Position numbers and translations under genes: made by a program. This document shows positions 1 through 64,000 of a stretch of DNA of 64,000 nucleotides, one piece after another. The notes under the pieces are model-generated. The model ran no database searches. It was not told the DNA's origin and was given only the letters and a program-made list of their open reading frames with translations. Location of the stretch: IMG/VR virus record IMGVR_UViG_3300046542_000291, positions 246,397 to 310,396 of that record. One strand, 5' to 3'. The number at the start of each line of letters is the position of its first letter. The first letter of the stretch is position 1.

Positions 1-138
1 GCAGCTAATCGATTGTACTCGAGCTTCATCGGTCATACCGCTGACGGTGAAGAACGGAGACTGCTTACCGAACATGATGTTACACACCAGCACTCGGCGA
101 GACAGAACGCGTTCGACTACCTTTGGTGTGTTCTTCAT
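1..138 (-). CDS. hypothetical protein, truncated by the window edge (MKNTPKVVERVLSRR...)
   Basis: Read manually. ATG at 138 has a GAGGAG SD and an ATGA overlap with the stop of 135..314; the frame is open to position 1. Confidence 0.6.
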   Translation of the reverse strand, partial: MKNTPKVVERVLSRRVLVCNIMFGKQSPFFTVSGMTDEARVQSISC

Positions 139-314
139 ACGTTCTCCTCAACCACTACGTCAACGATGGCCGAAACGATGCAACGGATTGCAACAGTAGC
201 CACGACGTTGATGGCAACGACAGTGGCCGCGAACTTGACCGCGTCTTGCCAGCTCAGGTCAGTAGTGTCTTTCGAGTTCCGAGTTGGACGGGTGGATCTA
301 ACTACTGCAGTCAT
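135..314 (-). CDS. 59-aa small protein with a hydrophobic C-terminal half (not in the ORF track)
   Basis: Manual translation MTAVVRSTRPTRNSKDTTDLSWQDAVKFAATVVAINVVATVAIRCIVSAIVDVVVEENV; AAGGA SD upstream. Confidence 0.65.
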   Translation of the reverse strand: MTAVVRSTRPTRNSKDTTDLSWQDAVKFAATVVAINVVATVAIRCIVSAIVDVVVEENV

Positions 315-370
315 GACGATTTCCTTTTTTCTTGAATTGGAGTTTTACAGCGGGGTGGGTACAACCTGGG

Positions 371-562
371 TTATTCGCCCAGGATGGTGTCAGCGATCTT
401 GTTACCCAGGAAGCTGCCGAGAGCAGCACAGCCGTAGACAGCTGCACCGAACGCCAAGACAGTACCGCCAACAACAGCGATGCAGATCACTTTGTCTTTG
501 GTGGTGATTTCAGCTGGGGTGGGTTTGATTTCTTCAGCGGTTGCATTGTTTTCAGTAGCCAT
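371..562 (-). CDS. 63-aa small membrane protein (early)
   Basis: GGAG SD; directly downstream of a TATATTAC promoter; one C-terminal hydrophobic helix. Confidence 0.7.
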   Translation of the reverse strand: MATENNATAEEIKPTPAEITTKDKVICIAVVGGTVLAFGAAVYGCAALGSFLGNKIADTILGE

Positions 563-584
563 GGTAATTCTCCGATTTACTGGG

Positions 585-627
585 GTTTATTCATGAAAGT
601 AATATAGCGTTTAAAATGCTTTCAATC
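585..627 (-). promoter_or_regulatory. early (virion RNAP) promoter, extended TATATTAC motif
   Basis: Minus strand GATTGAAAGCATTTTAAACGCTATATTACTTTCATGAATAAAC. TATATTAC is the known phiKZ early consensus. Confidence 0.8.
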
Positions 628-1015
628 AGACTTCGTGTTTCCACCCATCGAACAACAGAGCATCATGGGTGATACTGCGGCTATCTACCGACAGACCGAA
701 GCCATCGAAGATACCCGCGAAGGTGACTTCCTGACCGAAGGCTCGGAAGCAGATGCGCTCGAAGATGAACTTATCCACTTCGGTGAGAAGAGGTTGGACC
801 AACTCTTCCTTTTCACCGTTCATGAACTCGACGATAATGTTGGCGTAGTCACCCTGATTCTGGACAGTCAGTTTCTGGATGATTACGTTGTGGTGTTTCA
901 TCTTGGCGAACACACAGCGTTCACCGAAGTAGTTACCGAGCTGACGCAGGCCAACAGTCAGGCCGCGCAGCTTGGTAGTATTGGGGGCTTTCGGATCGTA
1001 CGTGTTGTGGGACAT
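626..1015 (-). CDS. hypothetical protein (probable start MSHNTYD)
   Basis: ORF 626..1054; the ATG at 1015 abuts the stop of the upstream gene at 1017. Confidence 0.65.
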   Translation of the reverse strand: MSHNTYDPKAPNTTKLRGLTVGLRQLGNYFGERCVFAKMKHHNVIIQKLTVQNQGDYANIIVEFMNGEKEELVQPLLTEVDKFIFERICFRAFGQEVTFAGIFDGFGLSVDSRSITHDALLFDGWKHEV

Positions 1016-1016
1016 A

Positions 1017-1331
1017 TTACACCTGTGCTTTGAAGTTGTCGATAGAGTGAGCAATGCGTTTGTTGCATTCCTCGTTGAACCAGTTACGGTTAGCCCGAGT
1101 ACCAGCGATCAGCAGGTAGCCTGCCTTACGGGCACCGTTGGTGGCTTCGTGAACCTGGAAGGCTGCTGGAGCAACCGATTGCTTACCCATGAAGATACGC
1201 AGCTCGTCATCGAAGTTCTTCAGAGCGGTATCCAGCTTGTTGTTGGCACGGCTCTTCTGCCATTCGTCCAGAGCAACTTCGGCGGCAACACAAACAGCAA
1301 CAACCAGAGCTATTTTAACGAAAGAGTTCAT
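1017..1331 (-). CDS. hypothetical protein with N-terminal membrane anchor
   Basis: MNSFVKIALVVAVCVAA; N-terminus resembles that of 1374..1694. Confidence 0.7.
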   Translation of the reverse strand: MNSFVKIALVVAVCVAAEVALDEWQKSRANNKLDTALKNFDDELRIFMGKQSVAPAAFQVHEATNGARKAGYLLIAGTRANRNWFNEECNKRIAHSIDNFKAQV

Positions 1332-1373
1332 TTACACGTTTCCCTATTTTCTTTGGATTGGAGGTGGATCGAA

Positions 1374-1694
1374 TTACAGATCGATATCGTAGGTCAGGTA
1401 ATCGGCGTAAGTGCTGATTACCGCATTGCGATAGTCTTCGGCGAACGAGTAAGTGTCACCAAGATCGTTCATACCACAATCGATCAGATGAGCGGTGGCT
1501 GTAGCCCACTTGGCCGAGGATACTTCGGGGTGCTCGCGGCTCAGTGTAGTATCGCTATCCAGGATGTCGGAGAGACGGGCTGGGAGCTTCTTCATCAAAG
1601 CGCTGTGACGACGGTGAGTGTTAGCGAAGTCGATACCTTTCCAACCAGCAACCAGTACGGTAGCGCCAACAATCAGTTTAACGAATGCATTCAT
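1374..1694 (-). CDS. hypothetical protein with N-terminal membrane anchor (early)
   Basis: MNAFVKLIVGATVLVAG; AAGGA SD; downstream of a TATATTAC promoter. Confidence 0.7.
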   Translation of the reverse strand: MNAFVKLIVGATVLVAGWKGIDFANTHRRHSALMKKLPARLSDILDSDTTLSREHPEVSSAKWATATAHLIDCGMNDLGDTYSFAEDYRNAVISTYADYLTYDIDL

Positions 1695-1719
1695 GAGTGG
1701 TTTCCTTTGGAGTAAGTAG

Positions 1720-1762
1720 GTTTATTCACGGAAGTAATATAGCTGTTTAATTGCTTTCAATC
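1720..1762 (-). promoter_or_regulatory. early promoter, extended TATATTAC motif
   Basis: Minus strand GATTGAAAGCAATTAAACAGCTATATTACTTCCGTGAATAAAC. Confidence 0.8.
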
Positions 1763-1781
1763 TAGTTTAAGTAATGCGTCA

Positions 1782-1807
1782 TAAAGCCACTCCGAAGAGT
1801 GGCTTTA
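1782..1807 (-). terminator. intrinsic terminator, cUUCGg tetraloop
   Basis: taaagccactc-cgaa-gagtggcttta inverted repeat after 1815..2297. Confidence 0.8.
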
Positions 1808-1814
1808 GAACGAC

Positions 1815-2297
1815 TCACTCGACAACTTCTTCTTGCATCCATGGAGGGTAGATTACCACCATCTCGTTGGGCATCTGCTCAGAGGCCTGTTTGATCATTT
1901 CGGATACCAGAGGGAACTTCAGATTACCGTTACCGCAACCCAGAGGTGGAACAACGATCTTCCATTTCGGATTGATCTCACCGTCCTCTTCACCGACGTG
2001 CTCTGTCATCCAGTGCAGTCCTTCGGCGATGTAGTCGTAGCGAGAGTCATTCCGCCAGTTCTCTTTGGTGGGGAACATCATGTAATGCTTGCCATCTTCC
2101 GCTTGGTAGATGGCTGGATTACCGATGGTGATGATTTTCATTTTGCAGTCATGCTTGTAGCGTTTGAACAACTCTGGGAACTTGATCGCGAAATTCTCCG
2201 CCAATCCCTTGCCCATAGCACCGACTGTGTTAACTGTGATGAGGTAAAGATCACCTGACTCTTGAAAGATGTCCTTACCGATTACGAAATTAGCCAT
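1815..2297 (-). CDS. macrodomain ADP-ribosylhydrolase (DarG/TARG1/Poa1p-like)
   Basis: Motifs TVNTVGAMGKGLA, FPTKENWR and PPLGCGNGNL. Confidence 0.9.
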   Translation of the reverse strand: MANFVIGKDIFQESGDLYLITVNTVGAMGKGLAENFAIKFPELFKRYKHDCKMKIITIGNPAIYQAEDGKHYMMFPTKENWRNDSRYDYIAEGLHWMTEHVGEEDGEINPKWKIVVPPLGCGNGNLKFPLVSEMIKQASEQMPNEMVVIYPPWMQEEVVE

Positions 2298-2367
2298 GAT
2301 AATGGCTCCCTATGAAAGTGATCTAAAGAGAGAGTTTAAGGAACCCACTCATTAGATTGAACACGTT

Positions 2368-2535
2368 TCAAGACTTCAACGTGTCTTTCAATTTAATGCC
2401 GGCCAGAGTCAAACCAATAGCGGTTGTGACCAAGGCCAACCCCTGGGTGGCGTACTTCAACACCATCGTGTTATGGTGCATTTTCGCCTGTGCTGCCTTA
2501 CGTTCTTCGTCGGTTTTATACGAGCTATGGAACAT
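2368..2535 (-). CDS. 55-aa protein with C-terminal hydrophobic helix (probable start MFHSSYK)
   Basis: GGAG SD before the ATG at 2535; TQGLALVTTAIGLTLAGIK segment. Confidence 0.6.
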   Translation of the reverse strand: MFHSSYKTDEERKAAQAKMHHNTMVLKYATQGLALVTTAIGLTLAGIKLKDTLKS

Positions 2536-2626
2536 GGTTGAAACTCCGGGAAAAAGAAATCGTAATGCGGATAAAGGAAGATACCCGAGCCTCAAAAGAG
2601 GCAGGGGTATTAGGGGACTACTGCTG

Positions 2627-2668
2627 GTTATACACGAAAGTAATATACACTTTAAAAAGCTTTCAATC
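2627..2668 (-). promoter_or_regulatory. early promoter, extended TATATTAC motif
   Basis: Minus strand GATTGAAAGCTTTTTAAAGTGTATATTACTTTCGTGTATAAC. Confidence 0.8.
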
Positions 2669-2671
2669 GTG

Positions 2672-3118
2672 TTATCGACGTCCGCTGAACTCGCGGGGGA
2701 TCATCGACTTCAACCAACGGCGTTCAGATTTCTTTTTCTTTGGGGTGAAGGTCACGTAGTGATTACCGTACAGTGCGATGTGGGTATCGTGAATACGGCG
2801 CATTGATTGTGGCTTGATACCGTCGTTCAATGCAACGCTAATGCCCTGCTCCTTCAATACCTTCTTCCACTCATCCAGGTAGAGTGGTGGAACTGCATGG
2901 AATGCTTCGAAGTCGAACTCCACGATCTCGTGATCCCGGGCCAGAAAGCGAGCAGCCTGCATTTCATTCATCAGGTCAGGCATCATTCTACGGAACCTGG
3001 ATTCGGCGCGTGCGCTATTTACGATCACACTGATGAGCCAACCGAATAAGAACAAGAGCCATGGGACAGAAGCGTAACCCAATAATTGCATGATCATGTC
3101 AAAGTAGTTAAACGTCAT
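2672..3118 (-). CDS. membrane-anchored hypothetical protein
   Basis: N-terminal TM segment (LLGYASVPWLLFLFGWLISVIV); AAGGA SD. Confidence 0.7.
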   Translation of the reverse strand: MTFNYFDMIMQLLGYASVPWLLFLFGWLISVIVNSARAESRFRRMMPDLMNEMQAARFLARDHEIVEFDFEAFHAVPPLYLDEWKKVLKEQGISVALNDGIKPQSMRRIHDTHIALYGNHYVTFTPKKKKSERRWLKSMIPREFSGRR

Positions 3119-3153
3119 AAAAGCTTTTCCTTATTTTCAGCGTTTGAAGTGAA

Positions 3154-3324
3154 TTACAGCCCGTGGTAAGCGACTGTAAATACCAGAAAGATCAGAGTGA
3201 AAACCGTCAAGCCTCTAACGGTAATCCAACTCTTTGGTTGTTCAGGGGGATTCGGGTTGGAGCGCGGTTGTTGATCATCAGGTGTAGCTTGGCGTGGTGC
3301 GGGATCAATGTAACGAACAGCCAT
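3154..3324 (-). CDS. 56-aa tail-anchored membrane protein (not in the ORF track)
   Basis: Manual translation MAVRYIDPAPRQATPDDQQPRSNPNPPEQPKSWITVRGLTVFTLIFLVFTVAYHGL; AGAGGG SD; first ORF after an early promoter. Confidence 0.7.
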   Translation of the reverse strand: MAVRYIDPAPRQATPDDQQPRSNPNPPEQPKSWITVRGLTVFTLIFLVFTVAYHGL

Positions 3325-3346
3325 GGTCAAGCCCTCTTGTGTGTAT

Positions 3347-3388
3347 TAGATTCACAAAAGTAATATAGGCTTTTAAATGCTTTCAATC
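3347..3388 (-). promoter_or_regulatory. early promoter, extended TATATTAC motif (overlaps the 3' end of 3373..3747)
   Basis: Minus strand GATTGAAAGCATTTAAAAGCCTATATTACTTTTGTGAATCTA. Confidence 0.8.
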
Positions 3389-3747
3389 AACCCAAACACG
3401 ATACCGGTGATTTCTCCTTCAATGTCGTTGATCATGGTAAAGGTCTTAGCTTCCTTCGCCATGCAATCCAGAGCTCCCTTTAACAACCGGTACAGGTGAT
3501 CAAAGCTGTGAATGAAATACGTTGGATAAATTTCGAATTGGTGTAGGTACTTAGTGAACGCTTCATAGAAAGCGTTGTACGTTACGGCATCCTTGGTCAC
3601 ATGGAAGTTATGCCGGGCTACCAGGTAGCTACCAACAAGCGAGAAGATCTCACTGACGTTCTTGTAGTCCAAGGTCAGAGCTTCTTTCAGTCCCCCCAGG
3701 AAGTTGTACGTCCAGACGGGATCAACACGGATGAAAACATTTTCCAT
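3373..3747 (-). CDS. hypothetical protein
   Basis: 124-aa ORF filling the gap between a terminator and a promoter. Confidence 0.65.
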   Translation of the reverse strand: MENVFIRVDPVWTYNFLGGLKEALTLDYKNVSEIFSLVGSYLVARHNFHVTKDAVTYNAFYEAFTKYLHQFEIYPTYFIHSFDHLYRLLKGALDCMAKEAKTFTMINDIEGEITGIVFGLIESI

Positions 3748-3766
3748 TTATAGTAACCTAAATAAA

Positions 3767-3786
3767 GTCCTCCCCGAAGGGAGGAC
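3767..3786 (-). terminator. intrinsic terminator, cUUCGg
   Basis: gtcctccc-cgaa-gggaggac followed by TTTATTT on the minus strand. Confidence 0.8.
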
Positions 3787-3794
3787 ATATGTCG

Positions 3795-5189
3795 TCAAGT
3801 GACAGTTGGACCCAGATCCGTTTTGGGAACGTCTTCGCCATCCTTTCGGTTGATGAAGATAGCAAGCGTGACAATTCCGGGATATCTTGAAGCCTTAGCA
3901 CTGTTATCCGCCGGCTTACGCTGTTCGTCTACACCTAATAGCACACCGTAGTATATTTCTACTAGGTTCCCGTTCACCGACATGAACTTCACAGGCATGC
4001 CTGGATAGAGCAAGTCTGTATCGCCATGCCACCATTCCATCTTCACAAACTGTCCACGGCGTTTAGCCATTTCGGAGTAATGCTTGAATGGATTGGAAGT
4101 TGCTCTGTCTACTGCCCAACGGATGTTGTTGTAACCCGTCTGGAGAACTTCTGTCCCTACTTCGAAAAGATTGGATGCACGATCCACCAAGGTGCGGTTA
4201 TCCTTCTCCACACCGAATTCCCCTAAGAACTTCGTCACATCACTGAAGCGTAGCCCGTTACCCTGCGTCAGGCTTTGTGCAAGCCCTTTGTCGAGGCTCT
4301 TGGCGTCACCTGTGGCAATGACGGTGATATCGTTCTCTCGCACCTTATACGTGCGCTCAGCGCCTTGGTAGCGATCGTTCGGTACGTTGATGACCTTGAG
4401 GGTCTTCGCATTCTTTCGATAGCGCAACGTATCGTAGAGGGGATAGATGTACCAGTACTGGTCTTGTAGATACCGGCCGAGTCCAGTGGCGTAAACACCA
4501 CCTTCGTCATTCTGCAAGTAGGCTGGAATATCCTTGATCATGATCCCATCGGGGAAGTTGATTTGTTTTCTGATCTCAGTGTTAAAACCATCGACCGTAT
4601 TGATCCCGAGGATGCGTTGGTGTTCCGCACCTTTCTGGTTCTGTAGCGTTTCCGCAAGAGCCGACTGCATGGCCATCATGGTTGTGCACTGGCGCAGTGT
4701 TGTGCCGTACGACATCATGTTGACACGGTAAGCCGATTCTTCAATGAGCTGAAGAGCGACGGGAATCATTCCGACCTGGTTCATCGCTTCGCGCGATTTC
4801 AACTGAGAGCTCTTACCCGACAAAGACATGTCCTGTTGGGTGATGAGTACAGCTCTGTAACGAATCGTTTCAATCTGCCGTGTAGGGTCGGGAGAAGTGG
4901 TGTTGATCTTCAGGGGAACGTACTTCACTTCCATAACCAAGTTGTCTCGGTTAGGGACGATGTCGTACTGGTAGTCCCCCATTAGGTACATCACTTCAAC
5001 CATCCGGTGGTCGGCAAACTGTTTCCCTGCGTAATCACGGTTGAGGTGGTAGAAATCGGTGCGCATGGGCGTCAACCACTGGCCTTCCTTGACCATGAGG
5101 TTTAGATCGATACGCCAATTGGAGTTCGAATCCCCGGACGCTTTAATCTCATCCACTTCTCGCATGATTTGCGTGCTGTCAATGGACAT
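3795..5189 (-). CDS. virion structural protein (phiKZ gp101-like; probable start MSIDSTQ)
   Basis: Long ORF in the structural operon; ATG at 5189 abuts the upstream stop; assignment by synteny. Confidence 0.6.
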   Translation of the reverse strand: MSIDSTQIMREVDEIKASGDSNSNWRIDLNLMVKEGQWLTPMRTDFYHLNRDYAGKQFADHRMVEVMYLMGDYQYDIVPNRDNLVMEVKYVPLKINTTSPDPTRQIETIRYRAVLITQQDMSLSGKSSQLKSREAMNQVGMIPVALQLIEESAYRVNMMSYGTTLRQCTTMMAMQSALAETLQNQKGAEHQRILGINTVDGFNTEIRKQINFPDGIMIKDIPAYLQNDEGGVYATGLGRYLQDQYWYIYPLYDTLRYRKNAKTLKVINVPNDRYQGAERTYKVRENDITVIATGDAKSLDKGLAQSLTQGNGLRFSDVTKFLGEFGVEKDNRTLVDRASNLFEVGTEVLQTGYNNIRWAVDRATSNPFKHYSEMAKRRGQFVKMEWWHGDTDLLYPGMPVKFMSVNGNLVEIYYGVLLGVDEQRKPADNSAKASRYPGIVTLAIFINRKDGEDVPKTDLGPTVT

Positions 5190-5190
5190 C

Positions 5191-5772
5191 TCAATCCTCC
5201 AAGATGTAACGCTCGATGATATCAACCATCGACGTGTAAGGTTTAAGATGACCGGCAGCATCAGCAATACGTTTAGCAGCGTATCGTTCGGCGGCAGCCA
5301 GGTTACGACGGCGATTCAAATGCATGATCCGCTCAAAGATACCCGAGGGGTTTACATGATCCCCTGGTTTAATACGCATAGCCTCTGCGTAGATCTCGAG
5401 TGCGACCATCTCCAATAGACGAAGATCTTCAATTGGAGGGAACGCTCCAGGTGGTAACCCGGAGTATGTCAGATCCAGCCAATTCCGGAAGTGCTCCTGA
5501 ATGTCGCTGTACATCTGAACACAGTCTTCCCGATTCATGATGGCGAAAGGGTGGCCTTCGGACAGAATGATTGCCAAACCCGCCAACGTTTGTTTCACGT
5601 CGACTAGCTGGTTCATCCGTTCTCTGTCTACCTTTTTATCACCGGTGGCCGGGACACCGTTCTTACGAATGTAATCAGCACTGTACTGTGACAGGGTCGG
5701 AACCTTTACGTGATAACGCAAGTTCCAAATCCGCCACGCAGCAGTGTGCCGTGTAACTAATGGCTTTTCCAT
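5191..5772 (-). CDS. conserved hypothetical protein (phiKZ gp100-like)
   Basis: Tightly packed in the operon; assignment by synteny. Confidence 0.55.
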   Translation of the reverse strand: MEKPLVTRHTAAWRIWNLRYHVKVPTLSQYSADYIRKNGVPATGDKKVDRERMNQLVDVKQTLAGLAIILSEGHPFAIMNREDCVQMYSDIQEHFRNWLDLTYSGLPPGAFPPIEDLRLLEMVALEIYAEAMRIKPGDHVNPSGIFERIMHLNRRRNLAAAERYAAKRIADAAGHLKPYTSMVDIIERYILED

Positions 5773-5780
5773 GTTGATAC

Positions 5781-7202
5781 CTATTTGGCGTATTTGAGCA
5801 GGGCGATTACTGCAGGGTAGTAATAGAACCTTTCAAGATTGTCCCAATACAGAACATTCTCCAGCATTGCATCAAACTGCTGTAGGTTCAACTCTTCGCC
5901 TTTGATCATAGAAGTGATCAGCATCTCCAGCTTAGACTGCAAGTGCTTATCACAGCGGTAGAACGATTCAGTGAAGACGTAATAACAATCACGGTTCACT
6001 GGGTGGATATCAGCCGGTACCCGATAAGGGGTAGAGGCATTGAAACGTTCTTCCTCGGGAGGAATACGTTTGAACCACGGTGCATCCCGATCCATCTGTT
6101 TGATGTACGGACCAGGGAATGGCCGGCGAGGGCGACCCTCGTGAAAAGGGATACCCATAGGCCGTGCACGATCTTCACCATCGTACTGGCTATCCACATC
6201 AGTCGGTGCTTCCATCGGGAAGACCATTCGAGGGATACCGGTATAACCGATAGCTTGCATCTCAGGACGCCAGCGCGAGATCTGAGTCGACACCAAGTGT
6301 GCTCGCTCCGTAGAGTCAGCGATCTTGTACATGTCGTGGTAAAGGACAGCATCCCAAACGGTATTCTGTCGCATCACTGGTTCAGACTGAACGTTGAGTT
6401 GCTTGACCTTACGCATACGACCATGCATGTTCGTGTCAACCATAGCGATCATGGCGTTAGTCACGAAGTGGTCGTAGGTCTTGTAGAGCTGATCCGGAAC
6501 CAGGAAGGTGGAATGCTCAACCGAGAAGAAATCCGTTACATAGTTGTTGACCAACGTACGCAACAGTTTTGCATAACGATCCGAACGCTCTTTCTCTTCA
6601 CCAGAAATGAATGGACCGCATCCGCTTGCCAAGGAGGCAGCAGAGTACCACCACTCTTTGATCGTCTTACGTTTCAGGTCGTCCAGACGTTCTTTGGTCA
6701 GTTCACCAACCTGCTTCCATTCCACCGCGTAAGTGGAACCTTCCTGGATGGTCACCCGTTTAGCCGAGGTGATGGTAAACAAACCAGTACGACCGTCACC
6801 GATACCGGCAGCGAACATGTCATGCTTGTTCGGCGTCAGGTAACCGTAGGTGTGACCAGAACCTGTCCGTGCCCACGTGTTAATGGTGTCGTCTTGAGTT
6901 TGGTCAAGCGCGCTGTTCACTTTCAACAGGATGTTGTGCAACCAGCGGTACTGTTGGTAGGCCGGTTCACGGGCTACGTTCTGCACCATTGGCTGTTGGT
7001 TCTTGGTGAGTACTTGAGACCAGTAGTCCACCACCCAGTTGGAACCGTTCGTCCAGGCCATCATGTGCGAAGGCGCAGCGTACTCCAAATCGATGGTGAT
7101 GCCACGATAGACCTCAGGCTCCATCAGGACCGCATCGGGGAGAGGACCATCTCCTTCAACACAGGGTACATCCGGTTGTTTAGCTTTCTTGATAATTGCC
7201 AT
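5781..7202 (-). CDS. virion structural protein (phiKZ gp99-like; probable start MAIIKK)
   Basis: GAAGGA SD before 7202; assignment by synteny. Confidence 0.6.
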   Translation of the reverse strand: MAIIKKAKQPDVPCVEGDGPLPDAVLMEPEVYRGITIDLEYAAPSHMMAWTNGSNWVVDYWSQVLTKNQQPMVQNVAREPAYQQYRWLHNILLKVNSALDQTQDDTINTWARTGSGHTYGYLTPNKHDMFAAGIGDGRTGLFTITSAKRVTIQEGSTYAVEWKQVGELTKERLDDLKRKTIKEWWYSAASLASGCGPFISGEEKERSDRYAKLLRTLVNNYVTDFFSVEHSTFLVPDQLYKTYDHFVTNAMIAMVDTNMHGRMRKVKQLNVQSEPVMRQNTVWDAVLYHDMYKIADSTERAHLVSTQISRWRPEMQAIGYTGIPRMVFPMEAPTDVDSQYDGEDRARPMGIPFHEGRPRRPFPGPYIKQMDRDAPWFKRIPPEEERFNASTPYRVPADIHPVNRDCYYVFTESFYRCDKHLQSKLEMLITSMIKGEELNLQQFDAMLENVLYWDNLERFYYYPAVIALLKYAK

Positions 7203-8829
7203 CGTCTGTCCTTCTTGTTGCAATGATCCCTGAGTTGAGAATGTTGAAAGGACCGTAGAACTTTCCGTTCATGTAACGACCCACGTACTTGTCCATTTCC
7301 TTACGGGCAGTCGTGACGTCATTCTGGAAGATCACACCGGACTTATACGTGTCAACGTCTTTGGTCCAGTCGGTCGTCCCTTCACCCGGACATTCTGGGG
7401 AAGCATATCGTTCTTTCGCAGTAGCCCCCAGCAACTTCATTTCCGAGATAGGCTTACGCCCTACAGAAACGTTGAAGAGTCGGCACAGGTTCCAGAACAC
7501 CGTCGGGTAACGACGCAAACATTGGAACGTGCTATCCGGAACAGCCCACCAGTTCACATCCACAGAAATCTGCAGGTGATAGTAAAGTGTCGGGTCAAGA
7601 TCAGCTGGAGCACGAACAGCCAATGTGACCGGATCAATCTCCAGTGCTACACGCATCCGCTCATTGTTCTGGTAAAGCCAGAAGTTGAACAACCCACCTG
7701 GTCGTTGAATAGCCTTTGAACCCACGGTTGCAAAGTACTCCAGGAACCACTCAGTGAATTCCCAGTCGCCCAGATCGGTAAGGTGCAGCAGTGTCCGTAG
7801 ATCGGACTTCTCCAAGACACACAACCCACAGTAGAACGTAAACGATTCCCGGGGCTTGTCGTTGGTCGTCCAATCATTCACCGCTGGATACTGAACGTAC
7901 TCGATGCCGTGTGGTCGAGGCAGAATAACCGAATGGTCCAACGGGCCACGGATGGCAGTTGTCTTCCGATCGATCTGCTGGTAGTTCGAGTAAGGAGCCT
8001 TTGGCCAGAACATGTCATGCATCGGGTTCTGGTGAGCAACCAATGGATAACGGCAATACAGGTGGGTCGGACGATCGTAACGCATAGTGAAGGTTACAGT
8101 CGAGGTGTAGGCACCTGCCCCATCCGACGTCTGTACTGGAGCATCTGGACCCGCCGTAAAGTCAAACCAACCAACAATGTCCACCTGGTGCTCGCGGATA
8201 GCGGGTTCCTGGTGGGTGTTGATCAGTGTGGCGATCTCAGTGTTGTTTTGCCAGAAGCGTCCAGAGAAGTATTCCTCCCACGTTTCATCGATTGGCCACT
8301 CACTGCACTGGATCGTGTCGTAAACGCCTCTGATGATTGCCTGGAGAGGCTTAGGGACCATGTAGTGGTACTTAACGCCAAAGGTGTACTCCGCGCCACC
8401 ACGAGACAACCGAATACGCTGATCATCCAACCAACGCTTGGCATGAACCACGCCGCTGGCTTGATACTCAATGTCAACTCGGAAGTCTACGTAACGTCGA
8501 ACCGGTGTAACCGTTACGTCACGGATTGGGTCTTCCCACACCTTTAAGTTGAGGTGGGTATTAACAGCGGAGGTTAAGGTAAACCCTTCATCTGCAATCT
8601 CCGTGTAACGGACAACCATGCGTGCTTCTGGGTCATAATGAATCTTTGTTTTGCAGCAGCCTCCAAACGTGCCGTCATCCATTGGAACTTTGTCGGTTTC
8701 TCCTGGGAGATACACAACCGTGTCTTCTGGAATCGTCATGGCCCGGGACAGCTGGCTCATCACATCCACAGCCACACGTCGCTCGATGGACTCAGAGGTG
8801 TCTGGAAGGACTATTAATGCATGGGGCAT
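7180..8829 (-). CDS. virion structural protein (phiKZ gp98-like)
   Basis: 549-aa ORF with GAGGA SD; assignment by synteny. Confidence 0.6.
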   Translation of the reverse strand: MPHALIVLPDTSESIERRVAVDVMSQLSRAMTIPEDTVVYLPGETDKVPMDDGTFGGCCKTKIHYDPEARMVVRYTEIADEGFTLTSAVNTHLNLKVWEDPIRDVTVTPVRRYVDFRVDIEYQASGVVHAKRWLDDQRIRLSRGGAEYTFGVKYHYMVPKPLQAIIRGVYDTIQCSEWPIDETWEEYFSGRFWQNNTEIATLINTHQEPAIREHQVDIVGWFDFTAGPDAPVQTSDGAGAYTSTVTFTMRYDRPTHLYCRYPLVAHQNPMHDMFWPKAPYSNYQQIDRKTTAIRGPLDHSVILPRPHGIEYVQYPAVNDWTTNDKPRESFTFYCGLCVLEKSDLRTLLHLTDLGDWEFTEWFLEYFATVGSKAIQRPGGLFNFWLYQNNERMRVALEIDPVTLAVRAPADLDPTLYYHLQISVDVNWWAVPDSTFQCLRRYPTVFWNLCRLFNVSVGRKPISEMKLLGATAKERYASPECPGEGTTDWTKDVDTYKSGVIFQNDVTTARKEMDKYVGRYMNGKFYGPFNILNSGIIATRRTDDGNYQES

Positions 8830-8871
8830 GTCTAATCCTCATGTTAGTAAGTTCATAAGATCCGGCATAAA

Positions 8872-8889
8872 GCCTCCCCGAAGGGAGGC
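8872..8889 (-). terminator. intrinsic terminator, cUUCGg
   Basis: gcctccc-cgaa-gggaggc followed by TTTATGCCG on the minus strand. Confidence 0.8.
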
Positions 8890-8896
8890 CGTATGT

Positions 8897-11218
8897 TTAC
8901 TTGGCTACTCGACCAGTCACGCTCAGAACAGCGCGAACCAGATCGATGATGCGTTCCTGGAACAACCCGTAGGTTTCCAAGGAAGCCGAAGTGCACCACC
9001 AGGCTTGAGACATGAGCTCTTCCAAAGCCTTAGTGCCGCGCTTAACTTCAGCAGCTTCACCAGCCTTCTTGTTAGCCATGTCGCTTTCGGTGCCACTGCG
9101 GTTGATGCTGTCGATTGCAGCAACCAACTTCTTGCCCATTACGCTCGAGGTAGCGTTGGACAGACCGACCAGAACCTTACACAGTTGCAGAAGCTTGACC
9201 ACGTCAGCTTTCTTCAGCGAAGCCGAGGAGTGGCCGTTAGGGTTCTCCAGGTAATCGCACTGTGGCATCACCCGCTTACGCAGGGACTTCATGTCAGCAA
9301 CCAGATCACCAGTCGCTTTCAGTTCAGGCTTGACGATTTCGAAGCCGCCTTTGAAGGTCCACACAGACGCAGGGTACTTGGTGTATGGAGCAGCCAGCTT
9401 CAGTGCCTTGTTGGCAGCCGCGGCAGCTTTGGTACCGTCAGGAGCCGAGATACCTTCCTTCACACATGCGATGAGGCTTTCGATGTAAACCGAATCCGCC
9501 TTGAAGACAGAGCTACCCATCTCGGTCAACGCTTTCAGTTCACCAGTGATACCTTTGATCACGCCGTCGTTGAAGTGCAAGACAGCGGGCAGGAGTTTGA
9601 CTTCCAGTTCCGATTCCATCTTCGCTTCGCCGATCTTGGTGATCTGCAGGTCCAGCTTCTTGTTCAGCGCATCGATCTCGGCTTGTGGAGCCTTGAGGTG
9701 CATCTTGTCGTTCATTTTCTTGGCGAACGCATCGACCATGTTCTTACGAGCATGCTTCAGGCGTTTCCAGAACTCACCGAAGGATTCCAAGGAAGCCTTG
9801 TAGTGGTCTTCGATGTTGGCCGCGCTGTAGGATTCCACGGATGGAACCACTGGAGAATGGTTGCCCATTGCTTTGGCCAGGCTCAACATTTTCTCGGTGG
9901 CCAAGGCCATCGTTTGGTTGCTGAACTCTTTGTTACGGATGCCGTAACTCAGAACCCCCATGAAGTGCTCGACTGCGGCGGTTTCTTCGTCGACTTCGTT
10001 GATCGATTTGCTGGTGTCGATGATTTCATCTTCCAGCTTCTCGTCTTCTTCAACCTTGTCGTCCGCAGTGATCTCGGCGTCGGCTACGTCTTCGTCAGTG
10101 GTTTCGGTGTCCACATCGGGTACGTCGATATCGCCGTTTGCCAGATCTTCTTCGGCTTGGGCGTCTTCTTCAGGCGTGGTTTCTTCTTCGCCTTCCGTTT
10201 CACCTTCACCTTCACCCGCGTCTTCGCCGCCTTCGTCACCACCCTCGGCGTCACCAGCTTCTGCATCGCCGCCTGCATCAGCTCCGGCATCGCCATCAGC
10301 TGCATTGGCGTCGTCACCGGTAGCTTCACCGCCACTATCGGCACTTGCATCATCACCACCAAAGTCACCACCGGCATCAGCGCCGGTATCTACATCACCC
10401 GTTGCATCAGCGGCTGCATCGCCATCGGTACCCGCATCTGCGTCAGTACCAGCAGCGGTATCGTCAGCACCGGTATCGGTACCAGCGTCGTCACCGGCCG
10501 CAGCCGAGTCATCACCCGCAACGGCGTCAGCTGCTACATCAGGTTCAGCTTCGCCAGTAGTGCCTTCTGCGCCAGCATCGTCGGATGTACCTGCCGAATC
10601 ACCAGCGTCCCCGCCCACGCTATCGCCACCGCCAAAATCATCACTGCCGCCGTCACCCAGACCGCTATCGCTGCCAGTCCCAGTGTCATCAGCGCCAGAA
10701 GCATCTGCGCCCAGATCACCAGATGCTTCACCACCGGTGTCACCACCCAGATCCGCTCCATCATCGCCACCTTCGGCGCCTGCGCCGTTGTCGGTACCGC
10801 CTTCGGGAATAGCGTCGATGTCACCACCAACTGCTTCCGCATCAGCAGCATCACCTTCAGTAACACCTGCGTCAGCTGCAGCAGGGGCATCACCCTCGGT
10901 CGAACCCGGGGCCACGTCTGCCGTTTCAATAACAGCAGCTTGTTGTTCGGTCACTTGCTGGGCTTGTTGTTCAGCTTGAGCATGTGCCGGATCTTCCTGG
11001 GCTTGAGCAGCTTGCGCTTCGTCAGCCGAGGCAATCAGATCTGGAGCCGATTCAGTCGGAACTTCCATGGAGGTCGGAGCTTGTTCGGTTGGCAGGGCAG
11101 CAGGAACTGCGCCCGCTACTGGTGCTACGGCACCTTCGTTGTGAGCCAGCGGAGCACCAGCAGGTGCCTGGTCGACGTACTCTTCGAACGCAGGCAGATA
11201 CCGTGTAATATTCATCAT
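8897..11218 (-). CDS. internal head (inner-body) protein with a very long acidic propeptide
   Basis: D/E/G/A-rich region over residues 7-387; S/A/G-x-E sites (AFE, SME, SVE, SLE) match phiKZ prohead protease specificity. Confidence 0.75.
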   Translation of the reverse strand: MMNITRYLPAFEEYVDQAPAGAPLAHNEGAVAPVAGAVPAALPTEQAPTSMEVPTESAPDLIASADEAQAAQAQEDPAHAQAEQQAQQVTEQQAAVIETADVAPGSTEGDAPAAADAGVTEGDAADAEAVGGDIDAIPEGGTDNGAGAEGGDDGADLGGDTGGEASGDLGADASGADDTGTGSDSGLGDGGSDDFGGGDSVGGDAGDSAGTSDDAGAEGTTGEAEPDVAADAVAGDDSAAAGDDAGTDTGADDTAAGTDADAGTDGDAAADATGDVDTGADAGGDFGGDDASADSGGEATGDDANAADGDAGADAGGDAEAGDAEGGDEGGEDAGEGEGETEGEEETTPEEDAQAEEDLANGDIDVPDVDTETTDEDVADAEITADDKVEEDEKLEDEIIDTSKSINEVDEETAAVEHFMGVLSYGIRNKEFSNQTMALATEKMLSLAKAMGNHSPVVPSVESYSAANIEDHYKASLESFGEFWKRLKHARKNMVDAFAKKMNDKMHLKAPQAEIDALNKKLDLQITKIGEAKMESELEVKLLPAVLHFNDGVIKGITGELKALTEMGSSVFKADSVYIESLIACVKEGISAPDGTKAAAAANKALKLAAPYTKYPASVWTFKGGFEIVKPELKATGDLVADMKSLRKRVMPQCDYLENPNGHSSASLKKADVVKLLQLCKVLVGLSNATSSVMGKKLVAAIDSINRSGTESDMANKKAGEAAEVKRGTKALEELMSQAWWCTSASLETYGLFQERIIDLVRAVLSVTGRVAK

Positions 11219-11309
11219 TTTTTGTTACCTTCTGTACAGACGGAATTTCGGCTATGTCGTTCGTCCTTAACATAGCCTCGACAATTGGACGAAACGTCGT
11301 TTCAAAGGA

Positions 11310-12533
11310 TTACGTAAGATTACCTTCACAAACGTTAGTAGCCGCTTTCAGATCTCGGAGAACATACGAGTAGAAACCGATGTATGGATCAATGACCCAA
11401 CTAACGTAAGTTTCAATCACAGCTACCAATGCACGGCTCTCTTCTTCTGAACGCAGACCTGGTACCGGGTTCTGGATTTGGTCACGGATACGTTCAATAG
11501 CAGACAACAGGGAGTTCATGCGGTTACGTCGAGCATTACGCTTCGACATATTGTTCGAGTCCAGCAACAACCGACCGACTTGTTCGATACGTTGAACAAT
11601 GGTGTTCCACATGGAGTAGCTGAAGTACTCGAAGTGAATTTCTGCGGGCATGGGTTCAGGTTCTGGAATAGAAGGCATCAGTTCTACCGACATCCCACGA
11701 ATGCGTTCATCACTCGTACCGTTCTGTCCATCGTCATGGATAACCAACTTGTGGTTGCCCATCAGGTGCATGGATTCCTGGCGACCATTACGTTCACGCC
11801 AAACAGAACCTTGAACCATTTGCAGTGGATTAACGGCAAGGATCTGATCGGAAACTGTTTCCAACGTACCGTTGGAGTTAGCCAACGTTACGACGCTGTT
11901 CACCGGAACCAGTACGCCTTCTTGGTGCGTGGTGAAGTAGCACTTGGAAACGGCATACAAAACAGACAGGGAGTTCAGCAGTGTCGTTGCATCCTTAATA
12001 GGGCGGTATTTGACACACAGGTTAGGGATACGCGATTCGATGGAGAATTCACGGGCCGTAGAGCTACGCTTACCCCCACTGGATCGAGCGATCTCTTTCA
12101 ACTGTTCCAATTTGACAAACATCATGTCAGTGGATACCGACAGACGCAATTCAGAGTCGTTGAACAACTTCAACCAACGCTTGATCATGGCGATCAAACG
12201 GTTAAGCAATTGCAGCAGTGAATCCCCGAATCCTTCCAGACCAATGTTGGCATGGAGGTATTGCAACTCACGTTGAATAGGGGTGTACCATTCCAAACTA
12301 CCCAGCTCATCGGAAAGGATATCTGGGTCATCGGTACTTGCCAACAGATCAGCCAAAGCTTCCGCTGTGTCCTGTTGATCTTTCACTACACCTTCGTTGA
12401 GCATTTGTGTTGCGTTGCTGGCTTTCTCGGCAGCTAACGACGTAGCTACTTCTTCACGGTAGCGGGCCATCCATTGCTCACGGGTTTCTCCCCGCCGCTC
12501 TTCAGCGCGCTTCAAACGTTCTTCAAAATCCAT
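11310..12533 (-). CDS. virion/head protein (probable start MDFEERL)
   Basis: AGGAG SD; SLE and GLE sites followed by an amphipathic helix (LLNRLIAMIKRWLKLF) like neighbouring head paralogs. Confidence 0.65.
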   Translation of the reverse strand: MDFEERLKRAEERRGETREQWMARYREEVATSLAAEKASNATQMLNEGVVKDQQDTAEALADLLASTDDPDILSDELGSLEWYTPIQRELQYLHANIGLEGFGDSLLQLLNRLIAMIKRWLKLFNDSELRLSVSTDMMFVKLEQLKEIARSSGGKRSSTAREFSIESRIPNLCVKYRPIKDATTLLNSLSVLYAVSKCYFTTHQEGVLVPVNSVVTLANSNGTLETVSDQILAVNPLQMVQGSVWRERNGRQESMHLMGNHKLVIHDDGQNGTSDERIRGMSVELMPSIPEPEPMPAEIHFEYFSYSMWNTIVQRIEQVGRLLLDSNNMSKRNARRNRMNSLLSAIERIRDQIQNPVPGLRSEEESRALVAVIETYVSWVIDPYIGFYSYVLRDLKAATNVCEGNLT

Positions 12534-12550
12534 AGGAACTCCTAACATAA

Positions 12551-12574
12551 GACGGAGCTCTTTCGAGCCCCGTC
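12551..12574 (-). terminator. hairpin (GAAA loop) immediately followed by TATGTTA
   Basis: Minus strand GACGGGGCTC-GAAA-GAGCTCCGTC-TTATGTTAG. Confidence 0.6.
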
Positions 12575-12580
12575 CGATGA

Positions 12581-14113
12581 TTATGCCTTCGCGACTTGTT
12601 TGTCGTTCTGAGCACCGCTACCCATCTCAGCCAGGCACAGGTCAACGTAAGCCGACGTGGTACGAGCAACGTACTTCACGATCTCAGCATTACGTGGGTT
12701 GGTCTTGTGCAGGATGGACATGGCAGCCGAAACAACAGCGCCAGCTTCAGACTTGGACTTCTCGTCCAGTTCACCACTTTCAGCAGCCTTCTCGATCTTC
12801 TCGATAGCCTGGGAAACCTTCTCGGCCGAGGCAGCGATCTTGTCGCTTTCAGCTTTGACTTGTTTCAGGGTGTTGCAGACTTCACGCATGGTGCCCAGGT
12901 CAGCCTTGATGGTCGAACCAGAGCGAGCAGCCACTTCGGCGTCACCAGCTTCAGCGCTACCACCAGCTTGCTTCATGCCGTAGGTCATGCCATCGTTGGC
13001 CACGTCCAGCTGCATGTTGCCAGGGTAAACAGTAGCGTCACTGATCAGTTCGTCCAGAGGGCGAGCCGCAGTGGCGATGTGATCGATCACGTCAGCGGAG
13101 TTACCCGAGGACACGTCGTATTGACCCAGGGTCGAGGCCAGGGCGTCGTAGAACGAGATCATGGCTTTCGGGTAGACACTGGAACCAAAGGTCGCCATAC
13201 CAGCCAGAGCTTTCGGATAGGTCGGATTGATCTTGCCACCGACGTTGATCTTCTCAGGGCTCGGTACTTTCACCTTACCTGTAACGGCAGGTTTGGAACC
13301 CAGTTCGCCAGCGCGGGCTTCAGCTTTCTGCAGCTTCGATTCCAGGCCAGTGATACCTTGCATGAACTGCTCGGTGAACTCTTTAGCCTTGGCCCACATT
13401 TCTTTCAGCCAGGCAATGACCTTGGCACCTGCTTCTTTGATCTTGTCTTTCAAACCACCAGGCTTGACGTTGGACGGTTGGATAGCCGAACGAGGCTCAG
13501 CATCCATGTCTTCCAGGCCAACAGTCAGGTCGGACGTACCGAGTACGCGGTTGCAGTGTTCCAGGCCTACACGCATGAATGCGGCAGCTTGCTTGGAGAT
13601 ACCGTCACGACCGGCTTGTTTGATCAGAGCAACGTATTGCTCCATCGATTCACGGACTTCCAGAACTTGACCGATCTGGTTGTTGATGTGACTTTGCTCA
13701 GCCAACGGGGCACCCATCATTTCGAGGGTGTTGTCACTGTCGAGCGGAGCGTCGATGATCAGGCCCGATTGCTCAGGGGTAGGGATGACATCGGCAGCAG
13801 GAACTTCTGGTTCGCCTTCAGCACCAGCTGGGATGATCGCACCGGCGTCTGGAACTGGTGTAGGGATCGGCAATTCAGCAGGAGCGGCAATCACTGGAGC
13901 AGCAACTGCGGATGGAACGAAAGCTGGAGGCATCTCACCGTGTTCATCGGTAGGAACCATGGTACCTTGCACGCCATCGACGTTGGTAACGATTTGTGGA
14001 TCGACGACATCACCATCGACCGCGGCAGCTACTGCTGGAGCGATGGGGGCTTCTTCGTAATCTTCGAGGCCTTTCTTAAGGGCTCCGTAGCGGGACATGT
14101 TGAGACCGGCCAT
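12581..14113 (-). CDS. phiKZ-like internal head protein paralog (probable start MAGLNMSRY)
   Basis: AAGGA SD; acidic Pro-rich propeptide; shared motif SMEQYVALIKQAGRDGISKQAAAFM...GLED. Confidence 0.75.
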   Translation of the reverse strand: MAGLNMSRYGALKKGLEDYEEAPIAPAVAAAVDGDVVDPQIVTNVDGVQGTMVPTDEHGEMPPAFVPSAVAAPVIAAPAELPIPTPVPDAGAIIPAGAEGEPEVPAADVIPTPEQSGLIIDAPLDSDNTLEMMGAPLAEQSHINNQIGQVLEVRESMEQYVALIKQAGRDGISKQAAAFMRVGLEHCNRVLGTSDLTVGLEDMDAEPRSAIQPSNVKPGGLKDKIKEAGAKVIAWLKEMWAKAKEFTEQFMQGITGLESKLQKAEARAGELGSKPAVTGKVKVPSPEKINVGGKINPTYPKALAGMATFGSSVYPKAMISFYDALASTLGQYDVSSGNSADVIDHIATAARPLDELISDATVYPGNMQLDVANDGMTYGMKQAGGSAEAGDAEVAARSGSTIKADLGTMREVCNTLKQVKAESDKIAASAEKVSQAIEKIEKAAESGELDEKSKSEAGAVVSAAMSILHKTNPRNAEIVKYVARTTSAYVDLCLAEMGSGAQNDKQVAKA

Positions 14114-14186
14114 GTTGCATTTTCCTTCATGAAGGTGGAATTCGGAGTTAATTGCAATTAACATAGCATTACGTAAGAGACGGCAT

Positions 14187-14209
14187 AAGGGCCCCACACG
14201 GGGACCCTT
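14187..14209 (-). terminator. intrinsic terminator-like hairpin
   Basis: aagggcccc-acac-ggggaccctt followed by ATGCCG on the minus strand. Confidence 0.6.
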
Positions 14210-14226
14210 GTGTTTGAACAACCGAA

Positions 14227-15618
14227 TTACTCAGTGAGTTCTTTCCGCGACAGCATGGCACCAAACATGGCGAGCTGCTCATCTGCAACGTGGACGCAGT
14301 GATCGAAGACATGACGCAGGCCATTCGGGCTCAGTGCAGTCAACGCTTTACCCAGCGAAGAGATACCGTCAGTCAGTTCCTGAGGTGCGCGGTTCTCTTT
14401 ACCGAAACGCATGGTCAGTTCACCTTCCTTCTTGGCGAAGGCATCGCCCAGTTCTTTCAACATGGTGTTGATGAAACCGGTGGTGGAACGCGATTCACCA
14501 ACAGCCTTTACCAGGGCCTTGATTTTCTTGTTCGCAGCCAAGATCTCAGCGTGAGACAGAACAGCAATCTCGGAAGGACCTTGGTTGTAGTTATCCGTGT
14601 TGAGCGAGATACCTACGCCATTGACAAGTTCACCCAGGGTAAAACCACCACCCATGACATCACCTGGTACTTCACCCAGGCCAGCTGCCGAGACGGCTTT
14701 CTCGAGTGCCTCTTGACCGTACGAGGAATTGAGGTTATCGGCATTGGCTGCCATGATCGAGGACTTCAGCGAGTCACCGAACTTCTTCATTGCTGGCAGG
14801 TAGGTGCCACTCAACCAACCAACGACCGCGGTTTCACCGGCCATGTCACTGAGTTCATCACCCTTGGCAAACATGACGTTACGACCGTGTGCTGGAATGC
14901 TGGATGGTTTACCTTTGGCGCCTTCTTCTTCCGGTGCAGCTGCGGCTTTATCAACAGCCACTGCCTTCTGAAGAACGGCGTCGGTCTTCGAGAAGAACTT
15001 CTCGTACCAAGCAGCGAACTTCTCACGGAGAGCCTGAAAGATCTCAACGATTTTCTTACCGGCTTCGGCAAGCTTCTCTTTCAGGTCTTCCAGGGAAACG
15101 GTGGTATTGCTGGCAGCAGAGCGTGGAGTGGCATCGAATGCTTCCAGACCCAGTGACTTCTTGTCGCCCAGGATACGGTCAACGCGCTTCATGCCGACAG
15201 CCATGAATGCAGCCGATTGCTTGGAGATACCTTTACTACCCGCTTGCTTGAGCAGGCCGACGTACGCTTCCAGTGTGGACTGAGCTTCGCCCAGTTCTTC
15301 ACTGCGTTGTTCGTCTTCCAAGTAGGCTTCTTCTTCAGCCAGTTCTTCTTCGCTGTCTTGGCGTGGATCAACGAATGGGAAATCGTCTTGGCCTTCTGGT
15401 GGAACGCCCGCAGCCAATGGATCGCCTTCAGCAACACCAGCACCTTCCTGGATTACACCAGTGGTCTCGTTGCTTTGTTCGCCACCATCGGCATCGACGA
15501 TCAGGTTCTCTGGAATACCGAATGTAGCACCTACGCCATCGGCGGAAATGTCATTGGTCAGAGTATCAGGCAAACTGTCAAAAGACTCGTTGCCCAGGTA
15601 AGTTTTCAGGTTAAGCAT
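14227..15618 (-). CDS. phiKZ-like internal head protein paralog
   Basis: Motif TLEAYVGLLKQAGSKGISKQSAAFM...GLEAF...SLED. Confidence 0.75.
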   Translation of the reverse strand: MLNLKTYLGNESFDSLPDTLTNDISADGVGATFGIPENLIVDADGGEQSNETTGVIQEGAGVAEGDPLAAGVPPEGQDDFPFVDPRQDSEEELAEEEAYLEDEQRSEELGEAQSTLEAYVGLLKQAGSKGISKQSAAFMAVGMKRVDRILGDKKSLGLEAFDATPRSAASNTTVSLEDLKEKLAEAGKKIVEIFQALREKFAAWYEKFFSKTDAVLQKAVAVDKAAAAPEEEGAKGKPSSIPAHGRNVMFAKGDELSDMAGETAVVGWLSGTYLPAMKKFGDSLKSSIMAANADNLNSSYGQEALEKAVSAAGLGEVPGDVMGGGFTLGELVNGVGISLNTDNYNQGPSEIAVLSHAEILAANKKIKALVKAVGESRSTTGFINTMLKELGDAFAKKEGELTMRFGKENRAPQELTDGISSLGKALTALSPNGLRHVFDHCVHVADEQLAMFGAMLSRKELTE

Positions 15619-15685
15619 GTTGGAGCGCCTCGTAACAAAATTCTTGATAACATAAGATCAGGAACCGCAGCTCCTGACCGAATGT

Positions 15686-16906
15686 TTAATTGATTTCTTG
15701 CTGGCAGTACAGCACGTAAGCAGTCAAGACTTGCATGATGTAAGCGTACAGTTTCCGGTTCGCTTCGATCGCAGGCTTGAACTTAGTGATGGCTGCCGCT
15801 GACCCAGAATAGTCAACTGGTTGGCCGTTATCATCAACGACTTCGACCTTCTCGCCGAAACCATCAAGCAATTGAACGATGGCCTTTTCGATTGGCTCAC
15901 CATCCCACTGCAATTTACCCAACAGCTTCTCAACTTCATTGAGAGTCTTGTTGATTGCAGCGTTATCACGAACAGGGCACTCAGGCTCGACGCTGTCGTC
16001 GTCTTCGTAAGCCAGTACCAGGGCCACGCCATCCTGATCCAAACGCCAGTTACCTGGGAGAATGGTATTCAGATTGAAGCGGAAGTCGATACGCGCTTCA
16101 CTGCCATCGGCGGAAGCTTCAATAGCGCGGGTGACAGCTTCAGGATAACCTTTGTTAACAAAGGCAATAAGATTCTCGAGCGAGGTAAGATCCCCATCGA
16201 ACTTTCCTTTAATGCAGGTGAAGCGAGCGACTTTCTGGAATGGAACAATCCGGCGCTGGCCTTTAGGACCGTTTGGACCTTTCGAAGTCTTTACGGACTC
16301 GCGTGTCTGAGCGATGTTTTCTTTGAGGCGTTCTTTTTTATCGGTCAACCGATCCCACAACTTCTTGCCTTCTTCGATCAGTTTGTTGATCCAGGCTTTC
16401 AGTTGGTCGATGATCTTCTTCAGCATGCTGTCCGACTTACCTTGATCGACATTGACGGCAGACTTGTTCGACCGGTTGTCGATCTTGTCTACAGCGAAGT
16501 CTTCCAGGGCAGCCATCATTGAGGTAGTACCGATGAGCTTCTCGATACGTTCCAGCCCGATGCGCATCATGGCAGCCGATTGACCGGAGATACCATCGTG
16601 ACCCGCTTGACGGATCAGACTACGGTAGCCTTCCATGGTGACGATAGCGTCAGCCAGTTGGTCAACCTGATCGGACGCTTCTGCTTCAGCCAACTCAGGT
16701 TGGATAGCGAGGGAATCGTACAGTGGGTTGTTGGTTGGCAACATGCTGGTTGGAATCTGGGTAGCGCCGATCTGATCTTCAGGAAGCATCTGGCCAGTGC
16801 CTGCAGGTGTTTGTTGATACGCGGAGTGATCACTCGCAGCGATCTCTTCTTCGGTTGGGTAATGCAACCCACCGTCGAATGCGGGGAGTACTGGGTCCAT
16901 TGTCAT
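15686..16906 (-). CDS. phiKZ-like internal head protein paralog
   Basis: Motif TMEGYRSLIRQAGHDGISGQSAAMM...ALEDF. Confidence 0.75.
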   Translation of the reverse strand: MTMDPVLPAFDGGLHYPTEEEIAASDHSAYQQTPAGTGQMLPEDQIGATQIPTSMLPTNNPLYDSLAIQPELAEAEASDQVDQLADAIVTMEGYRSLIRQAGHDGISGQSAAMMRIGLERIEKLIGTTSMMAALEDFAVDKIDNRSNKSAVNVDQGKSDSMLKKIIDQLKAWINKLIEEGKKLWDRLTDKKERLKENIAQTRESVKTSKGPNGPKGQRRIVPFQKVARFTCIKGKFDGDLTSLENLIAFVNKGYPEAVTRAIEASADGSEARIDFRFNLNTILPGNWRLDQDGVALVLAYEDDDSVEPECPVRDNAAINKTLNEVEKLLGKLQWDGEPIEKAIVQLLDGFGEKVEVVDDNGQPVDYSGSAAAITKFKPAIEANRKLYAYIMQVLTAYVLYCQQEIN

Positions 16907-18012
16907 GCTCTCTGATGATTAGTAGCGGTTTCAACTTCGCGCTGGATAGCAGCGAGGTGAGTGTTCAACACACGGCCGACGTACTTGATGATTGATTTGT
17001 TACCAGGCTTGGCTTGTCGTGTAACAGCCATGGCCGCATTGATTACAGCTTCGGCATTACTCACAGAAGCTTGGTCTGCAGACTTCTGGGCCTTTTCTGA
17101 AAGCACGTCAGCTGCTTCAACGACCTTCTCGACCGCTGCGGAGATAGAGTCTTCTGCTGGAGCAATCTTCTCGACCACATCGATGATCGCACCGATCCCA
17201 CCCAACAGCTTCTCCAACTCCTGACGACTACGGACAGGAAGTTCCAAGTCTTCGCCATTGGTGTCAGCGTCAACCTGAGCAACCGAATACGACAGACCGT
17301 CATCGGAGATGGCCAGCTTCATGTTACCGGGGAAGGTCACATCACTCTCACCGAGTTGGTGCAAAGGACGAGTGGACTCTTCAATGGCACTAACCATTTC
17401 TTCAGGTCCGCCATCACTTGGGACGTACACCTTGATGATGGTAGCGAGTTCAGCGTAGAACTCTTCAACCACGCTTGGGTAAGTCACAGCGCCGAATTGC
17501 GCCAGACCACCGATGGATTTCAGATCACTACGTTCGAACTTGCCATTAATAGACAGTTGGTTAACAATAGCCCCTGGGAGATGAACAGTCATCTTAGCCC
17601 CATCTGGCATTGTCTTGACTTGTTCCTGCACGCCTTGCAGTCGAGTACGCAAACCGGTAAAGCTGGTGACCAGATGACTCACTTGCTGACGGGCAATCTC
17701 AAACAACTTCTTGATCCATTCCTGGAACTGCTTCAAGGCAGCGGTGATCCGCGAACCAATGCCTTCCAATGGAACAGTCGTTGGGCTATTGCTTCTGGCC
17801 GTAGCCACAGCGAAGTCTTCTACCGAAACAGTCGAAGTAAACCCGTAGATTTTGTCGAAGCGCTGAAGGTCGGTATAAAGGAACGCAGCAGCCTGGTTGG
17901 TCAGTCCATGTTTCAGGACTTTGGAGTAAGCCTCCAGTGACGCCAACTCGCCTTCCAGCGAGATAAGTTGGTACGTGAGCTCTGCTTCACGCTTCTCAAG
18001 TTGGTGGTACAT
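16903..18012 (-). CDS. phiKZ-like internal head protein paralog
   Basis: Motif SLEAYSKVLKHGLTNQAAAFL...SVEDF; C-terminal domain similar to 12581..14113 (TFPGNMKLAISDDGLSY vs VYPGNMQLDVANDGMTY). Confidence 0.75.
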   Translation of the reverse strand: MYHQLEKREAELTYQLISLEGELASLEAYSKVLKHGLTNQAAAFLYTDLQRFDKIYGFTSTVSVEDFAVATARSNSPTTVPLEGIGSRITAALKQFQEWIKKLFEIARQQVSHLVTSFTGLRTRLQGVQEQVKTMPDGAKMTVHLPGAIVNQLSINGKFERSDLKSIGGLAQFGAVTYPSVVEEFYAELATIIKVYVPSDGGPEEMVSAIEESTRPLHQLGESDVTFPGNMKLAISDDGLSYSVAQVDADTNGEDLELPVRSRQELEKLLGGIGAIIDVVEKIAPAEDSISAAVEKVVEAADVLSEKAQKSADQASVSNAEAVINAAMAVTRQAKPGNKSIIKYVGRVLNTHLAAIQREVETATNHQRA

Positions 18013-19312
18013 TTCCGTTGCCCTTCATTTCGTCTTGAGTTGGTTTTCTCAGCGGTGGTTGATAAGCCTTCAACTCAAGCTCAGCCATGTAGGTGAGCGA
18101 ACCCAACAGCCGAAGAATCCCAGCCATTGCGTTGTTGTAGTCCGTTACCATTCTCGCTACGTTATTGATCATCAGCGTAACGCTTTGGATGATGTCCGAT
18201 ACAGCAGGTCTCCCTTTAATCTGTTTCGGCTCTTCCGTTTGTTCGTCGGTCTCAACCTTAAAGGTGCCTGCCTTCGAACGAACTTTCTCTCCAGCCATTT
18301 GCATGCGCCGTAGGGACTGAGCCAACTTGGACTCGTAACCTTTCCGGGCCTGCATCCGTTTAGAGATAGCTTGTAATTGACCCAACCGCTGACGAATGTT
18401 CGACAATGGGTCAACTTGAATTACCAGCGCTTCAGAAGGAGCTGTCTTCATCCCCGGTACGGTGTACCAACGGAAAGAGAAGTCTCTAACTGTGTTCACC
18501 AGGAAAGCCCAGTTCTTCAGTTCGTCTGTCTTGGTCTCCGTTGGACCAGAAGCGTAGATGGCTTTGTTCCCCTGCACCATTGGAGTGCGGAAGATGGGAG
18601 CACTGACACGGAAACGATCATCCTTCTCAACGGGTTCTGCTTTGGCCATCCACGAGGTAGGGGCCAATGGCGAGAAGTCCATTGCGGCTTCGTCGGTGAA
18701 CTCGTCGTCAAACGACAACTTGCTCAGGATACCCGAAACAGAGTCGATGTATTTAACGAAGACTTTATCGAAGAAAGCAAAAGCGCTAGTGCTGACGGAT
18801 ACCAAACTAGCGACATCTTTAGGTTCGTACGTTCCATCACGGTTGAACTTCTTTGGAGACTTCAGCGTGAACTCAGTCTTGTAGGGTTTGTCTTTCAGGT
18901 TCTGTACCTGCCCATAAAGCATCTGAGTGCGCTCTACGATGCGATCGGCTCCAAGGTTAATCACCCTTGCATATTCGATCGATTCGGTCTGTAGCTTCTT
19001 CAGAGCGTCTGTGGTACGTTCCCACACCTTCTTGGAGGCGTTGGAAATATCCTCCATTGAAACTTCGTTAGGTGAGATGACATCGGCATATTTACTGAGG
19101 TCATATTGGAACACACCGGCGTCTGGCTCGTAACGATGGTTCTCCAAAGTTACACCCAAAGCGAGGCTCTGGGCAATTTGACGCAGGGTTGCTTCTGTCC
19201 GCTGCTCCATTGCTTCGAATTGGGCTTCGAGCGAGACGATCATATCGACGGGCTCACACCCGTCGACTGATTGAGAGGTCTCAGGAGCATGATGACGATG
19301 AACGTCAGTCAT
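17996..19312 (-). CDS. virion/head protein (phiKZ gp92-like)
   Basis: SLE, AME and SME sites near the N-terminus; assignment by synteny. Confidence 0.6.
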   Translation of the reverse strand: MTDVHRHHAPETSQSVDGCEPVDMIVSLEAQFEAMEQRTEATLRQIAQSLALGVTLENHRYEPDAGVFQYDLSKYADVISPNEVSMEDISNASKKVWERTTDALKKLQTESIEYARVINLGADRIVERTQMLYGQVQNLKDKPYKTEFTLKSPKKFNRDGTYEPKDVASLVSVSTSAFAFFDKVFVKYIDSVSGILSKLSFDDEFTDEAAMDFSPLAPTSWMAKAEPVEKDDRFRVSAPIFRTPMVQGNKAIYASGPTETKTDELKNWAFLVNTVRDFSFRWYTVPGMKTAPSEALVIQVDPLSNIRQRLGQLQAISKRMQARKGYESKLAQSLRRMQMAGEKVRSKAGTFKVETDEQTEEPKQIKGRPAVSDIIQSVTLMINNVARMVTDYNNAMAGILRLLGSLTYMAELELKAYQPPLRKPTQDEMKGNGNVPPT

Positions 19313-19322
19313 GTAAAACTCC

Positions 19323-19844
19323 TTACTTGATGCGGATGGTCGCTTTACCGAAGAGCAGATGCAGTGTGAACATCAGGTCATCAAAGCCCTTAGGTTGCAT
19401 GCACCATTTCTGGATCATGGCCTCGGTACTGGTTTGCAGTGCCAGGGTTTTGAAGAGATCAGCGATATCACGGCGACCACCTACCAGACTGAGTCCAGCT
19501 GGGGGTTCATCCGACAACAGCATCGGCCACTGGTGAATGCTAACTTGACGACGACCAGTAGCGATGAAACGAATGGTGTCCATCAGGAACTTGTAGTTCC
19601 AATCGACGACCTGCGCATTGTTGTCCTGTAGGATGAACCAGTTGTAGTTGCCACTCAGCAAGCGCACGGCTTCCTGGATAACACGACTACGGAATTCCCA
19701 GTAGGCTGTCCGTTGTGGAAAGTTGGTGTACTCGGTGAACAGGTCTTGTACTCGTGGGTCACGTACGCTTGTGACGTAACGACGACCAGCACGGGCTTGA
19801 CCACCGGAGTACTCGGAGTTCATCTTTACCGAGTTGGTACCCAT
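19323..19844 (-). CDS. conserved hypothetical/virion protein (phiKZ gp91-like)
   Basis: GGAGG SD; operon position. Confidence 0.6.
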   Translation of the reverse strand: MGTNSVKMNSEYSGGQARAGRRYVTSVRDPRVQDLFTEYTNFPQRTAYWEFRSRVIQEAVRLLSGNYNWFILQDNNAQVVDWNYKFLMDTIRFIATGRRQVSIHQWPMLLSDEPPAGLSLVGGRRDIADLFKTLALQTSTEAMIQKWCMQPKGFDDLMFTLHLLFGKATIRIK

Positions 19845-19854
19845 GGTGGCCTCC

Positions 19855-20751
19855 TTAGGCGACGTCTAGTGCTTCAGCTTCGACCTTGGCCAGATCGAAC
19901 TCGTAGTCCGATACGCGTTTCTCGTACATCTCGATCTGCTTTTGCAGAACCGGAGAAGCCGGGCTATCAGCCAGACGCTCACGCAGTTCCAGCAAACGAT
20001 GTTGAAGAGCGTAGTACTCTTCTTGTGCAGCCTTGTACCGAGCAACACGTGCTTCGGCCAGGTACTTGCCCAACATCATGAACGGGTTCTGGTTCGGACT
20101 GAAGCCCTGCATACGCAGAGGGTCCATCCGAGCATCACCGAGGGTACGGGAAGCGATATCGAAGGTTTCCGGGTTGATCTCAGCGTTAGACGCTTGACCC
20201 AGTTTCATCTTCAACTCAGCGGCGTTCAGCGACATGGCCGGGAACAAGGTAATGAACTGTTCCATATTGCTTTCGACCCAGCTGCGTTCTGCTGGAGTCC
20301 AGCGAGACGGAGCAGCCTTACCACGAGCAGCAGTTTCCTGCGCCAGGATAAAGAGGATCAGCTTACGGCCGTAGCGGACGTAGAAGTTCAGACCGTCAAC
20401 AAACTTCAGCATGTTGGCACGGTCAACAGTCAGGCCAGCACTGGTGAACTGCAACGAAAAGAGTTTGCGAACTTGGTCTTCAACAACCGAGATGTTGGCA
20501 CGTACGTTTTCGAGCGACTTGAACAGAAGCTCCAACATGTTGCCGCGATAGGAAACAGCACGACCCATGGACTGGCTGAAACGAATCGCCAGTTGGGACT
20601 TGGTTTCCATGGCCAGAAGCACTTCACGTACTTCCGGCAGGATTGGGGACAGTGTCGAGTCGAATTCGTCCTGCAGCTCACTGATGTGACGCAACAGTTC
20701 CCGACGCTCGGTGAATGGCGCCAAGGCGCGCACGTATTCCAGGAGATTCAT
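19855..20751 (-). CDS. virion head protein (phiKZ gp90-like)
   Basis: C-terminal coiled coil; assignment by synteny. Confidence 0.6.
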   Translation of the reverse strand: MNLLEYVRALAPFTERRELLRHISELQDEFDSTLSPILPEVREVLLAMETKSQLAIRFSQSMGRAVSYRGNMLELLFKSLENVRANISVVEDQVRKLFSLQFTSAGLTVDRANMLKFVDGLNFYVRYGRKLILFILAQETAARGKAAPSRWTPAERSWVESNMEQFITLFPAMSLNAAELKMKLGQASNAEINPETFDIASRTLGDARMDPLRMQGFSPNQNPFMMLGKYLAEARVARYKAAQEEYYALQHRLLELRERLADSPASPVLQKQIEMYEKRVSDYEFDLAKVEAEALDVA

Positions 20752-20766
20752 CGTGTGGGTCCTTGA

Positions 20767-21990
20767 TTAGACGTTGGTTTGCATGGACTTGTTGAACATC
20801 TTGAACAAGTCAGTGATGTCCGGCCCTTTGGATTTCTCGGATGCTTTAACGTCAGCCAGACGGTATTTGGACTCGAGGTCCAAACCACGGTGGTAAACCG
20901 TCACGCGGTCCCAACGCTCATCAACCACAATCAGCATCAGCAGGTAGCTGTTGTCGAAGATGGCTTTACGAACAGACAGCTGTTCGATTTTGCCGTGCAG
21001 CTTGTCGGTAGCCTTACGCAGAGTCTCAGCCGAAACGATGGAGATGTTCGAAGCATCAGCCAACGATACACGACCGGTCTGGATAGCTTTACCGGTGTTG
21101 TTGCGACGACGATCGGTCACAGCCTTCAGTACACCCGACTTATCGTTCATCAGGGCTTTGAAGTGTTCATCGATCATGTCCTGACCCAGGACGAAGTCTT
21201 TCCAGAAACCAATCTGGCCAGTCTGCACCATGAAGAAGCGGTGAGCCCAGGAATCGCGACCGCCAGCCCCAAACATATGAACCAAGGAGTTCGGTGGAAC
21301 TTCAGCTGGGATCAAACGGATCAGCACAGGCAGTTTGCCTTTGGCTCCGTCTTTACCAACCAGCTCGACGTTCAACAGCTTACCAACCACGAGACTTTCG
21401 TTCTCGTAGATCTTGGTATCACCAGACGACATGCCTGCTTGAACAGGGGTCTTGTCATCTTTACCACCAGCAGGTGGGTTCGGGGTGCGGGAAACAACTT
21501 CGCCTTGAATTTCTTTGGCGTCGTCAAACGATTCCATGGCAAACAGCAAACCTGGGCGGACGCGTTGTTCGAACGCTTCCATCGAAGGCAGGCCACGGGA
21601 GTAGACGTTCGAGTTGAACATCTCACCGGAGTACATGTTCTTGGTCGGATCAGATCCACCAATACCCAGACTACGGTCCGGGTTGAGTTGGTCCAGTACC
21701 TTCAGGGTATCGATACGACCGACACCGAGGATCAGGTTTACCGCTTGCAGGTAGTAACCCGCAAACTGCGAAGCCGCCATCTTCATCAGGTCGAGCATGT
21801 AGGGTTGGCCAACCAGAGTTTGGTCGATGATTACCAATGGTTCTACACGCGCCGGGCGGGTCAGATCAGCAAGCGAGTTGATCTGCATGGAGTTTTGTAC
21901 AACGTTGAAAACGGTCTTCATCAGCGTCGCGGCAGCTTTGCCCGACGAAGATGCGGCACTGGCTGCGCCGGCTGCGGCAATTGGCAACAT
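20767..21990 (-). CDS. inner-body/head protein (phiKZ gp89-like; probable start MLPIAAAG)
   Basis: GAGG SD; internal SME/AME sites; assignment by synteny. Confidence 0.6.
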   Translation of the reverse strand: MLPIAAAGAASAASSSGKAAATLMKTVFNVVQNSMQINSLADLTRPARVEPLVIIDQTLVGQPYMLDLMKMAASQFAGYYLQAVNLILGVGRIDTLKVLDQLNPDRSLGIGGSDPTKNMYSGEMFNSNVYSRGLPSMEAFEQRVRPGLLFAMESFDDAKEIQGEVVSRTPNPPAGGKDDKTPVQAGMSSGDTKIYENESLVVGKLLNVELVGKDGAKGKLPVLIRLIPAEVPPNSLVHMFGAGGRDSWAHRFFMVQTGQIGFWKDFVLGQDMIDEHFKALMNDKSGVLKAVTDRRRNNTGKAIQTGRVSLADASNISIVSAETLRKATDKLHGKIEQLSVRKAIFDNSYLLMLIVVDERWDRVTVYHRGLDLESKYRLADVKASEKSKGPDITDLFKMFNKSMQTNV

Positions 21991-22027
21991 CTTTCTCTTC
22001 CTCAATAATTAGCAGAGCATCTAGAAA

Positions 22028-23104
22028 ATGGCTATAAATGATTATATCAATCAAATCTCACAAAACATTGGGCAGTCTAGCCGCAATGATGCGTTTAAGA
22101 ACGCAAGCCTCGGCGTTAACATCCTAGGGCGAAATGCACCCCTAAGACTCAACACTGAGAACCATGGTTATACGTTCTTTACGAAGCCACTCCTCAATTT
22201 ATCATACGATAACTGCATGGTGGACCGTCCCATGTCGATGTTGCTTCGAGAAGACCCAGATTGCATCGAACGGATGGTTCGTTCTTACCTCGATCCATGG
22301 GCCCATCGGGCAGGTCTGCAATGCAACCTCGTGGACCCACTGAGTCCATTCATTCCGTTTCTTTCCAACAACCTGATCTCTTTGAACGGGTGGGAAGACT
22401 TCTCCATTAACATGACCACCACAACCGCTGGTGTGTATCGTGACGCGATGTCTTACGTCGATGACATCCCTTACCAGTACGGCACGTTCGATTTGAACGC
22501 GACTTACCGTAACGTGGAAGGTGACCCCATCACCATGATGCACTTCATGTGGGCTCGCATGGCGGCACTGGGTAAAGAAGGTCGGACCATGCCTTACCCA
22601 GAACTCCTGCTGATGAACGAGCGGGATTACGACACACGGATCTACCGGATCATCACTGATCAGACCCGTACCTTTGTTACACGGATCTTTGCTTGTGGTG
22701 CAGCGACTCCAGTGAATGCCCCGACTGGACAGATTGCCAACTTCACAGGTGACGGTTCGGAGACAGGCTCTTCGGTTATCAGTGAACAGCTGAACTTCAG
22801 CTACCGTTGCAATGGCATGATGTCTTACGACCACATCCTGATCTTTGAATTCAACGATCTGCAACAAGACTACAACCCGATGATGAAAGACGAAGCACGT
22901 GAGACGGCGATGCATTTGCTGTTCCCGTGGGAAAAGGCTTACTTCAACTACCGGGCGTACCCTCGAATCAATCCAACCAACATGGAGTTGGAATGGTGGG
23001 TACCGAAAGGCGACTACGAAGCAATCAAGGCGGGTAACTTCAAGACGGCTCCAAAGCCGACAACTACCCAAGACCCTAACCAACCTACCGAGGCGACTCA
23101 ATGA
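22028..23104 (+). CDS. virion structural protein (phiKZ gp88-like, tail/baseplate)
   Basis: Divergent + strand gene coupled by an ATGA overlap to 23101; assignment by synteny. Confidence 0.6.
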   Translation: MAINDYINQISQNIGQSSRNDAFKNASLGVNILGRNAPLRLNTENHGYTFFTKPLLNLSYDNCMVDRPMSMLLREDPDCIERMVRSYLDPWAHRAGLQCNLVDPLSPFIPFLSNNLISLNGWEDFSINMTTTTAGVYRDAMSYVDDIPYQYGTFDLNATYRNVEGDPITMMHFMWARMAALGKEGRTMPYPELLLMNERDYDTRIYRIITDQTRTFVTRIFACGAATPVNAPTGQIANFTGDGSETGSSVISEQLNFSYRCNGMMSYDHILIFEFNDLQQDYNPMMKDEARETAMHLLFPWEKAYFNYRAYPRINPTNMELEWWVPKGDYEAIKAGNFKTAPKPTTTQDPNQPTEATQ

Positions 23105-26001
23105 GTACGTTTAAGGAAAAGCTTTACAACGTCCGGCGCAACCCGGCATTGATGCAACAGATCGCCCTGGAAGAACTGGATCAACAACTCAACGGAAAAG
23201 GCACCTACGACGTACCCGACGCAACGATCCCATTCGTGGCCTCGATGGAATGCGGTACACTCGAAACAAGTATGGCTATCGGTGAGTTCGAAGCACAGAT
23301 GCGGATGCTCTACAGCTCCCTGGCTTTGACCCCCGATGAAGTCTACCGTCACATGACGGACGACGATTTCCTGGATCGCTTCGCTACGCCCGCACAGACG
23401 ACGTTCCTGCTTTACCTTGGCTACGACGAGGTTATCTCCAAAGCAGTCGCCTACGGCAACCAGGGACAACGTAAGCTGGTGATTCCACGCCTGACTGAGT
23501 TCAGTGCAGCGGGTATCCCGTTTACCATGCAATATCCGATCGAACTGCGGGTAATGCGCCATGGTGGTTTGCAAATCGTTTACGATGGCACTGACGTTTC
23601 TCCTGTAGAAACTTTGCGCACCAACATCGTCGATTGGGACATGGTTCTACTCGGTCGGAACAAAGTCATCCGGATGCGAATCCCAGTGAAGCAATTCCGT
23701 GTGGCTTCTCACACCGAAGCCCTGTCCCCAGGCACACTGTACGAAGCCTCGTTGCCATACGAGAACAACTTCTACTTCGCTCGGGCTTACCTGAGTACAG
23801 ATAACCCAGCTTCCCCTTGGCGAGAAGTCACGACCACGCACAGTGATCAAGTCTTCGACCCGATGGACATGACGGTTGTCTTTACAGTGGCTGGAGATCG
23901 TTTGCAGGTGTCTATCCCTACAATCTATACCAACACCGGTATGGCACGGGGAACGTTGCGTGTAGACGTTTATAGCACGCTTGGTGAGATCGATCGAGCA
24001 CTGGGGGATTACAAACCGGAGCAGTTCTCTGCTTTGTTCAATGCAACCGACGATGACACGACCTATGTGTCTCCATTGAACACCTTCTCCATCAAACAAG
24101 CGTTGAACACCAACCGGGTAACCGGCGGTAGCAACTCGATTGACTTTGGCGTACTGCGTCAACGGGTCATCGACAACACCTTGGGTGACGGCGACATCCC
24201 AATCACCGGTGTACAACTCGAAGCGCGTTTGGATAAGCGTGGCTATACCCTGGTGTCGAACATCGATAACATCACCGATCGTCAGTTCCTGGCTTCTCGT
24301 CGTTTGGGTACACCTCAAGCACTGGCCGTTACTTCGGGTGCTGGTTGCGTGATGTCTCAGCTGTTGATCAACATGGCCACTGTGGCTAGCTCGGCTCACG
24401 TAGCGGACAACGGTGATCGGATCACCATCAAGCCTTCCATGCTCTACACCTTCACCAATGGTAAGGTGACCATGTTGTCCGATGCAGAGATCCTTCAGAT
24501 CAACGCCATGAACTCGGAAGGTAAGGCACGCTGGGCCAACGAGAACCGTTCGGTCTATACGCCGTTCCACTACGTCATGGACGCAACGAACAACAACTTC
24601 GACTTCCGCCCTTATTACCTGGATAACCCGGCGATTACGGAGAAGACGTTTGTGGGTGAGAACGACACAGCTGGCTTCCAAGCGGCTGTCTCTTCTTACG
24701 ACATCTCCCGTATCGAAGACGGCTACCGTGTTCGTGTTCGTTTGGATACCGGTAAGTCGTTTAAAGATTTGGGCGATGATCAAGTGGTGGTTCAGCTGGG
24801 CTATCTGCCTTTGCATGAAGAAAGCTACGCTTCGATGAACGGTACGTTGATTGGTTTGGACAATGGCGAACGTGTGTATCAGTTCGACGTCAAGACCAAC
24901 TACGACATCGATGACCTGGGTGGGTTGTACACCACGAACATGTCGATCTTCAGTGCCGACCAGTTCAACTTCCGTGCCCCACTCAACACTCACTTTGATG
25001 TGAGTATCTGCATTGTGGATGCTATCACTCCGGGCTATCAAGAGAACGCTATCGACGCAATGGTTCAGGCTCACCTGATGCCGTTGAATTGGATGGTGGT
25101 AACTCGTGAGCGTTTGGAGACTACGCTTGGTTACGACATGTCGGCTATCTGGCGCCGTAACCGTACTGTGCTGAGTGAGGAATCCTACAAGAAGTGGGAG
25201 AACAACATTCCAGCGGTGTGGGCAGACAACATCTACGAAACGGATGAGACTGGTGCCACGGTTATCACCATCGGTCCTAACGGGGAAGTCATCACCAACC
25301 TGCTGCACGCAAAGGGTAGCCCTCAGTTGACTCCGAGTGGTGATCCGATCTACGCACACTTGGCGGGTGATCCGGTAATCGTGGATGACAAGCCTGTGTT
25401 GGTTGAAGCGCGTAAGCTGTTGCGTGAAGTAACCATGCTGATGATTGAGGGTCTGTTCTACTTCGCTACGGAGAAGAACGCTGTGGCTTACCGCACCGAG
25501 ATCCCGATGTCGTTTGTATCGTGGTTGGAGTCGGACTTGCAAGAGATCGCCGACCGGTTGCTGGAGAAAGGCAAGTTGTTCCTTTACCCAACACAAACCT
25601 TCGGTGACACAGTTGTTACTGTTCGGGAAGGACAACAGGCTACCATCCGTATCGATCAGGCATTTGCAATCAGCTTCTACCTGACCCCAGCGGATTACAC
25701 CAACACCACCCTGCGTCCAGCCTTGGTCAGTAATGGCAAGGCTAACATCGATGAACGCATCAGCCGTAAGACGGTATCGCGTTCGGACATCGTGACTCGC
25801 CTGGAAGATACTTCCGGTGATGGTGTGTTGGGTCTGGAGTTCAGTGGCTTGGGTGGCAAGGAGAACTACCCAGTCCTCACAGTTGAAGACGACGCGGTAA
25901 GCCTGTCGATCCGTAAGAAGATCACCGTACTGGCTAACCAAGAACTCACTGTGGAAGACGATGTCACTACCAACTTCCTGAAACACGAAGTTTTGGATTG
26001 A
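23101..26001 (+). CDS. large virion structural protein (phiKZ gp87-like, probable baseplate wedge)
   Basis: 966-aa ORF; VTGGSNSIDFGVLRQRVI resembles the baseplate J/wedge 'GG.D.E....LR.R' motif. Confidence 0.6.
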   Translation: MSTFKEKLYNVRRNPALMQQIALEELDQQLNGKGTYDVPDATIPFVASMECGTLETSMAIGEFEAQMRMLYSSLALTPDEVYRHMTDDDFLDRFATPAQTTFLLYLGYDEVISKAVAYGNQGQRKLVIPRLTEFSAAGIPFTMQYPIELRVMRHGGLQIVYDGTDVSPVETLRTNIVDWDMVLLGRNKVIRMRIPVKQFRVASHTEALSPGTLYEASLPYENNFYFARAYLSTDNPASPWREVTTTHSDQVFDPMDMTVVFTVAGDRLQVSIPTIYTNTGMARGTLRVDVYSTLGEIDRALGDYKPEQFSALFNATDDDTTYVSPLNTFSIKQALNTNRVTGGSNSIDFGVLRQRVIDNTLGDGDIPITGVQLEARLDKRGYTLVSNIDNITDRQFLASRRLGTPQALAVTSGAGCVMSQLLINMATVASSAHVADNGDRITIKPSMLYTFTNGKVTMLSDAEILQINAMNSEGKARWANENRSVYTPFHYVMDATNNNFDFRPYYLDNPAITEKTFVGENDTAGFQAAVSSYDISRIEDGYRVRVRLDTGKSFKDLGDDQVVVQLGYLPLHEESYASMNGTLIGLDNGERVYQFDVKTNYDIDDLGGLYTTNMSIFSADQFNFRAPLNTHFDVSICIVDAITPGYQENAIDAMVQAHLMPLNWMVVTRERLETTLGYDMSAIWRRNRTVLSEESYKKWENNIPAVWADNIYETDETGATVITIGPNGEVITNLLHAKGSPQLTPSGDPIYAHLAGDPVIVDDKPVLVEARKLLREVTMLMIEGLFYFATEKNAVAYRTEIPMSFVSWLESDLQEIADRLLEKGKLFLYPTQTFGDTVVTVREGQQATIRIDQAFAISFYLTPADYTNTTLRPALVSNGKANIDERISRKTVSRSDIVTRLEDTSGDGVLGLEFSGLGGKENYPVLTVEDDAVSLSIRKKITVLANQELTVEDDVTTNFLKHEVLD

Positions 26002-26038
26002 CGGCATAAAAGCCTCCCTTCGGGGAGGCCTTATGTTG
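26002..26038. terminator. bidirectional terminator between convergent genes
   Basis: cggcataaaa-gcctccc-ttcg-gggaggc-cttatgttg. Confidence 0.85.
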
Positions 26039-26040
26039 TT

Positions 26041-27246
26041 TCACACTTTCAGCTTGGAAATCAAGTTGACTTGTTCGTTGAAGGCTTGACGCACTTCAGC
26101 CGAGGCATTGGTCTTCTTGAACTCAGCCACGAGGCGAGTCGATGCTTCGGTGTAGAACGCGTAATGTACTTTCAATGCAGCTACCTGGGAAAGCGCAGCG
26201 GAGTTCATGAAAGTGATCATGCTGTTCAGTTGGTTAACCGAGCAAGTCACGCCATCGATGACAGCTTGAACGTGGGTAACGTCACCACCGTGGTTTTCGG
26301 TCAGCTTCACGCCTTGCAGTTTACGCAGTTCGTTAGCACATTCGCCGTAAGCCTTGAACAGTGGATCGTAGTTGATGACCGCAACGCTGGTCAACCGCTT
26401 GGTGTCGTCCCACCAACCATCGCCGAGGGCATCAGTGATATAGCTGGAGAAGTCTTTGATCTCACGCATCTTCTCGGCTTGGTTAACAACCGCAGCCAGA
26501 TCGTTCGAGCCATTGGAGGCATCGTCGGATACGTTCTCGTCTTTGTCCAGGGTTTCACGCAGTACTTTGACACGCTTACCGATTTCGTCGGCGGCATCCA
26601 GTGACTTGGTGTGGATAGCCTTGAGTGCACTGACTTGATCTTTCTGGTTGAAGCCGTAGAGAGTCAGATCGGTGTTTTCCAGCTTGGCGTCGAAGATGAC
26701 TTTGGCCGAACATTCCTTCTCTTCAGATTGGAAACGAACGGTGTGAGCCAGGACGACCATTTGGTTGTAGATGGTACGGTATTCCAGGATGACTGCACGA
26801 ACCTTCTCGAGCTTGGCTTCCAAGAGAGCATGCTTGTGCTTCAGCCCGGTAACCCAACGATAGCCATCGGCTACCAGGTCAACCAGCTTACGCAACCATG
26901 CTTTGATGGTGTCGGCAATAACCTTACCGATCGACTCCAAAGAAGCCTGTCGGTTGGTAAGAGAACGTTCTTCGGTGTAAAAGCCTTGGAAGCCTTCCAT
27001 CGAGGCGCTAGGGCTGAGCACAAGGCCAGCAGCAGCGCAACGGGACTGGACAGCTACCAAAGCTTTCATGTCCTGCTGACTCACGCCATGACGGCGTACA
27101 GTGGCGGACATATCCATGAGTTCGTTGATGGCTTCAGCAGCGATGGTCAGAGCATTCACGATCCCGTCATCCAGAATGGCTTCTGGGTTCGGTTCTTCCA
27201 TGGGGAGCTCTTCCAGGAGCTGGAGGTTTTCGAGTTCTTCAGACAT
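26041..27246 (-). CDS. virion/head protein, internal-head family-like
   Basis: HGVSQQDM..., SME and SLE sites, then a KAWLRKL amphipathic helix. Confidence 0.6.
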   Translation of the reverse strand: MSEELENLQLLEELPMEEPNPEAILDDGIVNALTIAAEAINELMDMSATVRRHGVSQQDMKALVAVQSRCAAAGLVLSPSASMEGFQGFYTEERSLTNRQASLESIGKVIADTIKAWLRKLVDLVADGYRWVTGLKHKHALLEAKLEKVRAVILEYRTIYNQMVVLAHTVRFQSEEKECSAKVIFDAKLENTDLTLYGFNQKDQVSALKAIHTKSLDAADEIGKRVKVLRETLDKDENVSDDASNGSNDLAAVVNQAEKMREIKDFSSYITDALGDGWWDDTKRLTSVAVINYDPLFKAYGECANELRKLQGVKLTENHGGDVTHVQAVIDGVTCSVNQLNSMITFMNSAALSQVAALKVHYAFYTEASTRLVAEFKKTNASAEVRQAFNEQVNLISKLKV

Positions 27247-27544
27247 GACTTATTTCCTTCGGGCAGTTGGCCTCGTAAATGCGCTGACAATGTAAGTACT
27301 GTTCATAATCGATGATCTTGTCCAAGACCTTCTTTCGAGCAACAGTCCTTCCTTTAATAGGGTCGAACTGTTTATCCCAACCACAAGTGGCCGTCTCGGT
27401 AACTGTGCGCCCGTTGACTAAGCGAACGGAACACACAGTGGTACGAGTCTCTACAATGTAGCGGACTTGTTCATCGATGATCAGGCTACTCACGTACGCT
27501 TTGGTAATCCTAGGGAAACCATCGTGCGTACTATGTTCAACCAT
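27239..27544 (-). CDS. Gp49/Gp66-family phage protein
   Basis: TTVCSVRLVNGRTVTETATC...FDPIKGRTVARKKVLDKI matches the family pattern. Confidence 0.7.
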   Translation of the reverse strand: MVEHSTHDGFPRITKAYVSSLIIDEQVRYIVETRTTVCSVRLVNGRTVTETATCGWDKQFDPIKGRTVARKKVLDKIIDYEQYLHCQRIYEANCPKEISHV

Positions 27545-27549
27545 TTAAC

Positions 27550-27990
27550 TCACCCTTCACGCTCGGTAGCAGCAAGGATTTCAGACACTTCGGTCTGTAC
27601 CTTGATGAATTCACTGCGGGAAGCCAGCCACTGAGCCATGGTGAATTCACCAGTGGTCATGTTGTCTTGCGAAGTCTGCGAGCAGAAGGCTGCTTGAACC
27701 AGCGAAGGATCAGCAATGCCCAGGACCAACTCGTAACGGATACGGGTCAGTGTCTTGAACAGCTCTTGTGCCATCTTGGTATCGACGGCAACGTTCTCGT
27801 TGACCGAGTTCAGAATGTCACGGAAGAACTTCATGTTCTGGTCAGCGAATTCTTCGTGGGTCATCTGCATGTTCAGGGGCAGATGGAAGGCGATAGCGTG
27901 GGCCACGAACATGGCACGCGCCAACCGGTCATTACCGGAAGGCGACTTGATTTCTTTCATGCGTTGAGCAATGAGGTAACCGGTTCTCAT
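27550..27990 (-). CDS. hypothetical (probable virion) protein
   Basis: 146-aa ORF in the late operon. Confidence 0.6.
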   Translation of the reverse strand: MRTGYLIAQRMKEIKSPSGNDRLARAMFVAHAIAFHLPLNMQMTHEEFADQNMKFFRDILNSVNENVAVDTKMAQELFKTLTRIRYELVLGIADPSLVQAAFCSQTSQDNMTTGEFTMAQWLASRSEFIKVQTEVSEILAATEREG

Positions 27991-28002
27991 GGTTCTGATC
28001 TC

Positions 28003-29232
28003 TTAGGCGTTCTTGTAGCGATACGCGTCTACAAAAAGTGGGTTGTTCATAAGGTCTTCCAGGTTCTCTTCGTGTTTCATGAGAGCCTGCTCACGTCGCA
28101 ATGACGGAGTGAAGAATTGCTGGAGCTTGTCGAAGAACGTTCGGTTGAGGTTGTACTCAGCCAGGATGTCTTCCACCGCCTTGATATCCTCCGCAATGCC
28201 ATCCTTCAGTGAGTTGTCACTGATGTGCTTCAGTTGGAAGATCAGGTCTTTACGAATCTTGTTGATTCGCTCCTGTGGATTGTCGTACAGGTCCATGCCA
28301 TTCATTTCAGAAGCGCCGGTCGAGAAGACCAGCCACAGAACGGTGAACGGGATGAAGGTGACTGCCAGCATAAGCTTAGCGATCAGACCCAACCAACTGG
28401 AACTGTTATCCAACTCGGCACCGAACGTCTTGTACAAGCGATGCAAACCCGAGGCCAGTGCCTTACCGTAACCCAGGCGCGTAGCGAACATGTCCGCCAT
28501 TTGCTCTTCACGTTTCAGTGCAGTAGCCGGGTTATCGAACAGGTAGTGGCGTGGAGCTTTCTTCCAAGCCGACAGGATAGCGCGCTTGACCACGTCCGGA
28601 GAGCGGTGGTTGGCGAACTGATCACGTTGGTCAACTGGAATGTTCTTGGCCAGCCAGGTAGCGTCCAAGACTTCCAATTGGAACTCGTTACGCTTGTTAC
28701 CCAGAACCACGTCGATGCCGTCAGCCAGCATGTAGTTCAGATAGATGTAGTCGCCGAGTGTGGTGAACACGTTGAATGCGTGACCACACTCATGCAGGAG
28801 AATACCGGTAACTTCTTTGGTGGTCCAGCCTTGAGCTTCATTATAGAAAGCTTGGCCGATGTTGCAAGTGAACTTGACCCGATCAACCATAGGCCCAGAG
28901 ACCGTGAGGTTCTTCAGGTCAACTTTGGCCACTTCTTTCAGACCGACCTTAGGGGTCATGTCTGCTCGCCAGTATTGGGAGAAACCGGTGCCTTGGTGGC
29001 CAGCGTAGTTCCAGGTCATCATCCAGGCGTCGACACCAGGAGTCGAGATGAACTTTACGTTGAGGCCGGTGTGTTTCACGATGTCGCTGAGTTCACGCAG
29101 CATGTCTGGATCGATGACACGATAGTCAGTCCAGCTCCGGCGAATCTTTTCGACCTGAGCTTCGATAAGCTTGCCGAACTCACGGGTCACATCAATCGAG
29201 ATGACCTCGTTGGAGATAGTGTTATTGCTCAT
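28003..29232 (-). CDS. probable virion protein with M48-like zinc metallopeptidase motifs and a TM hairpin
   Basis: ILLHECGH (HEXXH), EEQMADMFATRLGYG and a hydrophobic stretch WLGLIAKLMLAVTFIPFTVLWLVF. Confidence 0.65.
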   Translation of the reverse strand: MSNNTISNEVISIDVTREFGKLIEAQVEKIRRSWTDYRVIDPDMLRELSDIVKHTGLNVKFISTPGVDAWMMTWNYAGHQGTGFSQYWRADMTPKVGLKEVAKVDLKNLTVSGPMVDRVKFTCNIGQAFYNEAQGWTTKEVTGILLHECGHAFNVFTTLGDYIYLNYMLADGIDVVLGNKRNEFQLEVLDATWLAKNIPVDQRDQFANHRSPDVVKRAILSAWKKAPRHYLFDNPATALKREEQMADMFATRLGYGKALASGLHRLYKTFGAELDNSSSWLGLIAKLMLAVTFIPFTVLWLVFSTGASEMNGMDLYDNPQERINKIRKDLIFQLKHISDNSLKDGIAEDIKAVEDILAEYNLNRTFFDKLQQFFTPSLRREQALMKHEENLEDLMNNPLFVDAYRYKNA

Positions 29233-29343
29233 GGCATTGCCCTAGGGGGTGAATGTGATTAATCATAAAGATAAGGACAGGAGGAAATACTTGCGATGGT
29301 TATCCTACGTGTTTAACTGTAACTTGGCCTGGGGTGTTTTGTA

Positions 29344-31293
29344 ATGTCGGATATTTCTTTTACCAAGGAAGACATTAAAGGTTACGAAGCAAAGCACATC
29401 ACTTATGTCACGGACCAGTTCGGCAGACAGCATGATGCGCATTTTGTAAAAGAGATCATCCACCTTAAGGATGGTCGTAAGATCCCTCACTTACGTAAGT
29501 GGGAGGACTACCAACGTCCATACTGGATTACACAGAAGGGTCGTCAGAACCACCAAGAGAAGAAAGACTACGAAGTAGAGGAGAACCTCACTCGTTACAT
29601 GTCTTCGCAGATCATGATGCCTTCAGCGATTGCTAAGGCGTTGAATGATTACTCGATGGGTCCACGACCACGACTGAAACAGTTGGCGCGTTCTCCGTAC
29701 CTGTACGGTGCGGATGTGAGTTCGGCATGTTGCTTAAAGAACGCATACCAGACTCGATTCCCTGGCCTGATCTCCGGTAACACGGTAGCAGGTGGCGACA
29801 TTGAGACCAACGTCTACGAGTCAGATCGTGACGGTGAAATCATTTGTATGTCCGTTACACATAAAAGCAATGTCTATCTGGCGTATCTGAAACGTTGGGT
29901 GCATGACATTGACGATCCAGTAAAGGAAACTCTGGATGGTATTGATTCGATGCCTGAGTTGGCGGCATTGAAGAGAGCACGGGGATTGAACGTTGAAGTG
30001 GAAGTCTGTGAGACTCCTGCGGATATCGTGATCCAGTGTCTCAAGCGCCTGCACACATGGAAGCCTGACTTCTTTGCTTTCTGGAACATCGAGTTCGACA
30101 TGACTCGCATGCTGAAAGCGTTGAACGACTACGGTGTTGATCCGAAGGATGTATTCTCGGACGAATCGATTCCAACTAATTATCGCTACTTTCACTTCAA
30201 GAAAGATCAGGCGATGATGACCACGGCTTCGGGTGTCACGAAGTCACGTGGACCTGAGGATCAGTGGCATTGGATTACAGCTCCGGCTTCGTTCCAGTGC
30301 ATCGACATGATGGCGACCTACCGGGTAACGCGTCTGTCGAAAGGTAAGGAACCGAGTTATGCCCTGCAGCGGATTCTTCGTAAGGAGTTAGACGTTTCAG
30401 AGAAGGTAACGATTGTTGGTCCAGATGACTTGGCTAAGTTCCATGCAAAATGTGACAAGCTGATCGAAGGTTCCAACGGTGGGTATCCGTACTGGTTCTT
30501 GAATGACAAGCAAGTGGATTGCTTGACTGAAGGTAGTGTGAACGTCGGTGACAAGGTTCACATGTCGATTGACTTCGGTAAGTTGAACTTCCCAGAAGCC
30601 GACCACTTGACAGGGATCGAGTGGCACCGTTTCATGCAAACGAAGCACAAGATCAAATACGGTCTTTACAACATCATCGACAGTATGCGTCTGGAACAAC
30701 TGGACGAGAAGATCAACGACCTGGAACGCTCCGTGACGTTGTTCTCGAAATCTTCGGATTACAAGAACTTCTCCTCCAACCCTAAGCGTCTGGTTGACGA
30801 CATGCACTTCTGGTACTTGAAGCGTGGCCAAGTAATTGGTACGTCTTCGGATCAGATGGTTCACGATCTCGACAAGTACGTGGTGGATCACAAGGAATGG
30901 ATTGTTACTCTGCCCAGTTACATGGCGGGGCAGCATGGCATCAGGTGTATTAAGGATCTTCCTGACTACTGTACGTTAATCTTTGTTCACGTCGCCGACT
31001 TGGACATTGTATCGACTTATCCGAACGTTAGTCAGATCCTGAACATTGCTCGTGAAACAACCGTGATGGAATTCTCTGCTATCGAGGGGGTACCTGAACG
31101 GATCAGGCGTGCTGTCGGGGTGAACTTGACGGCAGGTCGTGTGAACTCAATTGAGATTACACAGCAAGTCATGGGTGCTCCACGTTTGGACAATCTGTTG
31201 GCCGCTTACGCTGCGAAACGTGCAGGTGTGGCAATCAACCCATCGTCGAACGAGGACTCCATCGAAAAGAAGTCGGTTCCGGTGGCAGCGTAG
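29344..31293 (+). CDS. family B DNA polymerase, split subunit with 3'-5' exonuclease and motif A (phiKZ gp82-like)
   Basis: GDIET (ExoI), FWNIEFD (ExoII), YNIIDS (ExoIII) and DLDIVSTYPN (motif A). Motifs B and C are absent. Confidence 0.85.
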   Translation: MSDISFTKEDIKGYEAKHITYVTDQFGRQHDAHFVKEIIHLKDGRKIPHLRKWEDYQRPYWITQKGRQNHQEKKDYEVEENLTRYMSSQIMMPSAIAKALNDYSMGPRPRLKQLARSPYLYGADVSSACCLKNAYQTRFPGLISGNTVAGGDIETNVYESDRDGEIICMSVTHKSNVYLAYLKRWVHDIDDPVKETLDGIDSMPELAALKRARGLNVEVEVCETPADIVIQCLKRLHTWKPDFFAFWNIEFDMTRMLKALNDYGVDPKDVFSDESIPTNYRYFHFKKDQAMMTTASGVTKSRGPEDQWHWITAPASFQCIDMMATYRVTRLSKGKEPSYALQRILRKELDVSEKVTIVGPDDLAKFHAKCDKLIEGSNGGYPYWFLNDKQVDCLTEGSVNVGDKVHMSIDFGKLNFPEADHLTGIEWHRFMQTKHKIKYGLYNIIDSMRLEQLDEKINDLERSVTLFSKSSDYKNFSSNPKRLVDDMHFWYLKRGQVIGTSSDQMVHDLDKYVVDHKEWIVTLPSYMAGQHGIRCIKDLPDYCTLIFVHVADLDIVSTYPNVSQILNIARETTVMEFSAIEGVPERIRRAVGVNLTAGRVNSIEITQQVMGAPRLDNLLAAYAAKRAGVAINPSSNEDSIEKKSVPVAA

Positions 31294-31639
31294 AGGTGGG
31301 TACGAGTGTAGCAGCGTAGGGGACACGAGGTTCTCAGCAATGTTCGCTCGTATGCCCGATGGGCGAACCATTGAAGCTCATTATCAGTGTGACATTAAAG
31401 GACATGCTCCTGGGTCCAGTGATTGGAGACTAGGGAAGGGTAAGCCGCCGTTAGATACATCCATAGACACCTGGGCTGCTTACAAGCAGCTTTGGGTAGA
31501 GTGGGCACGGCATAACCCAGAACTTATCTCGGAGCTGTCTATAGTGGCTTCGGCTAACGACAACGTGCTATCGGACGTCTTTGCGAATACGGACATCTCA
31601 CAAGCGAGAGCTTTGTGTGAAATCCTAAACGCGGCATAA
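31220..31639 (+). CDS. NADAR-like hypothetical protein overlapping the polymerase 3' end (start uncertain, GTG 31220/31226)
   Basis: YECSSVGDTRFSAMFARMPDGRTIEAHYQCDIKG...RLGKGK; resembles the NADAR 'S..F...T.E..YQ..K' core. Confidence 0.5.
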   Translation: MQVWQSTHRRTRTPSKRSRFRWQRRGGYECSSVGDTRFSAMFARMPDGRTIEAHYQCDIKGHAPGSSDWRLGKGKPPLDTSIDTWAAYKQLWVEWARHNPELISELSIVASANDNVLSDVFANTDISQARALCEILNAA

Positions 31640-31670
31640 TCGCCCCTCCTTCGGGAGGGGCTTTATGTCG
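31632..31670. terminator. bidirectional terminator
   Basis: cggcataatc-gcccctcc-ttcg-ggaggggc-tttatgtcg between convergent genes. Confidence 0.85.
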
Positions 31671-32882
31671 TTACGGAATGAGTTCCAGAATTGGACGCCA
31701 TGCGTAACCAGAAGTACCAGGGGAACCATCGTTGGTTGGCCAAGCGCTACCAATCGAAGTATAACCCCGAGTGCTACCGTCAAAAGTGTGTGCAAGACCG
31801 CCAGCAATTACGCCGCCAGTGCAAGTACCCAGTTGCGCATCTGTGTAAGCTGCCCAACCCAACGTGTTAACCGATACGTACGTGTTTCCGTACACGCCGT
31901 ACATGTAGCGGTTCCATTCCGCTTCCGTCAAGAGACGGCACTTGTATTGCTTACCAGCGATTGTAACCGTCTTACCCGCAGCCGTGTTGCCAAGACCAGC
32001 GGTGTTCAGACTCGCTCGTGTACACTTGTCTCGAATAGACTTCTGGGCAACGTATACCTCTTTGCCATTGTCCTCGATGAAGTGCATCCACGGTGTAGCG
32101 TCGTCCATCAATGTACCGAAGGAGTAGCTAACCAATGTGGAGAGAGCAGATGGAGTAATGAAGCTTGCGGCCGCCACAAGGCCTTTATACGGAGTTGGCG
32201 GCAGTGTTGATTTCTTAATCAGCATAGGACGCCAACCATACCAGACCTGAGGTGTATTTGGTTGGATGTACCAAAGACCCATAATGTTCGGGTCTTGGGA
32301 ATCTGTCCACGTATTACCCCGTGTAGCGTGACCCCCCTGTGAAACAGCTTCAGCCATAACCGAATGGGTGTAAGGGTCTTGTGAAACACGTGTATCCGAC
32401 AGCCCCAACATGTATTCAGTGTAAGGTCCCCAATTCTCAGTGCCGGCTGGCAATGAGCCTTTATGCTGGCCGCCGTAAACATTGTACATGTAACGGTTCC
32501 AGTCGCCCCCACGGTTACCCGGGGAAGCTGCTACCCCATCGGCTGTCATGCCCTTCATGAACCTAACGACGTACACTTCGCCATTGATGGTAAGTTCGGC
32601 AGCCTGCTGGCGGGTATTGATTTCTTCCCACGTGATGTTGTAGCGCAATGGCTTCTTAGCAATGTAAAGTTCTTGGCCGCCGGTTTCGATGAAGTGTAGC
32701 CAACCAGCATCGCTATTGACTCCAGTGCCTTGTGTTAAGTTGATAGCGGCCGCAAGAGCTGACCCTGTGATGAATTCACTCGACCTCACCACGCCCTTGA
32801 AAGGTGTTCCCGTGGGGTAGGGTAAGTCGGAGTTATCAGGTAGTCCAATGAAACTACCTGAACTTAACATGCATTCAAACAT
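31671..32882 (-). CDS. virion accessory/fibre-like protein with two tandem C-type-lectin-like repeats
   Basis: Two repeats starting TP(F/Y)KG.V....FIT and ending Y(G/A)WRP(M/I)L. Confidence 0.65.
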   Translation of the reverse strand: MFECMLSSGSFIGLPDNSDLPYPTGTPFKGVVRSSEFITGSALAAAINLTQGTGVNSDAGWLHFIETGGQELYIAKKPLRYNITWEEINTRQQAAELTINGEVYVVRFMKGMTADGVAASPGNRGGDWNRYMYNVYGGQHKGSLPAGTENWGPYTEYMLGLSDTRVSQDPYTHSVMAEAVSQGGHATRGNTWTDSQDPNIMGLWYIQPNTPQVWYGWRPMLIKKSTLPPTPYKGLVAAASFITPSALSTLVSYSFGTLMDDATPWMHFIEDNGKEVYVAQKSIRDKCTRASLNTAGLGNTAAGKTVTIAGKQYKCRLLTEAEWNRYMYGVYGNTYVSVNTLGWAAYTDAQLGTCTGGVIAGGLAHTFDGSTRGYTSIGSAWPTNDGSPGTSGYAWRPILELIP

Positions 32883-32894
32883 GATATCTCCAAG

Positions 32895-34448
32895 TTAAGG
32901 GGTATATTTCCAGCAGGCTGTGAAGTTGGTACCACCAGAGCCACCGAAGATATAGATGTCGTCACCCACACGTGCATAAGCCGAGTTATCAGCCATAGCC
33001 CATGGGATAGTACCCAGAGTTACCCAGGTATTACTGGATGGAACGTAACGCATAACTTTCGTTTGATCCGCAGCAACACCAGCCACACCACCAATGACGT
33101 AAACGCCTTGTTTGATGTAGAAGCTTACATGTCCGTAACGGGTACTTGGGACAGCTTGGCGAGCAGTCTGTACCGCGGTAGCTGTAACAATCGCGGTGTT
33201 GAGGGCGCTTGGAGAACCTGGGTAACCACCAGTGGCGTACAGCGTACCAAACGCGTCTGCCAAACCATAGAGCTGGTTACCGTAACTGCCGTAAGCTGTA
33301 CCCCAGGTCTTAGTGCCCAGATCGTAGCGTTGGAATGTGGTATTGTTACCGCCACCCGTTGTCAATCCACCGACAGCAATGAAGCCGTTTCCATCCACAA
33401 TGAGCTTATGTCTCGATCGAGCAGCAGCACTGCCCGTTGGCAATGTAGACCAACTATTCAAGACAGGATCGTACATGACAATGTCGTTTAGATAGGTCGC
33501 GCCGTTAACGCCACCGAAGGCATACATTTTCCCATCAATCGCAACTGCGTCATGCGATGCACGAGGGCTACCACTAACCAAAGCAGTAAACACTTTAGTT
33601 GCCGGGTCGAAGACGTGTAGTTGACCTTGGGTGGTGGTGTTCTGGTCGTACCCACCGTAGATATAAACCTTACCGTCAATCGCAACCGCACTCGCGCTTC
33701 GACGTTGAACAGGCATTACACCTTGATCTTCCCACGTGTCAGCGATCGTTGGTGGTGGAGGAACGTAGTCAAGGATTGGCCGCCAACCATAAGCGTTGCG
33801 ACCAAACCCGCCGTTACCTTCAGCTGCGTTGGCATCGTTGATAACCGTTTTACGTTGGATAACCGCGATACTCTGACCACCGCTGTAGTCACGTCCCCGG
33901 CCAGCATAAGCGTTTGCAATAGTGCTGTGTAGATCAGCACAAAGGGAAATAGTACCGAGTTGAGCTGCACCTTCTACCAAACCCAAATCGCGGTTAGTGT
34001 AGTAGGACCACTGAACACCAGCGGGCCTGTCTGCCCCACCGTAGATCGGATACATGTACTTATCCCATTCTCCACCAGATGGAACACTGATGATACTGCT
34101 GAATGGGTTTTGTGACATACCCGTCATCATACGGACTTTGTATTCTTTACCGGCGATGGTAACAGATTTACCGGCAACTTGTGCAGCAGCTGTCAGAGAA
34201 GCACCCGACATGCCGTAACGCACAGGTAAACGAGCGATGTAAAACTCATGCTCTCCATCGATGTAGTGTAACCAACCAGCATCGACGTTGAATGGTGTAC
34301 CCTCGGTAAGACCAACCAATGCAGCTAGGTCATCCCCTTTTACAAAAGAGGTTGAAGTAACAAAACCTTTGTAGGGTGTACCGGGTACAACAGCTGGGGG
34401 TTCAAAAACGTAACCTGTCGCCCCAGCAGTAATTAATTGTTCGAGCAT
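32895..34448 (-). CDS. virion accessory protein: the same repeat fused to a Kelch beta-propeller
   Basis: N-domain TPYKGFV...YGWRPIL; Kelch blades DGKVYIYGG, DGKMYAFGG, FIAVGG, LYATGG, VYVIGG, DIYIFGG. Confidence 0.8.
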   Translation of the reverse strand: MLEQLITAGATGYVFEPPAVVPGTPYKGFVTSTSFVKGDDLAALVGLTEGTPFNVDAGWLHYIDGEHEFYIARLPVRYGMSGASLTAAAQVAGKSVTIAGKEYKVRMMTGMSQNPFSSIISVPSGGEWDKYMYPIYGGADRPAGVQWSYYTNRDLGLVEGAAQLGTISLCADLHSTIANAYAGRGRDYSGGQSIAVIQRKTVINDANAAEGNGGFGRNAYGWRPILDYVPPPPTIADTWEDQGVMPVQRRSASAVAIDGKVYIYGGYDQNTTTQGQLHVFDPATKVFTALVSGSPRASHDAVAIDGKMYAFGGVNGATYLNDIVMYDPVLNSWSTLPTGSAAARSRHKLIVDGNGFIAVGGLTTGGGNNTTFQRYDLGTKTWGTAYGSYGNQLYGLADAFGTLYATGGYPGSPSALNTAIVTATAVQTARQAVPSTRYGHVSFYIKQGVYVIGGVAGVAADQTKVMRYVPSSNTWVTLGTIPWAMADNSAYARVGDDIYIFGGSGGTNFTACWKYTP

Positions 34449-34494
34449 AGTAACCTCGGTAATTGTTCAGATACACAGGATAAGACGGCATAAA

Positions 34495-34512
34495 GCCTCC
34501 CCTAGGGGAGGC
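34495..34512 (-). terminator. intrinsic terminator
   Basis: gcctccc-ctag-gggaggc followed by TTTATGCCG on the minus strand. Confidence 0.75.
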
Positions 34513-34518
34513 CGTATG

Positions 34519-36141
34519 TTAGCAGTACTTCTGGAAGAATTCCAGCAGCCAGTTCTGACGATCGTGAGGGAACTTACGCAGTTCGCTCGGCACGTCACAT
34601 TGCTTCTTGCTCAGACCGCTCGGGTCGGTATGAACCACGAACAGTTGCAGCAGAGTGATGTGGGTGTCCTGGATGTTGTTCTCGAGCTTCAGGCTACCCG
34701 TGAAGCGGTAGATGTAGGTGCCTTCGAACAGACCGGCACGGTTCGCGCCAACGAAGTCACGGACCTTGGCCATGGCCAGCATGAAGCCTTTCGGGTCTTC
34801 GAGTTTCAGGATGTAGCGGAACAGGTTGTCCAGCTGGCGTTGTTCAACAGCACCCTTTTCAGGGGAGCATGGTTGACCTGGTTTGCAGGCGTCGTAGTAG
34901 CGTTTCAGCTGACCGTCGATATAACTTACGTTCATTGCAGTGAGTCCATCTGGGATAGTCGATGCTGCGACCACAGGCGTCGCTTGAGCGAGCGTGTTGA
35001 CCGGAGCGGGTTCTGCGGTTTGGGGTTCGCCGACCAACTTCACGCCCGTGGCGTTTTGGCTATTCTTCCAGGAACGGATGATAGCTTGTGGGTCATTGGA
35101 TTGAACACCCAGGTTCAGTCGGGTGTTGAATTCCATTGCGACGGTAACGTCAGTGGCTTGACCACCAGCACGGATTTCACCTACAGCCCAGGCTTCGAGT
35201 TCCTGAGTGGTCCAGTCTTTGGCCGGACGCTGAGTACGGGTGACGTCGTTCTTCCAGGCGCCGTTGGTGGTCTTGGCCGGGACGATACCTTGCTTCAGGT
35301 TGTCGATCAGTTCACGAGCAGACCATGCCGCCGAGATTGGAACCAGCTGACGATACGCCTTGACGATGGCGCCGTAATGACTTTCGTCAATGCCATCCAG
35401 ACGATCTTCGATACCGTCAAGCAGTTCATCGGCTTGCCAGGAAACAATCGCACGGCCATCAGCCGGTTGGTTGATCAGTCCGGTACCACGGCCATTACCG
35501 GATTGGCGGGTGGGGTCAACAATGAAGCTACCACGTTCGGTCTTGCCGTCGATCGGGCCACCTGAGGCTACCCAGCTGTCGACGTCGGCATTGGTCCAGT
35601 GGCTGGGGATTCCGTGTTCGATTCCGAAAGCGGCGTAGTCGAATGCTGGTTCGCTCGGCGCTTCTTCCACGCCTGCAGCCCCTTCACCAATGGCTGGTTC
35701 CACAGCGACGACGTCATCGCCCCCTTTCGCATCTGCGTCATCTTCGCCTTCCTTCAGGATAGCGGTAGCTTCTTCGATCTTAGCGATCGTTTCGGCCGGG
35801 TTGTGTTCGATCATCCAGGCCACAGCCTGAGCGATGGTTTCGGACTCACCGGCTTCGGAGCGGAATTCGATTTCGGTGTAAGCCAGTGCTTCTTCACTGA
35901 AGACATCGTAGACAGGCTTGTCTTCGCTACCGTCCAGTGCGGCGAACCACTTGTCCAGGATTTCTTTGTCACCCTTCATGAAGAAGTCGATCGCCAGGTA
36001 AGCAGGCGAGTAACCACCAGGCTCGACTTGGTTCGTTGGGATGTCCTGGTTTTCTTCGAACTGTACCGGCTCAACGGCCGGGGTTTCACTGACGACAGGT
36101 GCAGGAGTGGAACGTTGGCGCAGTTTGCTGTTGTTACCCAT
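34519..36141 (-). CDS. conserved hypothetical protein with acidic N-terminus and internal W-repeats
   Basis: 540-aa ORF with strong phage codon usage and GAGG SD. Confidence 0.7.
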   Translation of the reverse strand: MGNNSKLRQRSTPAPVVSETPAVEPVQFEENQDIPTNQVEPGGYSPAYLAIDFFMKGDKEILDKWFAALDGSEDKPVYDVFSEEALAYTEIEFRSEAGESETIAQAVAWMIEHNPAETIAKIEEATAILKEGEDDADAKGGDDVVAVEPAIGEGAAGVEEAPSEPAFDYAAFGIEHGIPSHWTNADVDSWVASGGPIDGKTERGSFIVDPTRQSGNGRGTGLINQPADGRAIVSWQADELLDGIEDRLDGIDESHYGAIVKAYRQLVPISAAWSARELIDNLKQGIVPAKTTNGAWKNDVTRTQRPAKDWTTQELEAWAVGEIRAGGQATDVTVAMEFNTRLNLGVQSNDPQAIIRSWKNSQNATGVKLVGEPQTAEPAPVNTLAQATPVVAASTIPDGLTAMNVSYIDGQLKRYYDACKPGQPCSPEKGAVEQRQLDNLFRYILKLEDPKGFMLAMAKVRDFVGANRAGLFEGTYIYRFTGSLKLENNIQDTHITLLQLFVVHTDPSGLSKKQCDVPSELRKFPHDRQNWLLEFFQKYC

Positions 36142-36210
36142 TGTGGGAACCTCATTATTGAAACGGAAATAAGACGTAAGATTGGGGAACCCAGTAGATT
36201 CCCCTCTCCT

Positions 36211-37548
36211 TTAAGTGATACGGTTAGCCATGTCCCACTTGACTGTCTTCAGCGTAGAGGCGTGCATCTTCTTCATGAACAACGAGAGGAAGTTACCACC
36301 CACACCCGCAGCAGCAGCAGGAATACCGTTAGGGTTTTCAGCGAGGGATTGACCCGCGCAGACAGCACAGATGTTCTTTCCTTTACCCAAGATGCCTTTG
36401 TCAACATCTCGGCCCGATTTGCAGGACATAGGACCACGTACTTCGATCATCTTCCCAACAGACGCTTGAGCGATCTCGGGTGTGATGATGACTGTCTTAC
36501 CGTCGACAATCATGCCGTAACCGATAAGGCTATTGACACTGTAACCATGCACACGTGTTGGCATGCCGATGTGTGTGTTGCAGTCGTGTTCAGCAATCCG
36601 AACGTTACCCACCATCCGGTAAATCGTTTTAGTCGATTCACCACCGAGTGCTGTCTGTGCACCACGCCCGTAAGAACCTGCCCGTGTCGAGTTGTTCATT
36701 ACTGGTAGGTTGTCCATGTCAATCCCTTCTTCCAGGGATTTCTTAATGAACACCACCGAGGTACCGTCGGAGAATGGAGATTCACCACCGAACATGTAGA
36801 ACACTTTCTTACGGGAGCCTTCAGACTTGGACGAGGCTTTGTAGAACTCTTCAGCTCCATCACCAGCCAAGTGTTCGTCATCAAGCTTCTTCAGAACTTG
36901 CCCAAGCTCTGCAATCGCAGCTGGGTCAGTCAGACGGTCTTTGTTCTTCACCATCCATTCATCCCGAACCTTGTTACGGTCAGGGTGAGCCATCATTGAC
37001 TTCGGTGTAATAGAAGTCACCAGCTGATCTGCATATGCAGGGACCGCCAAGATGTGTTCAGCAAACATGTGGTATTGCCACACGTACACCTTGCCATCTG
37101 CAGCTGGGGTAACTGTATCACCGTCTTCCGGATCGTCGATCATGATGTCGAGCAGCCGACCTTCGATCTTGGTGATGTCGAAGTAACCAGCCTGGAACTC
37201 GAAGATGTCACCGAAAGGCAACACCAAACACAGGTGGTTTACAAAGACGTTGCCGTACGTGGTACGCAGTGGCTTGTCGCCTTTATAGTTGGCAATCTCA
37301 CCCGGTTGAAGAATGAACTCATCCCGGAAGTGCAGGGGAGCCCGATCAGGCTTGTAGTCTTCGATCTCATGGCGTTGACCAACGGGATCGTGGAAGTACA
37401 TCACACCGTCATCGATGACAGGCATGTACGGGTAATGCGCTGTGTTCCCACCGTCACTGTAAACGATGGTGAACAGCATGGTCATCCAATGTTGCTTCTT
37501 GTGAAGCCCATGCTGAATGCCGAGCATGAAATACTCACGGAGTTTCAT
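36211..37548 (-). CDS. virion RNA polymerase beta'-like subunit (phiKZ gp80-like)
   Basis: RAGSYGRGAQTALGGESTK (bridge-helix-like), EHDC, RGPMSCK and ICAVCAG zinc-site motifs of the beta' C-terminal part. Confidence 0.8.
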   Translation of the reverse strand: MKLREYFMLGIQHGLHKKQHWMTMLFTIVYSDGGNTAHYPYMPVIDDGVMYFHDPVGQRHEIEDYKPDRAPLHFRDEFILQPGEIANYKGDKPLRTTYGNVFVNHLCLVLPFGDIFEFQAGYFDITKIEGRLLDIMIDDPEDGDTVTPAADGKVYVWQYHMFAEHILAVPAYADQLVTSITPKSMMAHPDRNKVRDEWMVKNKDRLTDPAAIAELGQVLKKLDDEHLAGDGAEEFYKASSKSEGSRKKVFYMFGGESPFSDGTSVVFIKKSLEEGIDMDNLPVMNNSTRAGSYGRGAQTALGGESTKTIYRMVGNVRIAEHDCNTHIGMPTRVHGYSVNSLIGYGMIVDGKTVIITPEIAQASVGKMIEVRGPMSCKSGRDVDKGILGKGKNICAVCAGQSLAENPNGIPAAAAGVGGNFLSLFMKKMHASTLKTVKWDMANRIT

Positions 37549-38389
37549 TTACCGTCTCCAGCAATCGAGCGTAATACGGTTCGTTCGCTCGGTTCATTAC
37601 TTGGACAGTCCAATTGTCGTCGGAGTAGTCAGCAATGATTTCCTTTGTTTTACTGACAATCTCAGGAGCGGGTACGTTGGAGAACAATACCAACCCGAAG
37701 ATCTGTGCAGCTGCTTGTTCGGCATCGAGCTTATCCAGGGCTTGGATAGAGATCGTAACCAGGTTGTCGATGTTACCGCCGACACGTGTACCGGCATTGG
37801 CCAGCTCACGAACCATCGAGAAGGTTTCTTCCGGGGTGTTACGCAGGAAGTAGTTGATCAGCTTGATTCGCGATACAGGAGAGACAGCCTCTTCCGGAAT
37901 ACCACGGTACATGACTTGACGTTCCACTTCTTCTTTGATCGCCTTCATCAAGGCACGGTCTGCATCTTCGATCAAAGGCCACATCTCTTCAAAAGAAATG
38001 TCGGTGAACATCTGGCACATGTGGGCCAGGATCTCTTCGGGCATGTATTGCCCTTCGAACAACATCAGCAGCTGATCGGGGATGATGTAGTTGTTGAAGG
38101 TACTGAGTACTTCAACCATGGCTTGACGTTGGGCTTGGGTAGCCAAGTCACTCATGGTTACTCGGTGCTTCTTGAAGATATCGTTGTGGGCATACCAGAT
38201 GACGTCATCGATACGAGATAGTAACATCGCGTTATCTGAGATACCATCTTGGATCTCCACGACCTGTTGTAGTTCATCAAGGGCAGCTTGGTAGTCTAGT
38301 GACTCCAATGATGCTACACAGCTGAGGAGTACATCCTTACGCTCCTCAGTGATGAGAGGAGTCAGGATACTGTCCAGGATATATTGCAT
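37535..38389 (-). CDS. conserved hypothetical protein (phiKZ gp79-like)
   Basis: Overlaps the vRNAP subunit start; preceded by TATGTTA. Confidence 0.65.
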   Translation of the reverse strand: MQYILDSILTPLITEERKDVLLSCVASLESLDYQAALDELQQVVEIQDGISDNAMLLSRIDDVIWYAHNDIFKKHRVTMSDLATQAQRQAMVEVLSTFNNYIIPDQLLMLFEGQYMPEEILAHMCQMFTDISFEEMWPLIEDADRALMKAIKEEVERQVMYRGIPEEAVSPVSRIKLINYFLRNTPEETFSMVRELANAGTRVGGNIDNLVTISIQALDKLDAEQAAAQIFGLVLFSNVPAPEIVSKTKEIIADYSDDNWTVQVMNRANEPYYARLLETVNETP

Positions 38390-38419
38390 TTAAGCCCCCT
38401 AGGGGAAAGCGGTGATTAT

Positions 38420-38490
38420 TAACATACTGTTAAACGTTCAAGTACATGTTAAATTACAGTAAAAGTACTCTTGACTATCTAATTATGTTA
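38420..38490. promoter_or_regulatory. divergent candidate late promoters (TATGTTA on both strands)
   Basis: TATGTTA on minus at 38420-38426 and on plus at 38484-38490 in an AT-rich divergent gap. phiKZ late promoters have a TATG core. Confidence 0.55.
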
Positions 38491-38525
38491 ACTTATTCCC
38501 TCAAGCCCAAACTGGAGCTCGTATC

Positions 38526-39137
38526 ATGCAAGACCAAATCGCTGTTGCAACCAACGTCACCCGTACCGAAGAAGGCACCCTCGTCGTGGAACACACTACC
38601 CCTACCATTCAGGAAACTCTGTCTCCAGCAGAAGAGCTGAGCCTCATCACCCCGCTGTCTCCCGAATTCGAAACCCTGTCGATCGAAGACCAGTTCGCCA
38701 TCGCTGTCCAGGAAACCGGCATCGCCGCCGAGACCATGCTGCGTCTGACCGGCTGGGATATCCTGAACGGTTTGTTCAAAGCTTGCGCCAGCGGCCTGAA
38801 CAGTACCCAATTGTTTGTGCTACCCGTCCTGTCCGACTTGCCAAACATCCTGGCTAAGCTGGACGACCCACAGGCATTCGAATCTTCGTTCGACGCCCTG
38901 AAAGACGATATCGCGAACATGGCGCAAGCGCTTCGTATCGCATCGGCACAACACGTAGGTAAAGTCGGTATCCCAGAAGAAGGCGACCTCGAGAAGGTTA
39001 AGCTGCTCTCCCTGGAATACAGCAAAATCCAAACTCAAATCGAAAAGGCTGTACAGCCGCTGATGTTGGCTTTGATTGACACCCTGGAAGAAGCAGGTAT
39101 CAAAGACCTGTCGATCGGCGCTCCTGAACAGGCGTAA
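38526..39137 (+). CDS. hypothetical protein
   Basis: GGAG SD; highly biased codon usage. Confidence 0.7.
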   Translation: MQDQIAVATNVTRTEEGTLVVEHTTPTIQETLSPAEELSLITPLSPEFETLSIEDQFAIAVQETGIAAETMLRLTGWDILNGLFKACASGLNSTQLFVLPVLSDLPNILAKLDDPQAFESSFDALKDDIANMAQALRIASAQHVGKVGIPEEGDLEKVKLLSLEYSKIQTQIEKAVQPLMLALIDTLEEAGIKDLSIGAPEQA

Positions 39138-39149
39138 TGGAGTAACACG

Positions 39150-40892
39150 ATGTCCACTGTAATCCCTGATGATGACCAGTTCGCTGGTGAAACACCTAAT
39201 CCAGATTTGGCTGTTGCCATTGACTGGAACAATGTAGAAGAAGCCCCGACATACGAACTACCGACTGATGATCCTCAGTTCGTTGTTGATGATCGCCCTG
39301 TTGACTGGGACGCGATCAAGGATACACCTGAACTCCTCGAAGCTGCACCAGACAGCCGTACTCCGGCTGAAGTGCGTGGCTTCGAAAATGCACACGAAGT
39401 AGCCGAGCGTCTCGGCGGTGAAGACATCGGTGATGACGATGTCGACCAGGATAAAGAAGAACGCCCGGCGTTCGAACCTCAACAGAAGCGTGTGAACTTC
39501 ACCATCAAGCGTGCAGTGGATGGTCCAGCCATTCCAGCTGCCGCTGCCATCATCACGTTCATGCGTGAAAACCCAGAAACCTTCGAAGCGGTCATCGCTC
39601 ACCACGACGACGACATTGCTTCCATGGAAAACGGCGAGACCGTTACCACGGACAAGGACCTGGAATGGCTGGAACAATTGCGTCTGGCGATTGCCCACGC
39701 TGACATGAACGGTACGCCGCGTCGGGCTACCGAGCGTGAAGGTTCGCATTGGGTTCAATCGATGGAACACGAAGGCCGTTACGTAGGTCCTTCTCGTCCG
39801 AAGATGATCCTGGGTGATAAGCCTACCAAGGTTGAACTGCTGTCCTTCCTGACTCGTAAGTCGGGTATGGGTGCTACCCACGAATTCCCAATGCCGCACA
39901 CCGGTCTGTGGATTCGCATGCGTACGCCTACGAATGCTGAAGTTGTGTCGATGATCCAACGTCTGCAATACGTGGCTGTCCGTCTGGGTCGTGATACCAA
40001 AGGTCAAGGCTTCTCCAACCGTCAAGCTATCTACAACAACGCTCTGACTGACCTGGCTCTGTCGTGCATCACGCACTGCAGCTTCAAGTACAGCACACCG
40101 AGTGATATCGAAGATCGGCTGTCGGCACTGGACGAACCGCTACTGCACCACGGCCTGGCTACTACCATGTACCCAGGTGGCTTCAACTACAAGCACCCAT
40201 GTGTTGCTGACCCAACCAAGTGCAACCACGTTGAAGAAGCTAAGCTGGACATGTTCTCGCTTAGCTGGTACGACAACAGCTCGTTCAACCTGAAGCAGCG
40301 TCAACTGCTCAACGTTCGTTTCAGTCGTGAAGTCTTGGCTTCTGAACTGGCCGCGTACAAAGAGAACTCGGTTATTGGTCGGAGTCCCATCAAGTGGTTC
40401 GATCAGGTTGGTGTGCGCATGCGCGTACCTTCCATCGCTGAACGCCGTGAAGCTGGTCAACAGTGGATCGATGGTGTTGTTGAAATGACCCATGGTGCAT
40501 TCAACGAATCTCCGGGTGATGCCAACCGTGGTTCCTTCATTGACCGTCTGGGTCGTGTGACCAGTGCTCGTCAATACGCTCATTGGATCGACGCCATCTA
40601 CATCAAGGATGGGGACGATGAGTCCGAGAAGTTGCTCACCGAAGACCGTGAGGTTATCGATGAGTACCTGTCGACCATCATGTCCGATGCTCGCTTCGCC
40701 AAAGAGTTCGAGGAAGCGATTCTTCAGTTCATCGACGATAGCATCATCGCCATGGTTGCAATCCCATCCTTCAACTGCCGGGTGTGTTCATCGGAAGCAG
40801 CTCACAAGTTCCACGAGCGTTTCGATCACTTGATCCCACTTGATGTGATGTCGACGTTTTTTACGCTGGCGGGCCAGAAAGTCAACCAATAG
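39150..40892 (+). CDS. conserved protein, T4 gp26-like baseplate hub/tail assembly candidate
   Basis: Acidic N-terminus; two repeats of 'RxRxP(T/S)' plus Cys motifs (HPCVADPTKC, FNCRVC). Confidence 0.55.
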   Translation: MSTVIPDDDQFAGETPNPDLAVAIDWNNVEEAPTYELPTDDPQFVVDDRPVDWDAIKDTPELLEAAPDSRTPAEVRGFENAHEVAERLGGEDIGDDDVDQDKEERPAFEPQQKRVNFTIKRAVDGPAIPAAAAIITFMRENPETFEAVIAHHDDDIASMENGETVTTDKDLEWLEQLRLAIAHADMNGTPRRATEREGSHWVQSMEHEGRYVGPSRPKMILGDKPTKVELLSFLTRKSGMGATHEFPMPHTGLWIRMRTPTNAEVVSMIQRLQYVAVRLGRDTKGQGFSNRQAIYNNALTDLALSCITHCSFKYSTPSDIEDRLSALDEPLLHHGLATTMYPGGFNYKHPCVADPTKCNHVEEAKLDMFSLSWYDNSSFNLKQRQLLNVRFSREVLASELAAYKENSVIGRSPIKWFDQVGVRMRVPSIAERREAGQQWIDGVVEMTHGAFNESPGDANRGSFIDRLGRVTSARQYAHWIDAIYIKDGDDESEKLLTEDREVIDEYLSTIMSDARFAKEFEEAILQFIDDSIIAMVAIPSFNCRVCSSEAAHKFHERFDHLIPLDVMSTFFTLAGQKVNQ

Positions 40893-40915
40893 GTCATACT
40901 AACCATGACCCTAGG

Positions 40916-41383
40916 TTGAGCCGACTGTCCGTCGATCATAGCGACCCATCTGGGCATGCCACACTTTACAGCTTCGGCCGTGACTTGGGCAAGGCGGATG
41001 GGCACGTCATGAGGCTTCGTACAGAAGGTCCTGTCGTAAGACCAGCGATCGCTGAACGACTGCTCAGAACAGCGTATCAAACAGAGTACGGTATCTTCGA
41101 CCATCCTAACCATGGGAACTTCCCATTGGACTGTGTCAAGCTCCATCCGAAAGAAGACTTCATCGAAGGCGGCGCAGTGCGCAGCAACATGAGGAAGTTT
41201 GCACGGCTGGAGGTAGGTGACATCTTCAAAGTGTCCTGGAACGAGTTTAAGGATCTCCCCTTTGACGAAGCCCAGTTCATGTTGGAGTATGCTGAGTCAG
41301 CTTTCAACAGAAAGGCAAGCGACACCGGTACACTGACACGTCAGTTGGAACGAGACATGCGTCAGGCAGGTATCAAACCGTAA
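40916..41383 (+). CDS. conserved hypothetical ORF without a good start; probable -1 frameshift extension of 39150..40892
   Basis: TTG start lacks a spaced SD; the -1 frame is open from 40844 through the slippery site G_TTT_TTT at 40856-40862. Confidence 0.6.
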   Translation: MSRLSVDHSDPSGHATLYSFGRDLGKADGHVMRLRTEGPVVRPAIAERLLRTAYQTEYGIFDHPNHGNFPLDCVKLHPKEDFIEGGAVRSNMRKFARLEVGDIFKVSWNEFKDLPFDEAQFMLEYAESAFNRKASDTGTLTRQLERDMRQAGIKP

Positions 41384-41403
41384 CAAAAAAAATACGTCAT
41401 AAG

Positions 41404-41423
41404 GCCAGCCCCGAAGGGCTGGC
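41404..41423. terminator. bidirectional terminator
   Basis: gccagccc-cgaa-gggctggc flanked by cgtcataa / ttttatgtcg, between convergent genes. Confidence 0.85.
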
Positions 41424-41434
41424 TTTTATGTCGC

Positions 41435-41842
41435 TTAATGGATGTTGAAGAACTTACCGATACCCGCGATAGCCATGCTGATTCCTATTATCTCACCGAA
41501 GATTGTAGAAAAGGCGATAGCCATGCTTGTCTTCGACCCATAGACACCCTGCAGGTAGTTGAACATGCAACGTGCACTGTAACCGGTCAACGCGACACCA
41601 GCAAACATTAAAAGCAAGTACATGGTCTTTTCGGTGAATGGATTAGTGGGTGGACCGAGGATAACGATAGCTGCTGATACAAACGTACCAATGGCACCGA
41701 CCAGTGCAACCGAACCGTAGAAGATGGCTTTCTCGCGATAGCCTTGTTTCTTAGGTTGGGCTGCATACACGAGGGCGTTGACAAAACCACCACCCAACAT
41801 AAGGCAGAACAGCAGAGCGAGACAGCCAAAGAGAGATTCCAT
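41435..41842 (-). CDS. multi-pass membrane protein (about 4 TM)
   Basis: Four hydrophobic segments in 135 aa. Confidence 0.7.
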   Translation of the reverse strand: MESLFGCLALLFCLMLGGGFVNALVYAAQPKKQGYREKAIFYGSVALVGAIGTFVSAAIVILGPPTNPFTEKTMYLLLMFAGVALTGYSARCMFNYLQGVYGSKTSMAIAFSTIFGEIIGISMAIAGIGKFFNIH

Positions 41843-42085
41843 TTACATGATCCGGTAGCAGAATTGAATGGGGTGCATAAAGCACAAGATCGGTGTCAGA
41901 AGCAAGAAGACAACTAAGCCTAGCCATAGGCCACCGAAGACAAAGGTTATAAAGTCATAGCGTGGATCATTGTGGTCCATGTTGCTAACCACTAAAACCC
42001 AAATGCAGAAGAAAAGGATGATAGGCACCAGCAAACCAATGCCAGTACCCACCAGATAGTTACCGAGTGACAGACTAACCCCCAT
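41843..42085 (-). CDS. small 2-TM membrane protein
   Basis: Two hydrophobic helices; abuts its neighbours. Confidence 0.65.
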   Translation of the reverse strand: MGVSLSLGNYLVGTGIGLLVPIILFFCIWVLVVSNMDHNDPRYDFITFVFGGLWLGLVVFLLLTPILCFMHPIQFCYRIM

Positions 42086-42263
42086 GGAGATGCCTTAGGA
42101 GGCTTGTGACGCCACTTGTCAGAACAACGAGTACCAACGCACCGGCTAGCGGACACAGTATCCGAGAGAGGGCGGTGAGCTCTTTGTTGAACACGCTGAG
42201 AACCAAGATAAGGCCACACCCACCTACAGCGACGATGAGTAGGACTATGATTGCCCAAGTCAT
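42075..42263 (-). CDS. small 2-TM membrane protein (early)
   Basis: First ORF after a TATATTAC promoter; AGGTG SD. Confidence 0.65.
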   Translation of the reverse strand: MTWAIIVLLIVAVGGCGLILVLSVFNKELTALSRILCPLAGALVLVVLTSGVTSLLRHLHGG

Positions 42264-42281
42264 GATGCACCTATTTACTGT

Positions 42282-42325
42282 AGTGTATTCACAAAAGTAA
42301 TATAGGCCTTAAATCCACTTCAATT
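42282..42325 (-). promoter_or_regulatory. early promoter, extended TATATTAC motif
   Basis: Minus strand AATTGAAGTGGATTTAAGGCCTATATTACTTTTGTGAATACAC. Confidence 0.75.
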
Positions 42326-42545
42326 GTTCAACGATGATGGTAATGGCCAGCAGTACCACGGTGACGATGAACCATTTGAAACCTTTCTGAGCGCGCGTGT
42401 CCCACTTCTTCTTTTGCATGCGATTGATTTCTTCGTCTGCCCGGTTCCAACGCAACTCGTACTTGTCACGGTAGTGACAGCACACAAGGATGTAGATAAC
42501 GGCGATAACCATGAGTGTGAACGGATAGAAGGCGTACTGATACAT
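42309..42545 (-). CDS. small 2-TM membrane protein
   Basis: TM - basic loop - TM. Confidence 0.65.
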   Translation of the reverse strand: MYQYAFYPFTLMVIAVIYILVCCHYRDKYELRWNRADEEINRMQKKKWDTRAQKGFKWFIVTVVLLAITIIVEQLKWI

Positions 42546-42776
42546 TTAGATGTGTCCATTGATGGCGAGGATGATAAAGCATACACCGAAGCCCGCTAAG
42601 AAAGCAGCAGTGGCTACAGTGCATATGAGAGCGGTAAGGTACAACATGTAACGGTGAGCTACCCTGGGATCGTTTTCACCGTATAACTGCTCTAGCCGCA
42701 GTTGAGTGAACGCAGACCACACCAGGATACACAGGCTGATAGCAAACACAACTCCGACTACGATAAGCAGGTACAT
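42546..42776 (-). CDS. small 2-TM membrane protein (probable start MYLLIVV)
   Basis: AGGAG SD before the ATG at 42776. Confidence 0.65.
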   Translation of the reverse strand: MYLLIVVGVVFAISLCILVWSAFTQLRLEQLYGENDPRVAHRYMLYLTALICTVATAAFLAGFGVCFIILAINGHI

Positions 42777-42787
42777 TGGTTTAACTC

Positions 42788-43477
42788 CTATAGGTAGAAC
42801 CACTCCTTCCATTGAGGGAGATGGCTTCGAACTCGATGACGGATTACCTGACGCTCAGTGCCATAGGCCTTCGCTGCTTCACGCAATCCATGATAAACAT
42901 TGCCTTCGCAACTAATCTGTTTCTTGAGATGATCCTTTACTTCACTGGCTTTCTGTTTCAAGTCGTCTGGCACTGGACGACCCCGTCGTTTGGCTGCGCC
43001 CTTTTCAATTGACTCCCGACTACGCTTTATACCCATTAAAGCTTGGCTTATTTTAGAGCGGTGTTCAGGGGAACTTTTCGTTCCGGATCGCAATGTCCTT
43101 AGTTTAGCGAGTCTCTCTGGTGACATCTCCTCGGCATTACCGCCACCACCCCTCACATTAGAAGCCACGTTGTTAAGCAAGATTCCCTCAGCCTTGTACT
43201 TATCCGCTAACGCTTGCTCAAGATCGTAGGCGGTTTCTCGGTCGCTAACCTCGTAAACAACAGCGTACCAGTTAGGGCTTTCATCCACTAAACGTTGTAA
43301 CTCGGCAACATGGTGTCGACGATGTTTCAGCATCGATTTATGGACTGCTAAACGGTGCCCAACTTGCGATGAGCTACCCACGTACTTCATTCCGGAATCA
43401 CGATGAGTAATAATGTACGCTCCACAGAAATGTACAGTTGTGAGGAGTGGACCCTCGTATGGAATTAGATCATTCAT
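42788..43477 (-). mobile_element. free-standing GIY-YIG homing endonuclease with NUMOD3/NUMOD1-like DNA-binding repeats (probable start MNDLIP)
   Basis: GAYIITHRDSGMKYVGSS...RLAVH, a catalytic-type LEQ, SPEHRSKISQALMG and GNVYHGLREAAK; GAGGA SD. Confidence 0.85.
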
Positions 43478-43498
43478 TTCATCCTCTGACGACATAAA

Positions 43499-43514
43499 GT
43501 GGCCCGAAGGCCAC
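43499..43514 (-). terminator. terminator hairpin, cUUCGg
   Basis: gtggcc-cgaa-ggccac followed by TTTATGTCG on the minus strand. Confidence 0.7.
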
Positions 43515-43520
43515 CTTAAG

Positions 43521-45056
43521 TTAAGACACACGGCGCACCACGGTTTTGTTGCATTTTCCTTCGAAGTGCTCGCTCTTTCGGTGATGGTACTTCACTTGCT
43601 GGGGGATGTTGATGCAGTACGTGTAGGTGAATCGAGGAGTGATGTCAGGGTACAACTTCAACTTCCTCAAACGCCCAGCGATCTGAATGTTGTCCTTCTT
43701 CGAGTCCGTGCTATGTAGCAGCAAGCACTCACGCAAGTTGGGAATGTCCACCCCGGTACCAGACGACTTCATTGTCGAAACAGTGATGTTGTTCGTCAGG
43801 AGTCTTTCATATGGACATCCCGAGACGTGCTCGTTAATGACCAGGTCTGGAAGATGTTCCTTCAGATACTTCACCAACTGTTGAATGAACACAACCGTCG
43901 CACACAGCGTTAAGCATTTCTGCTCGGGCAGCATGTCATTGACGAATATGCCATTCAAGATCCGAAGCACCATGGTGTTGTAGATTGCCAGGCGCTTCTT
44001 GTTCTTCATCATCTCCGTTTCGTAACGCATGTGGTTATACGTGTTCTTGTACGGAGTGAGGTAATCTTTCGGTGTGACTGTGGGGTCACTGTACATTAAC
44101 GCCATGACGTCGATGTACACGTCGTAGTTCGGGAGACGACACGCGGTGATCGGAGGCAACATCACCTCAATCATTTTGGTCACGTATGCGTTGCCCGTGT
44201 ACGGCGTTGCCGACAGGTAGATCTGTTTTGCCACGTTGGTGTAGATGTCAATCCGGAACACCAACCCAGGGTCTTCCTGGATCTCATCGTTGATCTGCAG
44301 GCCAACCTTCAACACCTCGTGGAAACGCGGTGGTGGAACGTTATAGCCTACGGTGTGGAGATTACCGCCCAGTCGCTCGAAAGCTTCTATATAGCCACGG
44401 TACGTCACCTGAGACATGATGATAACGTCGATCCCATCAAGATCGTCATTCATGCCTCGATCAATCAACTTCTGCAGTTCAGCCGAACCAGAGCAGGTCA
44501 TGAAACGACCGTAGATGTCTTCGTAGACATCCTGCAACGCCTCTTCCCAGATACCGAAGTACTTAGGTGGAACCATCACGAGCGTTCGACAACTTAATCC
44601 AGGATCAGCAGCAGACGCCAGAGATGTCAGCGTCTTACCTTTACCAGTTTGCAAGTCCACCCGAGCAGAACGAACCAGAGGTCTCAGGATATCTTCTTTA
44701 ATGATTTCCTGATAGTCATGCAGCGTGAACTTCTCTTTGACCCTGAACAGTGCTGGCTTTGCAGCAGGTACCGCAATGTCTGTGACTTCGATGTATTCCT
44801 TCGAGATACCGTTGTTCGCCAGATGGTTAACCAACGCATCATAGCAGTTCCGGTGAATGAACACCTGTCGGTGGTCATCCGTAATCCCGTAGTACTTCTT
44901 CTTAAGTTCCATGATCATTCGACCACGTTCCTTACGGGGTTCCTTCAACATTAAAGTTTCTAGGTACCCTTGCATCTTGTACAGTGTGTCGCGGTTGTAA
45001 CCAGATAGTCTTACGCCATGCGAATAACGCTCTGCTTTTATTAACGGTTGAACCAT
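43521..45056 (-). CDS. SF2 (RAD25/UvsW-like) helicase (phiKZ gp75-like)
   Basis: LQTGKGKT (Walker A), DEIQ, LSATP, GTGVDIPNL and QIAGRLR. Confidence 0.9.
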   Translation of the reverse strand: MVQPLIKAERYSHGVRLSGYNRDTLYKMQGYLETLMLKEPRKERGRMIMELKKKYYGITDDHRQVFIHRNCYDALVNHLANNGISKEYIEVTDIAVPAAKPALFRVKEKFTLHDYQEIIKEDILRPLVRSARVDLQTGKGKTLTSLASAADPGLSCRTLVMVPPKYFGIWEEALQDVYEDIYGRFMTCSGSAELQKLIDRGMNDDLDGIDVIIMSQVTYRGYIEAFERLGGNLHTVGYNVPPPRFHEVLKVGLQINDEIQEDPGLVFRIDIYTNVAKQIYLSATPYTGNAYVTKMIEVMLPPITACRLPNYDVYIDVMALMYSDPTVTPKDYLTPYKNTYNHMRYETEMMKNKKRLAIYNTMVLRILNGIFVNDMLPEQKCLTLCATVVFIQQLVKYLKEHLPDLVINEHVSGCPYERLLTNNITVSTMKSSGTGVDIPNLRECLLLHSTDSKKDNIQIAGRLRKLKLYPDITPRFTYTYCINIPQQVKYHHRKSEHFEGKCNKTVVRRVS

Positions 45057-45111
45057 ATAAAAATTAACGTGTTGCCAGGGACCCGAAGGTCCCCGACGCT
45101 ACGCCCTCCGC

Positions 45112-47085
45112 TTAGGCCATGACGCCCCCCAATACGGCCGAGTCGTACGGGTGGTCGTTCCTGTCTTGGTACAGGAAACTGCCTGGGTTGTTTAGTGGTT
45201 CGTGCTGCTTCTCAAACGCCATTGCACCGGCCAGAGAACGGTTCATCATCAGCTTGTTATACTTCTCAAACTGACCACTGATTCCTGGCTTCGGCAGACG
45301 ATAATCTTTGTTCGCAGCCGAACGGATCATCATAGCGTATACCAGAACTTCACAGTGAACCACATTCAGCTTGATCTTTTCATTGATCAGGCTAACAAAG
45401 GCAGCGAGCGCATCCACTGGGTTCTTGTAGTTCTTCAGGTAGGTTTTGCTAGTGAAGCCAACCTTATCTGTCGACAGTTTAGAACCATCTCCGTTGTCGC
45501 CGGAGTGAAGGAACGATTGAACCCGCTTCATCACTTCGTACATGTTCACGTGCTTATAAGGCAACGTGAGGAACGGCTCATCAAAGTCGAACCCATGGAG
45601 ATCGATGGTGATCCGGGAATCATCGAAGTCCCAACGTCCTTGCTTCTGAATGTGCTGAAGCATTTCTGTCGAAAGACTCGCCTTACGGTTGTACAGCGAG
45701 ACCGAAAGGATATCCCCTTGCTCTTGACCATCTACAGTTTTCACCAAGCCGATGTGAGTCAGCTCGGAGGCGCTAGTCGCTGGGTAAGCCGACAAGTCCT
45801 GGATCATCAAAATGTCAGCGAGGTTCTGTGCTTCCGCTCGCTTGATGATGAGTCTATATCCTTGCTCTGCCAGGTCTTTCTTTAAGTACAGCGTTTCAGC
45901 TGTTGCGCCTTCACGCAGGTAGTTCCGTTCTACACCGGTGATTTTGTATTGCTCAACCGCGGAGGTTGCATCGGTATGCTTGGTCGACAATACAGACGAG
46001 GTGATTTTGTCACCCATCGATACGGCCGACACTTGACCGATGTTGGTACCACGTGGAATGGAAAAACTCAGACGTCCGTAACAACGTGAGCAGACACCTG
46101 CCGGATCTGGATGTACGCAGCCCAAGATGGACCGCATCCGGATCTTAGTGTTAACCAAGTGCTCCTCGTTGCCACGAATCCAATCTTCCACACCGTCAGC
46201 GCGAAGGTAGTACTTACCCTTCAAGGCTTTGAGTGTCGACTTCAGAACAGGGAAGTCAACGTAGTGTGGAGTATGGCAGTCGCCTTTATGCAGGCGTTGA
46301 ACGTACTGTGCGATCAGCTGAGACTTACGGTTGAAGTACTCAGTAACACGAAGCAACTCTTTGTTGTACAGCAGTGCCTTCGTACCCGAACGCGATTCCA
46401 CCATGGAACCGTACAGATCCCAGATACCGTCGATGTAACCAACGGTTACCGGGTGTGCGAAAATGTCGGAGTTGATGTCGGTTGGATAACCACGAGGACC
46501 GAACGCTTGAAGCAACTGCTCCAGCTTCTGAGTACCCGAGCGATAACCTTCAATGATGGAGTTACCACGGAAGTTGTTGTCATCGTCAAACGCATCACGA
46601 ATCTTGGCGTAAGAGATCTTCTCGATCCCGTACGTGGACTCTTCTACGTTGGTGTTCGCTTCCCGAATCAACGGATGGTTGTACACCTCGGCAATGTCGA
46701 AGATCGACAGCGTGGCTACGTATGCCGACAGTTTCGTCGTACACTCGTTATACAACCAGTTCTTACCTTCGATAGCAAGCTTAGCCAGAACCTCCGGATC
46801 GACCGTTTCATTACTGTGAGCATGAATGCCCCAGATGACGTCATTGATATACGACACCAACGATTTCGAAGTCACCCGTGTATGGTTCAGGTGATACCCC
46901 GAAAGAATCGGTGTATCTGGGTATGCCTTGAGTGGGTACCAAAGCAGCACCGACAACTTGGTAATCCGATCTTTCACGATCAGTTCTTTCCCGTCGTCGA
47001 ATACTACTTTGTGCCACTCGCTCGGCATTGCCCAGAGTTGATCGTAGCTCAGGTTCAACAGATCCCTGGCCTTGTACGTATTCAT
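45112..47085 (-). CDS. non-virion RNA polymerase beta' C-terminal subunit (phiKZ gp74-like)
   Basis: EYFNRKSQL bridge-helix end, RSILGC...GVCSRCYG zinc site and VLSTKHT trigger loop. Confidence 0.85.
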   Translation of the reverse strand: MNTYKARDLLNLSYDQLWAMPSEWHKVVFDDGKELIVKDRITKLSVLLWYPLKAYPDTPILSGYHLNHTRVTSKSLVSYINDVIWGIHAHSNETVDPEVLAKLAIEGKNWLYNECTTKLSAYVATLSIFDIAEVYNHPLIREANTNVEESTYGIEKISYAKIRDAFDDDNNFRGNSIIEGYRSGTQKLEQLLQAFGPRGYPTDINSDIFAHPVTVGYIDGIWDLYGSMVESRSGTKALLYNKELLRVTEYFNRKSQLIAQYVQRLHKGDCHTPHYVDFPVLKSTLKALKGKYYLRADGVEDWIRGNEEHLVNTKIRMRSILGCVHPDPAGVCSRCYGRLSFSIPRGTNIGQVSAVSMGDKITSSVLSTKHTDATSAVEQYKITGVERNYLREGATAETLYLKKDLAEQGYRLIIKRAEAQNLADILMIQDLSAYPATSASELTHIGLVKTVDGQEQGDILSVSLYNRKASLSTEMLQHIQKQGRWDFDDSRITIDLHGFDFDEPFLTLPYKHVNMYEVMKRVQSFLHSGDNGDGSKLSTDKVGFTSKTYLKNYKNPVDALAAFVSLINEKIKLNVVHCEVLVYAMMIRSAANKDYRLPKPGISGQFEKYNKLMMNRSLAGAMAFEKQHEPLNNPGSFLYQDRNDHPYDSAVLGGVMA

Positions 47086-47094
47086 TCAGTCACC

Positions 47095-49224
47095 TCAGGC
47101 TGCTTGTTGAAGGTATTGGTCTGCACGGTACCGGAAACGGAGACCACGACATTCCAGCAGGTGATTCAATAACCCAACCGGACGGCTATTGCCATACGGT
47201 ACAGCTTTCCGATCTACAGCACGTGCAATATCGGTTGGTCGCTTCGCGGTAAGAATCGAGTGAACCACTGCAATGTGAGCCAGCGGGTTGTTCGTTTGAT
47301 CGAGCAGCTCGGTAGTTGGTTCTGGACCCACCACGGAGTTGTACGAACGCGTTTCCGATTCACCGAACGAACGGATAGCCGATTCACGACCAGGAGTACT
47401 GGCGCGGTCAGCGTTGTTCAGTTTCGAAGGAAGACCAAACTGTTGGGTTTTAACAGAAGCTACAGCCGACCAGTCTTCACCGATCTTCTCAAGCAGCATC
47501 ATGTACAGCGGACCAACGAGTACCGGATCGTTGGTTACTACAGTTTTGCCCACCTGATCCACGTAGGTAACCGGAGCGTACAGCGGCTTAAAGCGGCTGT
47601 TGATGATCTGGTTAACAGCAGCCATCAGATCAACTTGATCGTCAACTGGACTGTACAGGTAATATTGATCACGCAGTGTTGCACGCAGGTGGCGAGTACG
47701 ATCCGTGTCATCGATCAGCAACGACCGTTGGGTCGGAGTTACGATAGCATAGAAGTCCATGAGTTCCATGAACGCGTAGTCAACCCAATCCTTGTTAGAC
47801 AAGGCTGCATTCAGCTGGGCATCGGTTGGAGTTTCATGACGATCCATCCCGGCTTCAACACGCAAGCGTTGAACCAGGTCACGAGCGGCAGCGCCAAACC
47901 CGTGCTCGTACATCCGACCGTAGTTGGAACGACGCATGGTCGAACCGCCGAAGATGACGATGTCTACCCGATTACCATGTTGGTCAATCGGCATGTCCTT
48001 CTCAGGCTTCTCTTCGCAGACTACACCTTTACCGCCGTGGAAGTCAGTTGCCTTATAGGCACCCGATGGCTTCTTCAGAGCTTCGTAGGTAATTGCTACC
48101 CGCCACTCGTCCAAAGGTTCCAGACGATACATCCGACTCAGCTTACGCTGATCCTGTTTCACAGGCAGATGGATTTGTGCTTCTACGACCAGCTGGTGGA
48201 ACGTTTGACTGATCTTCAGGGTGTCTTTGCGACGACCCCACAGGCCAGCGTACACCTTCATGATCTCGCGATAGTAGTTCGCCAGTGCAGTGTGGTACTT
48301 AACCAACTGCTCATCCATACCCAGAGGAGTATGCGATGGGTTTACCCGATCATCACGGTACACGTTGATGTCTGTAACAGTTGCACCCGGTTCACCGATA
48401 ACTGCTCGGTCGAACGTCCGGTCCAGCATCATCAATGCTCTCGCCGTCATTTCGGCAGGAGCTAGATCTGGATCGAGATCCCGCAGTGCAAAGATCACAC
48501 CATCTTCACGGATCTTCTGGCCGATGTCCGGGAACGGTTGATAGCGAGTTTCATCGCCATACATGTTCAGGAAGAACGCTTTACGACCAGCGTTACCGAC
48601 TGCTTCGTTATATGTCCGTGGACTCAGACGTTGCAGGAACTCCGTTGAGATGATGAAACCATCTTCAATGGTGCCTGGCATGGACATGAACGCTACGTTA
48701 GCGTTGATACCCATTCCGTACAGACCGTTATCCTTCACTGCACGAGACTTAGCGATCACAGTGTTCTTGGAGAACATCGCCCCCACCGCCAAGTTCTCCC
48801 ACACTACCGGGTTACGCTCAAGGCGATACCCGAAGTCCTGGTGAAGCGAGATGTAGTCAGGTACGTGGATGATGTCAACCGTCTTGTGTTGGTCATCCCA
48901 GTGTTCGAAGACAATGGTAGTCAGTGGGTTGTGGCGAATGCCAGACCCAGACATACCACCGGTTGGGTATTTCCGAATGATGCCGATGACCATGCAGTCT
49001 TCAGGGAACCGCACGTCAAACGTGTATTCACCGTAACGCATTTCCATACCGGTTTGCACCCGGCGTGGCTCATTACCCTCACTTTGTGGAGACTGACCAA
49101 TGTGCGACAGAAACATCGCACCCCGTGCAGCAGAGGTTGTGCCGTAATAGGGGTCGAGGCAGGCGTTACCCAAAAGGGTCGCATCCAGCTCACGTCTCCG
49201 AAACGGTGGGGGTGTGCTAATCAT
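47095..49224 (-). CDS. non-virion RNA polymerase beta C-terminal subunit (phiKZ gp71-73-like), intron-less
   Basis: EDGFIIS, KATDFHGGKGVV, RSNYGR, GPLYMMLLEK and RSFGESE. Confidence 0.9.
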   Translation of the reverse strand: MISTPPPFRRRELDATLLGNACLDPYYGTTSAARGAMFLSHIGQSPQSEGNEPRRVQTGMEMRYGEYTFDVRFPEDCMVIGIIRKYPTGGMSGSGIRHNPLTTIVFEHWDDQHKTVDIIHVPDYISLHQDFGYRLERNPVVWENLAVGAMFSKNTVIAKSRAVKDNGLYGMGINANVAFMSMPGTIEDGFIISTEFLQRLSPRTYNEAVGNAGRKAFFLNMYGDETRYQPFPDIGQKIREDGVIFALRDLDPDLAPAEMTARALMMLDRTFDRAVIGEPGATVTDINVYRDDRVNPSHTPLGMDEQLVKYHTALANYYREIMKVYAGLWGRRKDTLKISQTFHQLVVEAQIHLPVKQDQRKLSRMYRLEPLDEWRVAITYEALKKPSGAYKATDFHGGKGVVCEEKPEKDMPIDQHGNRVDIVIFGGSTMRRSNYGRMYEHGFGAAARDLVQRLRVEAGMDRHETPTDAQLNAALSNKDWVDYAFMELMDFYAIVTPTQRSLLIDDTDRTRHLRATLRDQYYLYSPVDDQVDLMAAVNQIINSRFKPLYAPVTYVDQVGKTVVTNDPVLVGPLYMMLLEKIGEDWSAVASVKTQQFGLPSKLNNADRASTPGRESAIRSFGESETRSYNSVVGPEPTTELLDQTNNPLAHIAVVHSILTAKRPTDIARAVDRKAVPYGNSRPVGLLNHLLECRGLRFRYRADQYLQQAA

Positions 49225-49369
49225 TCTTTTTGTTCTCCTTCACGGGAATATCCTGGACCGACGGAATATTCCCAACGAACATTACTGCACGGCTATAAGT
49301 AACACAGCCATGCATTGGGCTAAGATTACTCGTGCCCAACAGTTCCGGACAGATCTTTTCTTTTTGCAT
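49217..49369 (-). CDS. 50-aa mini-protein homologous to the N-terminus of the adjacent nvRNAP beta subunit
   Basis: GGAG SD plus ATG at 49369; LLG..xL.P..G.....R..MF...I matches the downstream subunit without gaps; 8-bp overlap with it. Confidence 0.7.
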   Translation of the reverse strand: MQKEKICPELLGTSNLSPMHGCVTYSRAVMFVGNIPSVQDIPVKENKKND

Positions 49370-49400
49370 TGCTACTCCCATGGCCCTATCACTTGCAACA

Positions 49401-49424
49401 ATGTTATATAGATCTGAGATAAAA
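49401..49424 (-). promoter_or_regulatory. promoter, TCTCAGATCTATATAACA subclass
   Basis: Near-identical motif to 54526-54550 and 63981-64000. Confidence 0.7.
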
Positions 49425-49444
49425 TGCACTTAAAAGGTGAAGAT

Positions 49445-49810
49445 ATGGCATTTACAATTCTGACCGATATGGCGCAACCAGGAGACGACGTTTACTACGA
49501 CCCCAAATTTCGCCTGATTGCAGAAACTCACATGGTGATTCTTCGACAGGAAGATATCTCCCGGCAACAAATCGACTTAGACCTTTTCTATCAATACGAA
49601 GGTAACTTCTACGGTTACTTGGTAGAGATTGGAGTTCAGCCAGAACTCCATTGGTTGTACATGCGGGTTAACGGCATGACCAACCCAAACCAATTCGCCA
49701 AGGAAGTACGCGATCCTTACGGACGTGCGTATTCACCTGTGCTGATTCGTCCCAATGACAACATCATCAGTGGGCTTGTCCAGTACTACATGAGTCGAAA
49801 ATTTAAATGA
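49445..49810 (+). CDS. LysM-like / T4 gp53-like baseplate protein candidate (probable start MAFTILT)
   Basis: YGYLVEIGVQPELHWLYMRVNGMTNP resembles the gp53/LysM 'YG...LW.I...N...P' pattern; AAGGTG SD. Confidence 0.55.
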   Translation: MAFTILTDMAQPGDDVYYDPKFRLIAETHMVILRQEDISRQQIDLDLFYQYEGNFYGYLVEIGVQPELHWLYMRVNGMTNPNQFAKEVRDPYGRAYSPVLIRPNDNIISGLVQYYMSRKFK

Positions 49811-49812
49811 CA

Positions 49813-49838
49813 ATTGGGGAACCCGAAGGTTCCCCAAT
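49813..49838. terminator. bidirectional terminator
   Basis: attggggaacc-cgaa-ggttccccaat between convergent genes. Confidence 0.8.
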
Positions 49839-49849
49839 ATGCCGTCTTG

Positions 49850-51235
49850 TTACAGCGAGCTACCTTGCTGCGGGAATCCACCGTACTGCGGCTGCTGAGG
49901 CATCATCATTGGTTGAGGCATCATTTGCTGCGGTTGAGCGAAGATCTGCATGAACGGGTTCTGCTGCATTTGTTGCTGGTACTGCATGGCTTGTACCTGA
50001 GGCTGCAGCCATGGCAATTGAATGCCTTGGTTCTGCGGTTGTTGGAAGCCAGGCATGTTTTGCATCGGAGTAGCCATGGATGGTTGCAGCATTACCGGCT
50101 GGCCGTACTGGTTGTAAACCATCTGCGGTTGTTGTGACATCATCGGAGCAGGCTGCTGTTGGAACTGCGGCTGCTGGGATTTGAGGAAGTCACTTACCGA
50201 AATGGTGTCGCCAGGTTTGCTTGCTGTGGTTGGAGCGGCTGCATTCAAGCCAGCGCCCATCTGCGGCATCTGGCCGACCATTTGTGGAACGTACTGGTTG
50301 GCTGGTTGAGCTGCAGGTTGCTGCTGTTGTGCTTGCGCTGCGGCTGGAGCACCGGCTTCGTCGGTTTCATTCACACCACCGTCGTTACCGTTCAGTGGTG
50401 GGATCTCGTTGTAAACTTCCGGGAAGGATTCCCAGATGTTCTCGTCGTACAGAGGGAACGGTTTGATCCCCAGGTGCAACGGTTCATTGAAACGAATGAT
50501 CGACTTGTTCAGCTGGTTGCAGATTTTCCAGTACGCTTTGATCAGCGCAGTGAAGAACGGTGCAACGCGAGTAGTGGTACCCGCTGCGTACTCTTCCGGC
50601 GAATCGCCGAATGGAACGACCAGCTTGAACAGCTCCAGGATGACCTTGCCGTGTTTCTTGCCCAGGTCTACGCCCAGCACTTCCTTCTCACCGCTGTTCA
50701 GCTCGTCGATGATTGGGAAACGAATCACAGCCATGCGATTCACTTTGGTACCGTCGATGGTACCGCCATGTTTCAAGAAGACCGATACGATCTTGTTCTT
50801 CTTGTTCGCACTGGACATCAGCTTGTTGTAAGCCACCAGCGTGTTCTTGTCCGCGTTGGCCAGCTTGGCCAGTACGGTTGCCATTTCTGGCGGCAGGTCT
50901 TTGTGCAGGCTGGTATCGACAGCGACGCGCAACAGCGCATCGGTCAGGTAACCGACCATGAATGCAATGTTGGCTTTCGCCGCACGCTGCATGTGTTGCA
51001 ACACCGGTGACGTGCCTTTACGCGCCAGGTTTTCTGACAGTGGGTGGAACGGCTGATAATCTTCACCGAACCCATCACGCAGGAACTTGTTGGATGGGAA
51101 GGCCAGACGCTTACCGTCTACCTTCGCTGGTTCCAACGTACCGGTCGGAGTCAGGATACTGAACAAGTCATCCTCACCGATCGAGTAGTTGAATGCCGGG
51201 GCGATTGCCTTATAGACCTTCGAAAGGGATTGCAT
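49850..51235 (-). CDS. conserved nucleus-block protein (phiKZ gp70-like) with a Q/P/M-rich C-terminal tail
   Basis: Position between PicA and the beta subunit; last ~150 aa are low complexity. Confidence 0.65.
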   Translation of the reverse strand: MQSLSKVYKAIAPAFNYSIGEDDLFSILTPTGTLEPAKVDGKRLAFPSNKFLRDGFGEDYQPFHPLSENLARKGTSPVLQHMQRAAKANIAFMVGYLTDALLRVAVDTSLHKDLPPEMATVLAKLANADKNTLVAYNKLMSSANKKNKIVSVFLKHGGTIDGTKVNRMAVIRFPIIDELNSGEKEVLGVDLGKKHGKVILELFKLVVPFGDSPEEYAAGTTTRVAPFFTALIKAYWKICNQLNKSIIRFNEPLHLGIKPFPLYDENIWESFPEVYNEIPPLNGNDGGVNETDEAGAPAAAQAQQQQPAAQPANQYVPQMVGQMPQMGAGLNAAAPTTASKPGDTISVSDFLKSQQPQFQQQPAPMMSQQPQMVYNQYGQPVMLQPSMATPMQNMPGFQQPQNQGIQLPWLQPQVQAMQYQQQMQQNPFMQIFAQPQQMMPQPMMMPQQPQYGGFPQQGSSL

Positions 51236-52889
51236 TTACGTCACCTTGTGCGTATTGAGGGTTGTATGGGGCGGCCGATGCAACTGGATGCTGGTACGGC
51301 TGGACCATGTACTGATTGTGTTGTTGTGGAGCGGCACTGCTCAGCGAACCGCCTTGAACCGTGGTATTGGAGCCACTGTTGAAGTTGTTCGGGATCACGT
51401 TCTGAACAAGCCAGATCATGTCCGTCGAGATCTTGTTCGCCTTCGCGCCATCACGGGTGATGACTGGCGAGAACAGACCGTCCGAGAATGTCGGAGCCAC
51501 GAAGCGAGTTGGTGCTTCACCACCCAGGCTGATATCGATTACCGAATCACCGGCCAAGTCAGACGTGAGACTGATCTGGAACGGAATGCCGTTGTTGTGA
51601 GTGAGTGCGTTCAGGCAGTCTGTGCCCAAGCGACGCTCAAATTCCAGCAGGTAAGGCCGAGCATCGATACCCTCCATTACGAGCTTGGTACCTTCACCAC
51701 TGATTTGGAACGCGTAGGTACCCGGCATGTTGCCATTCGTTACTGCAATGGTCACCAGACGCAGGTAGTTGTCCATCATGATCGATGGGATGGTTTGGGC
51801 CAGCATCGACGCTGCGATCGAAGTTGGGTCCGCGCCTTTGAAGTGGCAGGACTGTTCCGCATAGTTTACCTTGCGGATCGACTGGCCGTTGTCCATGGAG
51901 TACTTGGTGACTTCACCGTAGCGGAGCGTGTCCGGGAATTCCCGGTTCAGATCCGACAGCGTGATGAAACCACGTTCCATGTAACCACAGCGTTCCTTCA
52001 AGATAGCCAGGAAGGTGTTCTTGTGGATGTCGTCGTTTTGTACGTGAGCCTGTGCTTCGCCCAACAACAGTTCCATGTTGGAAGCTGTGTCATCGAAACC
52101 TTCAGCCGCCATGGCTGCTTCCTTCACGGAATGCTGGAAAGCGTTCAGCGAGTTGGAAACGTAGCGAGTCGGAGAAGTGTCCTGACGATGGGAGTACTGA
52201 TACGCACCACACTCACCAACCATTGTACGGTAGTCGTACGCACGGTTGACTGTGCCCGGGAATGCCCCGGACTGTTGCAGACGGTTTACGGTCTGCAGAG
52301 TTTGGCCGATCGAGAAGACGTCTTCAGGACGGACCAGGTGAGATGCTGCTGTCGAGTAGTAACCATTCGCACCGGCGTTCATGTCGAGCGGCGTTACGAT
52401 CTGGTTGGACGAAACGATTTGTGCATGCTTCTGCATGCCCATCGGTGTGTGCTTCATCGCTTCCGTGATCACAGTCTCGGAGTTGAAGTAGATCCGCATG
52501 TTCGGATCAAGGTAGTTCATCGACGCATCACACTGGTCGGTGTAAACGAAGAAGATCCGTTGGGTAGTGGTACCCTTGTAGATTGGATGCTCTTCACGAA
52601 CACGCAGCATGCCACGGAAACGGCGGGAGTTCCAACCGTTAGCGATACCAACTGCACCTTCGGTCATTGCAGAAGGTTTTACGATTTCACCCGCGAGCGA
52701 CTGTACAGCGGACACGCCAAGGTTAGCGCCCCCACGAGTTGCCCGCGCCAGATTTTCGATAACGCTTTCGTTGACGTGGACCTGGAACGGCCGAAGCTGT
52801 TGTTCCTGATAGGTCCCTGTCTGGGTCAGAAGGAACATGTCAACGCGAACGTTGGCATTACCCAGACCTGGCATGGAGAAATTGGACAT
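51210..52889 (-). CDS. picA: phage-nucleus protein import factor PicA/Imp1 (phiKZ gp69-like)
   Basis: Synteny directly after the gp68 homolog; size; motifs TGTYQEQQLRPF, IANGWNSRRFR and RPEDVF. Identification is inferred. Confidence 0.7.
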   Translation of the reverse strand: MSNFSMPGLGNANVRVDMFLLTQTGTYQEQQLRPFQVHVNESVIENLARATRGGANLGVSAVQSLAGEIVKPSAMTEGAVGIANGWNSRRFRGMLRVREEHPIYKGTTTQRIFFVYTDQCDASMNYLDPNMRIYFNSETVITEAMKHTPMGMQKHAQIVSSNQIVTPLDMNAGANGYYSTAASHLVRPEDVFSIGQTLQTVNRLQQSGAFPGTVNRAYDYRTMVGECGAYQYSHRQDTSPTRYVSNSLNAFQHSVKEAAMAAEGFDDTASNMELLLGEAQAHVQNDDIHKNTFLAILKERCGYMERGFITLSDLNREFPDTLRYGEVTKYSMDNGQSIRKVNYAEQSCHFKGADPTSIAASMLAQTIPSIMMDNYLRLVTIAVTNGNMPGTYAFQISGEGTKLVMEGIDARPYLLEFERRLGTDCLNALTHNNGIPFQISLTSDLAGDSVIDISLGGEAPTRFVAPTFSDGLFSPVITRDGAKANKISTDMIWLVQNVIPNNFNSGSNTTVQGGSLSSAAPQQHNQYMVQPYQHPVASAAPYNPQYAQGDVNAIPFEGL

Positions 52890-52915
52890 GGTGATACCTC
52901 TTGTGGATTGTGCAG

Positions 52916-54496
52916 TTACTTATTGAGATTACCGAGGTGAATAACCAGCTCAGTGATTGTTGCTTTGATCGTCGGTGGAACGATCAGTACGTTCGTGCCG
53001 GACACTTGACCGGCATCCTTGAACAACTGGTCTGGACCTCGATACACCCAGTGACTGGAGTGGATGGAGGCGTTCACGTTGTTAATCGCAATGCCTGCCA
53101 TGTTATCCGTCTTGAGTGCGGTACCGTTGTTCATGTACTGAGGAGCTTTCTGATGCGGAAACAACCGAATCATGTCTTCTTTGTACTTGATTGGGATACG
53201 CGCGTTAGAACGCGGTTGGCTGAGTTGGTTCTGAGACTGGTAGTCGCCGTACGTCACCAAGTCCACTTGCATGAACACCGCGATGTCTTTGAAACCCCAA
53301 TGCCAGATCAACGCTTGCGCTGCAGCCAACATGTTGTTCACTGCCACCTTGTTGATGTGGTAGAACGCTCGTGCTGGGAATGACCGAGCCATGACCCATT
53401 GCGCCAGTTTGATCTGGTGCGGGTAGATCGGAGTAGAAGCCACATTACTGATAGCATCCACACACAGCTTGAGTTTACCCAGATCGATTGTTGGATCAAC
53501 CTTTCGTGCCAACTTCAGCACGTTCAGCGCATCGACGTTGAATGCTTCGATGTCTCCAGGGGAAACACGATGCTTAGTCTTGTGCGCTTCGATGAACGAA
53601 GTCTTATCGTCATCGTCCCCACCGGACTCAGGCCGCTTTTCGTTTACACGATCAGCAGTCGTACGCTCGGCTGGGTTAAGGTTCGACTTCACGTAGCGAT
53701 ACGTGTTTGCCACGATCGAGTGAGAGGTCGGATCATCCAGTGGAACAATCGTCAAACGACGGACCAGGACTTTGGATTGGAGATGCACCGGTACTTCGAC
53801 CGACGACATGCCACGCCACAGCTGACCCAGAGTTGTTGCTTCGGCTTCCACGCAGAACCTGACGTAGCCAGCCAACTTTTCAAACGCGGTGTCAACATCC
53901 TCACCATGAGGACCTTTCTCACCGACTGGCCAGTGTGCGATTTCGCAGTCACTGATCAGGCCGACTACTTCGTTCTCCTTATGGAGTTCGTTCTCAGTAC
54001 CGGCTTCGATGTACTCACCCCAAATAGGGATCATTGGTCGAACAGCCAGTGCCACAGTAGCCAGGTTGATGTATTCGTGTTCCAGATACGTCTGGTCCAC
54101 TTTGTTGTAACGGGACTCGGCAGTAATCTTCTTCTCGACTTCTACCGGGATGTGCAAGTTCCCAACCGTCATCAACCAACGACGCATGTCATTCATCGAC
54201 AACCGTTCGTACAGCTCACGGATGTAGTAGCGCAAAGACATCGCAACCCGCATGCTATCCAACGGCATATCCAAGATATCCCGAATTCGCGAGTAGCAAT
54301 TCCAGATATGGTCCTTGTCTTCCTCGCTAACAAAGCTGCTATTAAGGAAGCCATTGAACTCTTTGAACACACGCTGCTGGTCTGGCAGTTTTACTTTGGC
54401 GTATGCCTTCGTTGAGAAGGCGATCTGTTGCATTTTGTGCTCTACGGTGACCTGAGTAAAGCCGTTACCCTGAACACCAGTGACGGTAAGCTGCAT
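52916..54496 (-). CDS. nvRNAP promoter-specificity subunit (phiKZ gp68-like)
   Basis: 526 aa; TYLEHEYINL...RPMIPIWGEYI; synteny. Confidence 0.75.
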   Translation of the reverse strand: MQLTVTGVQGNGFTQVTVEHKMQQIAFSTKAYAKVKLPDQQRVFKEFNGFLNSSFVSEEDKDHIWNCYSRIRDILDMPLDSMRVAMSLRYYIRELYERLSMNDMRRWLMTVGNLHIPVEVEKKITAESRYNKVDQTYLEHEYINLATVALAVRPMIPIWGEYIEAGTENELHKENEVVGLISDCEIAHWPVGEKGPHGEDVDTAFEKLAGYVRFCVEAEATTLGQLWRGMSSVEVPVHLQSKVLVRRLTIVPLDDPTSHSIVANTYRYVKSNLNPAERTTADRVNEKRPESGGDDDDKTSFIEAHKTKHRVSPGDIEAFNVDALNVLKLARKVDPTIDLGKLKLCVDAISNVASTPIYPHQIKLAQWVMARSFPARAFYHINKVAVNNMLAAAQALIWHWGFKDIAVFMQVDLVTYGDYQSQNQLSQPRSNARIPIKYKEDMIRLFPHQKAPQYMNNGTALKTDNMAGIAINNVNASIHSSHWVYRGPDQLFKDAGQVSGTNVLIVPPTIKATITELVIHLGNLNK

Positions 54497-54525
54497 GGGT
54501 TCTCCTCTTGCAGGTGGATCTACAA

Positions 54526-54550
54526 ATGTAATATAGATCTGAGATTTTTT
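54526..54550 (-). promoter_or_regulatory. promoter AAAAAATCTCAGATCTATATTACAT
   Basis: Contains TATATTAC about 30 bp upstream of the gp68-like start. Confidence 0.8.
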
Positions 54551-54615
54551 GCAGTCTCTCAGCTACGAGAGGGCATAGAGCATCCTTCATACGAAGGACA
54601 CTCTTAGGCGTTCAA

Positions 54616-55392
54616 TCAGAAATCAGGGATGTCTTCGAAAGTTGCTTCAAAGTTGGTCTTGGCTGGAGCGCCGCCACCGTACGAGTTACCGCCGCCGCCA
54701 CCATTACCACCGCGGTTGAAGTTGTTACCGCCACCGCCCTGGCCACCGCGGTTGAAACCACCACCACCTTGACCGCCACCACCACCGCCAGCGAAGTTAG
54801 CCGGGTTGGCCACGTTCTTGGCGTTCGGATCGAACTGGGAAACCATCAGGTTGTAGACCACTGCTTCCGCAGGAACCACGAAACCGTAAGCGTAGGCTTC
54901 CGACATTTCTTTCGGGCTGATGGTCGAGCCGTCAGCGTTGGTGATGTTGTGGTATTTCGCTGGACCGAAGAAGAAGCGAATACGTGGACGGTTTGGCTGC
55001 GTGGAGATGATCGCGATGTAGATGCGACCACTTTCAGCTTCACGACCAACCATCAGTTTGGCCAAGACCATCGGCTTGTCCAGTTTCTTGCCAGCGACGA
55101 AGTCATCTTCGTAAGTGAAGATACGTTCGGCTGGAACATCTTTGCCGTCCAGAAGTTGACGGACGTAGTGCACCATCGCACCGAAGGTCGGCAGATCGCA
55201 CCGGAAATCAATCTTGCCGTGGTTCATGTCGCCTTCTACACCGGTCTTGACGACCATGCGTGGAACGTTCCCGATGACTTGGAAACGGAAGGACGGACGC
55301 TTGCTCCCACCCGAGACAGGTGCTGCGAACAACCAGTTGGACATTACTGCAAAGGCGTTCAGGGTAGGGGCTGGAATGTTGTTTTGGGACAT
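54616..55392 (-). CDS. chmC: nucleus-associated RNA-binding protein ChmC-like (phiKZ gp67-like; probable start MSQNNIP)
   Basis: Immediately upstream of the gp68-like gene; beta-rich core plus a Gly/Asn/RGG-rich tail and acidic DIPDF end. Confidence 0.65.
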   Translation of the reverse strand: MSQNNIPAPTLNAFAVMSNWLFAAPVSGGSKRPSFRFQVIGNVPRMVVKTGVEGDMNHGKIDFRCDLPTFGAMVHYVRQLLDGKDVPAERIFTYEDDFVAGKKLDKPMVLAKLMVGREAESGRIYIAIISTQPNRPRIRFFFGPAKYHNITNADGSTISPKEMSEAYAYGFVVPAEAVVYNLMVSQFDPNAKNVANPANFAGGGGGGQGGGGFNRGGQGGGGNNFNRGGNGGGGGNSYGGGAPAKTNFEATFEDIPDF

Positions 55393-55483
55393 GCGAAAAA
55401 ACTCCGGATATATTTTTCCATTTGCCGTTAGCAATGCGGCAATTCGGTCTTGTGGTGATCACGTACTATAGGGCTGGTGAGTA

Positions 55484-56311
55484 TTATTTCCTCAGCAGCT
55501 TATAGCAATTTCTTAGTTCTTGACTGGCACCCATGACATCGTGATAAACTTTGTCTTGGCTGGTGATACCTGTCCATTTTTTGGTCTTCGCGAGTTCTTT
55601 CAGTTCGTCGCAGATCGCCTTTGGTTGTTTATCGATCATTACCGAATCACCGAACACCTGGAGTGTGAACTCCGTGAATGGCATTGGTGTATCCTCCTTT
55701 ATACCGTTCAGCTTGGTGTACCAAGTTTGATAGGTCTTTAGCTTCCCCGTGTGGGATTCCAGCAGGAGCAATCGAGTGAACTGTGGTTTCCACAATAGCT
55801 CGTGTGGGTAATGCGTAAGAAGGGTTACCACCCCTTCACCGCCTTTCGGCTTTTGGTCAATCTCCATGATATCCATATCTTCAGCTTTCATCCTTGCGGC
55901 CAGCTCAATCGCTACAAAGCGTTCGAACATGTCGTAAGTCAGTTGCTTCGGTGTTTTGGCTTCTTTAAAGTTAGCCTTGGGGAAGTTCCATCTAACCCCA
56001 TCTTTGGTAGCCAGATAGAATCGCACCTTTGCGGTGAACCCTTTCTGTAGTAGTGCTGCCGGAATCGTCTCTACTTCTTTCAGCAAGACTTCCACGGCCT
56101 GCTCGTAGTTGAGCGAGTCGCGTTTATCCGTTTTGACCGCTTCGAAAAGATTTCGGGCCAACGTTCTAATGTTGACCCAGATCTCCTTAACGGTTTTTAC
56201 ATCTACTGGTTGCCTGGGTGGATTCGGGTGTGTACCCAACAAACCCTCGAAAGCATAAGAAGTACCGATGCTAACCGGTATCGAGCCCACGTCTCTCTCG
56301 ATGATATCCAT
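55484..56311 (-). CDS. conserved hypothetical protein (phiKZ gp66-like)
   Basis: Operon position; WVNIRTLARN and LLESHTG motifs. Confidence 0.6.
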   Translation of the reverse strand: MDIIERDVGSIPVSIGTSYAFEGLLGTHPNPPRQPVDVKTVKEIWVNIRTLARNLFEAVKTDKRDSLNYEQAVEVLLKEVETIPAALLQKGFTAKVRFYLATKDGVRWNFPKANFKEAKTPKQLTYDMFERFVAIELAARMKAEDMDIMEIDQKPKGGEGVVTLLTHYPHELLWKPQFTRLLLLESHTGKLKTYQTWYTKLNGIKEDTPMPFTEFTLQVFGDSVMIDKQPKAICDELKELAKTKKWTGITSQDKVYHDVMGASQELRNCYKLLRK

Positions 56312-56315
56312 GCTA

Positions 56316-57461
56316 TTACCTTTTGGCGATGTCTTCTAACCGCTTAAGACACCGTTGTGCTGTGGTCTGTTCGACTAATTGACGATCCATTTCTTCCGCC
56401 AATAAGTCCATGAGGGAATCAAAGGTGATTGCTTTAAACTTTGACATGTCGAAAGCTTTATAAGTTTCCGCTACATTATTCTTCTTCTTGGTGGTTTTCT
56501 CCACCAAGACAGACCACTCATAGCTCGGGTACTCAAAACGAAACGTCTCGATGTCTCCGTTGGCAACGTCATGGGGATCGCAGCGCAACCGAATGGCTGA
56601 ACCCTTCTTCAACGTAGCGAGCAGTTCCTTGATGGCGAACTGAAGTTGCTTGGTGTCAAAACCATGGCACTCCAGTGTGACATACTTCTTGGCCCATCGG
56701 TTCTCAATGAACCGACGGTTCCAGGTGCCGTCCTCTTCAACGGTCACGTAGAACATACCCTTTGGATCTTCATCACCATGGCAGATCCGGTCAGTAGACC
56801 CGGCTGCTAGGATTCGTTCGTTCACCGTCATCAAGTGAACGTGACCAATGAGGATTTGATACTTGACCAAGGCCAGGTACTCTTCTTCATTATGGGTAGG
56901 TTCTGGAACAATGGCAGGGAGCTGATAACTGAATGCCCCGTGCATGATTGCAAAGTCAACCTGTGCCAAGCCCATTGATGCCATCTTTGCTTTCACCTCT
57001 TTCAAGGTTACTTCCGTTGATGGGTTGTGCTTGTCAGGGACATAAAGGAAATGTGCATCGAGCTTTTCAATGTACTCGATGTTCAGACCTTTGGAGTAAA
57101 ACAGATCAACGTCAATTTCGGCGTTCTCTTTCTGTTCTACAAAGAACCGAGATTGCTCACGGTCGTGGCTTGGCGTTCCTTCTACGATGCGGATCATCAC
57201 GTTGTATTTTGCACAACGACGCATGAAGAGCGTGATCCAACGGTTAATCTGGTGAACTACATCGTCGCCATTATTCAGTTGCCGATCATACAGGTCGCCC
57301 GTGATGATCACCATATCAATCTTTTCCAAGATCTCATCCGTGATCAACCGATCCAGGTTTAGCAGAATGAGACTCGTTGGAGTAGAGCGATGCCCGAGGT
57401 GGACATCGCCTAAACTGATGTACTGAAAGCAACCAGGTTTCTTGGTTTTATCAGTCTTCAT
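56316..57461 (-). CDS. Mre11/SbcD-like metallophosphoesterase nuclease
   Basis: GDVHLGH, TGDLYD, EGTPSHD, MHG and GHVH motifs. Confidence 0.9.
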   Translation of the reverse strand: MKTDKTKKPGCFQYISLGDVHLGHRSTPTSLILLNLDRLITDEILEKIDMVIITGDLYDRQLNNGDDVVHQINRWITLFMRRCAKYNVMIRIVEGTPSHDREQSRFFVEQKENAEIDVDLFYSKGLNIEYIEKLDAHFLYVPDKHNPSTEVTLKEVKAKMASMGLAQVDFAIMHGAFSYQLPAIVPEPTHNEEEYLALVKYQILIGHVHLMTVNERILAAGSTDRICHGDEDPKGMFYVTVEEDGTWNRRFIENRWAKKYVTLECHGFDTKQLQFAIKELLATLKKGSAIRLRCDPHDVANGDIETFRFEYPSYEWSVLVEKTTKKKNNVAETYKAFDMSKFKAITFDSLMDLLAEEMDRQLVEQTTAQRCLKRLEDIAKR

Positions 57462-58071
57462 CTTCTTCTTCAGTAAAACAGTTCGAGGTGGGGGAAACTG
57501 TCTGCATGGTCATCGCAGGTTTGCCCTCCATTCTCAGCTGCTCCGCTGGAGTGCCGTTCGGGTTTTCTGCGGTCGCATACAGATCGATCTTGGTACCGTA
57601 CTTACGTAGGATATTGTCGATCGGTATAATGATTGTTTCATCCTTGTCCGGAACAATCGTGATGTCATCCAGAAAGCTCTGCATGGTGTCATCAATAACC
57701 GCAGACTGGTTCAAGTCACGGTAACGACCCATGTTGGCAATGACGTCAGCCACTGTCAAACCACCTTCCATCTGAGGGATAGTGGTCAGGGGGATCTGGA
57801 AGACCGCTGGAACAGTGAACAAGATGTTATTCTTGTCGTTGTCAGCGTGTACCCGCAACGGGTTACTGAGGTCACCACAGAAGCGCTTGTACTTCTGAAT
57901 GGAATCAGGTACGAACAACTTTTCCAACAAAGGGATCACGTAAGCACGAAATCCCGTTTCGTTGATGGTCGGCATGTTCGCCTCGATCCCAGCCAGAATC
58001 TTGGATGAGAAGTCATCGACCTCTGCACCCAAGTACGCCGCACGTTGGCGACGCATTTCTAGTGGGTCCAT
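57451..58071 (-). CDS. conserved hypothetical protein
   Basis: 206-aa ORF overlapping the nuclease start. Confidence 0.65.
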   Translation of the reverse strand: MDPLEMRRQRAAYLGAEVDDFSSKILAGIEANMPTINETGFRAYVIPLLEKLFVPDSIQKYKRFCGDLSNPLRVHADNDKNNILFTVPAVFQIPLTTIPQMEGGLTVADVIANMGRYRDLNQSAVIDDTMQSFLDDITIVPDKDETIIIPIDNILRKYGTKIDLYATAENPNGTPAEQLRMEGKPAMTMQTVSPTSNCFTEEEDED

Positions 58072-58076
58072 GAGAC

Positions 58077-58631
58077 TTACTCCGGAGTGACACCGTTCAG
58101 GTCGTATTCACCAGGCGCTACGGCAGTGGTGACTTCTTCCACGGTGGGTGCAGCACCAGGACCGTCAATGAAGAACCAACCGGCTTTGCCGTCTTCAACC
58201 AGATTACGTTTGATGACTTCGGCCGCAATCGGGCCGGTGCCTTCGTTTTCTGGTTCGTCCAGATTGCCGATGGTGTAAAAGTCGACGGTGTCACCAGTGC
58301 GCTTGACCAGGATCGAACGGCGATCAGTCGCGTCGGTTGGTTTGTCGACCGGAATGAAGGTCAGGTCTTCAGCACGAGTTGGGGTACCCGACATGCCTTG
58401 TGCACGGCCCAGCAGGCCGTCGGACAGTTCGTGGTAGATCTGACCCATGGCACCGACGATTTGTTGTGGCAGCATCAGCTGAGCTTTCTTCACCTGAGCA
58501 ACCAGGCTAGTGAAGGAGCTTTCCAGCAAAGCGCACCGCTTTTCCAGAATACCCAGGCGTGCAGCCATACCTTCCAGGTTCATAGGTGCAGCTTCTTCGG
58601 TAGCGACTTGAGTGTTAACTTCTTGTGGCAT
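58077..58631 (-). CDS. hypothetical protein with N-terminal coiled coil
   Basis: Tightly packed; GGAG SD. Confidence 0.65.
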   Translation of the reverse strand: MPQEVNTQVATEEAAPMNLEGMAARLGILEKRCALLESSFTSLVAQVKKAQLMLPQQIVGAMGQIYHELSDGLLGRAQGMSGTPTRAEDLTFIPVDKPTDATDRRSILVKRTGDTVDFYTIGNLDEPENEGTGPIAAEVIKRNLVEDGKAGWFFIDGPGAAPTVEEVTTAVAPGEYDLNGVTPE

Positions 58632-58632
58632 G

Positions 58633-59037
58633 TTACTCTCCGTTGTTTATCTTGGCGATGTTGATAATGCGTGAGTCTTGGAACTGTACAAGCTTCCCTA
58701 CGGTGATTGCTCGACCATTGGTATAGACTGTACCCAGGAACTCGATTGAGAACTTAGCAGGATCTTCTGGATCTGCAGTCACGTTGACATCGGCGGTTGC
58801 CTCTGGATCAAACGCATCTTGCATTTTCTTGTTCAAGACCGTACGAAGGTCCTGTTCAAGATCGTACATCCGTCCAGCATTCTGCTTCAAGATATATTGC
58901 AACGAGGTATTTTGTGTGCGGTGACTAACGCTTTGTGATTGGTTAGTTGCCAGGAAGCAGGAGATAATGTAGTCAGCTACTTCCTCCGGTGTGTCGGTCC
59001 ACCCTTTGACTCCCATTGTGGGAATAAACTTAGCCAT
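58633..59037 (-). CDS. conserved hypothetical protein (possibly T4 gp25-like; probable start MAKFIPT)
   Basis: GGAG SD; alpha/beta pattern. The fold is inferred. Confidence 0.55.
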   Translation of the reverse strand: MAKFIPTMGVKGWTDTPEEVADYIISCFLATNQSQSVSHRTQNTSLQYILKQNAGRMYDLEQDLRTVLNKKMQDAFDPEATADVNVTADPEDPAKFSIEFLGTVYTNGRAITVGKLVQFQDSRIINIAKINNGE

Positions 59038-59092
59038 TACAATCTCCATTTTGCTAGGTTGATCATAGGGTGAGGCAAAAAAAAATAAGAAG

Positions 59093-59112
59093 CGAGGACC
59101 CGAAGGTCCCCG
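59093..59112 (-). terminator. intrinsic terminator, cUUCGg
   Basis: cgaggacc-cgaa-ggtccccg followed by a long T run on the minus strand. Confidence 0.8.
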
Positions 59113-59118
59113 TCACTT

Positions 59119-59718
59119 TTATACCTTTGGTTTGCTTTGAGCTCGGTGAGGAACAGAGTTCACCACCATCACGTCATCGCCGACACTGACGAAGGGAACA
59201 TCGATATCAAACACGTCGGACAGGTTGATTGCCATATCGTCCACTATCCCTTGTTTGATGTAGACCGTCAATTCCTGGCCGTCACCCAGAATAAGGATGC
59301 GTTTTTCAGACTCCACCAGGTTACCGGCACTACCGAACTGAAGGGAGCCGTACGGAACACCCCGCGCGTCGCACGCACACCAGACGTCATTGATCAAACG
59401 CCAGTAGGCGTACTCGACTTGGCAGGGATCGCCAAAGAGAATACCTTCTGGTAACCGACCGCGGCGGACCGTGAGTTCACCCACTTCTTCACCGTCGAAG
59501 TCGGCCGATTGCAAACGACCTTGACGGAAGACAAGGCCATAGCGTTTATCTTCGATGCCTGACAAACAGTTGATCGTGTATGCCAGTTCTGGGTATTTGC
59601 GAGGCATGTAGACCTCACCAATGTTTTGGCTGAATGGCGAACTGAAGCCGTACCATTTGCCATCCACCCACCGTAAGGTGATCAGGCTTAAATCGAGGGT
59701 GCTATCGTTCGTTTCCAT
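59119..59718 (-). CDS. hypothetical protein
   Basis: GAGG SD; flanked by terminators. Confidence 0.65.
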   Translation of the reverse strand: METNDSTLDLSLITLRWVDGKWYGFSSPFSQNIGEVYMPRKYPELAYTINCLSGIEDKRYGLVFRQGRLQSADFDGEEVGELTVRRGRLPEGILFGDPCQVEYAYWRLINDVWCACDARGVPYGSLQFGSAGNLVESEKRILILGDGQELTVYIKQGIVDDMAINLSDVFDIDVPFVSVGDDVMVVNSVPHRAQSKPKV

Positions 59719-59743
59719 GTAAACCTCTTATGACGTTATAAAG

Positions 59744-59763
59744 GGAGCTCCCGAAGGAGCTCC
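59744..59763 (-). terminator. intrinsic terminator, cUUCGg
   Basis: ggagctcc-cgaa-ggagctcc. Confidence 0.75.
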
Positions 59764-59773
59764 TCTTATGGGG

Positions 59774-60385
59774 TTAACCCAGTTGCAGCCCGTAGGGCGA
59801 CGATGGATCTTCTTCACCGGCATCCAATGCATCGTTGACGGCATTCCAGGTGCGGAGGATATCCACACGCTGAGATACGGACAACTCATCGTTACCGTAA
59901 AGCTCTTCGTGGTAGTTGGTGAAGTAAGCTTCGTCTTCTTTGAACTTCACGATACCTGTGTTGACTTGACGCCAGTCGAATTGCTTCGCACCGATGTTAT
60001 CGCCTTGCAGGTTAGTGTAGGTCTCAGAGAACCCGTCTACTTCGTTGTTGACGTACATCTGCCGGAGTCTTGGCTCAGCCATGATCCAGCGTTGCATTAC
60101 CGGTGCAGCTGTCTGTAGACCTGCGATCGTACTGATTGCATGGATGGTGTTCGTATCCCATGCATTATCATTCTTCACAGTCAGGTTACGGAGAGCCTGG
60201 ATCGCATCGTTGGACGAGATCATTTGGTACATCGATCGCGCTTGGTCAAAGAAGGCCGAGGCTGTTGCACTCACCGTGTTGCGCAATGCATCCGTACGCT
60301 CACCCAACCAACCCATCGTGCCTTGATCGAGGTGTCCACCGGCACAGATGTCCATCAAATCAACACCGTGTGCTTGATGTAGCAT
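59774..60385 (-). CDS. conserved nucleus-block protein (phiKZ gp59-like, possibly Imp3)
   Basis: Coupled (TAATG) to the beta' subunit; AAPVMQRWIMAEP and EDPSS motifs. Assignment inferred from synteny. Confidence 0.55.
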   Translation of the reverse strand: MLHQAHGVDLMDICAGGHLDQGTMGWLGERTDALRNTVSATASAFFDQARSMYQMISSNDAIQALRNLTVKNDNAWDTNTIHAISTIAGLQTAAPVMQRWIMAEPRLRQMYVNNEVDGFSETYTNLQGDNIGAKQFDWRQVNTGIVKFKEDEAYFTNYHEELYGNDELSVSQRVDILRTWNAVNDALDAGEEDPSSPYGLQLG

Positions 60386-61842
60386 TAGCTAAACTCCTCT
60401 AATGGGGGTAGATAATCTTCGTGCGCCCAGTTGATGATCGTTTCCAACGCCGGGCCTTGAAGTTCAAGGTTACCCGAGATTTCATGCGGATCGTCAATCG
60501 ACAGTACCCAGGTGTGCGGTGCAATTCGCTCCGTTGCTTCAGTCAGATAGTTATCCGGCATCAGCGTCAGGTTGAGTTGGTCACCGTCGAAGTCGGCGTT
60601 AGGTGCTTTCAACACCAGTACAGACATCGAGATTGAGTTGTCGTTAATGTTGTCCTTCACACGAGTGATGAAGAACTGCTGTGTCGAACCACGCTGCAAC
60701 GTAGGGTTACGGTGGAACGTACAGGCTGGGCCTTTGTTCGGTGCTTCCTCAATCAACTCTTTGAACAGAGCATCGAGGACTGGGTTGTATTGCAGCACGT
60801 TCGAATAGATGAACCCTAAAGCTTCTTGGGTTGTCATGTCGTAACGTGGTCCGGTCAACTTGTTGATCAAGTGATACTTGAACAACTGGCAAGCAACGCC
60901 CCACGGGATGTGGAGTTCGTCATACCAGTGAATCCCGGAGATCGATGTGATTACCGCACGAGCGGTGAAGTTCAATCGACCACCCAGTACGTGGCGGCGT
61001 GCCAGTCCTGGTTTTTGTGCGATACGCTGTTTGTCGTAGTTCTCGTGGAACGTTGCCATCAACAGCAAAGCTTTCGCTGTACGGTTTTGCACCGTGATGG
61101 TCTTCAATGGGATCGGACTGTGTTTGATCGTACCCATTGTCAGAGCAGCATCGATTGCTGCGCCGATTGGCTTATCGATGTAGACGCCGGAGGTGGTACT
61201 TTCTACAACGAAGCACAACTTCGAAGGAACAGGGATTACCTGGGGGAACAGGTGTGCCTTGTTCTGAAACAGGAACTGAGCGAACTCTTGCTTGCCCAGA
61301 CTGATGATGTTCGACTCCATGCAGAAGCGCATGATGTCATCGAAGTTCATAATGAAGTTGTTCAGCCCCCGATCGAAACTACGTTGCATCAAGCGATTAG
61401 CCTTACGCGCAGTTTCCTTGGAGCTGATGGCATCGAGATCGAACTGATAACTGGCGTCCATGAAGTAGGCCAGGAAGTCAAACTCTTTACCGGACATGTG
61501 ACCAGACAGCATGATCAACAGTTCTGGACTGATCAGGCTGAGTACACCTTCCGGTGCACGAATCCACATGGATGGAACAATTGGACGATTAGAGGTAGAT
61601 ACAACAGGTGTGTTACAGATCTCGCAGATAACACCGATTTGGTGAGCGGTATCGAGATGTTCACACTCACACGACGCAGAGTTCTCAATCGCATCAGCAT
61701 CCTCGTAGTGAGAATACAGAGCACGGTTAAATTCCTCCTTATCGTCGGCATTGCTGGTGTTGAAGTCGTTCGCAAACACGATCTTGCCGGTGTGTGCCGC
61801 CAGCATTTCATCATGGTCTACGACCTCTGCGTATACGCCCAT
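60385..61842 (-). CDS. non-virion RNA polymerase beta' N-terminal catalytic subunit (phiKZ gp55-56.1-like), intron-less
   Basis: NADFDGD catalytic motif, RLNFTARAVI, RNPTL and a zinc finger CEC...CEIC. Confidence 0.92.
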   Translation of the reverse strand: MGVYAEVVDHDEMLAAHTGKIVFANDFNTSNADDKEEFNRALYSHYEDADAIENSASCECEHLDTAHQIGVICEICNTPVVSTSNRPIVPSMWIRAPEGVLSLISPELLIMLSGHMSGKEFDFLAYFMDASYQFDLDAISSKETARKANRLMQRSFDRGLNNFIMNFDDIMRFCMESNIISLGKQEFAQFLFQNKAHLFPQVIPVPSKLCFVVESTTSGVYIDKPIGAAIDAALTMGTIKHSPIPLKTITVQNRTAKALLLMATFHENYDKQRIAQKPGLARRHVLGGRLNFTARAVITSISGIHWYDELHIPWGVACQLFKYHLINKLTGPRYDMTTQEALGFIYSNVLQYNPVLDALFKELIEEAPNKGPACTFHRNPTLQRGSTQQFFITRVKDNINDNSISMSVLVLKAPNADFDGDQLNLTLMPDNYLTEATERIAPHTWVLSIDDPHEISGNLELQGPALETIINWAHEDYLPPLEEFS

Positions 61843-61882
61843 GGTTTCCCCTTCGCTGTGTAGCGGACAAAAAAAGAGAATA

Positions 61883-61909
61883 GACCGACTCCCCGAAGGG
61901 AGCCGATCC
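61883..61909 (-). terminator. strong terminator after chimallin
   Basis: Minus strand GGATCGGCTCCC-TTCG-GGGAGTCGGTC, then TATTCTC and a T run. Confidence 0.85.
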
Positions 61910-62029
61910 GTCTCTGTATTGCGAGGTTGTTTGCTCGGTTGGTCTAGCTTTATCCATTACTGGGTGCGCGATCCAACCGCAACCTCTGGCTAGGACTGTA
62001 GTTATCAGTCAGTTAGCCGGAGTGCACGA

Positions 62030-63913
62030 TTAGTACACGGTACCAGTGGTGGAACCCATCGGCATTGCGAAGCCCTGCTGATTGTTCATCAGCGGAGCAA
62101 CTTGTGCCATGCCAGTCACGGCGAAGCCGGTCAGGTTGGCGTTGCCGGTGAAGCGTTGACCACCGAATACCGAACCGACGTTCTCCATGCCGATGCTGAT
62201 GCCAGCGTTGATCGCAGCAGCGTTGCAGGCCTGGATGAATTTCGGGTTGAACATGCCACGGTGTACACGACCGGTGTAGGTCACGTTGCCCAGGTATTGC
62301 TTGTCGTAGGAGTCCGATTTCTTCAGACGCACTTCGCTGTGAACGTTGGTGTTCGCACGAGTTGCGTAGAAGTCCATGAACTCGTCCTTCAAGCCTTCGG
62401 AGGCGTTCAGGGCAGCCAGGGTGTCGAGGTCGCGGATGTCGCGCAGCTCGCCGTCTTCGTCAGCGTAGTAGCCGAGGTGGAAGTCCGCACCGTACGGGGT
62501 GATGATCGGCTCTTTGTTGTGGTCGAACAGCGCCATGAAGTTCTCACGGCCGTACAGGTTGTGGGCTGCACGGATGATGGCTTCTTGAGCTTGTTGACGA
62601 CGAGGGCCGCCCATCGCGTCGATGTAGATGGCGTCGATGTGTGCGTTGTCGCCCAGGCGGTCCAGGTCGATCATGAAGATCGGGTTCTGTTGCACTTGGG
62701 TGTACATCAGACCGGCGAATTCCTGCTCGGTGAAGGTAGCCGATTTGGTTTCGACTTTCTTACCGGCAACCAGGTAGCCGATCGCACCGATGTCGCGTGG
62801 ATCTTTCTTCTTGCCGATCGACGGAACGAAGGCACGAGCCCACGATTGACCGACGGTAACCAGGAAGGAGTTGGCCATTGCGAACAGGTGCATTTCCAGG
62901 GTGTTGGCCATGATCCAGTTCGCTTGACGAACTGCGGTGATCACGATCGCTGGAACGAACGGCGGAGCCGGTGGCATCGGAGGCATGCCGTACACTTGCT
63001 GCTGTGGAACTTGCTGCGGCGGGATTTCCAGGTTGACGAACAGCGACACTTGGTTGAAGTTGCTGTCGGCGTCGAAGTATTCGTTTTCCTGGACTTGACC
63101 TTGGCCGGGCTTCTTCACACGGTTCAGGCTGACGCAGATGTCGTTACGAACCGGAACACCGGTGGTGGTGTGAACAGGCAGGGCGCTGTAGTCGATACGA
63201 GCGGCCAGTTGTTCGTCGCTGCCTTTGACGTCGGTAGCCAGGCTGAACGGACGCTCGTTACCCAGACGGGCAACCATGTCGTCGCAACGGTTGACCGAAG
63301 TGATCAGGACGTTGCGGACCAGAGCGTTGTCTTCCAGATCGAAATCGCCATGCAGGCTCAGAGGACCGGCGGAACGAACGTCAGCAGTCGGGTGACCAGC
63401 AGCCACTTGCACGTAGGCAGCCAGACGGGCCCAGTACAGAGGAGTGAACACGTCGACGGCGTCGGGCTTGACTTCGAAGTTGTCTACGTTGTAACCGTTC
63501 GGGATCTGGAAGACCTTCGGCTTCAGAACGGCGTGATTGTCGACCACGATCAGCGGACGCACGACGATGACGGTTTTGCCTTGGGCGTCACGAGCCACCT
63601 TGGTGACCAGGATCGCCGACATGCCAACGCGGTGTTGGTTGCGGTCGAAACGGTACAGGGTGAAGTCGTCCAGCAGGTCTTGAGTGGCGATGCACTGTTT
63701 GGCCTGTTCGGCGAAGACGGTGAGAGCTTTGGTGGAACGGGCGTCGCTACCTTCAGCGCGGCCAGTACGACCGAAGCGTTCGTTGATTTGCGAGATGCCG
63801 CCAGTGACCGGACGCTGAGCTTGTGCTGCTGGCTGACCCTGTTGAGGAGTTGCTTGAGCGGCTGGAGCTGCTTGCGATTGGTTCTGACCGGTTGGACCTT
63901 GGTTAACTGCCAT
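62030..63913 (-). CDS. chmA: chimallin, major phage-nucleus shell protein
   Basis: 627 aa with extreme codon bias; directly upstream of nvRNAP beta'; motifs PRDIGAIGY, GYYADEDGELRDIRDLD and FNPKFI; disordered termini. Confidence 0.88.
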   Translation of the reverse strand: MAVNQGPTGQNQSQAAPAAQATPQQGQPAAQAQRPVTGGISQINERFGRTGRAEGSDARSTKALTVFAEQAKQCIATQDLLDDFTLYRFDRNQHRVGMSAILVTKVARDAQGKTVIVVRPLIVVDNHAVLKPKVFQIPNGYNVDNFEVKPDAVDVFTPLYWARLAAYVQVAAGHPTADVRSAGPLSLHGDFDLEDNALVRNVLITSVNRCDDMVARLGNERPFSLATDVKGSDEQLAARIDYSALPVHTTTGVPVRNDICVSLNRVKKPGQGQVQENEYFDADSNFNQVSLFVNLEIPPQQVPQQQVYGMPPMPPAPPFVPAIVITAVRQANWIMANTLEMHLFAMANSFLVTVGQSWARAFVPSIGKKKDPRDIGAIGYLVAGKKVETKSATFTEQEFAGLMYTQVQQNPIFMIDLDRLGDNAHIDAIYIDAMGGPRRQQAQEAIIRAAHNLYGRENFMALFDHNKEPIITPYGADFHLGYYADEDGELRDIRDLDTLAALNASEGLKDEFMDFYATRANTNVHSEVRLKKSDSYDKQYLGNVTYTGRVHRGMFNPKFIQACNAAAINAGISIGMENVGSVFGGQRFTGNANLTGFAVTGMAQVAPLMNNQQGFAMPMGSTTGTVY

Positions 63914-63980
63914 GATGCTTTTTCCTTTACGATGTTACGATTCTTGATCAAGAGTCCTGATATCTCTATCAGGTTGCATA

Positions 63981-64000
63981 ATTGTGATATAGACTTGAGA
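63981..64000 (-). promoter_or_regulatory. chimallin promoter TCTCAAGTCTATATCACAAT (may extend beyond the window)
   Basis: Matches the TCTCA..TCTATAT.ACA motif at 49401 and 54526. Confidence 0.65.

What the first reader, a model, noticed from the sequence alone, without database searches (positions are those of the whole stretch)
31220..31639. NADAR-like gene overlapping the DNA polymerase: candidate anti-DarT1 DNA de-ADP-ribosylase
Seen: the ORF overlaps the polymerase 3' end by about 70 nt in the +1 frame and encodes E-C-S-S...F-S-A...G-R-T-I-E-A-H-Y-Q-C-D-I-K...R-L-G-K. Known: NADAR hydrolases have an 'S.F...T.E..(Y/F)Q..K...GR/K' core and remove guanine ADP-ribose placed by DarT1, which blocks phage replication. 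Inference: a divergent NADAR co-expressed with the polymerase to clear ADP-ribose lesions.
Basis: inference. Interest (0 to 1): 0.6.

Follow-up and report, generated by a model that had tools for sequence, protein, structure and literature searches.

The report
Mini-NADAR domain tied to phage polymerase
The small gene overlapping the end of this jumbo phage's DNA polymerase gene is real and folds like a NADAR ADP-ribose-removing enzyme, and in phiKZ and other relatives it appears to be made as a tail on the polymerase by a ribosomal frameshift that nobody has annotated.

Summary
The window is the last 64 kb of a 310-kb phiKZ-like (chimallivirus) genome. The ORF at 31220-31639 exists as described, in the +1 frame, overlapping the polymerase gene by 74 nt. 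That gene (29344-31293) is the homologue of phiKZ gp82, the N-terminal subunit of the split polymerase (DNAP-N). The conserved part is a 120-aa domain (31277-31636; phrog_9995, E 3e-50).

The domain gene always follows this polymerase gene. All 16 relatives with the domain in the -1 frame carry C_CCA_AAG or A_AAA_AAG at the junction. The same motif class occurs once in 9,399 other codons. Thirteen of the 16 lack a nearby start codon, and two relatives encode the fusion in frame. This implies an unannotated -1 frameshift that yields a polymerase-NADAR fusion, phiKZ included.

The window's own lineage (+1 frame) has no such heptamer. Relatives have GTG or TTG at the family's start position; the window has CGG. 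How it is expressed here is unresolved.

The parts
29344..31293 (+). DNA polymerase N-terminal subunit (homologue of phiKZ gp82 = DNAP-N: exonuclease plus the first part of the palm, with motif A 'DLDIVSTYPN' near the C-end)
   Evidence: phrog_3011 E 1e-232. 201phi2-1 and phiKZ homologues are annotated as DNA polymerase. The split DNAP-N/DNAP-C architecture is described in bioRxiv 10.64898/2026.09.30.755723.
31220..31639 (+).
31277..31636 (+). Conserved 120-aa mini-NADAR (YbiA-fold) domain, family phrog_9995
   Evidence: phrog_9995 positions 2-121. Alignments A1 and A2. AF2 model. Fold searches.
31264..31272 (+). GAA_AAG_AAG in the polymerase frame, invariant at the nucleotide level in all 9 distinct +1-frame relatives. 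It lies directly 5' of the domain's N-terminus. It may be a recoding site, a coupling signal, or simply dual-coding sequence.
   Evidence: junction alignment; no X_XXY_YYZ heptamer in this lineage
31274..31276 (+). CGG at the codon where +1-frame relatives have GTG (D6, RVTF4, L011, L013), TTG (Psa21), CTG (L015, L017) or ACG (L014)
31340..31342 (+). Internal ATG with a GAGG 9 nt upstream, used by gene callers (99-aa product P0002). It would remove 21 conserved residues, including invariant Glu10, Ser12, Gly15, Asp16, Arg18, Phe19 and Ser20.
31373..31375 (+). Glu33 of the domain (GAA), invariant; candidate equivalent of the NADAR catalytic Glu (E88 in E. coli C7 NADAR, E36 in T4 AdfN)
   Evidence: invariant columns; papers; the mapping rests on motif and secondary structure only
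31397..31399 (+). Lys41 of the domain (AAA), invariant; candidate equivalent of the NADAR phosphate-binding Lys (K95 in C7, K43 in AdfN)
31574..31576 (+). [quoted passage not shown]
31642..31661 (+). Intrinsic-terminator-like hairpin (8-bp GC-rich stem, then a T-rich tail, TTTATGT) closing the polymerase/domain unit; the next gene is convergent
   Evidence: (ORF 31671..32882 on the minus strand)

Best explanation
The ORF encodes a trimmed, highly divergent member of the NADAR/YbiA-fold superfamily: a 120-aa domain with an invariant Glu-x7-Lys helix motif and an invariant Asp after the last strand. The domain is functionally and physically coupled to the N-terminal subunit of the chimallivirus split B-family DNA polymerase. 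Shown: the fold; the fixed position directly 3' of the polymerase gene; and, in -1-frame relatives (phiKZ, PA7, Phabio, 201phi2-1, PhiPA3, PS119XW, HPP-Temi, Noxifer and eight metagenomic lineages), a classical bacterial -1 slippery heptamer (C_CCA_AAG or A_AAA_AAG) at the point where domain homology begins, usually with no start codon. Two more distant phiKZ-like contigs encode polymerase and domain as one in-frame ORF. Inferred: in those phages a fraction of ribosomes shifts -1 and makes a polymerase-NADAR fusion. Also inferred: the domain is an N-glycosidic ADP-ribosyl hydrolase that removes base-linked ADP-ribose (the DarT1 type on guanine is the obvious candidate) from single-stranded template at the fork. 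It would complement the macrodomain AdfM that these phages use against DarT2. In the window's own lineage the domain lies in the +1 frame and most relatives offer a GTG or TTG start. In the window that codon is CGG, so the protein is made either from GTG 31220/31226 (a 17-19-aa basic N-terminal extension, translationally coupled to the polymerase) or by a +1/-2 shift at the invariant GAA_AAG_AAG. Which of the two applies is not resolved.
For: Reality and extent: phrog_9995 E 2.8e-50; 293 and 798 homologues; 24 invariant columns in 61 sequences.
Context: fusions to DUF4326 (20 of 106), YAcAr SLOG, DUF488-N3a, RNase H and a helicase, and occurrence inside 2,000-6,000-aa proteins. These are the same partners that PMC9503650 and PMC7824862 describe for viral NADAR domains.
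Coupling to the polymerase: synteny in every chimallivirus examined. X_XXA_AAG is present at 16 of 16 -1-frame junctions versus 1 in 9,399 other polymerase codons. Thirteen of 16 have no nearby canonical start, and in 12 of these there is none anywhere in the open stretch. PS119XW has GTG but its congener HPP-Temi has GTA, while the heptamer is unchanged. In-frame fusions: P0269 (L091, next to a PhiKZ-type capsid gene) and P0136 (L092). C_CCA_AAG and A_AAA_AAG are among the most shift-prone heptamers in E. coli (PMC5009743).
Biological plausibility: DarT2 restricts phiKZ when AdfM is removed (PMC13309987). A T4 NADAR (AdfN) counters DarT1 (PMC11825919). The window's genome has a Macro gene.
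Confidence: 0.6

Rival explanations
1. It is a NADAR-fold enzyme, but its substrate is not ADP-ribosylated DNA. It degrades small ADP-ribose-derived signals or toxins, or another ribosyl N-glycoside, as proposed for most phage NADARs. The link to the polymerase would then serve co-regulation or localisation into the phage nucleus.
For: [quoted passage not shown] The family's commonest fusion partners are DUF4326 (a predicted phosphatase acting on ADPr products) and SLOG domains. YbiA itself is annotated as an N-glycosidase of riboflavin intermediates.
Against: Covalent tethering to a replicative polymerase subunit (by frameshift or in frame), plus fusions to RNase H and an SF1 helicase/SprT protein, point to a nucleic-acid substrate. 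The closest structural neighbours are the DarT1-associated type.
Confidence: 0.2
2. It is a non-catalytic accessory module of the polymerase (DNA or partner binding, nuclear import, regulation) that merely retains or converges on a YbiA-like fold.
Against: A polar Glu, Lys and Asp, plus Ser, Asp and Arg of the N-terminal motif, are invariant across about 800 clusters. The domain thrives as a stand-alone protein in N4-like, temperate and other phages and inside polyvalent giant proteins with no polymerase nearby. That fits an autonomous enzyme better than a polymerase-specific adaptor.
Confidence: 0.12
3. The gene is what the annotation pipelines call it: a 99-aa protein starting at ATG 31340. 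The upstream in-frame similarity would be a by-product of conservation of the polymerase 3' end.
For: ATG 31340 has the only Shine-Dalgarno-like GAGG among the candidate starts. D6, Psa21, RVTF4, Phabio and Noxifer are annotated this way.
Against: The 21 residues that would be lost carry 7 of the family's 24 invariant positions (GYECSSxGDxRFSA). They are equally conserved in phages where this stretch lies entirely downstream of the polymerase stop (phiKZ, 201phi2-1, N4-like phages) and in stand-alone homologues that begin M-x-Y-x-W-x-R. In the model they form the first strands of the fold.
Confidence: 0.05

Closest known systems
DarT1-associated NADAR antitoxins (DarG1; PDB 8BAT G. lovleyi NADAR; Pfam PF22397) and the phage orphan NADAR AdfN (T4 gp30.3)
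   Different: Only 120 aa (the N-terminal extension and one or more core elements are missing). Not detected by PF22397 or PF08719. Glu-Lys spacing is 8, not 7. Not an early stand-alone gene, but attached to or overlapping the replicative polymerase gene. Activity untested.
E. coli YbiA / generic NADAR (PF08719; PDB 2B3W, 8BAU)
   Different: hhalign probability is 0.2%. The Trp-Gly-x-Gly loop and several helices of YbiA have no counterpart.
Bacterial -1 programmed frameshifts on X_XXA_AAG heptamers: dnaX (A_AAA_AAG), copA (C_CCA_AAG) and the tail-chaperone G/GT genes of phages
   Same: The same heptamers, in the 0 frame of the upstream gene. The downstream frame lacks a start codon. The 0-frame stop follows directly or within 3-34 codons. 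As with dnaX, the gene concerned belongs to the replisome.
   Different: The shift here adds a whole enzymatic domain to a polymerase subunit; in dnaX and copA the frameshift product is instead a truncated protein. No conserved 3' stem-loop or 5' Shine-Dalgarno stimulator was found. The window's own lineage needs a +1/-2 event or a separate start instead.
AdfM, the chimallivirus nuclear macrodomain that reverses DarT2 thymine ADP-ribosylation (phiKZ gp104)
   Same: The same phage family and the same type of threat (DNA ADP-ribosylation). The window's genome also carries a Macro gene.
   Different: An unrelated fold. AdfM is a free protein imported into the phage nucleus and has been demonstrated experimentally.

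Membership tests
NADAR superfamily (YbiA fold) | [quoted passage not shown] | tested here: met
NADAR superfamily (YbiA fold) | Conserved catalytic Glu and phosphate-binding Lys on the first core helix (E88/K95 in E. coli C7 NADAR; E36/K43 in AdfN) | tested here: inconclusive
   Glu33 and Lys41 are invariant and bracket helix 32-40 in the motif IExHYQCDVKG. The spacing is 8 rather than 7. No residue-level superposition was available with these tools.
NADAR superfamily (YbiA fold) | [quoted passage not shown] | tested here: inconclusive
   Invariant Asp100 directly follows the last strand (residues 97-99) in the motif LSDxFA. The feature is defined in PMC11125620. The equivalence is inferred, not superposed.
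NADAR superfamily (YbiA fold) | Detection by the family's sequence models (Pfam PF08719 NADAR, PF22397 NADAR-DarT1) or by profile-profile comparison | tested here: not met
   No hit at E<=1 for the window protein, at E<=10 for 61 family members, or in six-frame scans of 6 phage genomes. hhalign versus a 40-sequence YbiA alignment gives probability 0.2%.
NADAR superfamily (YbiA fold) | ADP-ribosyl N-glycohydrolase activity | not testable with these tools
   Needs purified protein and ADP-ribosylated oligonucleotides.
Anti-DarT1 factor (AdfN-like counter-defence) | Rescue of DarT1 toxicity, or of phage plating on DarTG1 hosts, dependent on the catalytic residues | not testable with these tools
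   Only contextual support: AdfN and AdfM are precedents, and the closest structures are of the DarT1-associated type.
-1 programmed ribosomal frameshift (relatives with the domain in the -1 frame) | X_XXY_YYZ slippery heptamer in the 0 frame at the point where the -1-frame product begins | tested here: met
   C_CCA_AAG or A_AAA_AAG at 16 of 16 distinct junctions, 27-63 nt before the Gly-Tyr-Glu motif. The same class of heptamer occurs once in 9,399 other polymerase-frame codons.
-1 programmed ribosomal frameshift (relatives with the domain in the -1 frame) | The downstream conserved ORF lacks its own initiation codon | tested here: met
   Thirteen of 16 have no ATG, GTG or TTG within 30 codons. 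In 12 of these the open stretch (12-44 codons) contains none at all. phiKZ has ATA and Phabio, Noxifer and HPP-Temi have GTA at the position where PhiPA3 has ATG.
-1 programmed ribosomal frameshift (relatives with the domain in the -1 frame) | A stimulatory element (3' structure or 5' SD) and a detectable trans-frame protein | tested here: inconclusive
   RNAalifold gives only a weak, non-covarying hairpin about 18 nt 3' of the site. In the C_CCA_AAG group a 0-frame stop abuts the heptamer in all but 201phi2-1, where one codon intervenes. Protein evidence cannot be tested here.
Programmed frameshift in the window itself (+1 frame) | A recognised +1 or -1 shift site in the polymerase frame | tested here: not met
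   No X_XXY_YYZ heptamer and no CUU_UGA- or CCC_UGA-type site. Only the invariant GAA_AAG_AAG is present. Most relatives in this lineage have GTG or TTG at the domain's N-terminus, so separate initiation is a sufficient explanation there.

The most novel reading that the evidence does not exclude
The replicative DNA polymerase of phiKZ-type nucleus-forming phages exists in two forms. One is the annotated DNAP-N. The other is a frameshift product (dnaX/copA-type heptamers, -1) that carries a miniature NADAR base-de-ADP-ribosylase at its C-terminus. This would make a replicase that erases DarT-type lesions from the template as it goes. The window's lineage would have converted the arrangement into an overlapping +1-frame gene or a rarer +1/-2 recoding event at GAA_AAG_AAG.
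Probability: 0.3. Interest if true: 0.85.

Novelty: new variant of a known kind. Interest (0 to 1): 0.74.

Why it matters
There are three reasons.

1. It gives a fold and a testable activity to a widespread phage family of unknown function. The family (phrog_9995) has about 800 clusters at 50% identity. It occurs in jumbo, N4-like, temperate and crAss-like phages and inside giant polyvalent proteins. Current domain libraries miss it.

2. It predicts an unannotated recoding event in phiKZ, one of the most studied jumbo phages. The annotated 38-aa 'PHIKZ082.1' and phrog_33573 are only the tail of a 120-aa domain that has no start codon. The polymerase complex recently solved by cryo-EM was reconstituted from gp82 and gp50 as annotated, and the paper mentions neither a frameshift nor this domain.

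3. If the domain removes base-linked ADP-ribose, it would show that a counter-defence enzyme can be built into the replisome itself. It would also complete, alongside AdfM, the chimallivirus answer to both DarT classes.

Tried and rejected
- Sequence routes to NADAR all failed: Pfam, NCBIfam and PADLOC scans of the protein; Pfam at E<=10 on 61 members; six-frame PF08719 and PF22397 scans of the own genome and five related genomes; phmmer and hmmsearch against PDB sequences, which gave only chance uL3 hits; and hhalign, local and global, against a YbiA-family alignment built from 40 homologues.
- The language-model look-alike search pointed to DUF4326 at sub-threshold scores. I read this as an echo of the frequent DUF4326 fusions, not as homology, because the structure search does not support it (TM 0.3).
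- RNA structure: consensus folds 3' of the C_CCA_AAG sites and 3' of GAA_AAG_AAG in the window lineage showed no covariation. The second is broken in the window, so neither is claimed as a stimulator.
- A crude Shine-Dalgarno scan did not discriminate between candidate starts.
- Relatives of a virus record cannot be drawn with the genome search, so NADAR comparison sequences came from E. coli YbiA homologues only. These have low diversity, which limits the hhalign test.
- Literature searches for a described frameshift in jumbo-phage polymerases or for gp82.1 found nothing.
- Complex prediction, read laying and the look-up of sequencing runs were not used, because none would settle the open points.
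Full report
**What the window is.** The window is bases 246,397-310,396 of a 310,396-bp virus record with direct terminal repeats. Its nearest named relatives are Pseudomonas chimalliviruses: 201phi2-1, D6, RVTF4, Psa21, Phabio and phiKZ. The 'polymerase' at 29344..31293 matches phrog_3011 (E 1e-232). It is the homologue of phiKZ gp82. A 2026 preprint shows that gp82 is the N-terminal subunit (DNAP-N: N-terminal domain, exonuclease, part of the palm) of a split B-family polymerase completed by gp50.

**Checking the observation.** GTG at 31220 opens a 139-codon frame that ends at TAA 31637-31639. It is the +1 frame relative to the polymerase and overlaps it by 74 nt. The quoted residues are present. 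The ORF is not a chance frame. It matches phrog_9995 at E 2.8e-50. It has 293 word-search homologues and 798 representatives at E<=0.001 in the 1.84-billion-protein library.

Stand-alone homologues are 121-130 aa and begin M-x-Y/F-x-W-x-R-x-G-G-Y-E-C-S-S. Gene callers start the window's gene, and those of D6, Psa21, RVTF4, Phabio and Noxifer, at an internal ATG (31340 here). That choice deletes 21 residues carrying seven invariant positions. In phiKZ only the last 38 codons are annotated, as PHIKZ082.1. phrog_33573 is that fragment.

**Fold.** No Pfam, NCBIfam or PADLOC model matches the protein. An AlphaFold2 model built from a 61-sequence alignment is very confident (pLDDT 97.3, pTM 0.90).
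- Foldseek against the PDB ranks G. lovleyi NADAR (8BAT) first (probability 0.96, TMq 0.62). The only other matches with TM above 0.5 are E. coli YbiA and Phytophthora NADAR.
- The nearest ESM-Atlas cluster is a mostly viral 129-aa cluster named 'DarT1-associated NADAR antitoxin domain' (TM 0.73, rmsd 2.6 A over 105 residues).
- In the viral structure library, the first matches outside the family itself are annotated NADAR proteins.

I therefore accept the NADAR/YbiA fold.

**Catalytic residues.** Published work defines the catalytic set as follows. A Glu and a Lys lie seven residues apart on a helix: E88/K95 in E. coli C7 NADAR and E36/K43 in T4 AdfN. [quoted passage not shown] In this family, Glu33 and Lys41 (IExHYQCDVKG, bracketing helix 32-40) and Asp100 (LSDxFA, directly after the last strand 97-99) are invariant. 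This fits, but it is an inference from motif and secondary structure. I could not obtain a residue-level superposition, and the Glu-Lys spacing is 8, not 7.

**Sequence-level membership fails.** PF08719 and PF22397 find nothing, even at E<=10 or in six-frame genome scans. hhalign against a YbiA-family alignment gives 0.2% probability. The comparison alignment had low diversity, which weakens this negative result.

**Context across the family.** The domain occurs alone in N4-like phages (Delftia RG-2014, Achromobacter phiAxp-3), Sphingomonas PAU and Rhizobium 16-3. It is part of a helicase gene in a crAss-like phage. Among 106 representatives it is fused to DUF4326 (20), YAcAr/DprA-like SLOG domains (6), RNase H (3), DUF488-N3a (3), an AlkB-like oxygenase and a guanylate kinase. 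One protein couples it to SprT and an SF1 helicase. Dozens of representatives embed it in 2,000-6,000-aa proteins. The Aravind group describes exactly this partner set (DUF4326, SLOG, Macro) for viral NADAR domains. That is independent support that the domain plays the NADAR role in these architectures.

**The unexpected part: how it is expressed.** In every chimallivirus examined, the domain lies directly 3' of the gp82-type polymerase gene. I compared the junctions in 8 GenBank phages and 80 IMG/VR loci.

Where the domain is in the -1 frame there are 16 distinct junctions: phiKZ, PA7, Phabio, 201phi2-1, PhiPA3, PS119XW, HPP-Temi, Noxifer and eight metagenomic lineages.
- In all 16, the polymerase 0-frame carries C_CCA_AAG (10 junctions, the 0-frame stop abutting the heptamer in nine and following one codon later in 201phi2-1) or A_AAA_AAG (6 junctions, with the 0-frame stop 3-34 codons later). 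The heptamer sits at the point where domain homology starts.
- The same class of heptamer occurs once in the other 9,399 polymerase-frame codons of these loci. That gives an expectation of 0.002 per junction window.
- Thirteen of the 16 have no ATG, GTG or TTG within 30 codons. In 12 of them the open stretch contains none at all.
- phiKZ reads ..C_CCA_AAG_TAA in the polymerase frame and CCC AAA GTA ATA TAT CAG TGG (P-K-V-I-Y-Q-W) in the -1 frame, with a stop five codons upstream.
- PS119XW has GTG where its congener HPP-Temi has GTA, while the heptamer is unchanged.
- Two more distant phiKZ-like contigs encode the fusion in frame. P0269 is 698 aa: polymerase homology spans residues 41-536 (E 1.5e-37) and the domain spans 562-677, next to a PhiKZ-type capsid gene. 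P0136 contains the last ~95 polymerase residues continuing ..EPKDKPLYTWSRKGGYE into the domain.

C_CCA_AAG and A_AAA_AAG are among the most shift-prone heptamers in E. coli. From my own knowledge, they are the natural sites of copA and dnaX. I conclude that in these phages the domain is made as a C-terminal extension of DNAP-N by -1 frameshifting. I found no conserved stimulatory RNA structure, no protein-level evidence, and no mention of this in the literature available to me.

**The window's own lineage is different.** In the window and in D6, RVTF4, Psa21 and L011-L017 (nine distinct junctions), the domain is in the +1 frame. The polymerase stop lies inside the domain's ninth or tenth codon. 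There is no slippery heptamer.

The codon eight positions before the Gly of Gly-Tyr-Glu is GTG in four sequences, TTG in one, CTG in two, ACG in one, and CGG in the window (31274-31276). Some relatives also have TTG four codons further upstream. So most relatives could initiate conventionally, coupled to termination of the polymerase. The window could do so only from GTG 31226 or 31220. That would add a basic extension of 17-19 residues.

Immediately 5' of this codon, all nine sequences share GAA_AAG_AAG with no synonymous variation. This is the same position the heptamers occupy in the -1 lineages. A -2 re-pairing of tRNA-Lys from AAG to the AAA two bases back, or a +1 slip, would land in the domain frame. 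That is conjecture. No recognised +1 site is present, and a predicted hairpin in the relatives is broken in the window. All 24 family-invariant residues are intact in the window, so the gene is under selection. How translation enters the frame remains open.

**Mechanism.** *Shown:* the fold; the invariant polar triad; the obligatory genomic coupling to DNAP-N, which in many relatives is translational as well; and a terminator-like hairpin right after the gene (31642-31661). *Inferred:* an ADP-ribosyl N-glycohydrolase tethered to the replicase that clears base-linked ADP-ribose from single-stranded template.

This inference is plausible for four reasons. DarT enzymes modify ssDNA and block replication. 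DarT2 restricts phiKZ once its macrodomain AdfM is removed, even though the phage nucleus largely excludes the toxin. A T4 NADAR (AdfN) neutralises DarT1. And this genome also carries a Macro gene.

The main rival is that the enzyme acts on small ADP-ribose derivatives, as argued for phage NADARs generally. The polymerase, RNase H and helicase fusions favour a nucleic-acid substrate, but nothing here tests that.

**Verdict.**
- The NADAR-fold interpretation is supported by structure but not by sequence.
- The anti-DarT1 function is a reasonable, untested hypothesis.
The 'overlap' is the local form of a family-wide coupling that, in phiKZ and many relatives, looks like an unannotated -1 programmed frameshift fusing a mini-NADAR to the replicative polymerase.

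Noticed in passing
window ~1908-2237 (-) (G000:C1:248304-248633): A Macro-domain ORF (PF01661, E 6e-8, above the Pfam cut-off; open frame of 164 aa). It is a candidate homologue of the chimallivirus anti-DarT2 factor AdfM (phiKZ gp104).
   Followed up: partly
L007 (PhiPA3) 1921-~2240; L095 (HPP-Temi) 246-1844: The gp82-type polymerase gene is interrupted inside motif A in PhiPA3: the CDS is annotated as ending ..HVADLD*, and the remaining ~85 codons resume about 320 nt later. In HPP-Temi the gene is interrupted by an HNH endonuclease ORF. Both look like intron or intein-type insertions in DNAP-N.
   Followed up: no
L092 2977-3003 (MAG contig WPCG01120037.1): In this phiKZ-like contig the polymerase ORF stops at TGA 2996-2998 and continues in the -1 frame (open from 2980, ATG 3001) through motif A into the in-frame NADAR-like domain. 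This is either an assembly indel or a second recoding or split site.
   Followed up: no
window 31671-32882 (-) and 32895-34448 (-): Two adjacent virion-protein paralogues share an N-terminal phrog_1062/phrog_16120 module. The second carries a five-blade Kelch beta-propeller (Kelch_1, E 3e-33). They are probably host-recognition or fibre proteins.
   Followed up: no
L001 (phiKZ) 3750-3866; phrog_33573: PHIKZ082.1 (38 aa) and the PHROG built on it are only the C-terminal helix of the 120-aa domain. They are an annotation artefact of the missing start codon.
   Followed up: yes
L055, L068, L075-L079, L081, L085 (IMG/VR contigs of 48-101 kb); P0186, P0222, P0253 and others: The same domain sits in the middle of ORFs of more than 2,000 codons (up to 6,146 aa) that otherwise have no Pfam or PHROG annotation. 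These are giant polyvalent-type phage proteins worth dissecting domain by domain.
   Followed up: partly
window 31285-31293 and 31311-31319: A 9-nt direct repeat, GCAGCGTAG. The first copy contains the polymerase stop codon. It is probably coincidental.
   Followed up: no

What the first reader, a model, noticed from the sequence alone, without database searches (positions are those of the whole stretch)
40844..41383. Probable programmed -1 ribosomal frameshift (G_TTT_TTT) fusing ORF 39150 to ORF 40916
Seen: ORF 40916 is in the -1 frame relative to 39150 and has only a TTG with no properly spaced SD. That frame has a stop at 40841-40843 and is then open from 40844, through ACG TTT TTT ACG at 40854-40865, nine sense codons before the 0-frame stop, and on to 41383. 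A shift would give a ~744-aa fusion alongside the 580-aa product. A weak CTGG-CGGG-CCAG hairpin follows the site. Known: tail-assembly chaperone pairs (lambda G/GT, P2 E/E+E') use -1 shifts near the end of the first gene, with U-rich sites in myophages. The downstream ORF carries SWNEFKDLPFDE, reminiscent of chaperone extension domains. Inference: this is a jumbo-phage equivalent of the chaperone/hub frameshift pair.
Basis: partly seen in the sequence, partly recalled or inferred. Interest (0 to 1): 0.75.

Follow-up and report, generated by a model that had tools for sequence, protein, structure and literature searches.

The report
Conserved -1 frameshift in jumbo-phage gene
A run of six T's near the end of a 580-codon gene of a phiKZ-like jumbo phage most likely makes some ribosomes slip back one base and add a 173-residue tail to the protein, and the same arrangement is present, unannotated, in all 36 distinct related phage loci examined, in a gene that appears related to the T4 gp26 baseplate-hub assembly chaperone.

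Summary
ORF 39150-40892 (580 aa) carries ACG TTT TTT ACG at 40854-40865. The -1 frame is closed by TGA at 40841-40843 and then open to 41383. A shift would give a 744-aa product.

The recoding reading is strongly supported by comparison. In 36 of 36 distinct orthologous loci (phiKZ, PhiPA3, 201phi2-1, Goslar, SPN3US, PCH45, RP12, Ea35-70 and others, plus IMG/VR contigs):
- one T5-T8 run sits in phase (TTT TTY) 25-133 nt before the stop;
- the downstream ORF is always in the -1 frame and open across the run;
- no start codon is conserved. phiKZ has none for 255 nt after the run.

No in-frame fusion appears among the 150 best of 245 homologue clusters. The window's ORF uses TTC for all 24 other Phe codons.

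The locus is not a lambda G/GT-type chaperone. It is not in a tail module and the protein is four to six times larger.

Ribosomal slippage versus RNA-polymerase stuttering is not resolved. No paper describing this was found in the library searched. I class it as a new member of a known kind.

The parts
39150..40892 (+). 0-frame ORF, 580 aa. Orthologue of phiKZ gp77, PhiPA3 gp074, 201phi2-1 gp136 and Goslar gp081 (phrog_4585). Residues 1-101 are predicted disordered. The core at about 105-580 has two repeated modules, each ending in a Cys pair (C351/C358, C543/C546). Probable distant relative of T4 gp26 (PF12322).
40856..40862 (+). Slippery heptamer G_TTT_TTT (T6 run at 40857-40862), in phase as two 0-frame Phe codons. 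Relatives have T_TTT_TTT or T_TTT_TTC (22 of 36), G_ or A_TTT_TTT (13 of 36), or T5 (1 of 36).
40863..40892 (+). Dual-coding overlap: nine 0-frame sense codons plus TAG. The same bases encode the -1 peptide AGGPESQPI, which is conserved. The bases are almost invariant among Pseudomonas-phage relatives.
40844..41383 (+). -1 frame ORF (phrog_12109; phiKZ gp76.4, PhiPA3 gp073, 201phi2-1 gp135). The part read after the shift is 40862-41380 (173 aa) plus the TAA stop.
40893..41008 (+). Linker of the extension. It is non-coding in frame 0. It evolves with a third-position excess in the -1 frame (456 against 227 and 155), as the domain does. Its length and sequence vary between genera.
41009..41380 (+). 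Conserved helical C-terminal domain of the extension, about 125 aa. It contains the motifs RTAYQTEYGIFDH, HPKED and SWNEFKDLPFDE and ends in a long helix. No known fold or family. The assembly's own gene call (P0021) starts here, at ATG 41009.
41404..41429 (.). Terminator-like hairpin GCCAGCCC-CGAA-GGGCTGGC followed by TTTTAT and preceded by A8 (41385-41392). It lies between the convergent + and - strand genes and closes the gp78-like/gp77-like operon.
   Evidence: read directly. It was not listed by the consensus scan.
38526..39137 (+). Upstream gene of the same operon (phiKZ gp78-like, phrog_14050). It always directly precedes the frameshift gene in relatives.

Best explanation
The gene at 39150-40892 makes two proteins from one start codon.

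Most ribosomes read through TTT TTT and stop at TAG 40890, giving the 580-aa protein. A fraction slip back one base while the two tRNA-Phe occupy G_TTT_TTT (40856-62). They continue in the -1 frame with TAC and finish at 41383. That gives a 744-aa isoform in which a flexible linker and a roughly 125-aa helical domain replace the last nine residues.

No conserved RNA structure or upstream Shine-Dalgarno-like element was found, so the U-run itself appears to be the main determinant, as reported for P2 E/E+E'.

The protein is probably the chimallivirus counterpart of the T4 gp26 baseplate-hub assembly chaperone. By analogy with G/GT, the long isoform would tether the chaperone body to a second partner during tail or baseplate assembly.

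What is shown and what is inferred:
- Shown: the sequence architecture and its conservation.
- Inferred: that the shift is ribosomal, its efficiency, the gp26-like role, and what the extension binds.
For: 1. Conservation of the architecture. In 18 named chimalliviruses from 10 host genera and 24 IMG/VR loci (36 distinct sequences), there is one T5-T8 run in phase 25-133 nt before the 0-frame stop. The downstream ORF is always -1 and open from 6-140 nt before the run for 154-178 codons after it. The -1 frame inside the gene body carries 9.5 stops per 100 codons.
2. Homology upstream of any start. tblastn similarity of the -1 translation begins at query residues 1-5 in phiKZ, PhiPA3, 201phi2-1 and others. 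The peptide FFY.GGPES is conserved.
3. No conserved start codon. The first ATG/GTG/TTG after the run is at +255 nt in phiKZ, +204 in Ea35-70, +154 in CR5 and +153 in PCH45, inside or beyond the conserved domain. Gene callers place the start anywhere from query residue 2 to 89.
4. Codon choice. Elsewhere in these ORFs Phe is TTT in 32% of cases. At the site, codon 1 is TTT in 35 of 36 and codon 2 in 32 of 36. The window uses TTC 24 times and TTT never elsewhere.
5. The linker after the 0-frame stop evolves as coding sequence in the -1 frame.
6. None of the best 150 of 245 homologue clusters is an in-frame fusion. The 20 upstream-protein homologues are 536-580 aa. The two-frame layout is therefore maintained, as expected if both isoforms are needed.
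7. Contigs from four independent phiKZ RNA-seq studies carry the genomic T7 with no indel.
8. Function. BFVD Foldseek hits to T4-like 'baseplate hub assembly protein/hub subunit' entries have E 3e-5 to 1e-3 and TM by target 0.5-0.57. PF12322 matches one family member at 24.7 bits against a cut-off of 24.5. In the ESM Atlas, 86 of 100 named feature hits are PF12322 clusters and the structural TM is 0.59. Both families have two Cys pairs and FF near the C-terminus. T4 gp26 is listed as a hub assembly chaperone in PMC3004832.
9. Precedent. P2 E/E+E' shifts at TTTTTTG without a downstream structure (PMC3091744).
Against: - No direct evidence of the 744-aa product (no proteomics or Ribo-seq was available).
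- The window's heptamer has G, not T, at position 1, so P-site re-pairing is imperfect.
- No stimulatory RNA structure is conserved: consensus energy -0.55 kcal/mol, 4 pairs.
- In the window and its nearest clade a start-type codon (TTG or ATG) lies 24 nt after the 0-frame stop, so separate initiation is not excluded for this clade alone.
- The run length reaches T8 in some phages, more than ribosomal slippage needs.
- The gp26 link is weak by sequence. The window protein itself has no Pfam hit and hhalign of the two family profiles is not significant.
- The predicted body-extension complex gave no answer.
Confidence: 0.7

Rival explanations
1. Transcriptional slippage. The phage (or host) RNA polymerase stutters on the template A-run and adds one U (or drops two) in a fraction of transcripts. 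Ordinary translation of those mRNAs then yields the same 744-aa fusion.
For: The signal is a pure homopolymer whose length reaches T7-T8 in most relatives, longer than a heptamer needs. No RNA stimulator is conserved. Chimalliviruses use unusual multisubunit RNA polymerases whose slippage behaviour is unknown (own knowledge).
Against: Thirteen of 36 loci, the window included, have only T6, and one has T5. That is short for known polymerase slippage sites (own knowledge). RNA-seq contigs of four phiKZ studies show only the genomic T7, but contigs hide rare variants, so this excludes only a majority-level effect.
Confidence: 0.15
2. Two separate genes. The downstream ORF is made on its own, from TTG 40916 or ATG 41009 or by termination-reinitiation after TAG 40890. 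The T-run is conserved only because the protein needs Phe-Phe there.
For: All GenBank records examined annotate two CDSs. The window and the D6 clade share a start-type codon at the same aligned position 24 nt after the stop. 201phi2-1 and RP12 have start codons overlapping the stop. The -1 relation is also what an ATGA or TAATG overlap gives.
Against: - phiKZ has no start codon for 255 nt after the run, and Ea35-70 none for 204 nt. Their free products would lack half of the conserved domain.
- Homology and coding-type substitution extend upstream of every candidate start.
- Phe-Phe alone does not explain TTT TTT in a gene that otherwise uses only TTC.
- Candidate starts lack Shine-Dalgarno sequences.
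- -1 frame stops lie just upstream of the run in 8 of 18 phages but never between the run and the domain.
Confidence: 0.1
3. Artefact or decay: a homopolymer-length error in the metagenome assembly, or a recent frameshift mutation in one gene that is really continuous.
For: Homopolymers are error-prone, and the window is a metagenome-assembled contig.
Against: 36 independent assemblies with different run lengths all give the -1 layout. No continuous version exists among the best 150 homologue clusters. Four further phiKZ data sets reproduce T7. The 0-frame tail after the run is itself conserved (TLAGQKVNQ).
Confidence: 0.01

Closest known systems
Phage P2 E / E+E' (tail assembly chaperone pair, -1 shift at TTTTTTG)
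   Same: Myophage. A U-run slippery site close to the 3' end of the first ORF. Two products share the N-terminus. No downstream RNA structure (PMC3091744).
   Different: P2 E is 91 aa and lies between the tube and tape-measure genes. Here the body is 580 aa, the neighbours are a gp78-like gene, a head-protein-like gene, an RNA polymerase subunit and a helicase, and no sequence or fold match to GpE was confirmed.
Phage lambda G / GT (G_GGA_AAG)
   Same: Same logic: a minor C-terminally extended isoform whose extra domain is thought to bring a second partner to the chaperone (own knowledge; Xu, Hendrix and Duda 2004, cited in PMC9024508).
   Different: Different heptamer, size, genomic position and fold. 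Only weak structural echoes of the chaperone fold were seen: 3klu Z 4.8, 2ob9 Z 4.0, 3fgx Z 3.6, all below the tool's noise guide.
T4 gp26 / gp26' (PF12322, gp26-family baseplate hub assembly chaperone)
   Same: Probable distant homologue of the body. Both have two Cys pairs and an FF motif near the C-terminus. The T4 gene also yields two nested products (annotation). gp26 is listed as a hub assembly chaperone (PMC3004832).
   Different: T4 gp26 is 208 aa. Its second product comes from an internal in-frame start and shares the C-terminus, not the N-terminus. T4 has TTC TTT, not a T-run, at the corresponding place, and no extension.

Membership tests
Programmed -1 ribosomal frameshift site (X_XXY_YYZ type) | Slippery heptamer in the correct phase of the 0 frame | tested here: met
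   The window has G_TTT_TTT, with the A-site and two of three P-site pairs kept. 22 of 36 relatives have the canonical T_TTT_TTT or T_TTT_TTC.
Programmed -1 ribosomal frameshift site (X_XXY_YYZ type) | -1 frame open across the site and leading into a conserved coding region that has no start of its own | tested here: met
   Met in 36 of 36 loci. phiKZ has no start codon for 255 nt. The linker shows coding-type substitution.
Programmed -1 ribosomal frameshift site (X_XXY_YYZ type) | Site conserved at synonymous positions in orthologues | tested here: met
   TTT at codon 1 in 35 of 36 loci against 32% TTT elsewhere in the ORFs. The window has 0 TTT among its 24 other Phe codons.
Programmed -1 ribosomal frameshift site (X_XXY_YYZ type) | Stimulatory element (downstream hairpin or pseudoknot, or upstream Shine-Dalgarno-like sequence). 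Common but not obligatory. | tested here: not met
   No conserved structure: RNAalifold gives 4 pairs at -0.55 kcal/mol. Per-sequence z-scores are mixed. No consistent upstream Shine-Dalgarno-like sequence.
Programmed -1 ribosomal frameshift site (X_XXY_YYZ type) | Trans-frame protein made by ribosomes from unedited mRNA | not testable with these tools
   Only RNA-seq contigs were available. They show the unedited T7 as the consensus. There were no proteomic or ribosome-profiling data.
Tail assembly chaperone pair (lambda G/GT, P2 E/E+E') | Gene pair lies between the major tail/tube gene and the tape-measure gene | tested here: not met
   The neighbours are the gp78-like and gp79-like genes, a virion RNA polymerase beta-type subunit, a homing endonuclease and a helicase.
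Tail assembly chaperone pair (lambda G/GT, P2 E/E+E') | Small (about 90-150 aa) first product with the chaperone fold or family | tested here: not met
   580 aa, with no Pfam tail-assembly-chaperone family. Only sub-threshold structural hits to 3klu, 2ob9 and 3fgx.
Tail assembly chaperone pair (lambda G/GT, P2 E/E+E') | Two products with a common N-terminus by a -1 shift near the end of the first ORF | tested here: met
   Met at the level of sequence architecture.
Tail assembly chaperone pair (lambda G/GT, P2 E/E+E') | Not a component of the finished virion | tested here: inconclusive
   201phi2-1 gp135 and gp136 lack the 'identified using mass spectrometry' note that neighbouring gp138 carries. 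The terms gp81 and gp82 do not occur in the Goslar virion-structure paper; that the paper's numbering matches the locus tags was not checked. Absence from lists is weak evidence.
T4 gp26 family (PF12322 T4_baseplate, baseplate hub assembly chaperone) | Match to the Pfam model above its gathering score | tested here: inconclusive
   The window protein has no hit. One relative (L035) scores 24.7 bits against a cut-off of 24.5, over profile positions 107-213. Profile-profile comparison is not significant.
T4 gp26 family (PF12322 T4_baseplate, baseplate hub assembly chaperone) | Shared fold | tested here: met
   BFVD Foldseek gives about ten T4-like hub assembly or hub subunit entries at E 3e-5 to 2.4e-3, probability 1.00, TM by target 0.5-0.57. 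ESM Atlas structure TM is 0.59, and 86 of 100 named feature hits are PF12322 clusters.
T4 gp26 family (PF12322 T4_baseplate, baseplate hub assembly chaperone) | Two conserved Cys pairs (putative metal site) | tested here: met
   C351/C358 and C543/C546 are invariant in A4. C82/C84 and C187/C190 are invariant in the gp26 family alignment A7.
T4 gp26 family (PF12322 T4_baseplate, baseplate hub assembly chaperone) | Required for baseplate hub assembly | not testable with these tools
   Needs genetics or in-vitro assembly.

The most novel reading that the evidence does not exclude
A recoding event is a fixed, family-wide feature of a core gene of the nucleus-forming jumbo phages (Chimalliviridae), and every genome record examined here annotates it as two genes. 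It would show that the gp26-type baseplate-hub chaperone lineage uses the same short-isoform/long-isoform logic as the lambda G/GT and P2 E/E+E' tail chaperones. That would link two chaperone classes so far treated separately. It would also assign a function to two 'hypothetical' genes (phiKZ gp77 and gp76.4 and their orthologues), with a new helical extension domain as the tether.
Probability: 0.5. Interest if true: 0.7.

Novelty: new member of a known kind. Interest (0 to 1): 0.62.

Why it matters
1. Annotation. It would correct the annotation of a conserved gene pair in phiKZ, PhiPA3, 201phi2-1, Goslar, SPN3US, PCH45 and more than 200 other sequenced jumbo phages. The downstream ORF is currently given arbitrary starts, and in phiKZ it is truncated to 80 aa.
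2. Function. It gives a first functional handle, as a candidate baseplate-hub assembly chaperone with two isoforms, on a core gene of a phage family that is studied intensively for its nucleus-like compartment and considered for therapy.
3. Recoding biology. It supplies a simple, structure-free U-run recoding site conserved over very deep divergence (about 20% protein identity). Such a site is useful for studying frameshifting in Pseudomonas and enterobacterial hosts, and for asking whether the unusual phage RNA polymerases stutter.

Tried and rejected
- Tail-chaperone (G/GT, GpE) membership. No Pfam, PHROG-function or PDB sequence match for either part. The GpE cluster seen in the ESM Atlas (score 0.83) is at chance level and was not confirmed.
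- PDB fold searches. Foldseek found nothing for either model. The wide VIA-align search gave only Z below 5.2.
- Downstream stimulatory RNA. Single-sequence folds gave mixed z-scores. A long-range stem is predicted in the window/D6 clade and in phiKZ, but there is no covariation and almost no consensus structure.
- Transcript editing. Only contigs were on offer for the phiKZ RNA runs. No indel was seen at the run, which is uninformative for minor species. The window's own phage is known only from a rhizosphere metagenome DNA run.
- Body-extension docking. Complex prediction gave no answer, score 0.06.
- Profile-profile comparison of the gp77-like and gp26 families was not significant.
- The search for related loci with the two wide alignments failed for lack of a conserved stretch. 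A five-sequence alignment worked.
- A T4 gp26-to-gp25 frameshift was considered. T4 has TTC TTT there, not a slippery run.
- Other T6 runs in the window were checked as possible further sites. The one at 11218 is the 5' leader of a minus-strand gene, and none of the others lies in two overlapping sense frames.
- Literature. Eight searches and several full-text look-ups found no report of this frameshift. The library lacks most subscription journals.
Full report
**What the window is**

The window is bases 246397-310396 of a 310,396-bp virus contig with direct terminal repeats, assembled from a rhizosphere metagenome. The nearest isolates are Pseudomonas phages RVTF4 (67.5% protein identity for the gene in question), D6 and Psa21. 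It is a phiKZ-like, nucleus-forming jumbo phage (Chimalliviridae).

**The observation**

- ORF 39150-40892 is frame 0.
- The -1 frame has TGA at 40841-40843 and is then open to TAA at 41381-41383.
- ACG TTT TTT ACG lies at 40854-40865, with the two TTT as in-phase Phe codons.
- Nine sense codons follow before TAG.
- A shift would join 571 residues of the first frame to 173 of the second, giving 744 aa.
- TTG 40916 has no spaced Shine-Dalgarno sequence.

T6 runs are avoided in this window: 16 matches against 35 +/- 5.8 in shuffles. None of the other runs lies inside two overlapping sense frames.

**Which genes these are**

The upstream ORF is the orthologue of phiKZ gp77, PhiPA3 gp074, 201phi2-1 gp136 and Goslar gp081 (phrog_4585). 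The downstream ORF corresponds to phiKZ gp76.4, PhiPA3 gp073 and 201phi2-1 gp135 (phrog_12109).

The conserved neighbourhood is:
- a gp78-like gene directly upstream;
- a gp79-like gene and a virion RNA-polymerase subunit on the other strand;
- small ORFs, here including a homing endonuclease;
- a helicase downstream.

This is not a tail module. A hairpin terminator at 41404-41429 closes the operon (read).

**The comparative test**

I fetched the locus from 17 named phages on ten host genera: Pseudomonas, Escherichia, Salmonella, Serratia, Erwinia, Ralstonia, Xanthomonas, Vibrio, Klebsiella and Cronobacter. I also fetched it from 24 IMG/VR contigs. After removing duplicates there are 36 distinct sequences, whose proteins are as little as 18-25% identical to the window's.

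In all 36:
- the upstream ORF contains exactly one T-run of five or more in its last 220 nt;
- the run ends in phase as TTT TTT or TTT TTC, 25-133 nt before the stop;
- the downstream ORF is in the -1 frame;
- that frame is open across the run, from 6-140 nt before it to 154-178 codons after it.

Elsewhere in the gene body the -1 frame has 9.5 stops per 100 codons. In eight of the 18 loci (17 named phages plus the window) a -1 stop lies within 17 nt upstream of the run. No stop ever lies between the run and the conserved domain.

The heptamer is the canonical T_TTT_TTT or T_TTT_TTC in 22 loci. It is G_ or A_TTT_TTT in 13, the window included. It is reduced to T5 in Vibrio phage pVa-21.

**Evidence that the overlap and linker are translated**

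- tblastn similarity of the -1 translation starts at query residues 1-5 in nearly all relatives, upstream of any start codon.
- The peptide FFY.GGPES is conserved.
- There is no conserved start. The first ATG/GTG/TTG after the run is at +255 nt in phiKZ, +204 in Ea35-70, +154 in CR5 and +153 in PCH45. A free product would therefore lose much of the conserved domain.
- Gene callers place the start anywhere between residues 2 and 89 of my query. The phiKZ record annotates only the last 80 codons.
- Among the window's close relatives, the stretch between the 0-frame stop and ATG 41009 changes mostly at -1-frame third positions (456 against 227 and 155). The downstream domain shows the same pattern (1641 against 705 and 498).

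**Evidence that the T-run is selected as such**

Away from the site, Phe is TTT in 32% of cases in these ORFs. At the site the first codon is TTT in 35 of 36 loci and the second in 32 of 36. The window's ORF uses TTC for all its other 24 Phe codons.

The two-frame layout is also maintained rather than resolved.
- An exhaustive HMMER search of 1.84 billion representatives with the downstream piece found 245 clusters. The best 150 are all 92-180 aa, with no in-frame fusion.
- The 20 homologues of the upstream protein, the window's own included, are 536-580 aa.

An assembly error is excluded by the number of independent assemblies, and by four phiKZ RNA-seq data sets whose contigs reproduce T7.

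**Mechanism**

No stimulatory element is conserved.
- Downstream folds have mixed z-scores.
- The consensus structure of 16 Pseudomonas-phage sequences has four pairs at -0.55 kcal/mol.
- The strong base conservation for about 25 nt after the run is explained by dual coding.

This matches P2 E/E+E', which shifts at TTTTTTG without a downstream structure (PMC3091744).

I could not separate ribosomal slippage from polymerase stuttering. The RNA runs were available only as contigs, which hide minor variants. I favour the ribosome because 14 of 36 loci have only T5-T6. Known polymerase slippage usually needs longer runs (own knowledge).

**What the protein is**

AlphaFold2 models are good. The body has mean pLDDT 78.6, with residues 1-101 disordered. 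The extension has mean pLDDT 85.6: a disordered linker, then a helical domain ending in a long helix.

Neither model matches a solved structure convincingly. Against predicted viral structures, the body first matches its own family. It then matches about ten entries named baseplate hub assembly protein or hub subunit of T4-like phages, at E 3e-5 to 2.4e-3 and TM by target 0.5-0.57.

Further evidence points the same way:
- T4 gp26 is PF12322 (8.8e-64), and one gp77-like relative reaches that model's gathering score (24.7 against 24.5 bits).
- In the ESM Atlas, 86 of 100 named feature hits are PF12322 clusters and a PF12322 cluster aligns at TM 0.59.
- Both families have two invariant Cys pairs and an FF motif near the C-terminus.

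Against this, profile-profile comparison is not significant and the window protein has no Pfam hit of its own. I therefore rate the gp26 relationship as probable, not established.

gp26 is listed as a hub assembly chaperone (PMC3004832). The T4 record annotates a second, internally initiated product, 26'. The extension domain has no recognisable relative outside this family. A predicted complex of body and extension gave no answer.

The lambda G/GT equivalence fails on position and size, but the broader 'chaperone/hub' idea gains support from the gp26 link. The remark that SWNEFKDLPFDE resembles chaperone extension domains has no support. That motif is simply the most conserved part of a domain of unknown fold.

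**Novelty**

Eight full-text searches and several look-ups found no mention of a frameshift in this gene. The look-ups included the 2025 review of nucleus-forming phages, the core-genome paper, the Goslar virion structure and a PCH45 transposon screen. The library lacks most subscription journals, so an earlier report cannot be excluded.

Programmed -1 shifts in phage tail-assembly genes are a well-known kind. This is a new member in an unexpected gene family and genomic place, conserved across a whole virus family.

Noticed in passing
window 42788-43531 (- strand): A 247-aa ORF matches homing-endonuclease families (phrog_314, 7.9e-24). It overlaps the start of the helicase gene 43521-45056. 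phiKZ, PhiPA3, 201phi2-1 and D6 have only small ORFs at this place, so it may be a mobile insertion.
   Followed up: partly
L043:3803-4429 (T4 gene 26, - strand): The T4 record annotates two products of gene 26: gp26 (208 aa) and an internal in-frame 26' (95 aa). A gp26-type gene therefore also makes nested isoforms in T4, but they share the C-terminus. T4 has TTC TTT, not a slippery run, at the place that corresponds to the chimallivirus site.
   Followed up: partly
window 39150-39452 (residues 1-101 of the 580-aa protein): The N-terminal 100 or so residues are predicted disordered (pLDDT below 50). They are longer than in relatives (533-556 aa), and most homologues align only from about residue 105.
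   Followed up: no
window 39840-40892 (residues about 230-580): The model and the alignments suggest an internal duplication. There are two modules, each with a beta-hairpin, two long helices and further elements, and each ending in a Cys pair (C351/C358 and C543/C546). hhalign placed gp26 residues 100-191 on the first module, while Pfam placed gp26 positions 107-213 on the second.
   Followed up: partly
L011:2621-2625 (Vibrio phage pVa-21): This is the only relative with a T5 run (GTA CTT TTT ACG). A shift there could involve only the P-site tRNA-Phe. It would be a natural test of how much of the run is needed.
   Followed up: no
window 41385-41429: An A8 run, then an 8-bp GC-rich hairpin, then TTTTAT, lying between convergent genes. 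It looks like a bidirectional intrinsic terminator, but the consensus scan did not list it.
   Followed up: no
whole window: T6/A6 runs are less than half as frequent as in dinucleotide-preserving shuffles (16 against 35 +/- 5.8). This suggests general avoidance of homopolymers in this genome.
   Followed up: no
L001:2768-3010 (phiKZ gp76.4) and equivalents: Public annotations of the downstream ORF are inconsistent: 80 aa in phiKZ, 134 aa in PhiPA3, 153 aa in 201phi2-1, 109 aa in Goslar and 124 aa in the window's own gene call. All would need revision if the frameshift is real.
   Followed up: yes

What the first reader, a model, noticed from the sequence alone, without database searches (positions are those of the whole stretch)
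49217..49369. Mini-gene that copies the N-terminus of the nvRNAP beta subunit it precedes: candidate RNAP-mimic regulator or assembly peptide
Seen: the 50-aa ORF MQKEKICPELLGTSNLSPMHGCVTYSRAVMFVGNIPSVQDIPVKENKKND has its own GGAG SD. It is the first gene after the promoter at 49401-49424, and its stop overlaps the beta-subunit start (ATGATTAG). It aligns without gaps to the beta N-terminus: LLGTSNLSPMHGCVTYSRAVMFVGNI vs LLGNACLDPYYGTTSAARGAMFLSHI, 10 of 26 identical (L,L,G,L,P,G,R,M,F,I). Known: this segment corresponds to the bacterial beta 'LIPFLEHDDANRALM' region, near where phiKZ-type beta is split into two polypeptides. Inference: the retained residues look like the structurally conserved ones and the intervening residues have diverged, which suggests selection at the protein level. 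The peptide may dock on the N-half beta subunit (gp123-like) as a placeholder/chaperone, a timing inhibitor of nvRNAP assembly, or a decoy for host or rival-phage factors. I know of no description of such a gene.
Basis: partly seen in the sequence, partly recalled or inferred. Interest (0 to 1): 0.85.

Follow-up and report, generated by a model that had tools for sequence, protein, structure and literature searches.

The report
Mini-gene copying polymerase subunit's start
A 50-codon gene in front of a giant phage's own RNA polymerase gene encodes a free-standing copy of that subunit's first conserved stretch. It is kept intact under selection in the three nearest relatives, with a probable degenerate version in the model phage phiKZ, so it is a real small protein whose role (probably tuning polymerase assembly or activity) is untested.

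Summary
The ORF at 49217-49369 (-) has a GGGAG ribosome-binding site. Its stop overlaps the start of the 709-aa non-virion RNA polymerase (nvRNAP) beta C-half gene by 8 nt. It matches that protein's N-terminus at 10/26 residues (profile score 18 bits, 0 of 1000 shuffles).

It is neither chance nor decay. The three nearest relatives (SRA assemblies, beta 74-79% identical) carry the same mini-gene with the same 8-nt overlap. They show only in-frame length changes, no stops, and fewer amino-acid-changing than silent differences in all six pairs (omega about 0.4, against 0.05-0.13 for beta). One member hits phage beta N-termini in a whole-database search (E about 1e-4).

Weaker probable homologues that keep the R-x-x-M-F core are phiKZ PHIKZ070.1 and the small ORF of a sister lineage. 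D6/Psa21-like phages and outgroups lack the gene. Most phiKZ-like genomes carry an unrelated 39-aa ORF in its place.

Published phiKZ data show PHIKZ070.1 is transcribed and tolerates transposon insertions. Active nvRNAP also assembles without it.

Best reading: a co-translated micro-protein born from a partial 5' duplication, acting as a dispensable mimic of the beta C-half N-terminal helix-loop-helix. The mechanism is inferred, not shown.

The parts
49401..49415 (-). Conserved AT-rich early-promoter-like motif (AGATCTATATAACAT)
   Evidence: TCTATAT is invariant in the window, D6, RVTF4, Psa21 and PhiPA3 within a variable spacer. It is also present in phiKZ/KTN4 and L037-L039. Exact site. Promoter type per PMC7598289; identity as a promoter is inferred.
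49375..49379 (-). Shine-Dalgarno (GGGAG) of the mini-ORF, 5 nt before its ATG
   Evidence: Read from the sequence. Relatives have GGAGG/GGAG at the same place.
49217..49369 (-). Mini-ORF, 50 aa plus stop
   Evidence: It has no in-frame stops, against 2 and 4 in the other frames, and 3.9% of shuffles stay open. Codon-usage log-likelihood is +13 bits in frame, against -51 and -27 out of frame. Orthologues: L037 2332-2508, L038 2344-2508, L039 3001-3165.
49265..49354 (-). Beta-like core of the mini-protein (residues 6-35: I-C-P-E-L-L-G ... S-R-A-V-M-F-V-G-N-I)
   Evidence: Aligned to the beta N-terminal profile at 18.3 bits. R27 and M30 fall in the only two columns invariant across minis plus 36 beta N-termini. 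Low-confidence AF2 model (pLDDT 60) with helices at 8-14 and 25-33, in register with beta helices at 15-23 and 32-44.
49235..49240 (-). Shine-Dalgarno (AAGGAG) of the beta gene, embedded in the 3' end of the mini-ORF
   Evidence: The same GTGAAGGAGAA block is present in L038 and L039 (alignment).
49217..49224 (-). 8-nt stop/start overlap ATGATTAG (translational coupling geometry)
   Evidence: The same 8-nt ATGnnTAR overlap occurs in L037, L038 and L039. An 8-nt overlap ending in TGA (ATGnnTGA) occurs in KTN4 and 201phi2-1.
47095..49224 (-). nvRNAP beta C-half gene (phiKZ gp71-73 homologue), 709 aa, uninterrupted
   Evidence: E=1e-74 to PDB 7OGP chain C over the N-terminal 200 residues queried. 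Homologues carry PF00562. AF2 model pLDDT 85.
49099..49188 (-). Segment of beta (residues 13-42) that the mini-ORF copies
   Evidence: Predicted as short helix, loop, long helix with pLDDT about 80-91.
45112..47085 (-). Next gene of the operon: 657-aa nvRNAP subunit, positional counterpart of phiKZ gp74 (beta-prime C-half by position)
   Evidence: phrog_3015 'RNA polymerase beta subunit', E=1e-233. It occupies the gp74 position in phiKZ. The beta-prime assignment rests on synteny and the literature, not on the PHROG label.
49445..49810 (+). Divergent 121-aa gene (PHIKZ070.01-like) that bounds the intergenic region
   Evidence: phrog_3455, E=1e-32. Relatives start at M-A-F-T-I-L.

Best explanation
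Shown:
- The mini-ORF is a genuine, conserved protein-coding gene.
- It arose by partial duplication of the 5' end of the nvRNAP beta C-half gene.
- It is the first cistron of the early beta operon, and its stop overlaps the beta start by 8 nt.
- Its product is a free copy of the helix-loop-helix at the N-terminus of the beta C-half.
- It keeps L-L-G, the first residue of the L-x-P element, and R-x-x-M-F, including the two residues invariant in all beta homologues.
- It has lost the downstream G-Q-x-P...E-P-R-R part.

Inferred: the peptide is made together with beta and acts in trans as a structural mimic of that segment. It would transiently occupy or compete for the site on the partner subunits (the gp123-like beta N-half and the beta-prime N-half) where the beta C-half N-terminus packs. 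That would tune nvRNAP assembly or activity. It would be an accessory factor that is useful but dispensable, not a stoichiometric subunit.
For: - Homology to the beta N-terminus: (18-34 bits for the four members, 0/1000 shuffles each); the L038 member hits PhiPA3/Noxifer beta N-termini at E about 1e-4 across 2.3 Gb; hits to RNAP-beta PHROGs at profile positions 5-50.
- Conservation: orthologues in L037, L038 and L039 with identical gene order and the same 8-nt overlap.
- Selection: pN<pS in all six pairs, Fisher p from <1e-4 to 0.02 (the six pairs are not independent comparisons). Omega is 0.40 for the one unsaturated pair, against 0.04-0.13 for beta. Length differences are all multiples of 3, including two 6-nt indels. 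The ORF frame is open in 6 lineages, while other frames hold 1-9 stops. Codon usage is gene-like.
- No gene conversion: minis are no closer to their cognate beta than to other betas, and synonymous sites differ.
- Residues kept among minis include the beta-invariant Arg and Met.
- Predicted helices are in register with those of beta.
- Probable remote members keeping R-x-x-M-F: PHIKZ070.1 (10.6 bits, 0/2000 shuffles) and the L068 ORF (6.6 bits, 3/2000). They are the only further hits among 144 upstream translations.
- The phiKZ homologue is transcribed with gp71.
Against: - There is no direct evidence that the peptide is made or binds anything. I found no proteomic record for PHIKZ070.1.
- Active recombinant phiKZ nvRNAP assembles from five proteins without it, and the native enzyme shows five polypeptides.
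- PHIKZ070.1 tolerates Tn insertions: 3 filtered sites and 135 reads, amid neighbours with none.
- About 45 phiKZ-like genomes carry an unrelated 39-aa ORF instead.
- The D6/Psa21-like clade nested next to the window has lost the gene.
- The peptide alone gives no confident fold (pLDDT 60), and that MSA included beta segments, so the helix register is not independent evidence.
- The correlation between mini and beta column conservation is only marginal (rho 0.24, p about 0.05-0.1).
- Only four clear members are known, all from metagenomes.
Confidence: 0.45

Rival explanations
1. Coupling leader. The ORF matters mainly as a translated spacer. Ribosomes that finish it reinitiate at the overlapping beta start, setting beta output, and the peptide itself is of little or no importance.
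For: - The tight junction is conserved: an 8-nt overlap in the window, L037-39, KTN4 and 201phi2-1, and a 2-3-nt gap in phiKZ and L068.
- Wherever extra DNA lies between promoter and beta, it is almost always one open ORF, even when the peptide is unrelated: the KTN4 39-aa ORF and the 201phi2-1 gp128 family.
- The peptide sequence is replaceable within the phiKZ species.
Against: - It does not explain retention of the beta motif, with pN<pS at saturated synonymous sites in the window clade.
- Beta has its own good AAGGAG site.
- Relatives without any upstream ORF express beta directly from the same promoter distance, with TTG/GTG starts.
- Tn insertions in PHIKZ070.1 are tolerated although gp71 is essential.
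Confidence: 0.25
2. Weapon or decoy in phage-phage or phage-host conflict. The mimic poisons nvRNAP assembly of co-infecting relatives, or soaks up a factor that recognises the beta N-terminus.
For: - Fast non-synonymous evolution (dN 4-10 times that of beta).
- Patchy distribution with losses.
- A hypervariable island flanked by near-identical DNA within one species.
- Dispensable in single infection in the laboratory.
Against: - This is purely circumstantial. The motif it keeps is the part conserved in all betas, so it would not discriminate self from rival.
- No co-variation with the cognate beta.
Confidence: 0.12
3. Functionless remnant of a partial duplication or of a recombination that replaced the beta 5' end. 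It is still open by luck.
For: - The mini ATG lies exactly where beta starts in D6-like phages, 36 nt after TCTATAT.
- PhiPA3 shows a 3-codon stub plus spacer that looks like decay.
- The gene has been lost in several lineages.
Against: - Open frame in six lineages, with a 0.6-6% chance each.
- In-frame indels only, and pN<pS in every pair.
- Gene-like codon usage.
- Motif residues retained although synonymous sites are saturated.
- No donor lineage found among 1.84 billion representatives.
Confidence: 0.08
4. The mini-ORF is joined to beta by programmed frameshifting, giving an N-terminally extended isoform.
For: The window has C-AAA-AAG just before the junction.
Against: - A -1 slip does not enter the beta frame.
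- The beta frame has a stop 5 codons before its ATG.
- The slippery-like run is absent in L038 and L039 (alignment).
- The product would carry the motif twice.
Confidence: 0.02

Closest known systems
PHIKZ070.1 (YP_009639898) of Pseudomonas phage phiKZ, annotated hypothetical protein
   Same: Small ORF (56 aa) between the same conserved early-promoter motif and the gp71 start, transcribed with gp71. It shares the G-G-V-R-G-M-M-F core with the window-clade peptides.
   Different: - It lacks the L-L-G segment.
- Its similarity to the beta profile itself is marginal (1.2 bits).
- It has a 3-nt gap instead of an 8-nt overlap.
- It is present in only 2 of about 48 phiKZ-like genomes.
- Its function has never been studied.
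201phi2-1 gp128 / Viktualia CDS0322 / KTN4_094: other small ORFs in the same slot
   Same: Same position. Same 8-nt overlap with the beta start in 201phi2-1 and KTN4, about 13 nt by annotation in Viktualia. Similar size (39-59 aa).
   Different: No detectable similarity to beta or to the window peptide. The gp128 group forms its own family, with an [AK]Y[AS][LV]YN motif.
MicroProteins (miPs) of eukaryotes, e.g. LITTLE ZIPPER or Id proteins (from general knowledge)
   Same: A short protein derived from, and resembling, one interaction segment of a larger protein. It is thought to act by occupying that segment's partners.
   Different: Those are separate loci regulating transcription-factor dimers. 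Here the copy is a neighbouring cistron of a phage RNA polymerase subunit, and binding is not demonstrated.
Bacterial leader peptides and translationally coupled upstream ORFs (from general knowledge)
   Same: Short ORF at the 5' end of the mRNA with a stop/start overlap onto the main gene.
   Different: Known leaders do not copy the protein they precede, and their sequence constraint (if any) concerns ribosome stalling.
Split beta subunits of jumbo-phage nvRNAP (gp123 + gp71-73; PDB 7OGP)
   Same: The copied segment is the N-terminus created by that split.
   Different: The mini-protein is an extra, sixth product. It is not one of the five polypeptides of the purified enzyme.

Membership tests
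Beta-N-terminus-like mini-protein family (window, L037, L038, L039) | Small ORF immediately upstream of the nvRNAP beta C-half gene, overlapping its ATG by 8 nt | tested here: met
Beta-N-terminus-like mini-protein family (window, L037, L038, L039) | Significant match to the beta N-terminal profile (L-L-G / L-x-P / R-x-x-M-F) | tested here: met
   18.3 bits for the window peptide and 20-34 bits for the others, with 0/1000 shuffles each. The family profile recovers all four and nothing else except phiKZ and L068.
Beta-N-terminus-like mini-protein family (window, L037, L038, L039) | Maintained as coding sequence (purifying selection) | tested here: met
PHIKZ070.1 homologue | Sequence similarity beyond chance between window-clade peptides and PHIKZ070.1 | tested here: inconclusive
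   10.6 bits over a 14-residue core, 0/2000 shuffles, and the best non-family hit in the synteny control. The match is short and rests on one motif.
Decaying partial duplication / pseudogene | Frameshifts or stops in relatives; dN/dS near 1 | tested here: not met
   No stops, in-frame indels only, pN<pS in all pairs.
MicroProtein-type mimic | Small protein homologous to one segment of a larger protein | tested here: met
MicroProtein-type mimic | Binds the partners of that segment and alters complex formation | not testable with these tools
   No multimer prediction or binding assay was available. Monomer AF2 is uninformative.
Regulatory leader / coupled upstream ORF | Translation of the ORF changes translation of the downstream gene | not testable with these tools
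   The geometry fits (8-nt overlap). There is no conserved RNA structure of note: -12 kcal/mol over 286 columns.
RNA polymerase beta subunit (Pfam PF00562) | Passes the family model | tested here: not met
   No Pfam hit for any mini, nor for the first 100 aa of beta, even at E<=10. The peptide is a fragment homologue, not a subunit.

The most novel reading that the evidence does not exclude
The peptide is a swap-in or blocking module for the polymerase's catalytic-core segment. By replacing or displacing the beta C-half N-terminal helix-loop-helix (which carries the invariant Arg), it would create an altered or inactive nvRNAP form. One possibility is the postulated alternative form needed for middle promoters (mentioned in PMC7598289). 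Another is a dominant-negative agent against the nvRNAP of co-infecting rival phages. Either would be the first natural micro-protein regulator of a multisubunit RNA polymerase built from a piece of the enzyme itself.
Probability: 0.12. Interest if true: 0.9.

Novelty: new variant of a known kind. Interest (0 to 1): 0.62.

Why it matters
Jumbo-phage nvRNAPs lack the alpha and omega assembly subunits, and both large subunits are split. How the pieces find each other and are controlled is an open question (PMC7598289).

A conserved, co-expressed peptide that copies the junction segment of the split beta subunit is a natural candidate for an assembly or activity modulator. It is also a ready-made probe or inhibitor design for this enzyme class.

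Because a probable homologue (PHIKZ070.1) exists in the genetically tractable phiKZ, where transposon mutants already exist, the idea can be tested directly.

The locus also gives a clean example of gene birth by partial duplication of a neighbour's 5' end in a virus. In addition, it is a small-gene slot that different lineages fill with different peptides.

Tried and rejected
1. Foreign-donor idea. The peptide shares P-E-L and S-R-A-x-M-F-x-G-N with the distant DT01-type beta (15/38), which suggested a scar from a replaced allele. phmmer against 1.84 billion representatives found no donor. The four hits besides self are repeat-driven matches to giant adhesin-like proteins. The discovery of orthologous minis made this idea unnecessary.
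2. Singleton idea. The first searches found no relative with the ORF. Relatives appeared only through beta homologues in SRA assemblies.
3. Gene conversion with the cognate beta: rejected.
4. Intron or other RNA element: no Rfam hit in 44000-53000. The consensus RNA fold is weak.
5. Frameshift fusion: rejected (see rivals).
6. ESM Atlas look-alikes scored 0.83 or less and were uninformative. Pfam gave nothing.
7. Scans of IMG/VR and JGI metagenomes with beta patterns found no further members.
8. AF2 of the peptide had low confidence, so no fold search was run.
I left that row out and did not send it elsewhere.
10. Similarity of KTN4_094, 201phi2-1 gp128, Viktualia and Phabio gp111 to beta or to the minis: none.
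Full report
**What is there**

The window is part of IMG/VR contig UViG_3300046542_000291, 310 kb. It is a chimallivirus-like jumbo phage whose nearest named relatives are Pseudomonas phages D6, Psa21, RVTF4 and PhiPA3, at only about 70% nucleotide identity.

The minus strand carries, in order:
- a conserved AT-rich block (49401-49415);
- GGGAG (49379-49375);
- a 50-codon ORF (49369-49217);
- the 709-aa nvRNAP beta C-half gene (49224-47095, homologous to phiKZ gp71-73, PDB 7OGP chain C, E=1e-74);
- a 657-aa RNA polymerase subunit in the position of phiKZ gp74, the beta-prime C-half (47085-45112).

The stop of the small ORF overlaps the beta start (ATGATTAG), and beta's own AAGGAG lies inside the small ORF. 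BLASTP gives 10/34 and E=6e-5 for the single comparison. A profile of 117 beta N-termini gives 18.3 bits, and none of 1000 shuffles reaches that.

**First impression, later overturned**

D6, RVTF4 and Psa21 have only about 70 nt between the divergent 120-aa gene and beta. Beta there starts with TTG or GTG exactly 36 nt after TCTATAT, which is where the window's mini-ORF starts. The peptide had no relative among 5.8 billion proteins of similar length except itself. phmmer against 1.84 billion representatives gave only repeat-driven chance hits. At that stage a lineage-specific scar seemed likely.

**The family**

Searching with the beta protein found two closer relatives in SRA assemblies: P0007 (79%) and P0063 (74%). 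Both contigs carry a called small gene directly upstream of beta with the same 8-nt overlap: L037 2332-2508 (58 aa) and L038 2344-2508 (54 aa). A profile of the three found a fourth member, P0128 in L039 at 3001-3165.

All four share I-[CD]-P-x-L-L-G, the Leu that opens the L-x-P element (three of the four keep L-[NS]-P; the L039 member has L-N-L), R-[AG]-[AV]-M-F and a Lys/Glu-rich tail. They score 18-34 bits against the beta N-terminal profile.

The L038 member, used as a tblastn query against 2.3 Gb of phage genomes, hits the N-termini of PhiPA3 and Noxifer beta at E about 1e-4 and phiKZ gp71 at 5e-3. It also hits the N-terminal 50 positions of two RNAP-beta PHROGs. Homology to the beta N-terminus is therefore significant at database scale, not only in the pairwise comparison.

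**Selection**

Synonymous sites between the minis are mostly saturated. Even so:
- the frame is open in every lineage, while the other frames hold 1-9 stops, and only 0.6-6% of shuffles stay open;
- lengths differ by multiples of three, including two clean 6-nt indels between L038 and L039;
- codon usage is gene-like in frame only;
- pN<pS in all six pairs (Fisher p from <1e-4 to 0.02; the pairs share sequences, so these tests are not independent), also after removing the ends that overlap ribosome-binding signals.

For the one unsaturated pair, omega is about 0.40, against 0.04-0.13 for beta.

The minis are no closer to their own beta than to other betas, so gene conversion does not explain the motif.

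The minis have lost the following G-Q-x-P and E-P-R-R elements, which are nearly invariant in beta.

**Distribution and history**

A beta tree places the window as sister to the D6-like/L069 clade, which lacks the gene (100/99 support). L037-39 come next (80/61). Outgroups (P0037, P0040, L017, Noxifer, P0050, P0026) have a plain 72-117-nt spacer. The mini-gene is therefore derived, and at least one loss must be inferred.

In the phiKZ clade the same slot holds three different ORFs:
- PHIKZ070.1 (56 aa; core G-G-V-R-G-M-M-F; 10.6 bits to the mini profile, 0/2000 shuffles);
- a 51-aa ORF with A-S-R-S-S-M-F-V in the sister lineage L068 (6.6 bits, 3/2000);
- an unrelated 39-aa ORF in KTN4 and about 45 other genomes.

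In a control of 144 upstream translations from 48 loci, only the four members plus phiKZ and L068 score 4 bits or more.

phiKZ and KTN4 are identical up to the promoter motif, and again from beta codon 4 onward. They are unalignable across the small ORF.

201phi2-1, Viktualia, L070 and Phabio carry yet another small-protein family there.

**Published functional data on the phiKZ counterpart**

- PHIKZ070.1 is transcribed with gp71 (count tables in PMC10914614 and PMC12571901).
- In phage TnSeq it has 3 filtered insertion sites and 135 reads (5 sites and 238 reads unfiltered), inside a block of genes with none (PMC12676376).
- Native nvRNAP has five polypeptides. Recombinant enzyme described as functionally equivalent to native is made from those five genes alone (PMC4666361, PMC7618050).
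- I found no paper on its function and no proteomic record.

**Structure**

AF2 of the window's beta (pLDDT 85) predicts a short helix at residues 15-23, a loop, and a long helix at 32-44. AF2 of the peptide is of low confidence (pLDDT 60). It shows helices at 8-14 and 25-33, the same register. That MSA contained beta segments, so this is consistency, not proof. The peptide probably has no autonomous fold.

**Interpretation**

Shown: a real, selected small gene that is a truncated paralogue of its neighbour's N-terminus and is positioned for co-translation.

Inferred: the peptide acts as a mimic of the junction segment of the split beta subunit, modulating assembly or activity as a non-essential accessory (confidence 0.45).

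The main rival is a coupling leader whose peptide is secondary (0.25). This is supported by the replaceability of the peptide in phiKZ-like phages, but it does not explain motif retention in the window clade. A conflict or decoy role (0.12) fits the fast evolution and patchiness but has no direct support. Functionless decay (0.08) and frameshift fusion (0.02) are disfavoured.

**Novelty**

The phiKZ ORF is annotated but uncharacterised. Its relation, and that of the window family, to the beta N-terminus appears undescribed in the searched literature.

Conceptually the closest kind is the micro-protein, a truncated paralogue that mimics an interaction segment. Here it appears in a new setting: as an upstream cistron of a viral multisubunit RNA polymerase gene.

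Noticed in passing
L063 2070-2285 vs L007 855-1000 (phiKZ vs KTN4): Two genomes of one species are identical up to the early-promoter motif and again from beta codon ~4. The small ORF between them is completely different (56-aa PHIKZ070.1 vs 39-aa KTN4_094). The phiKZ allele occurs in only 2 records, the KTN4 allele in about 45.
   Followed up: partly
L065 705-884, L066 710-889, L070 387-704, L067 257-613: A second, unrelated small-protein family (motif [AK]Y[AS][LV]YN..[MV]..EE) sits upstream of the nvRNAP beta C-half gene in 201phi2-1 (gp128), Viktualia, an SRA contig and Phabio (gp110, where gp111 intervenes). The slot appears to be a landing place for different small genes.
   Followed up: partly
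L001 1973, L003 1979, L004 1970 and IMG/VR loci L009-L014: D6/Psa21/RVTF4-type phages start the essential beta C-half gene with TTG or GTG, 36 nt after TCTATAT. This is the same distance at which the window's mini-ORF ATG lies.
   Followed up: no
L002 1935-2046 (PhiPA3): At the ancestral start position PhiPA3 has SD + ATG AAG CGT TAA (3 codons), followed by a ~70-nt non-coding spacer before beta. It may be a decayed small ORF.
   Followed up: no
window 47095-49224; L038 3709-5155; L039; L002; L068: The beta C-half gene is interrupted after ...D-x-H-G-G in L038, L039, PhiPA3, phiKZ and L068. The interruption was seen with an HNH-domain ORF in L038 and L068, and corresponds to PHIKZ072 in phiKZ. 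The window and L037 are uninterrupted at that site.
   Followed up: no
window 49114-49224: The public gene call for the window's beta (P0006, 673 aa) starts at Met37, inside the conserved R-G-A-M-F motif. All homologues support the 709-aa start at 49224.
   Followed up: yes
window 49424-49810 (+): The divergent 120-aa gene (phrog_3455) most likely starts at 49445 (M-A-F-T-I-L, as in relatives). Its phiKZ homologue PHIKZ070.01 has no filtered transposon insertions (6 reads at 5 sites unfiltered), so it may be essential, yet it has no known function.
   Followed up: partly
window 54529-54539 (-): A second near-copy of the early-promoter-like block (GATCTATATTA) occurs 5 kb away. I did not check whether it heads another early operon.
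   Followed up: no
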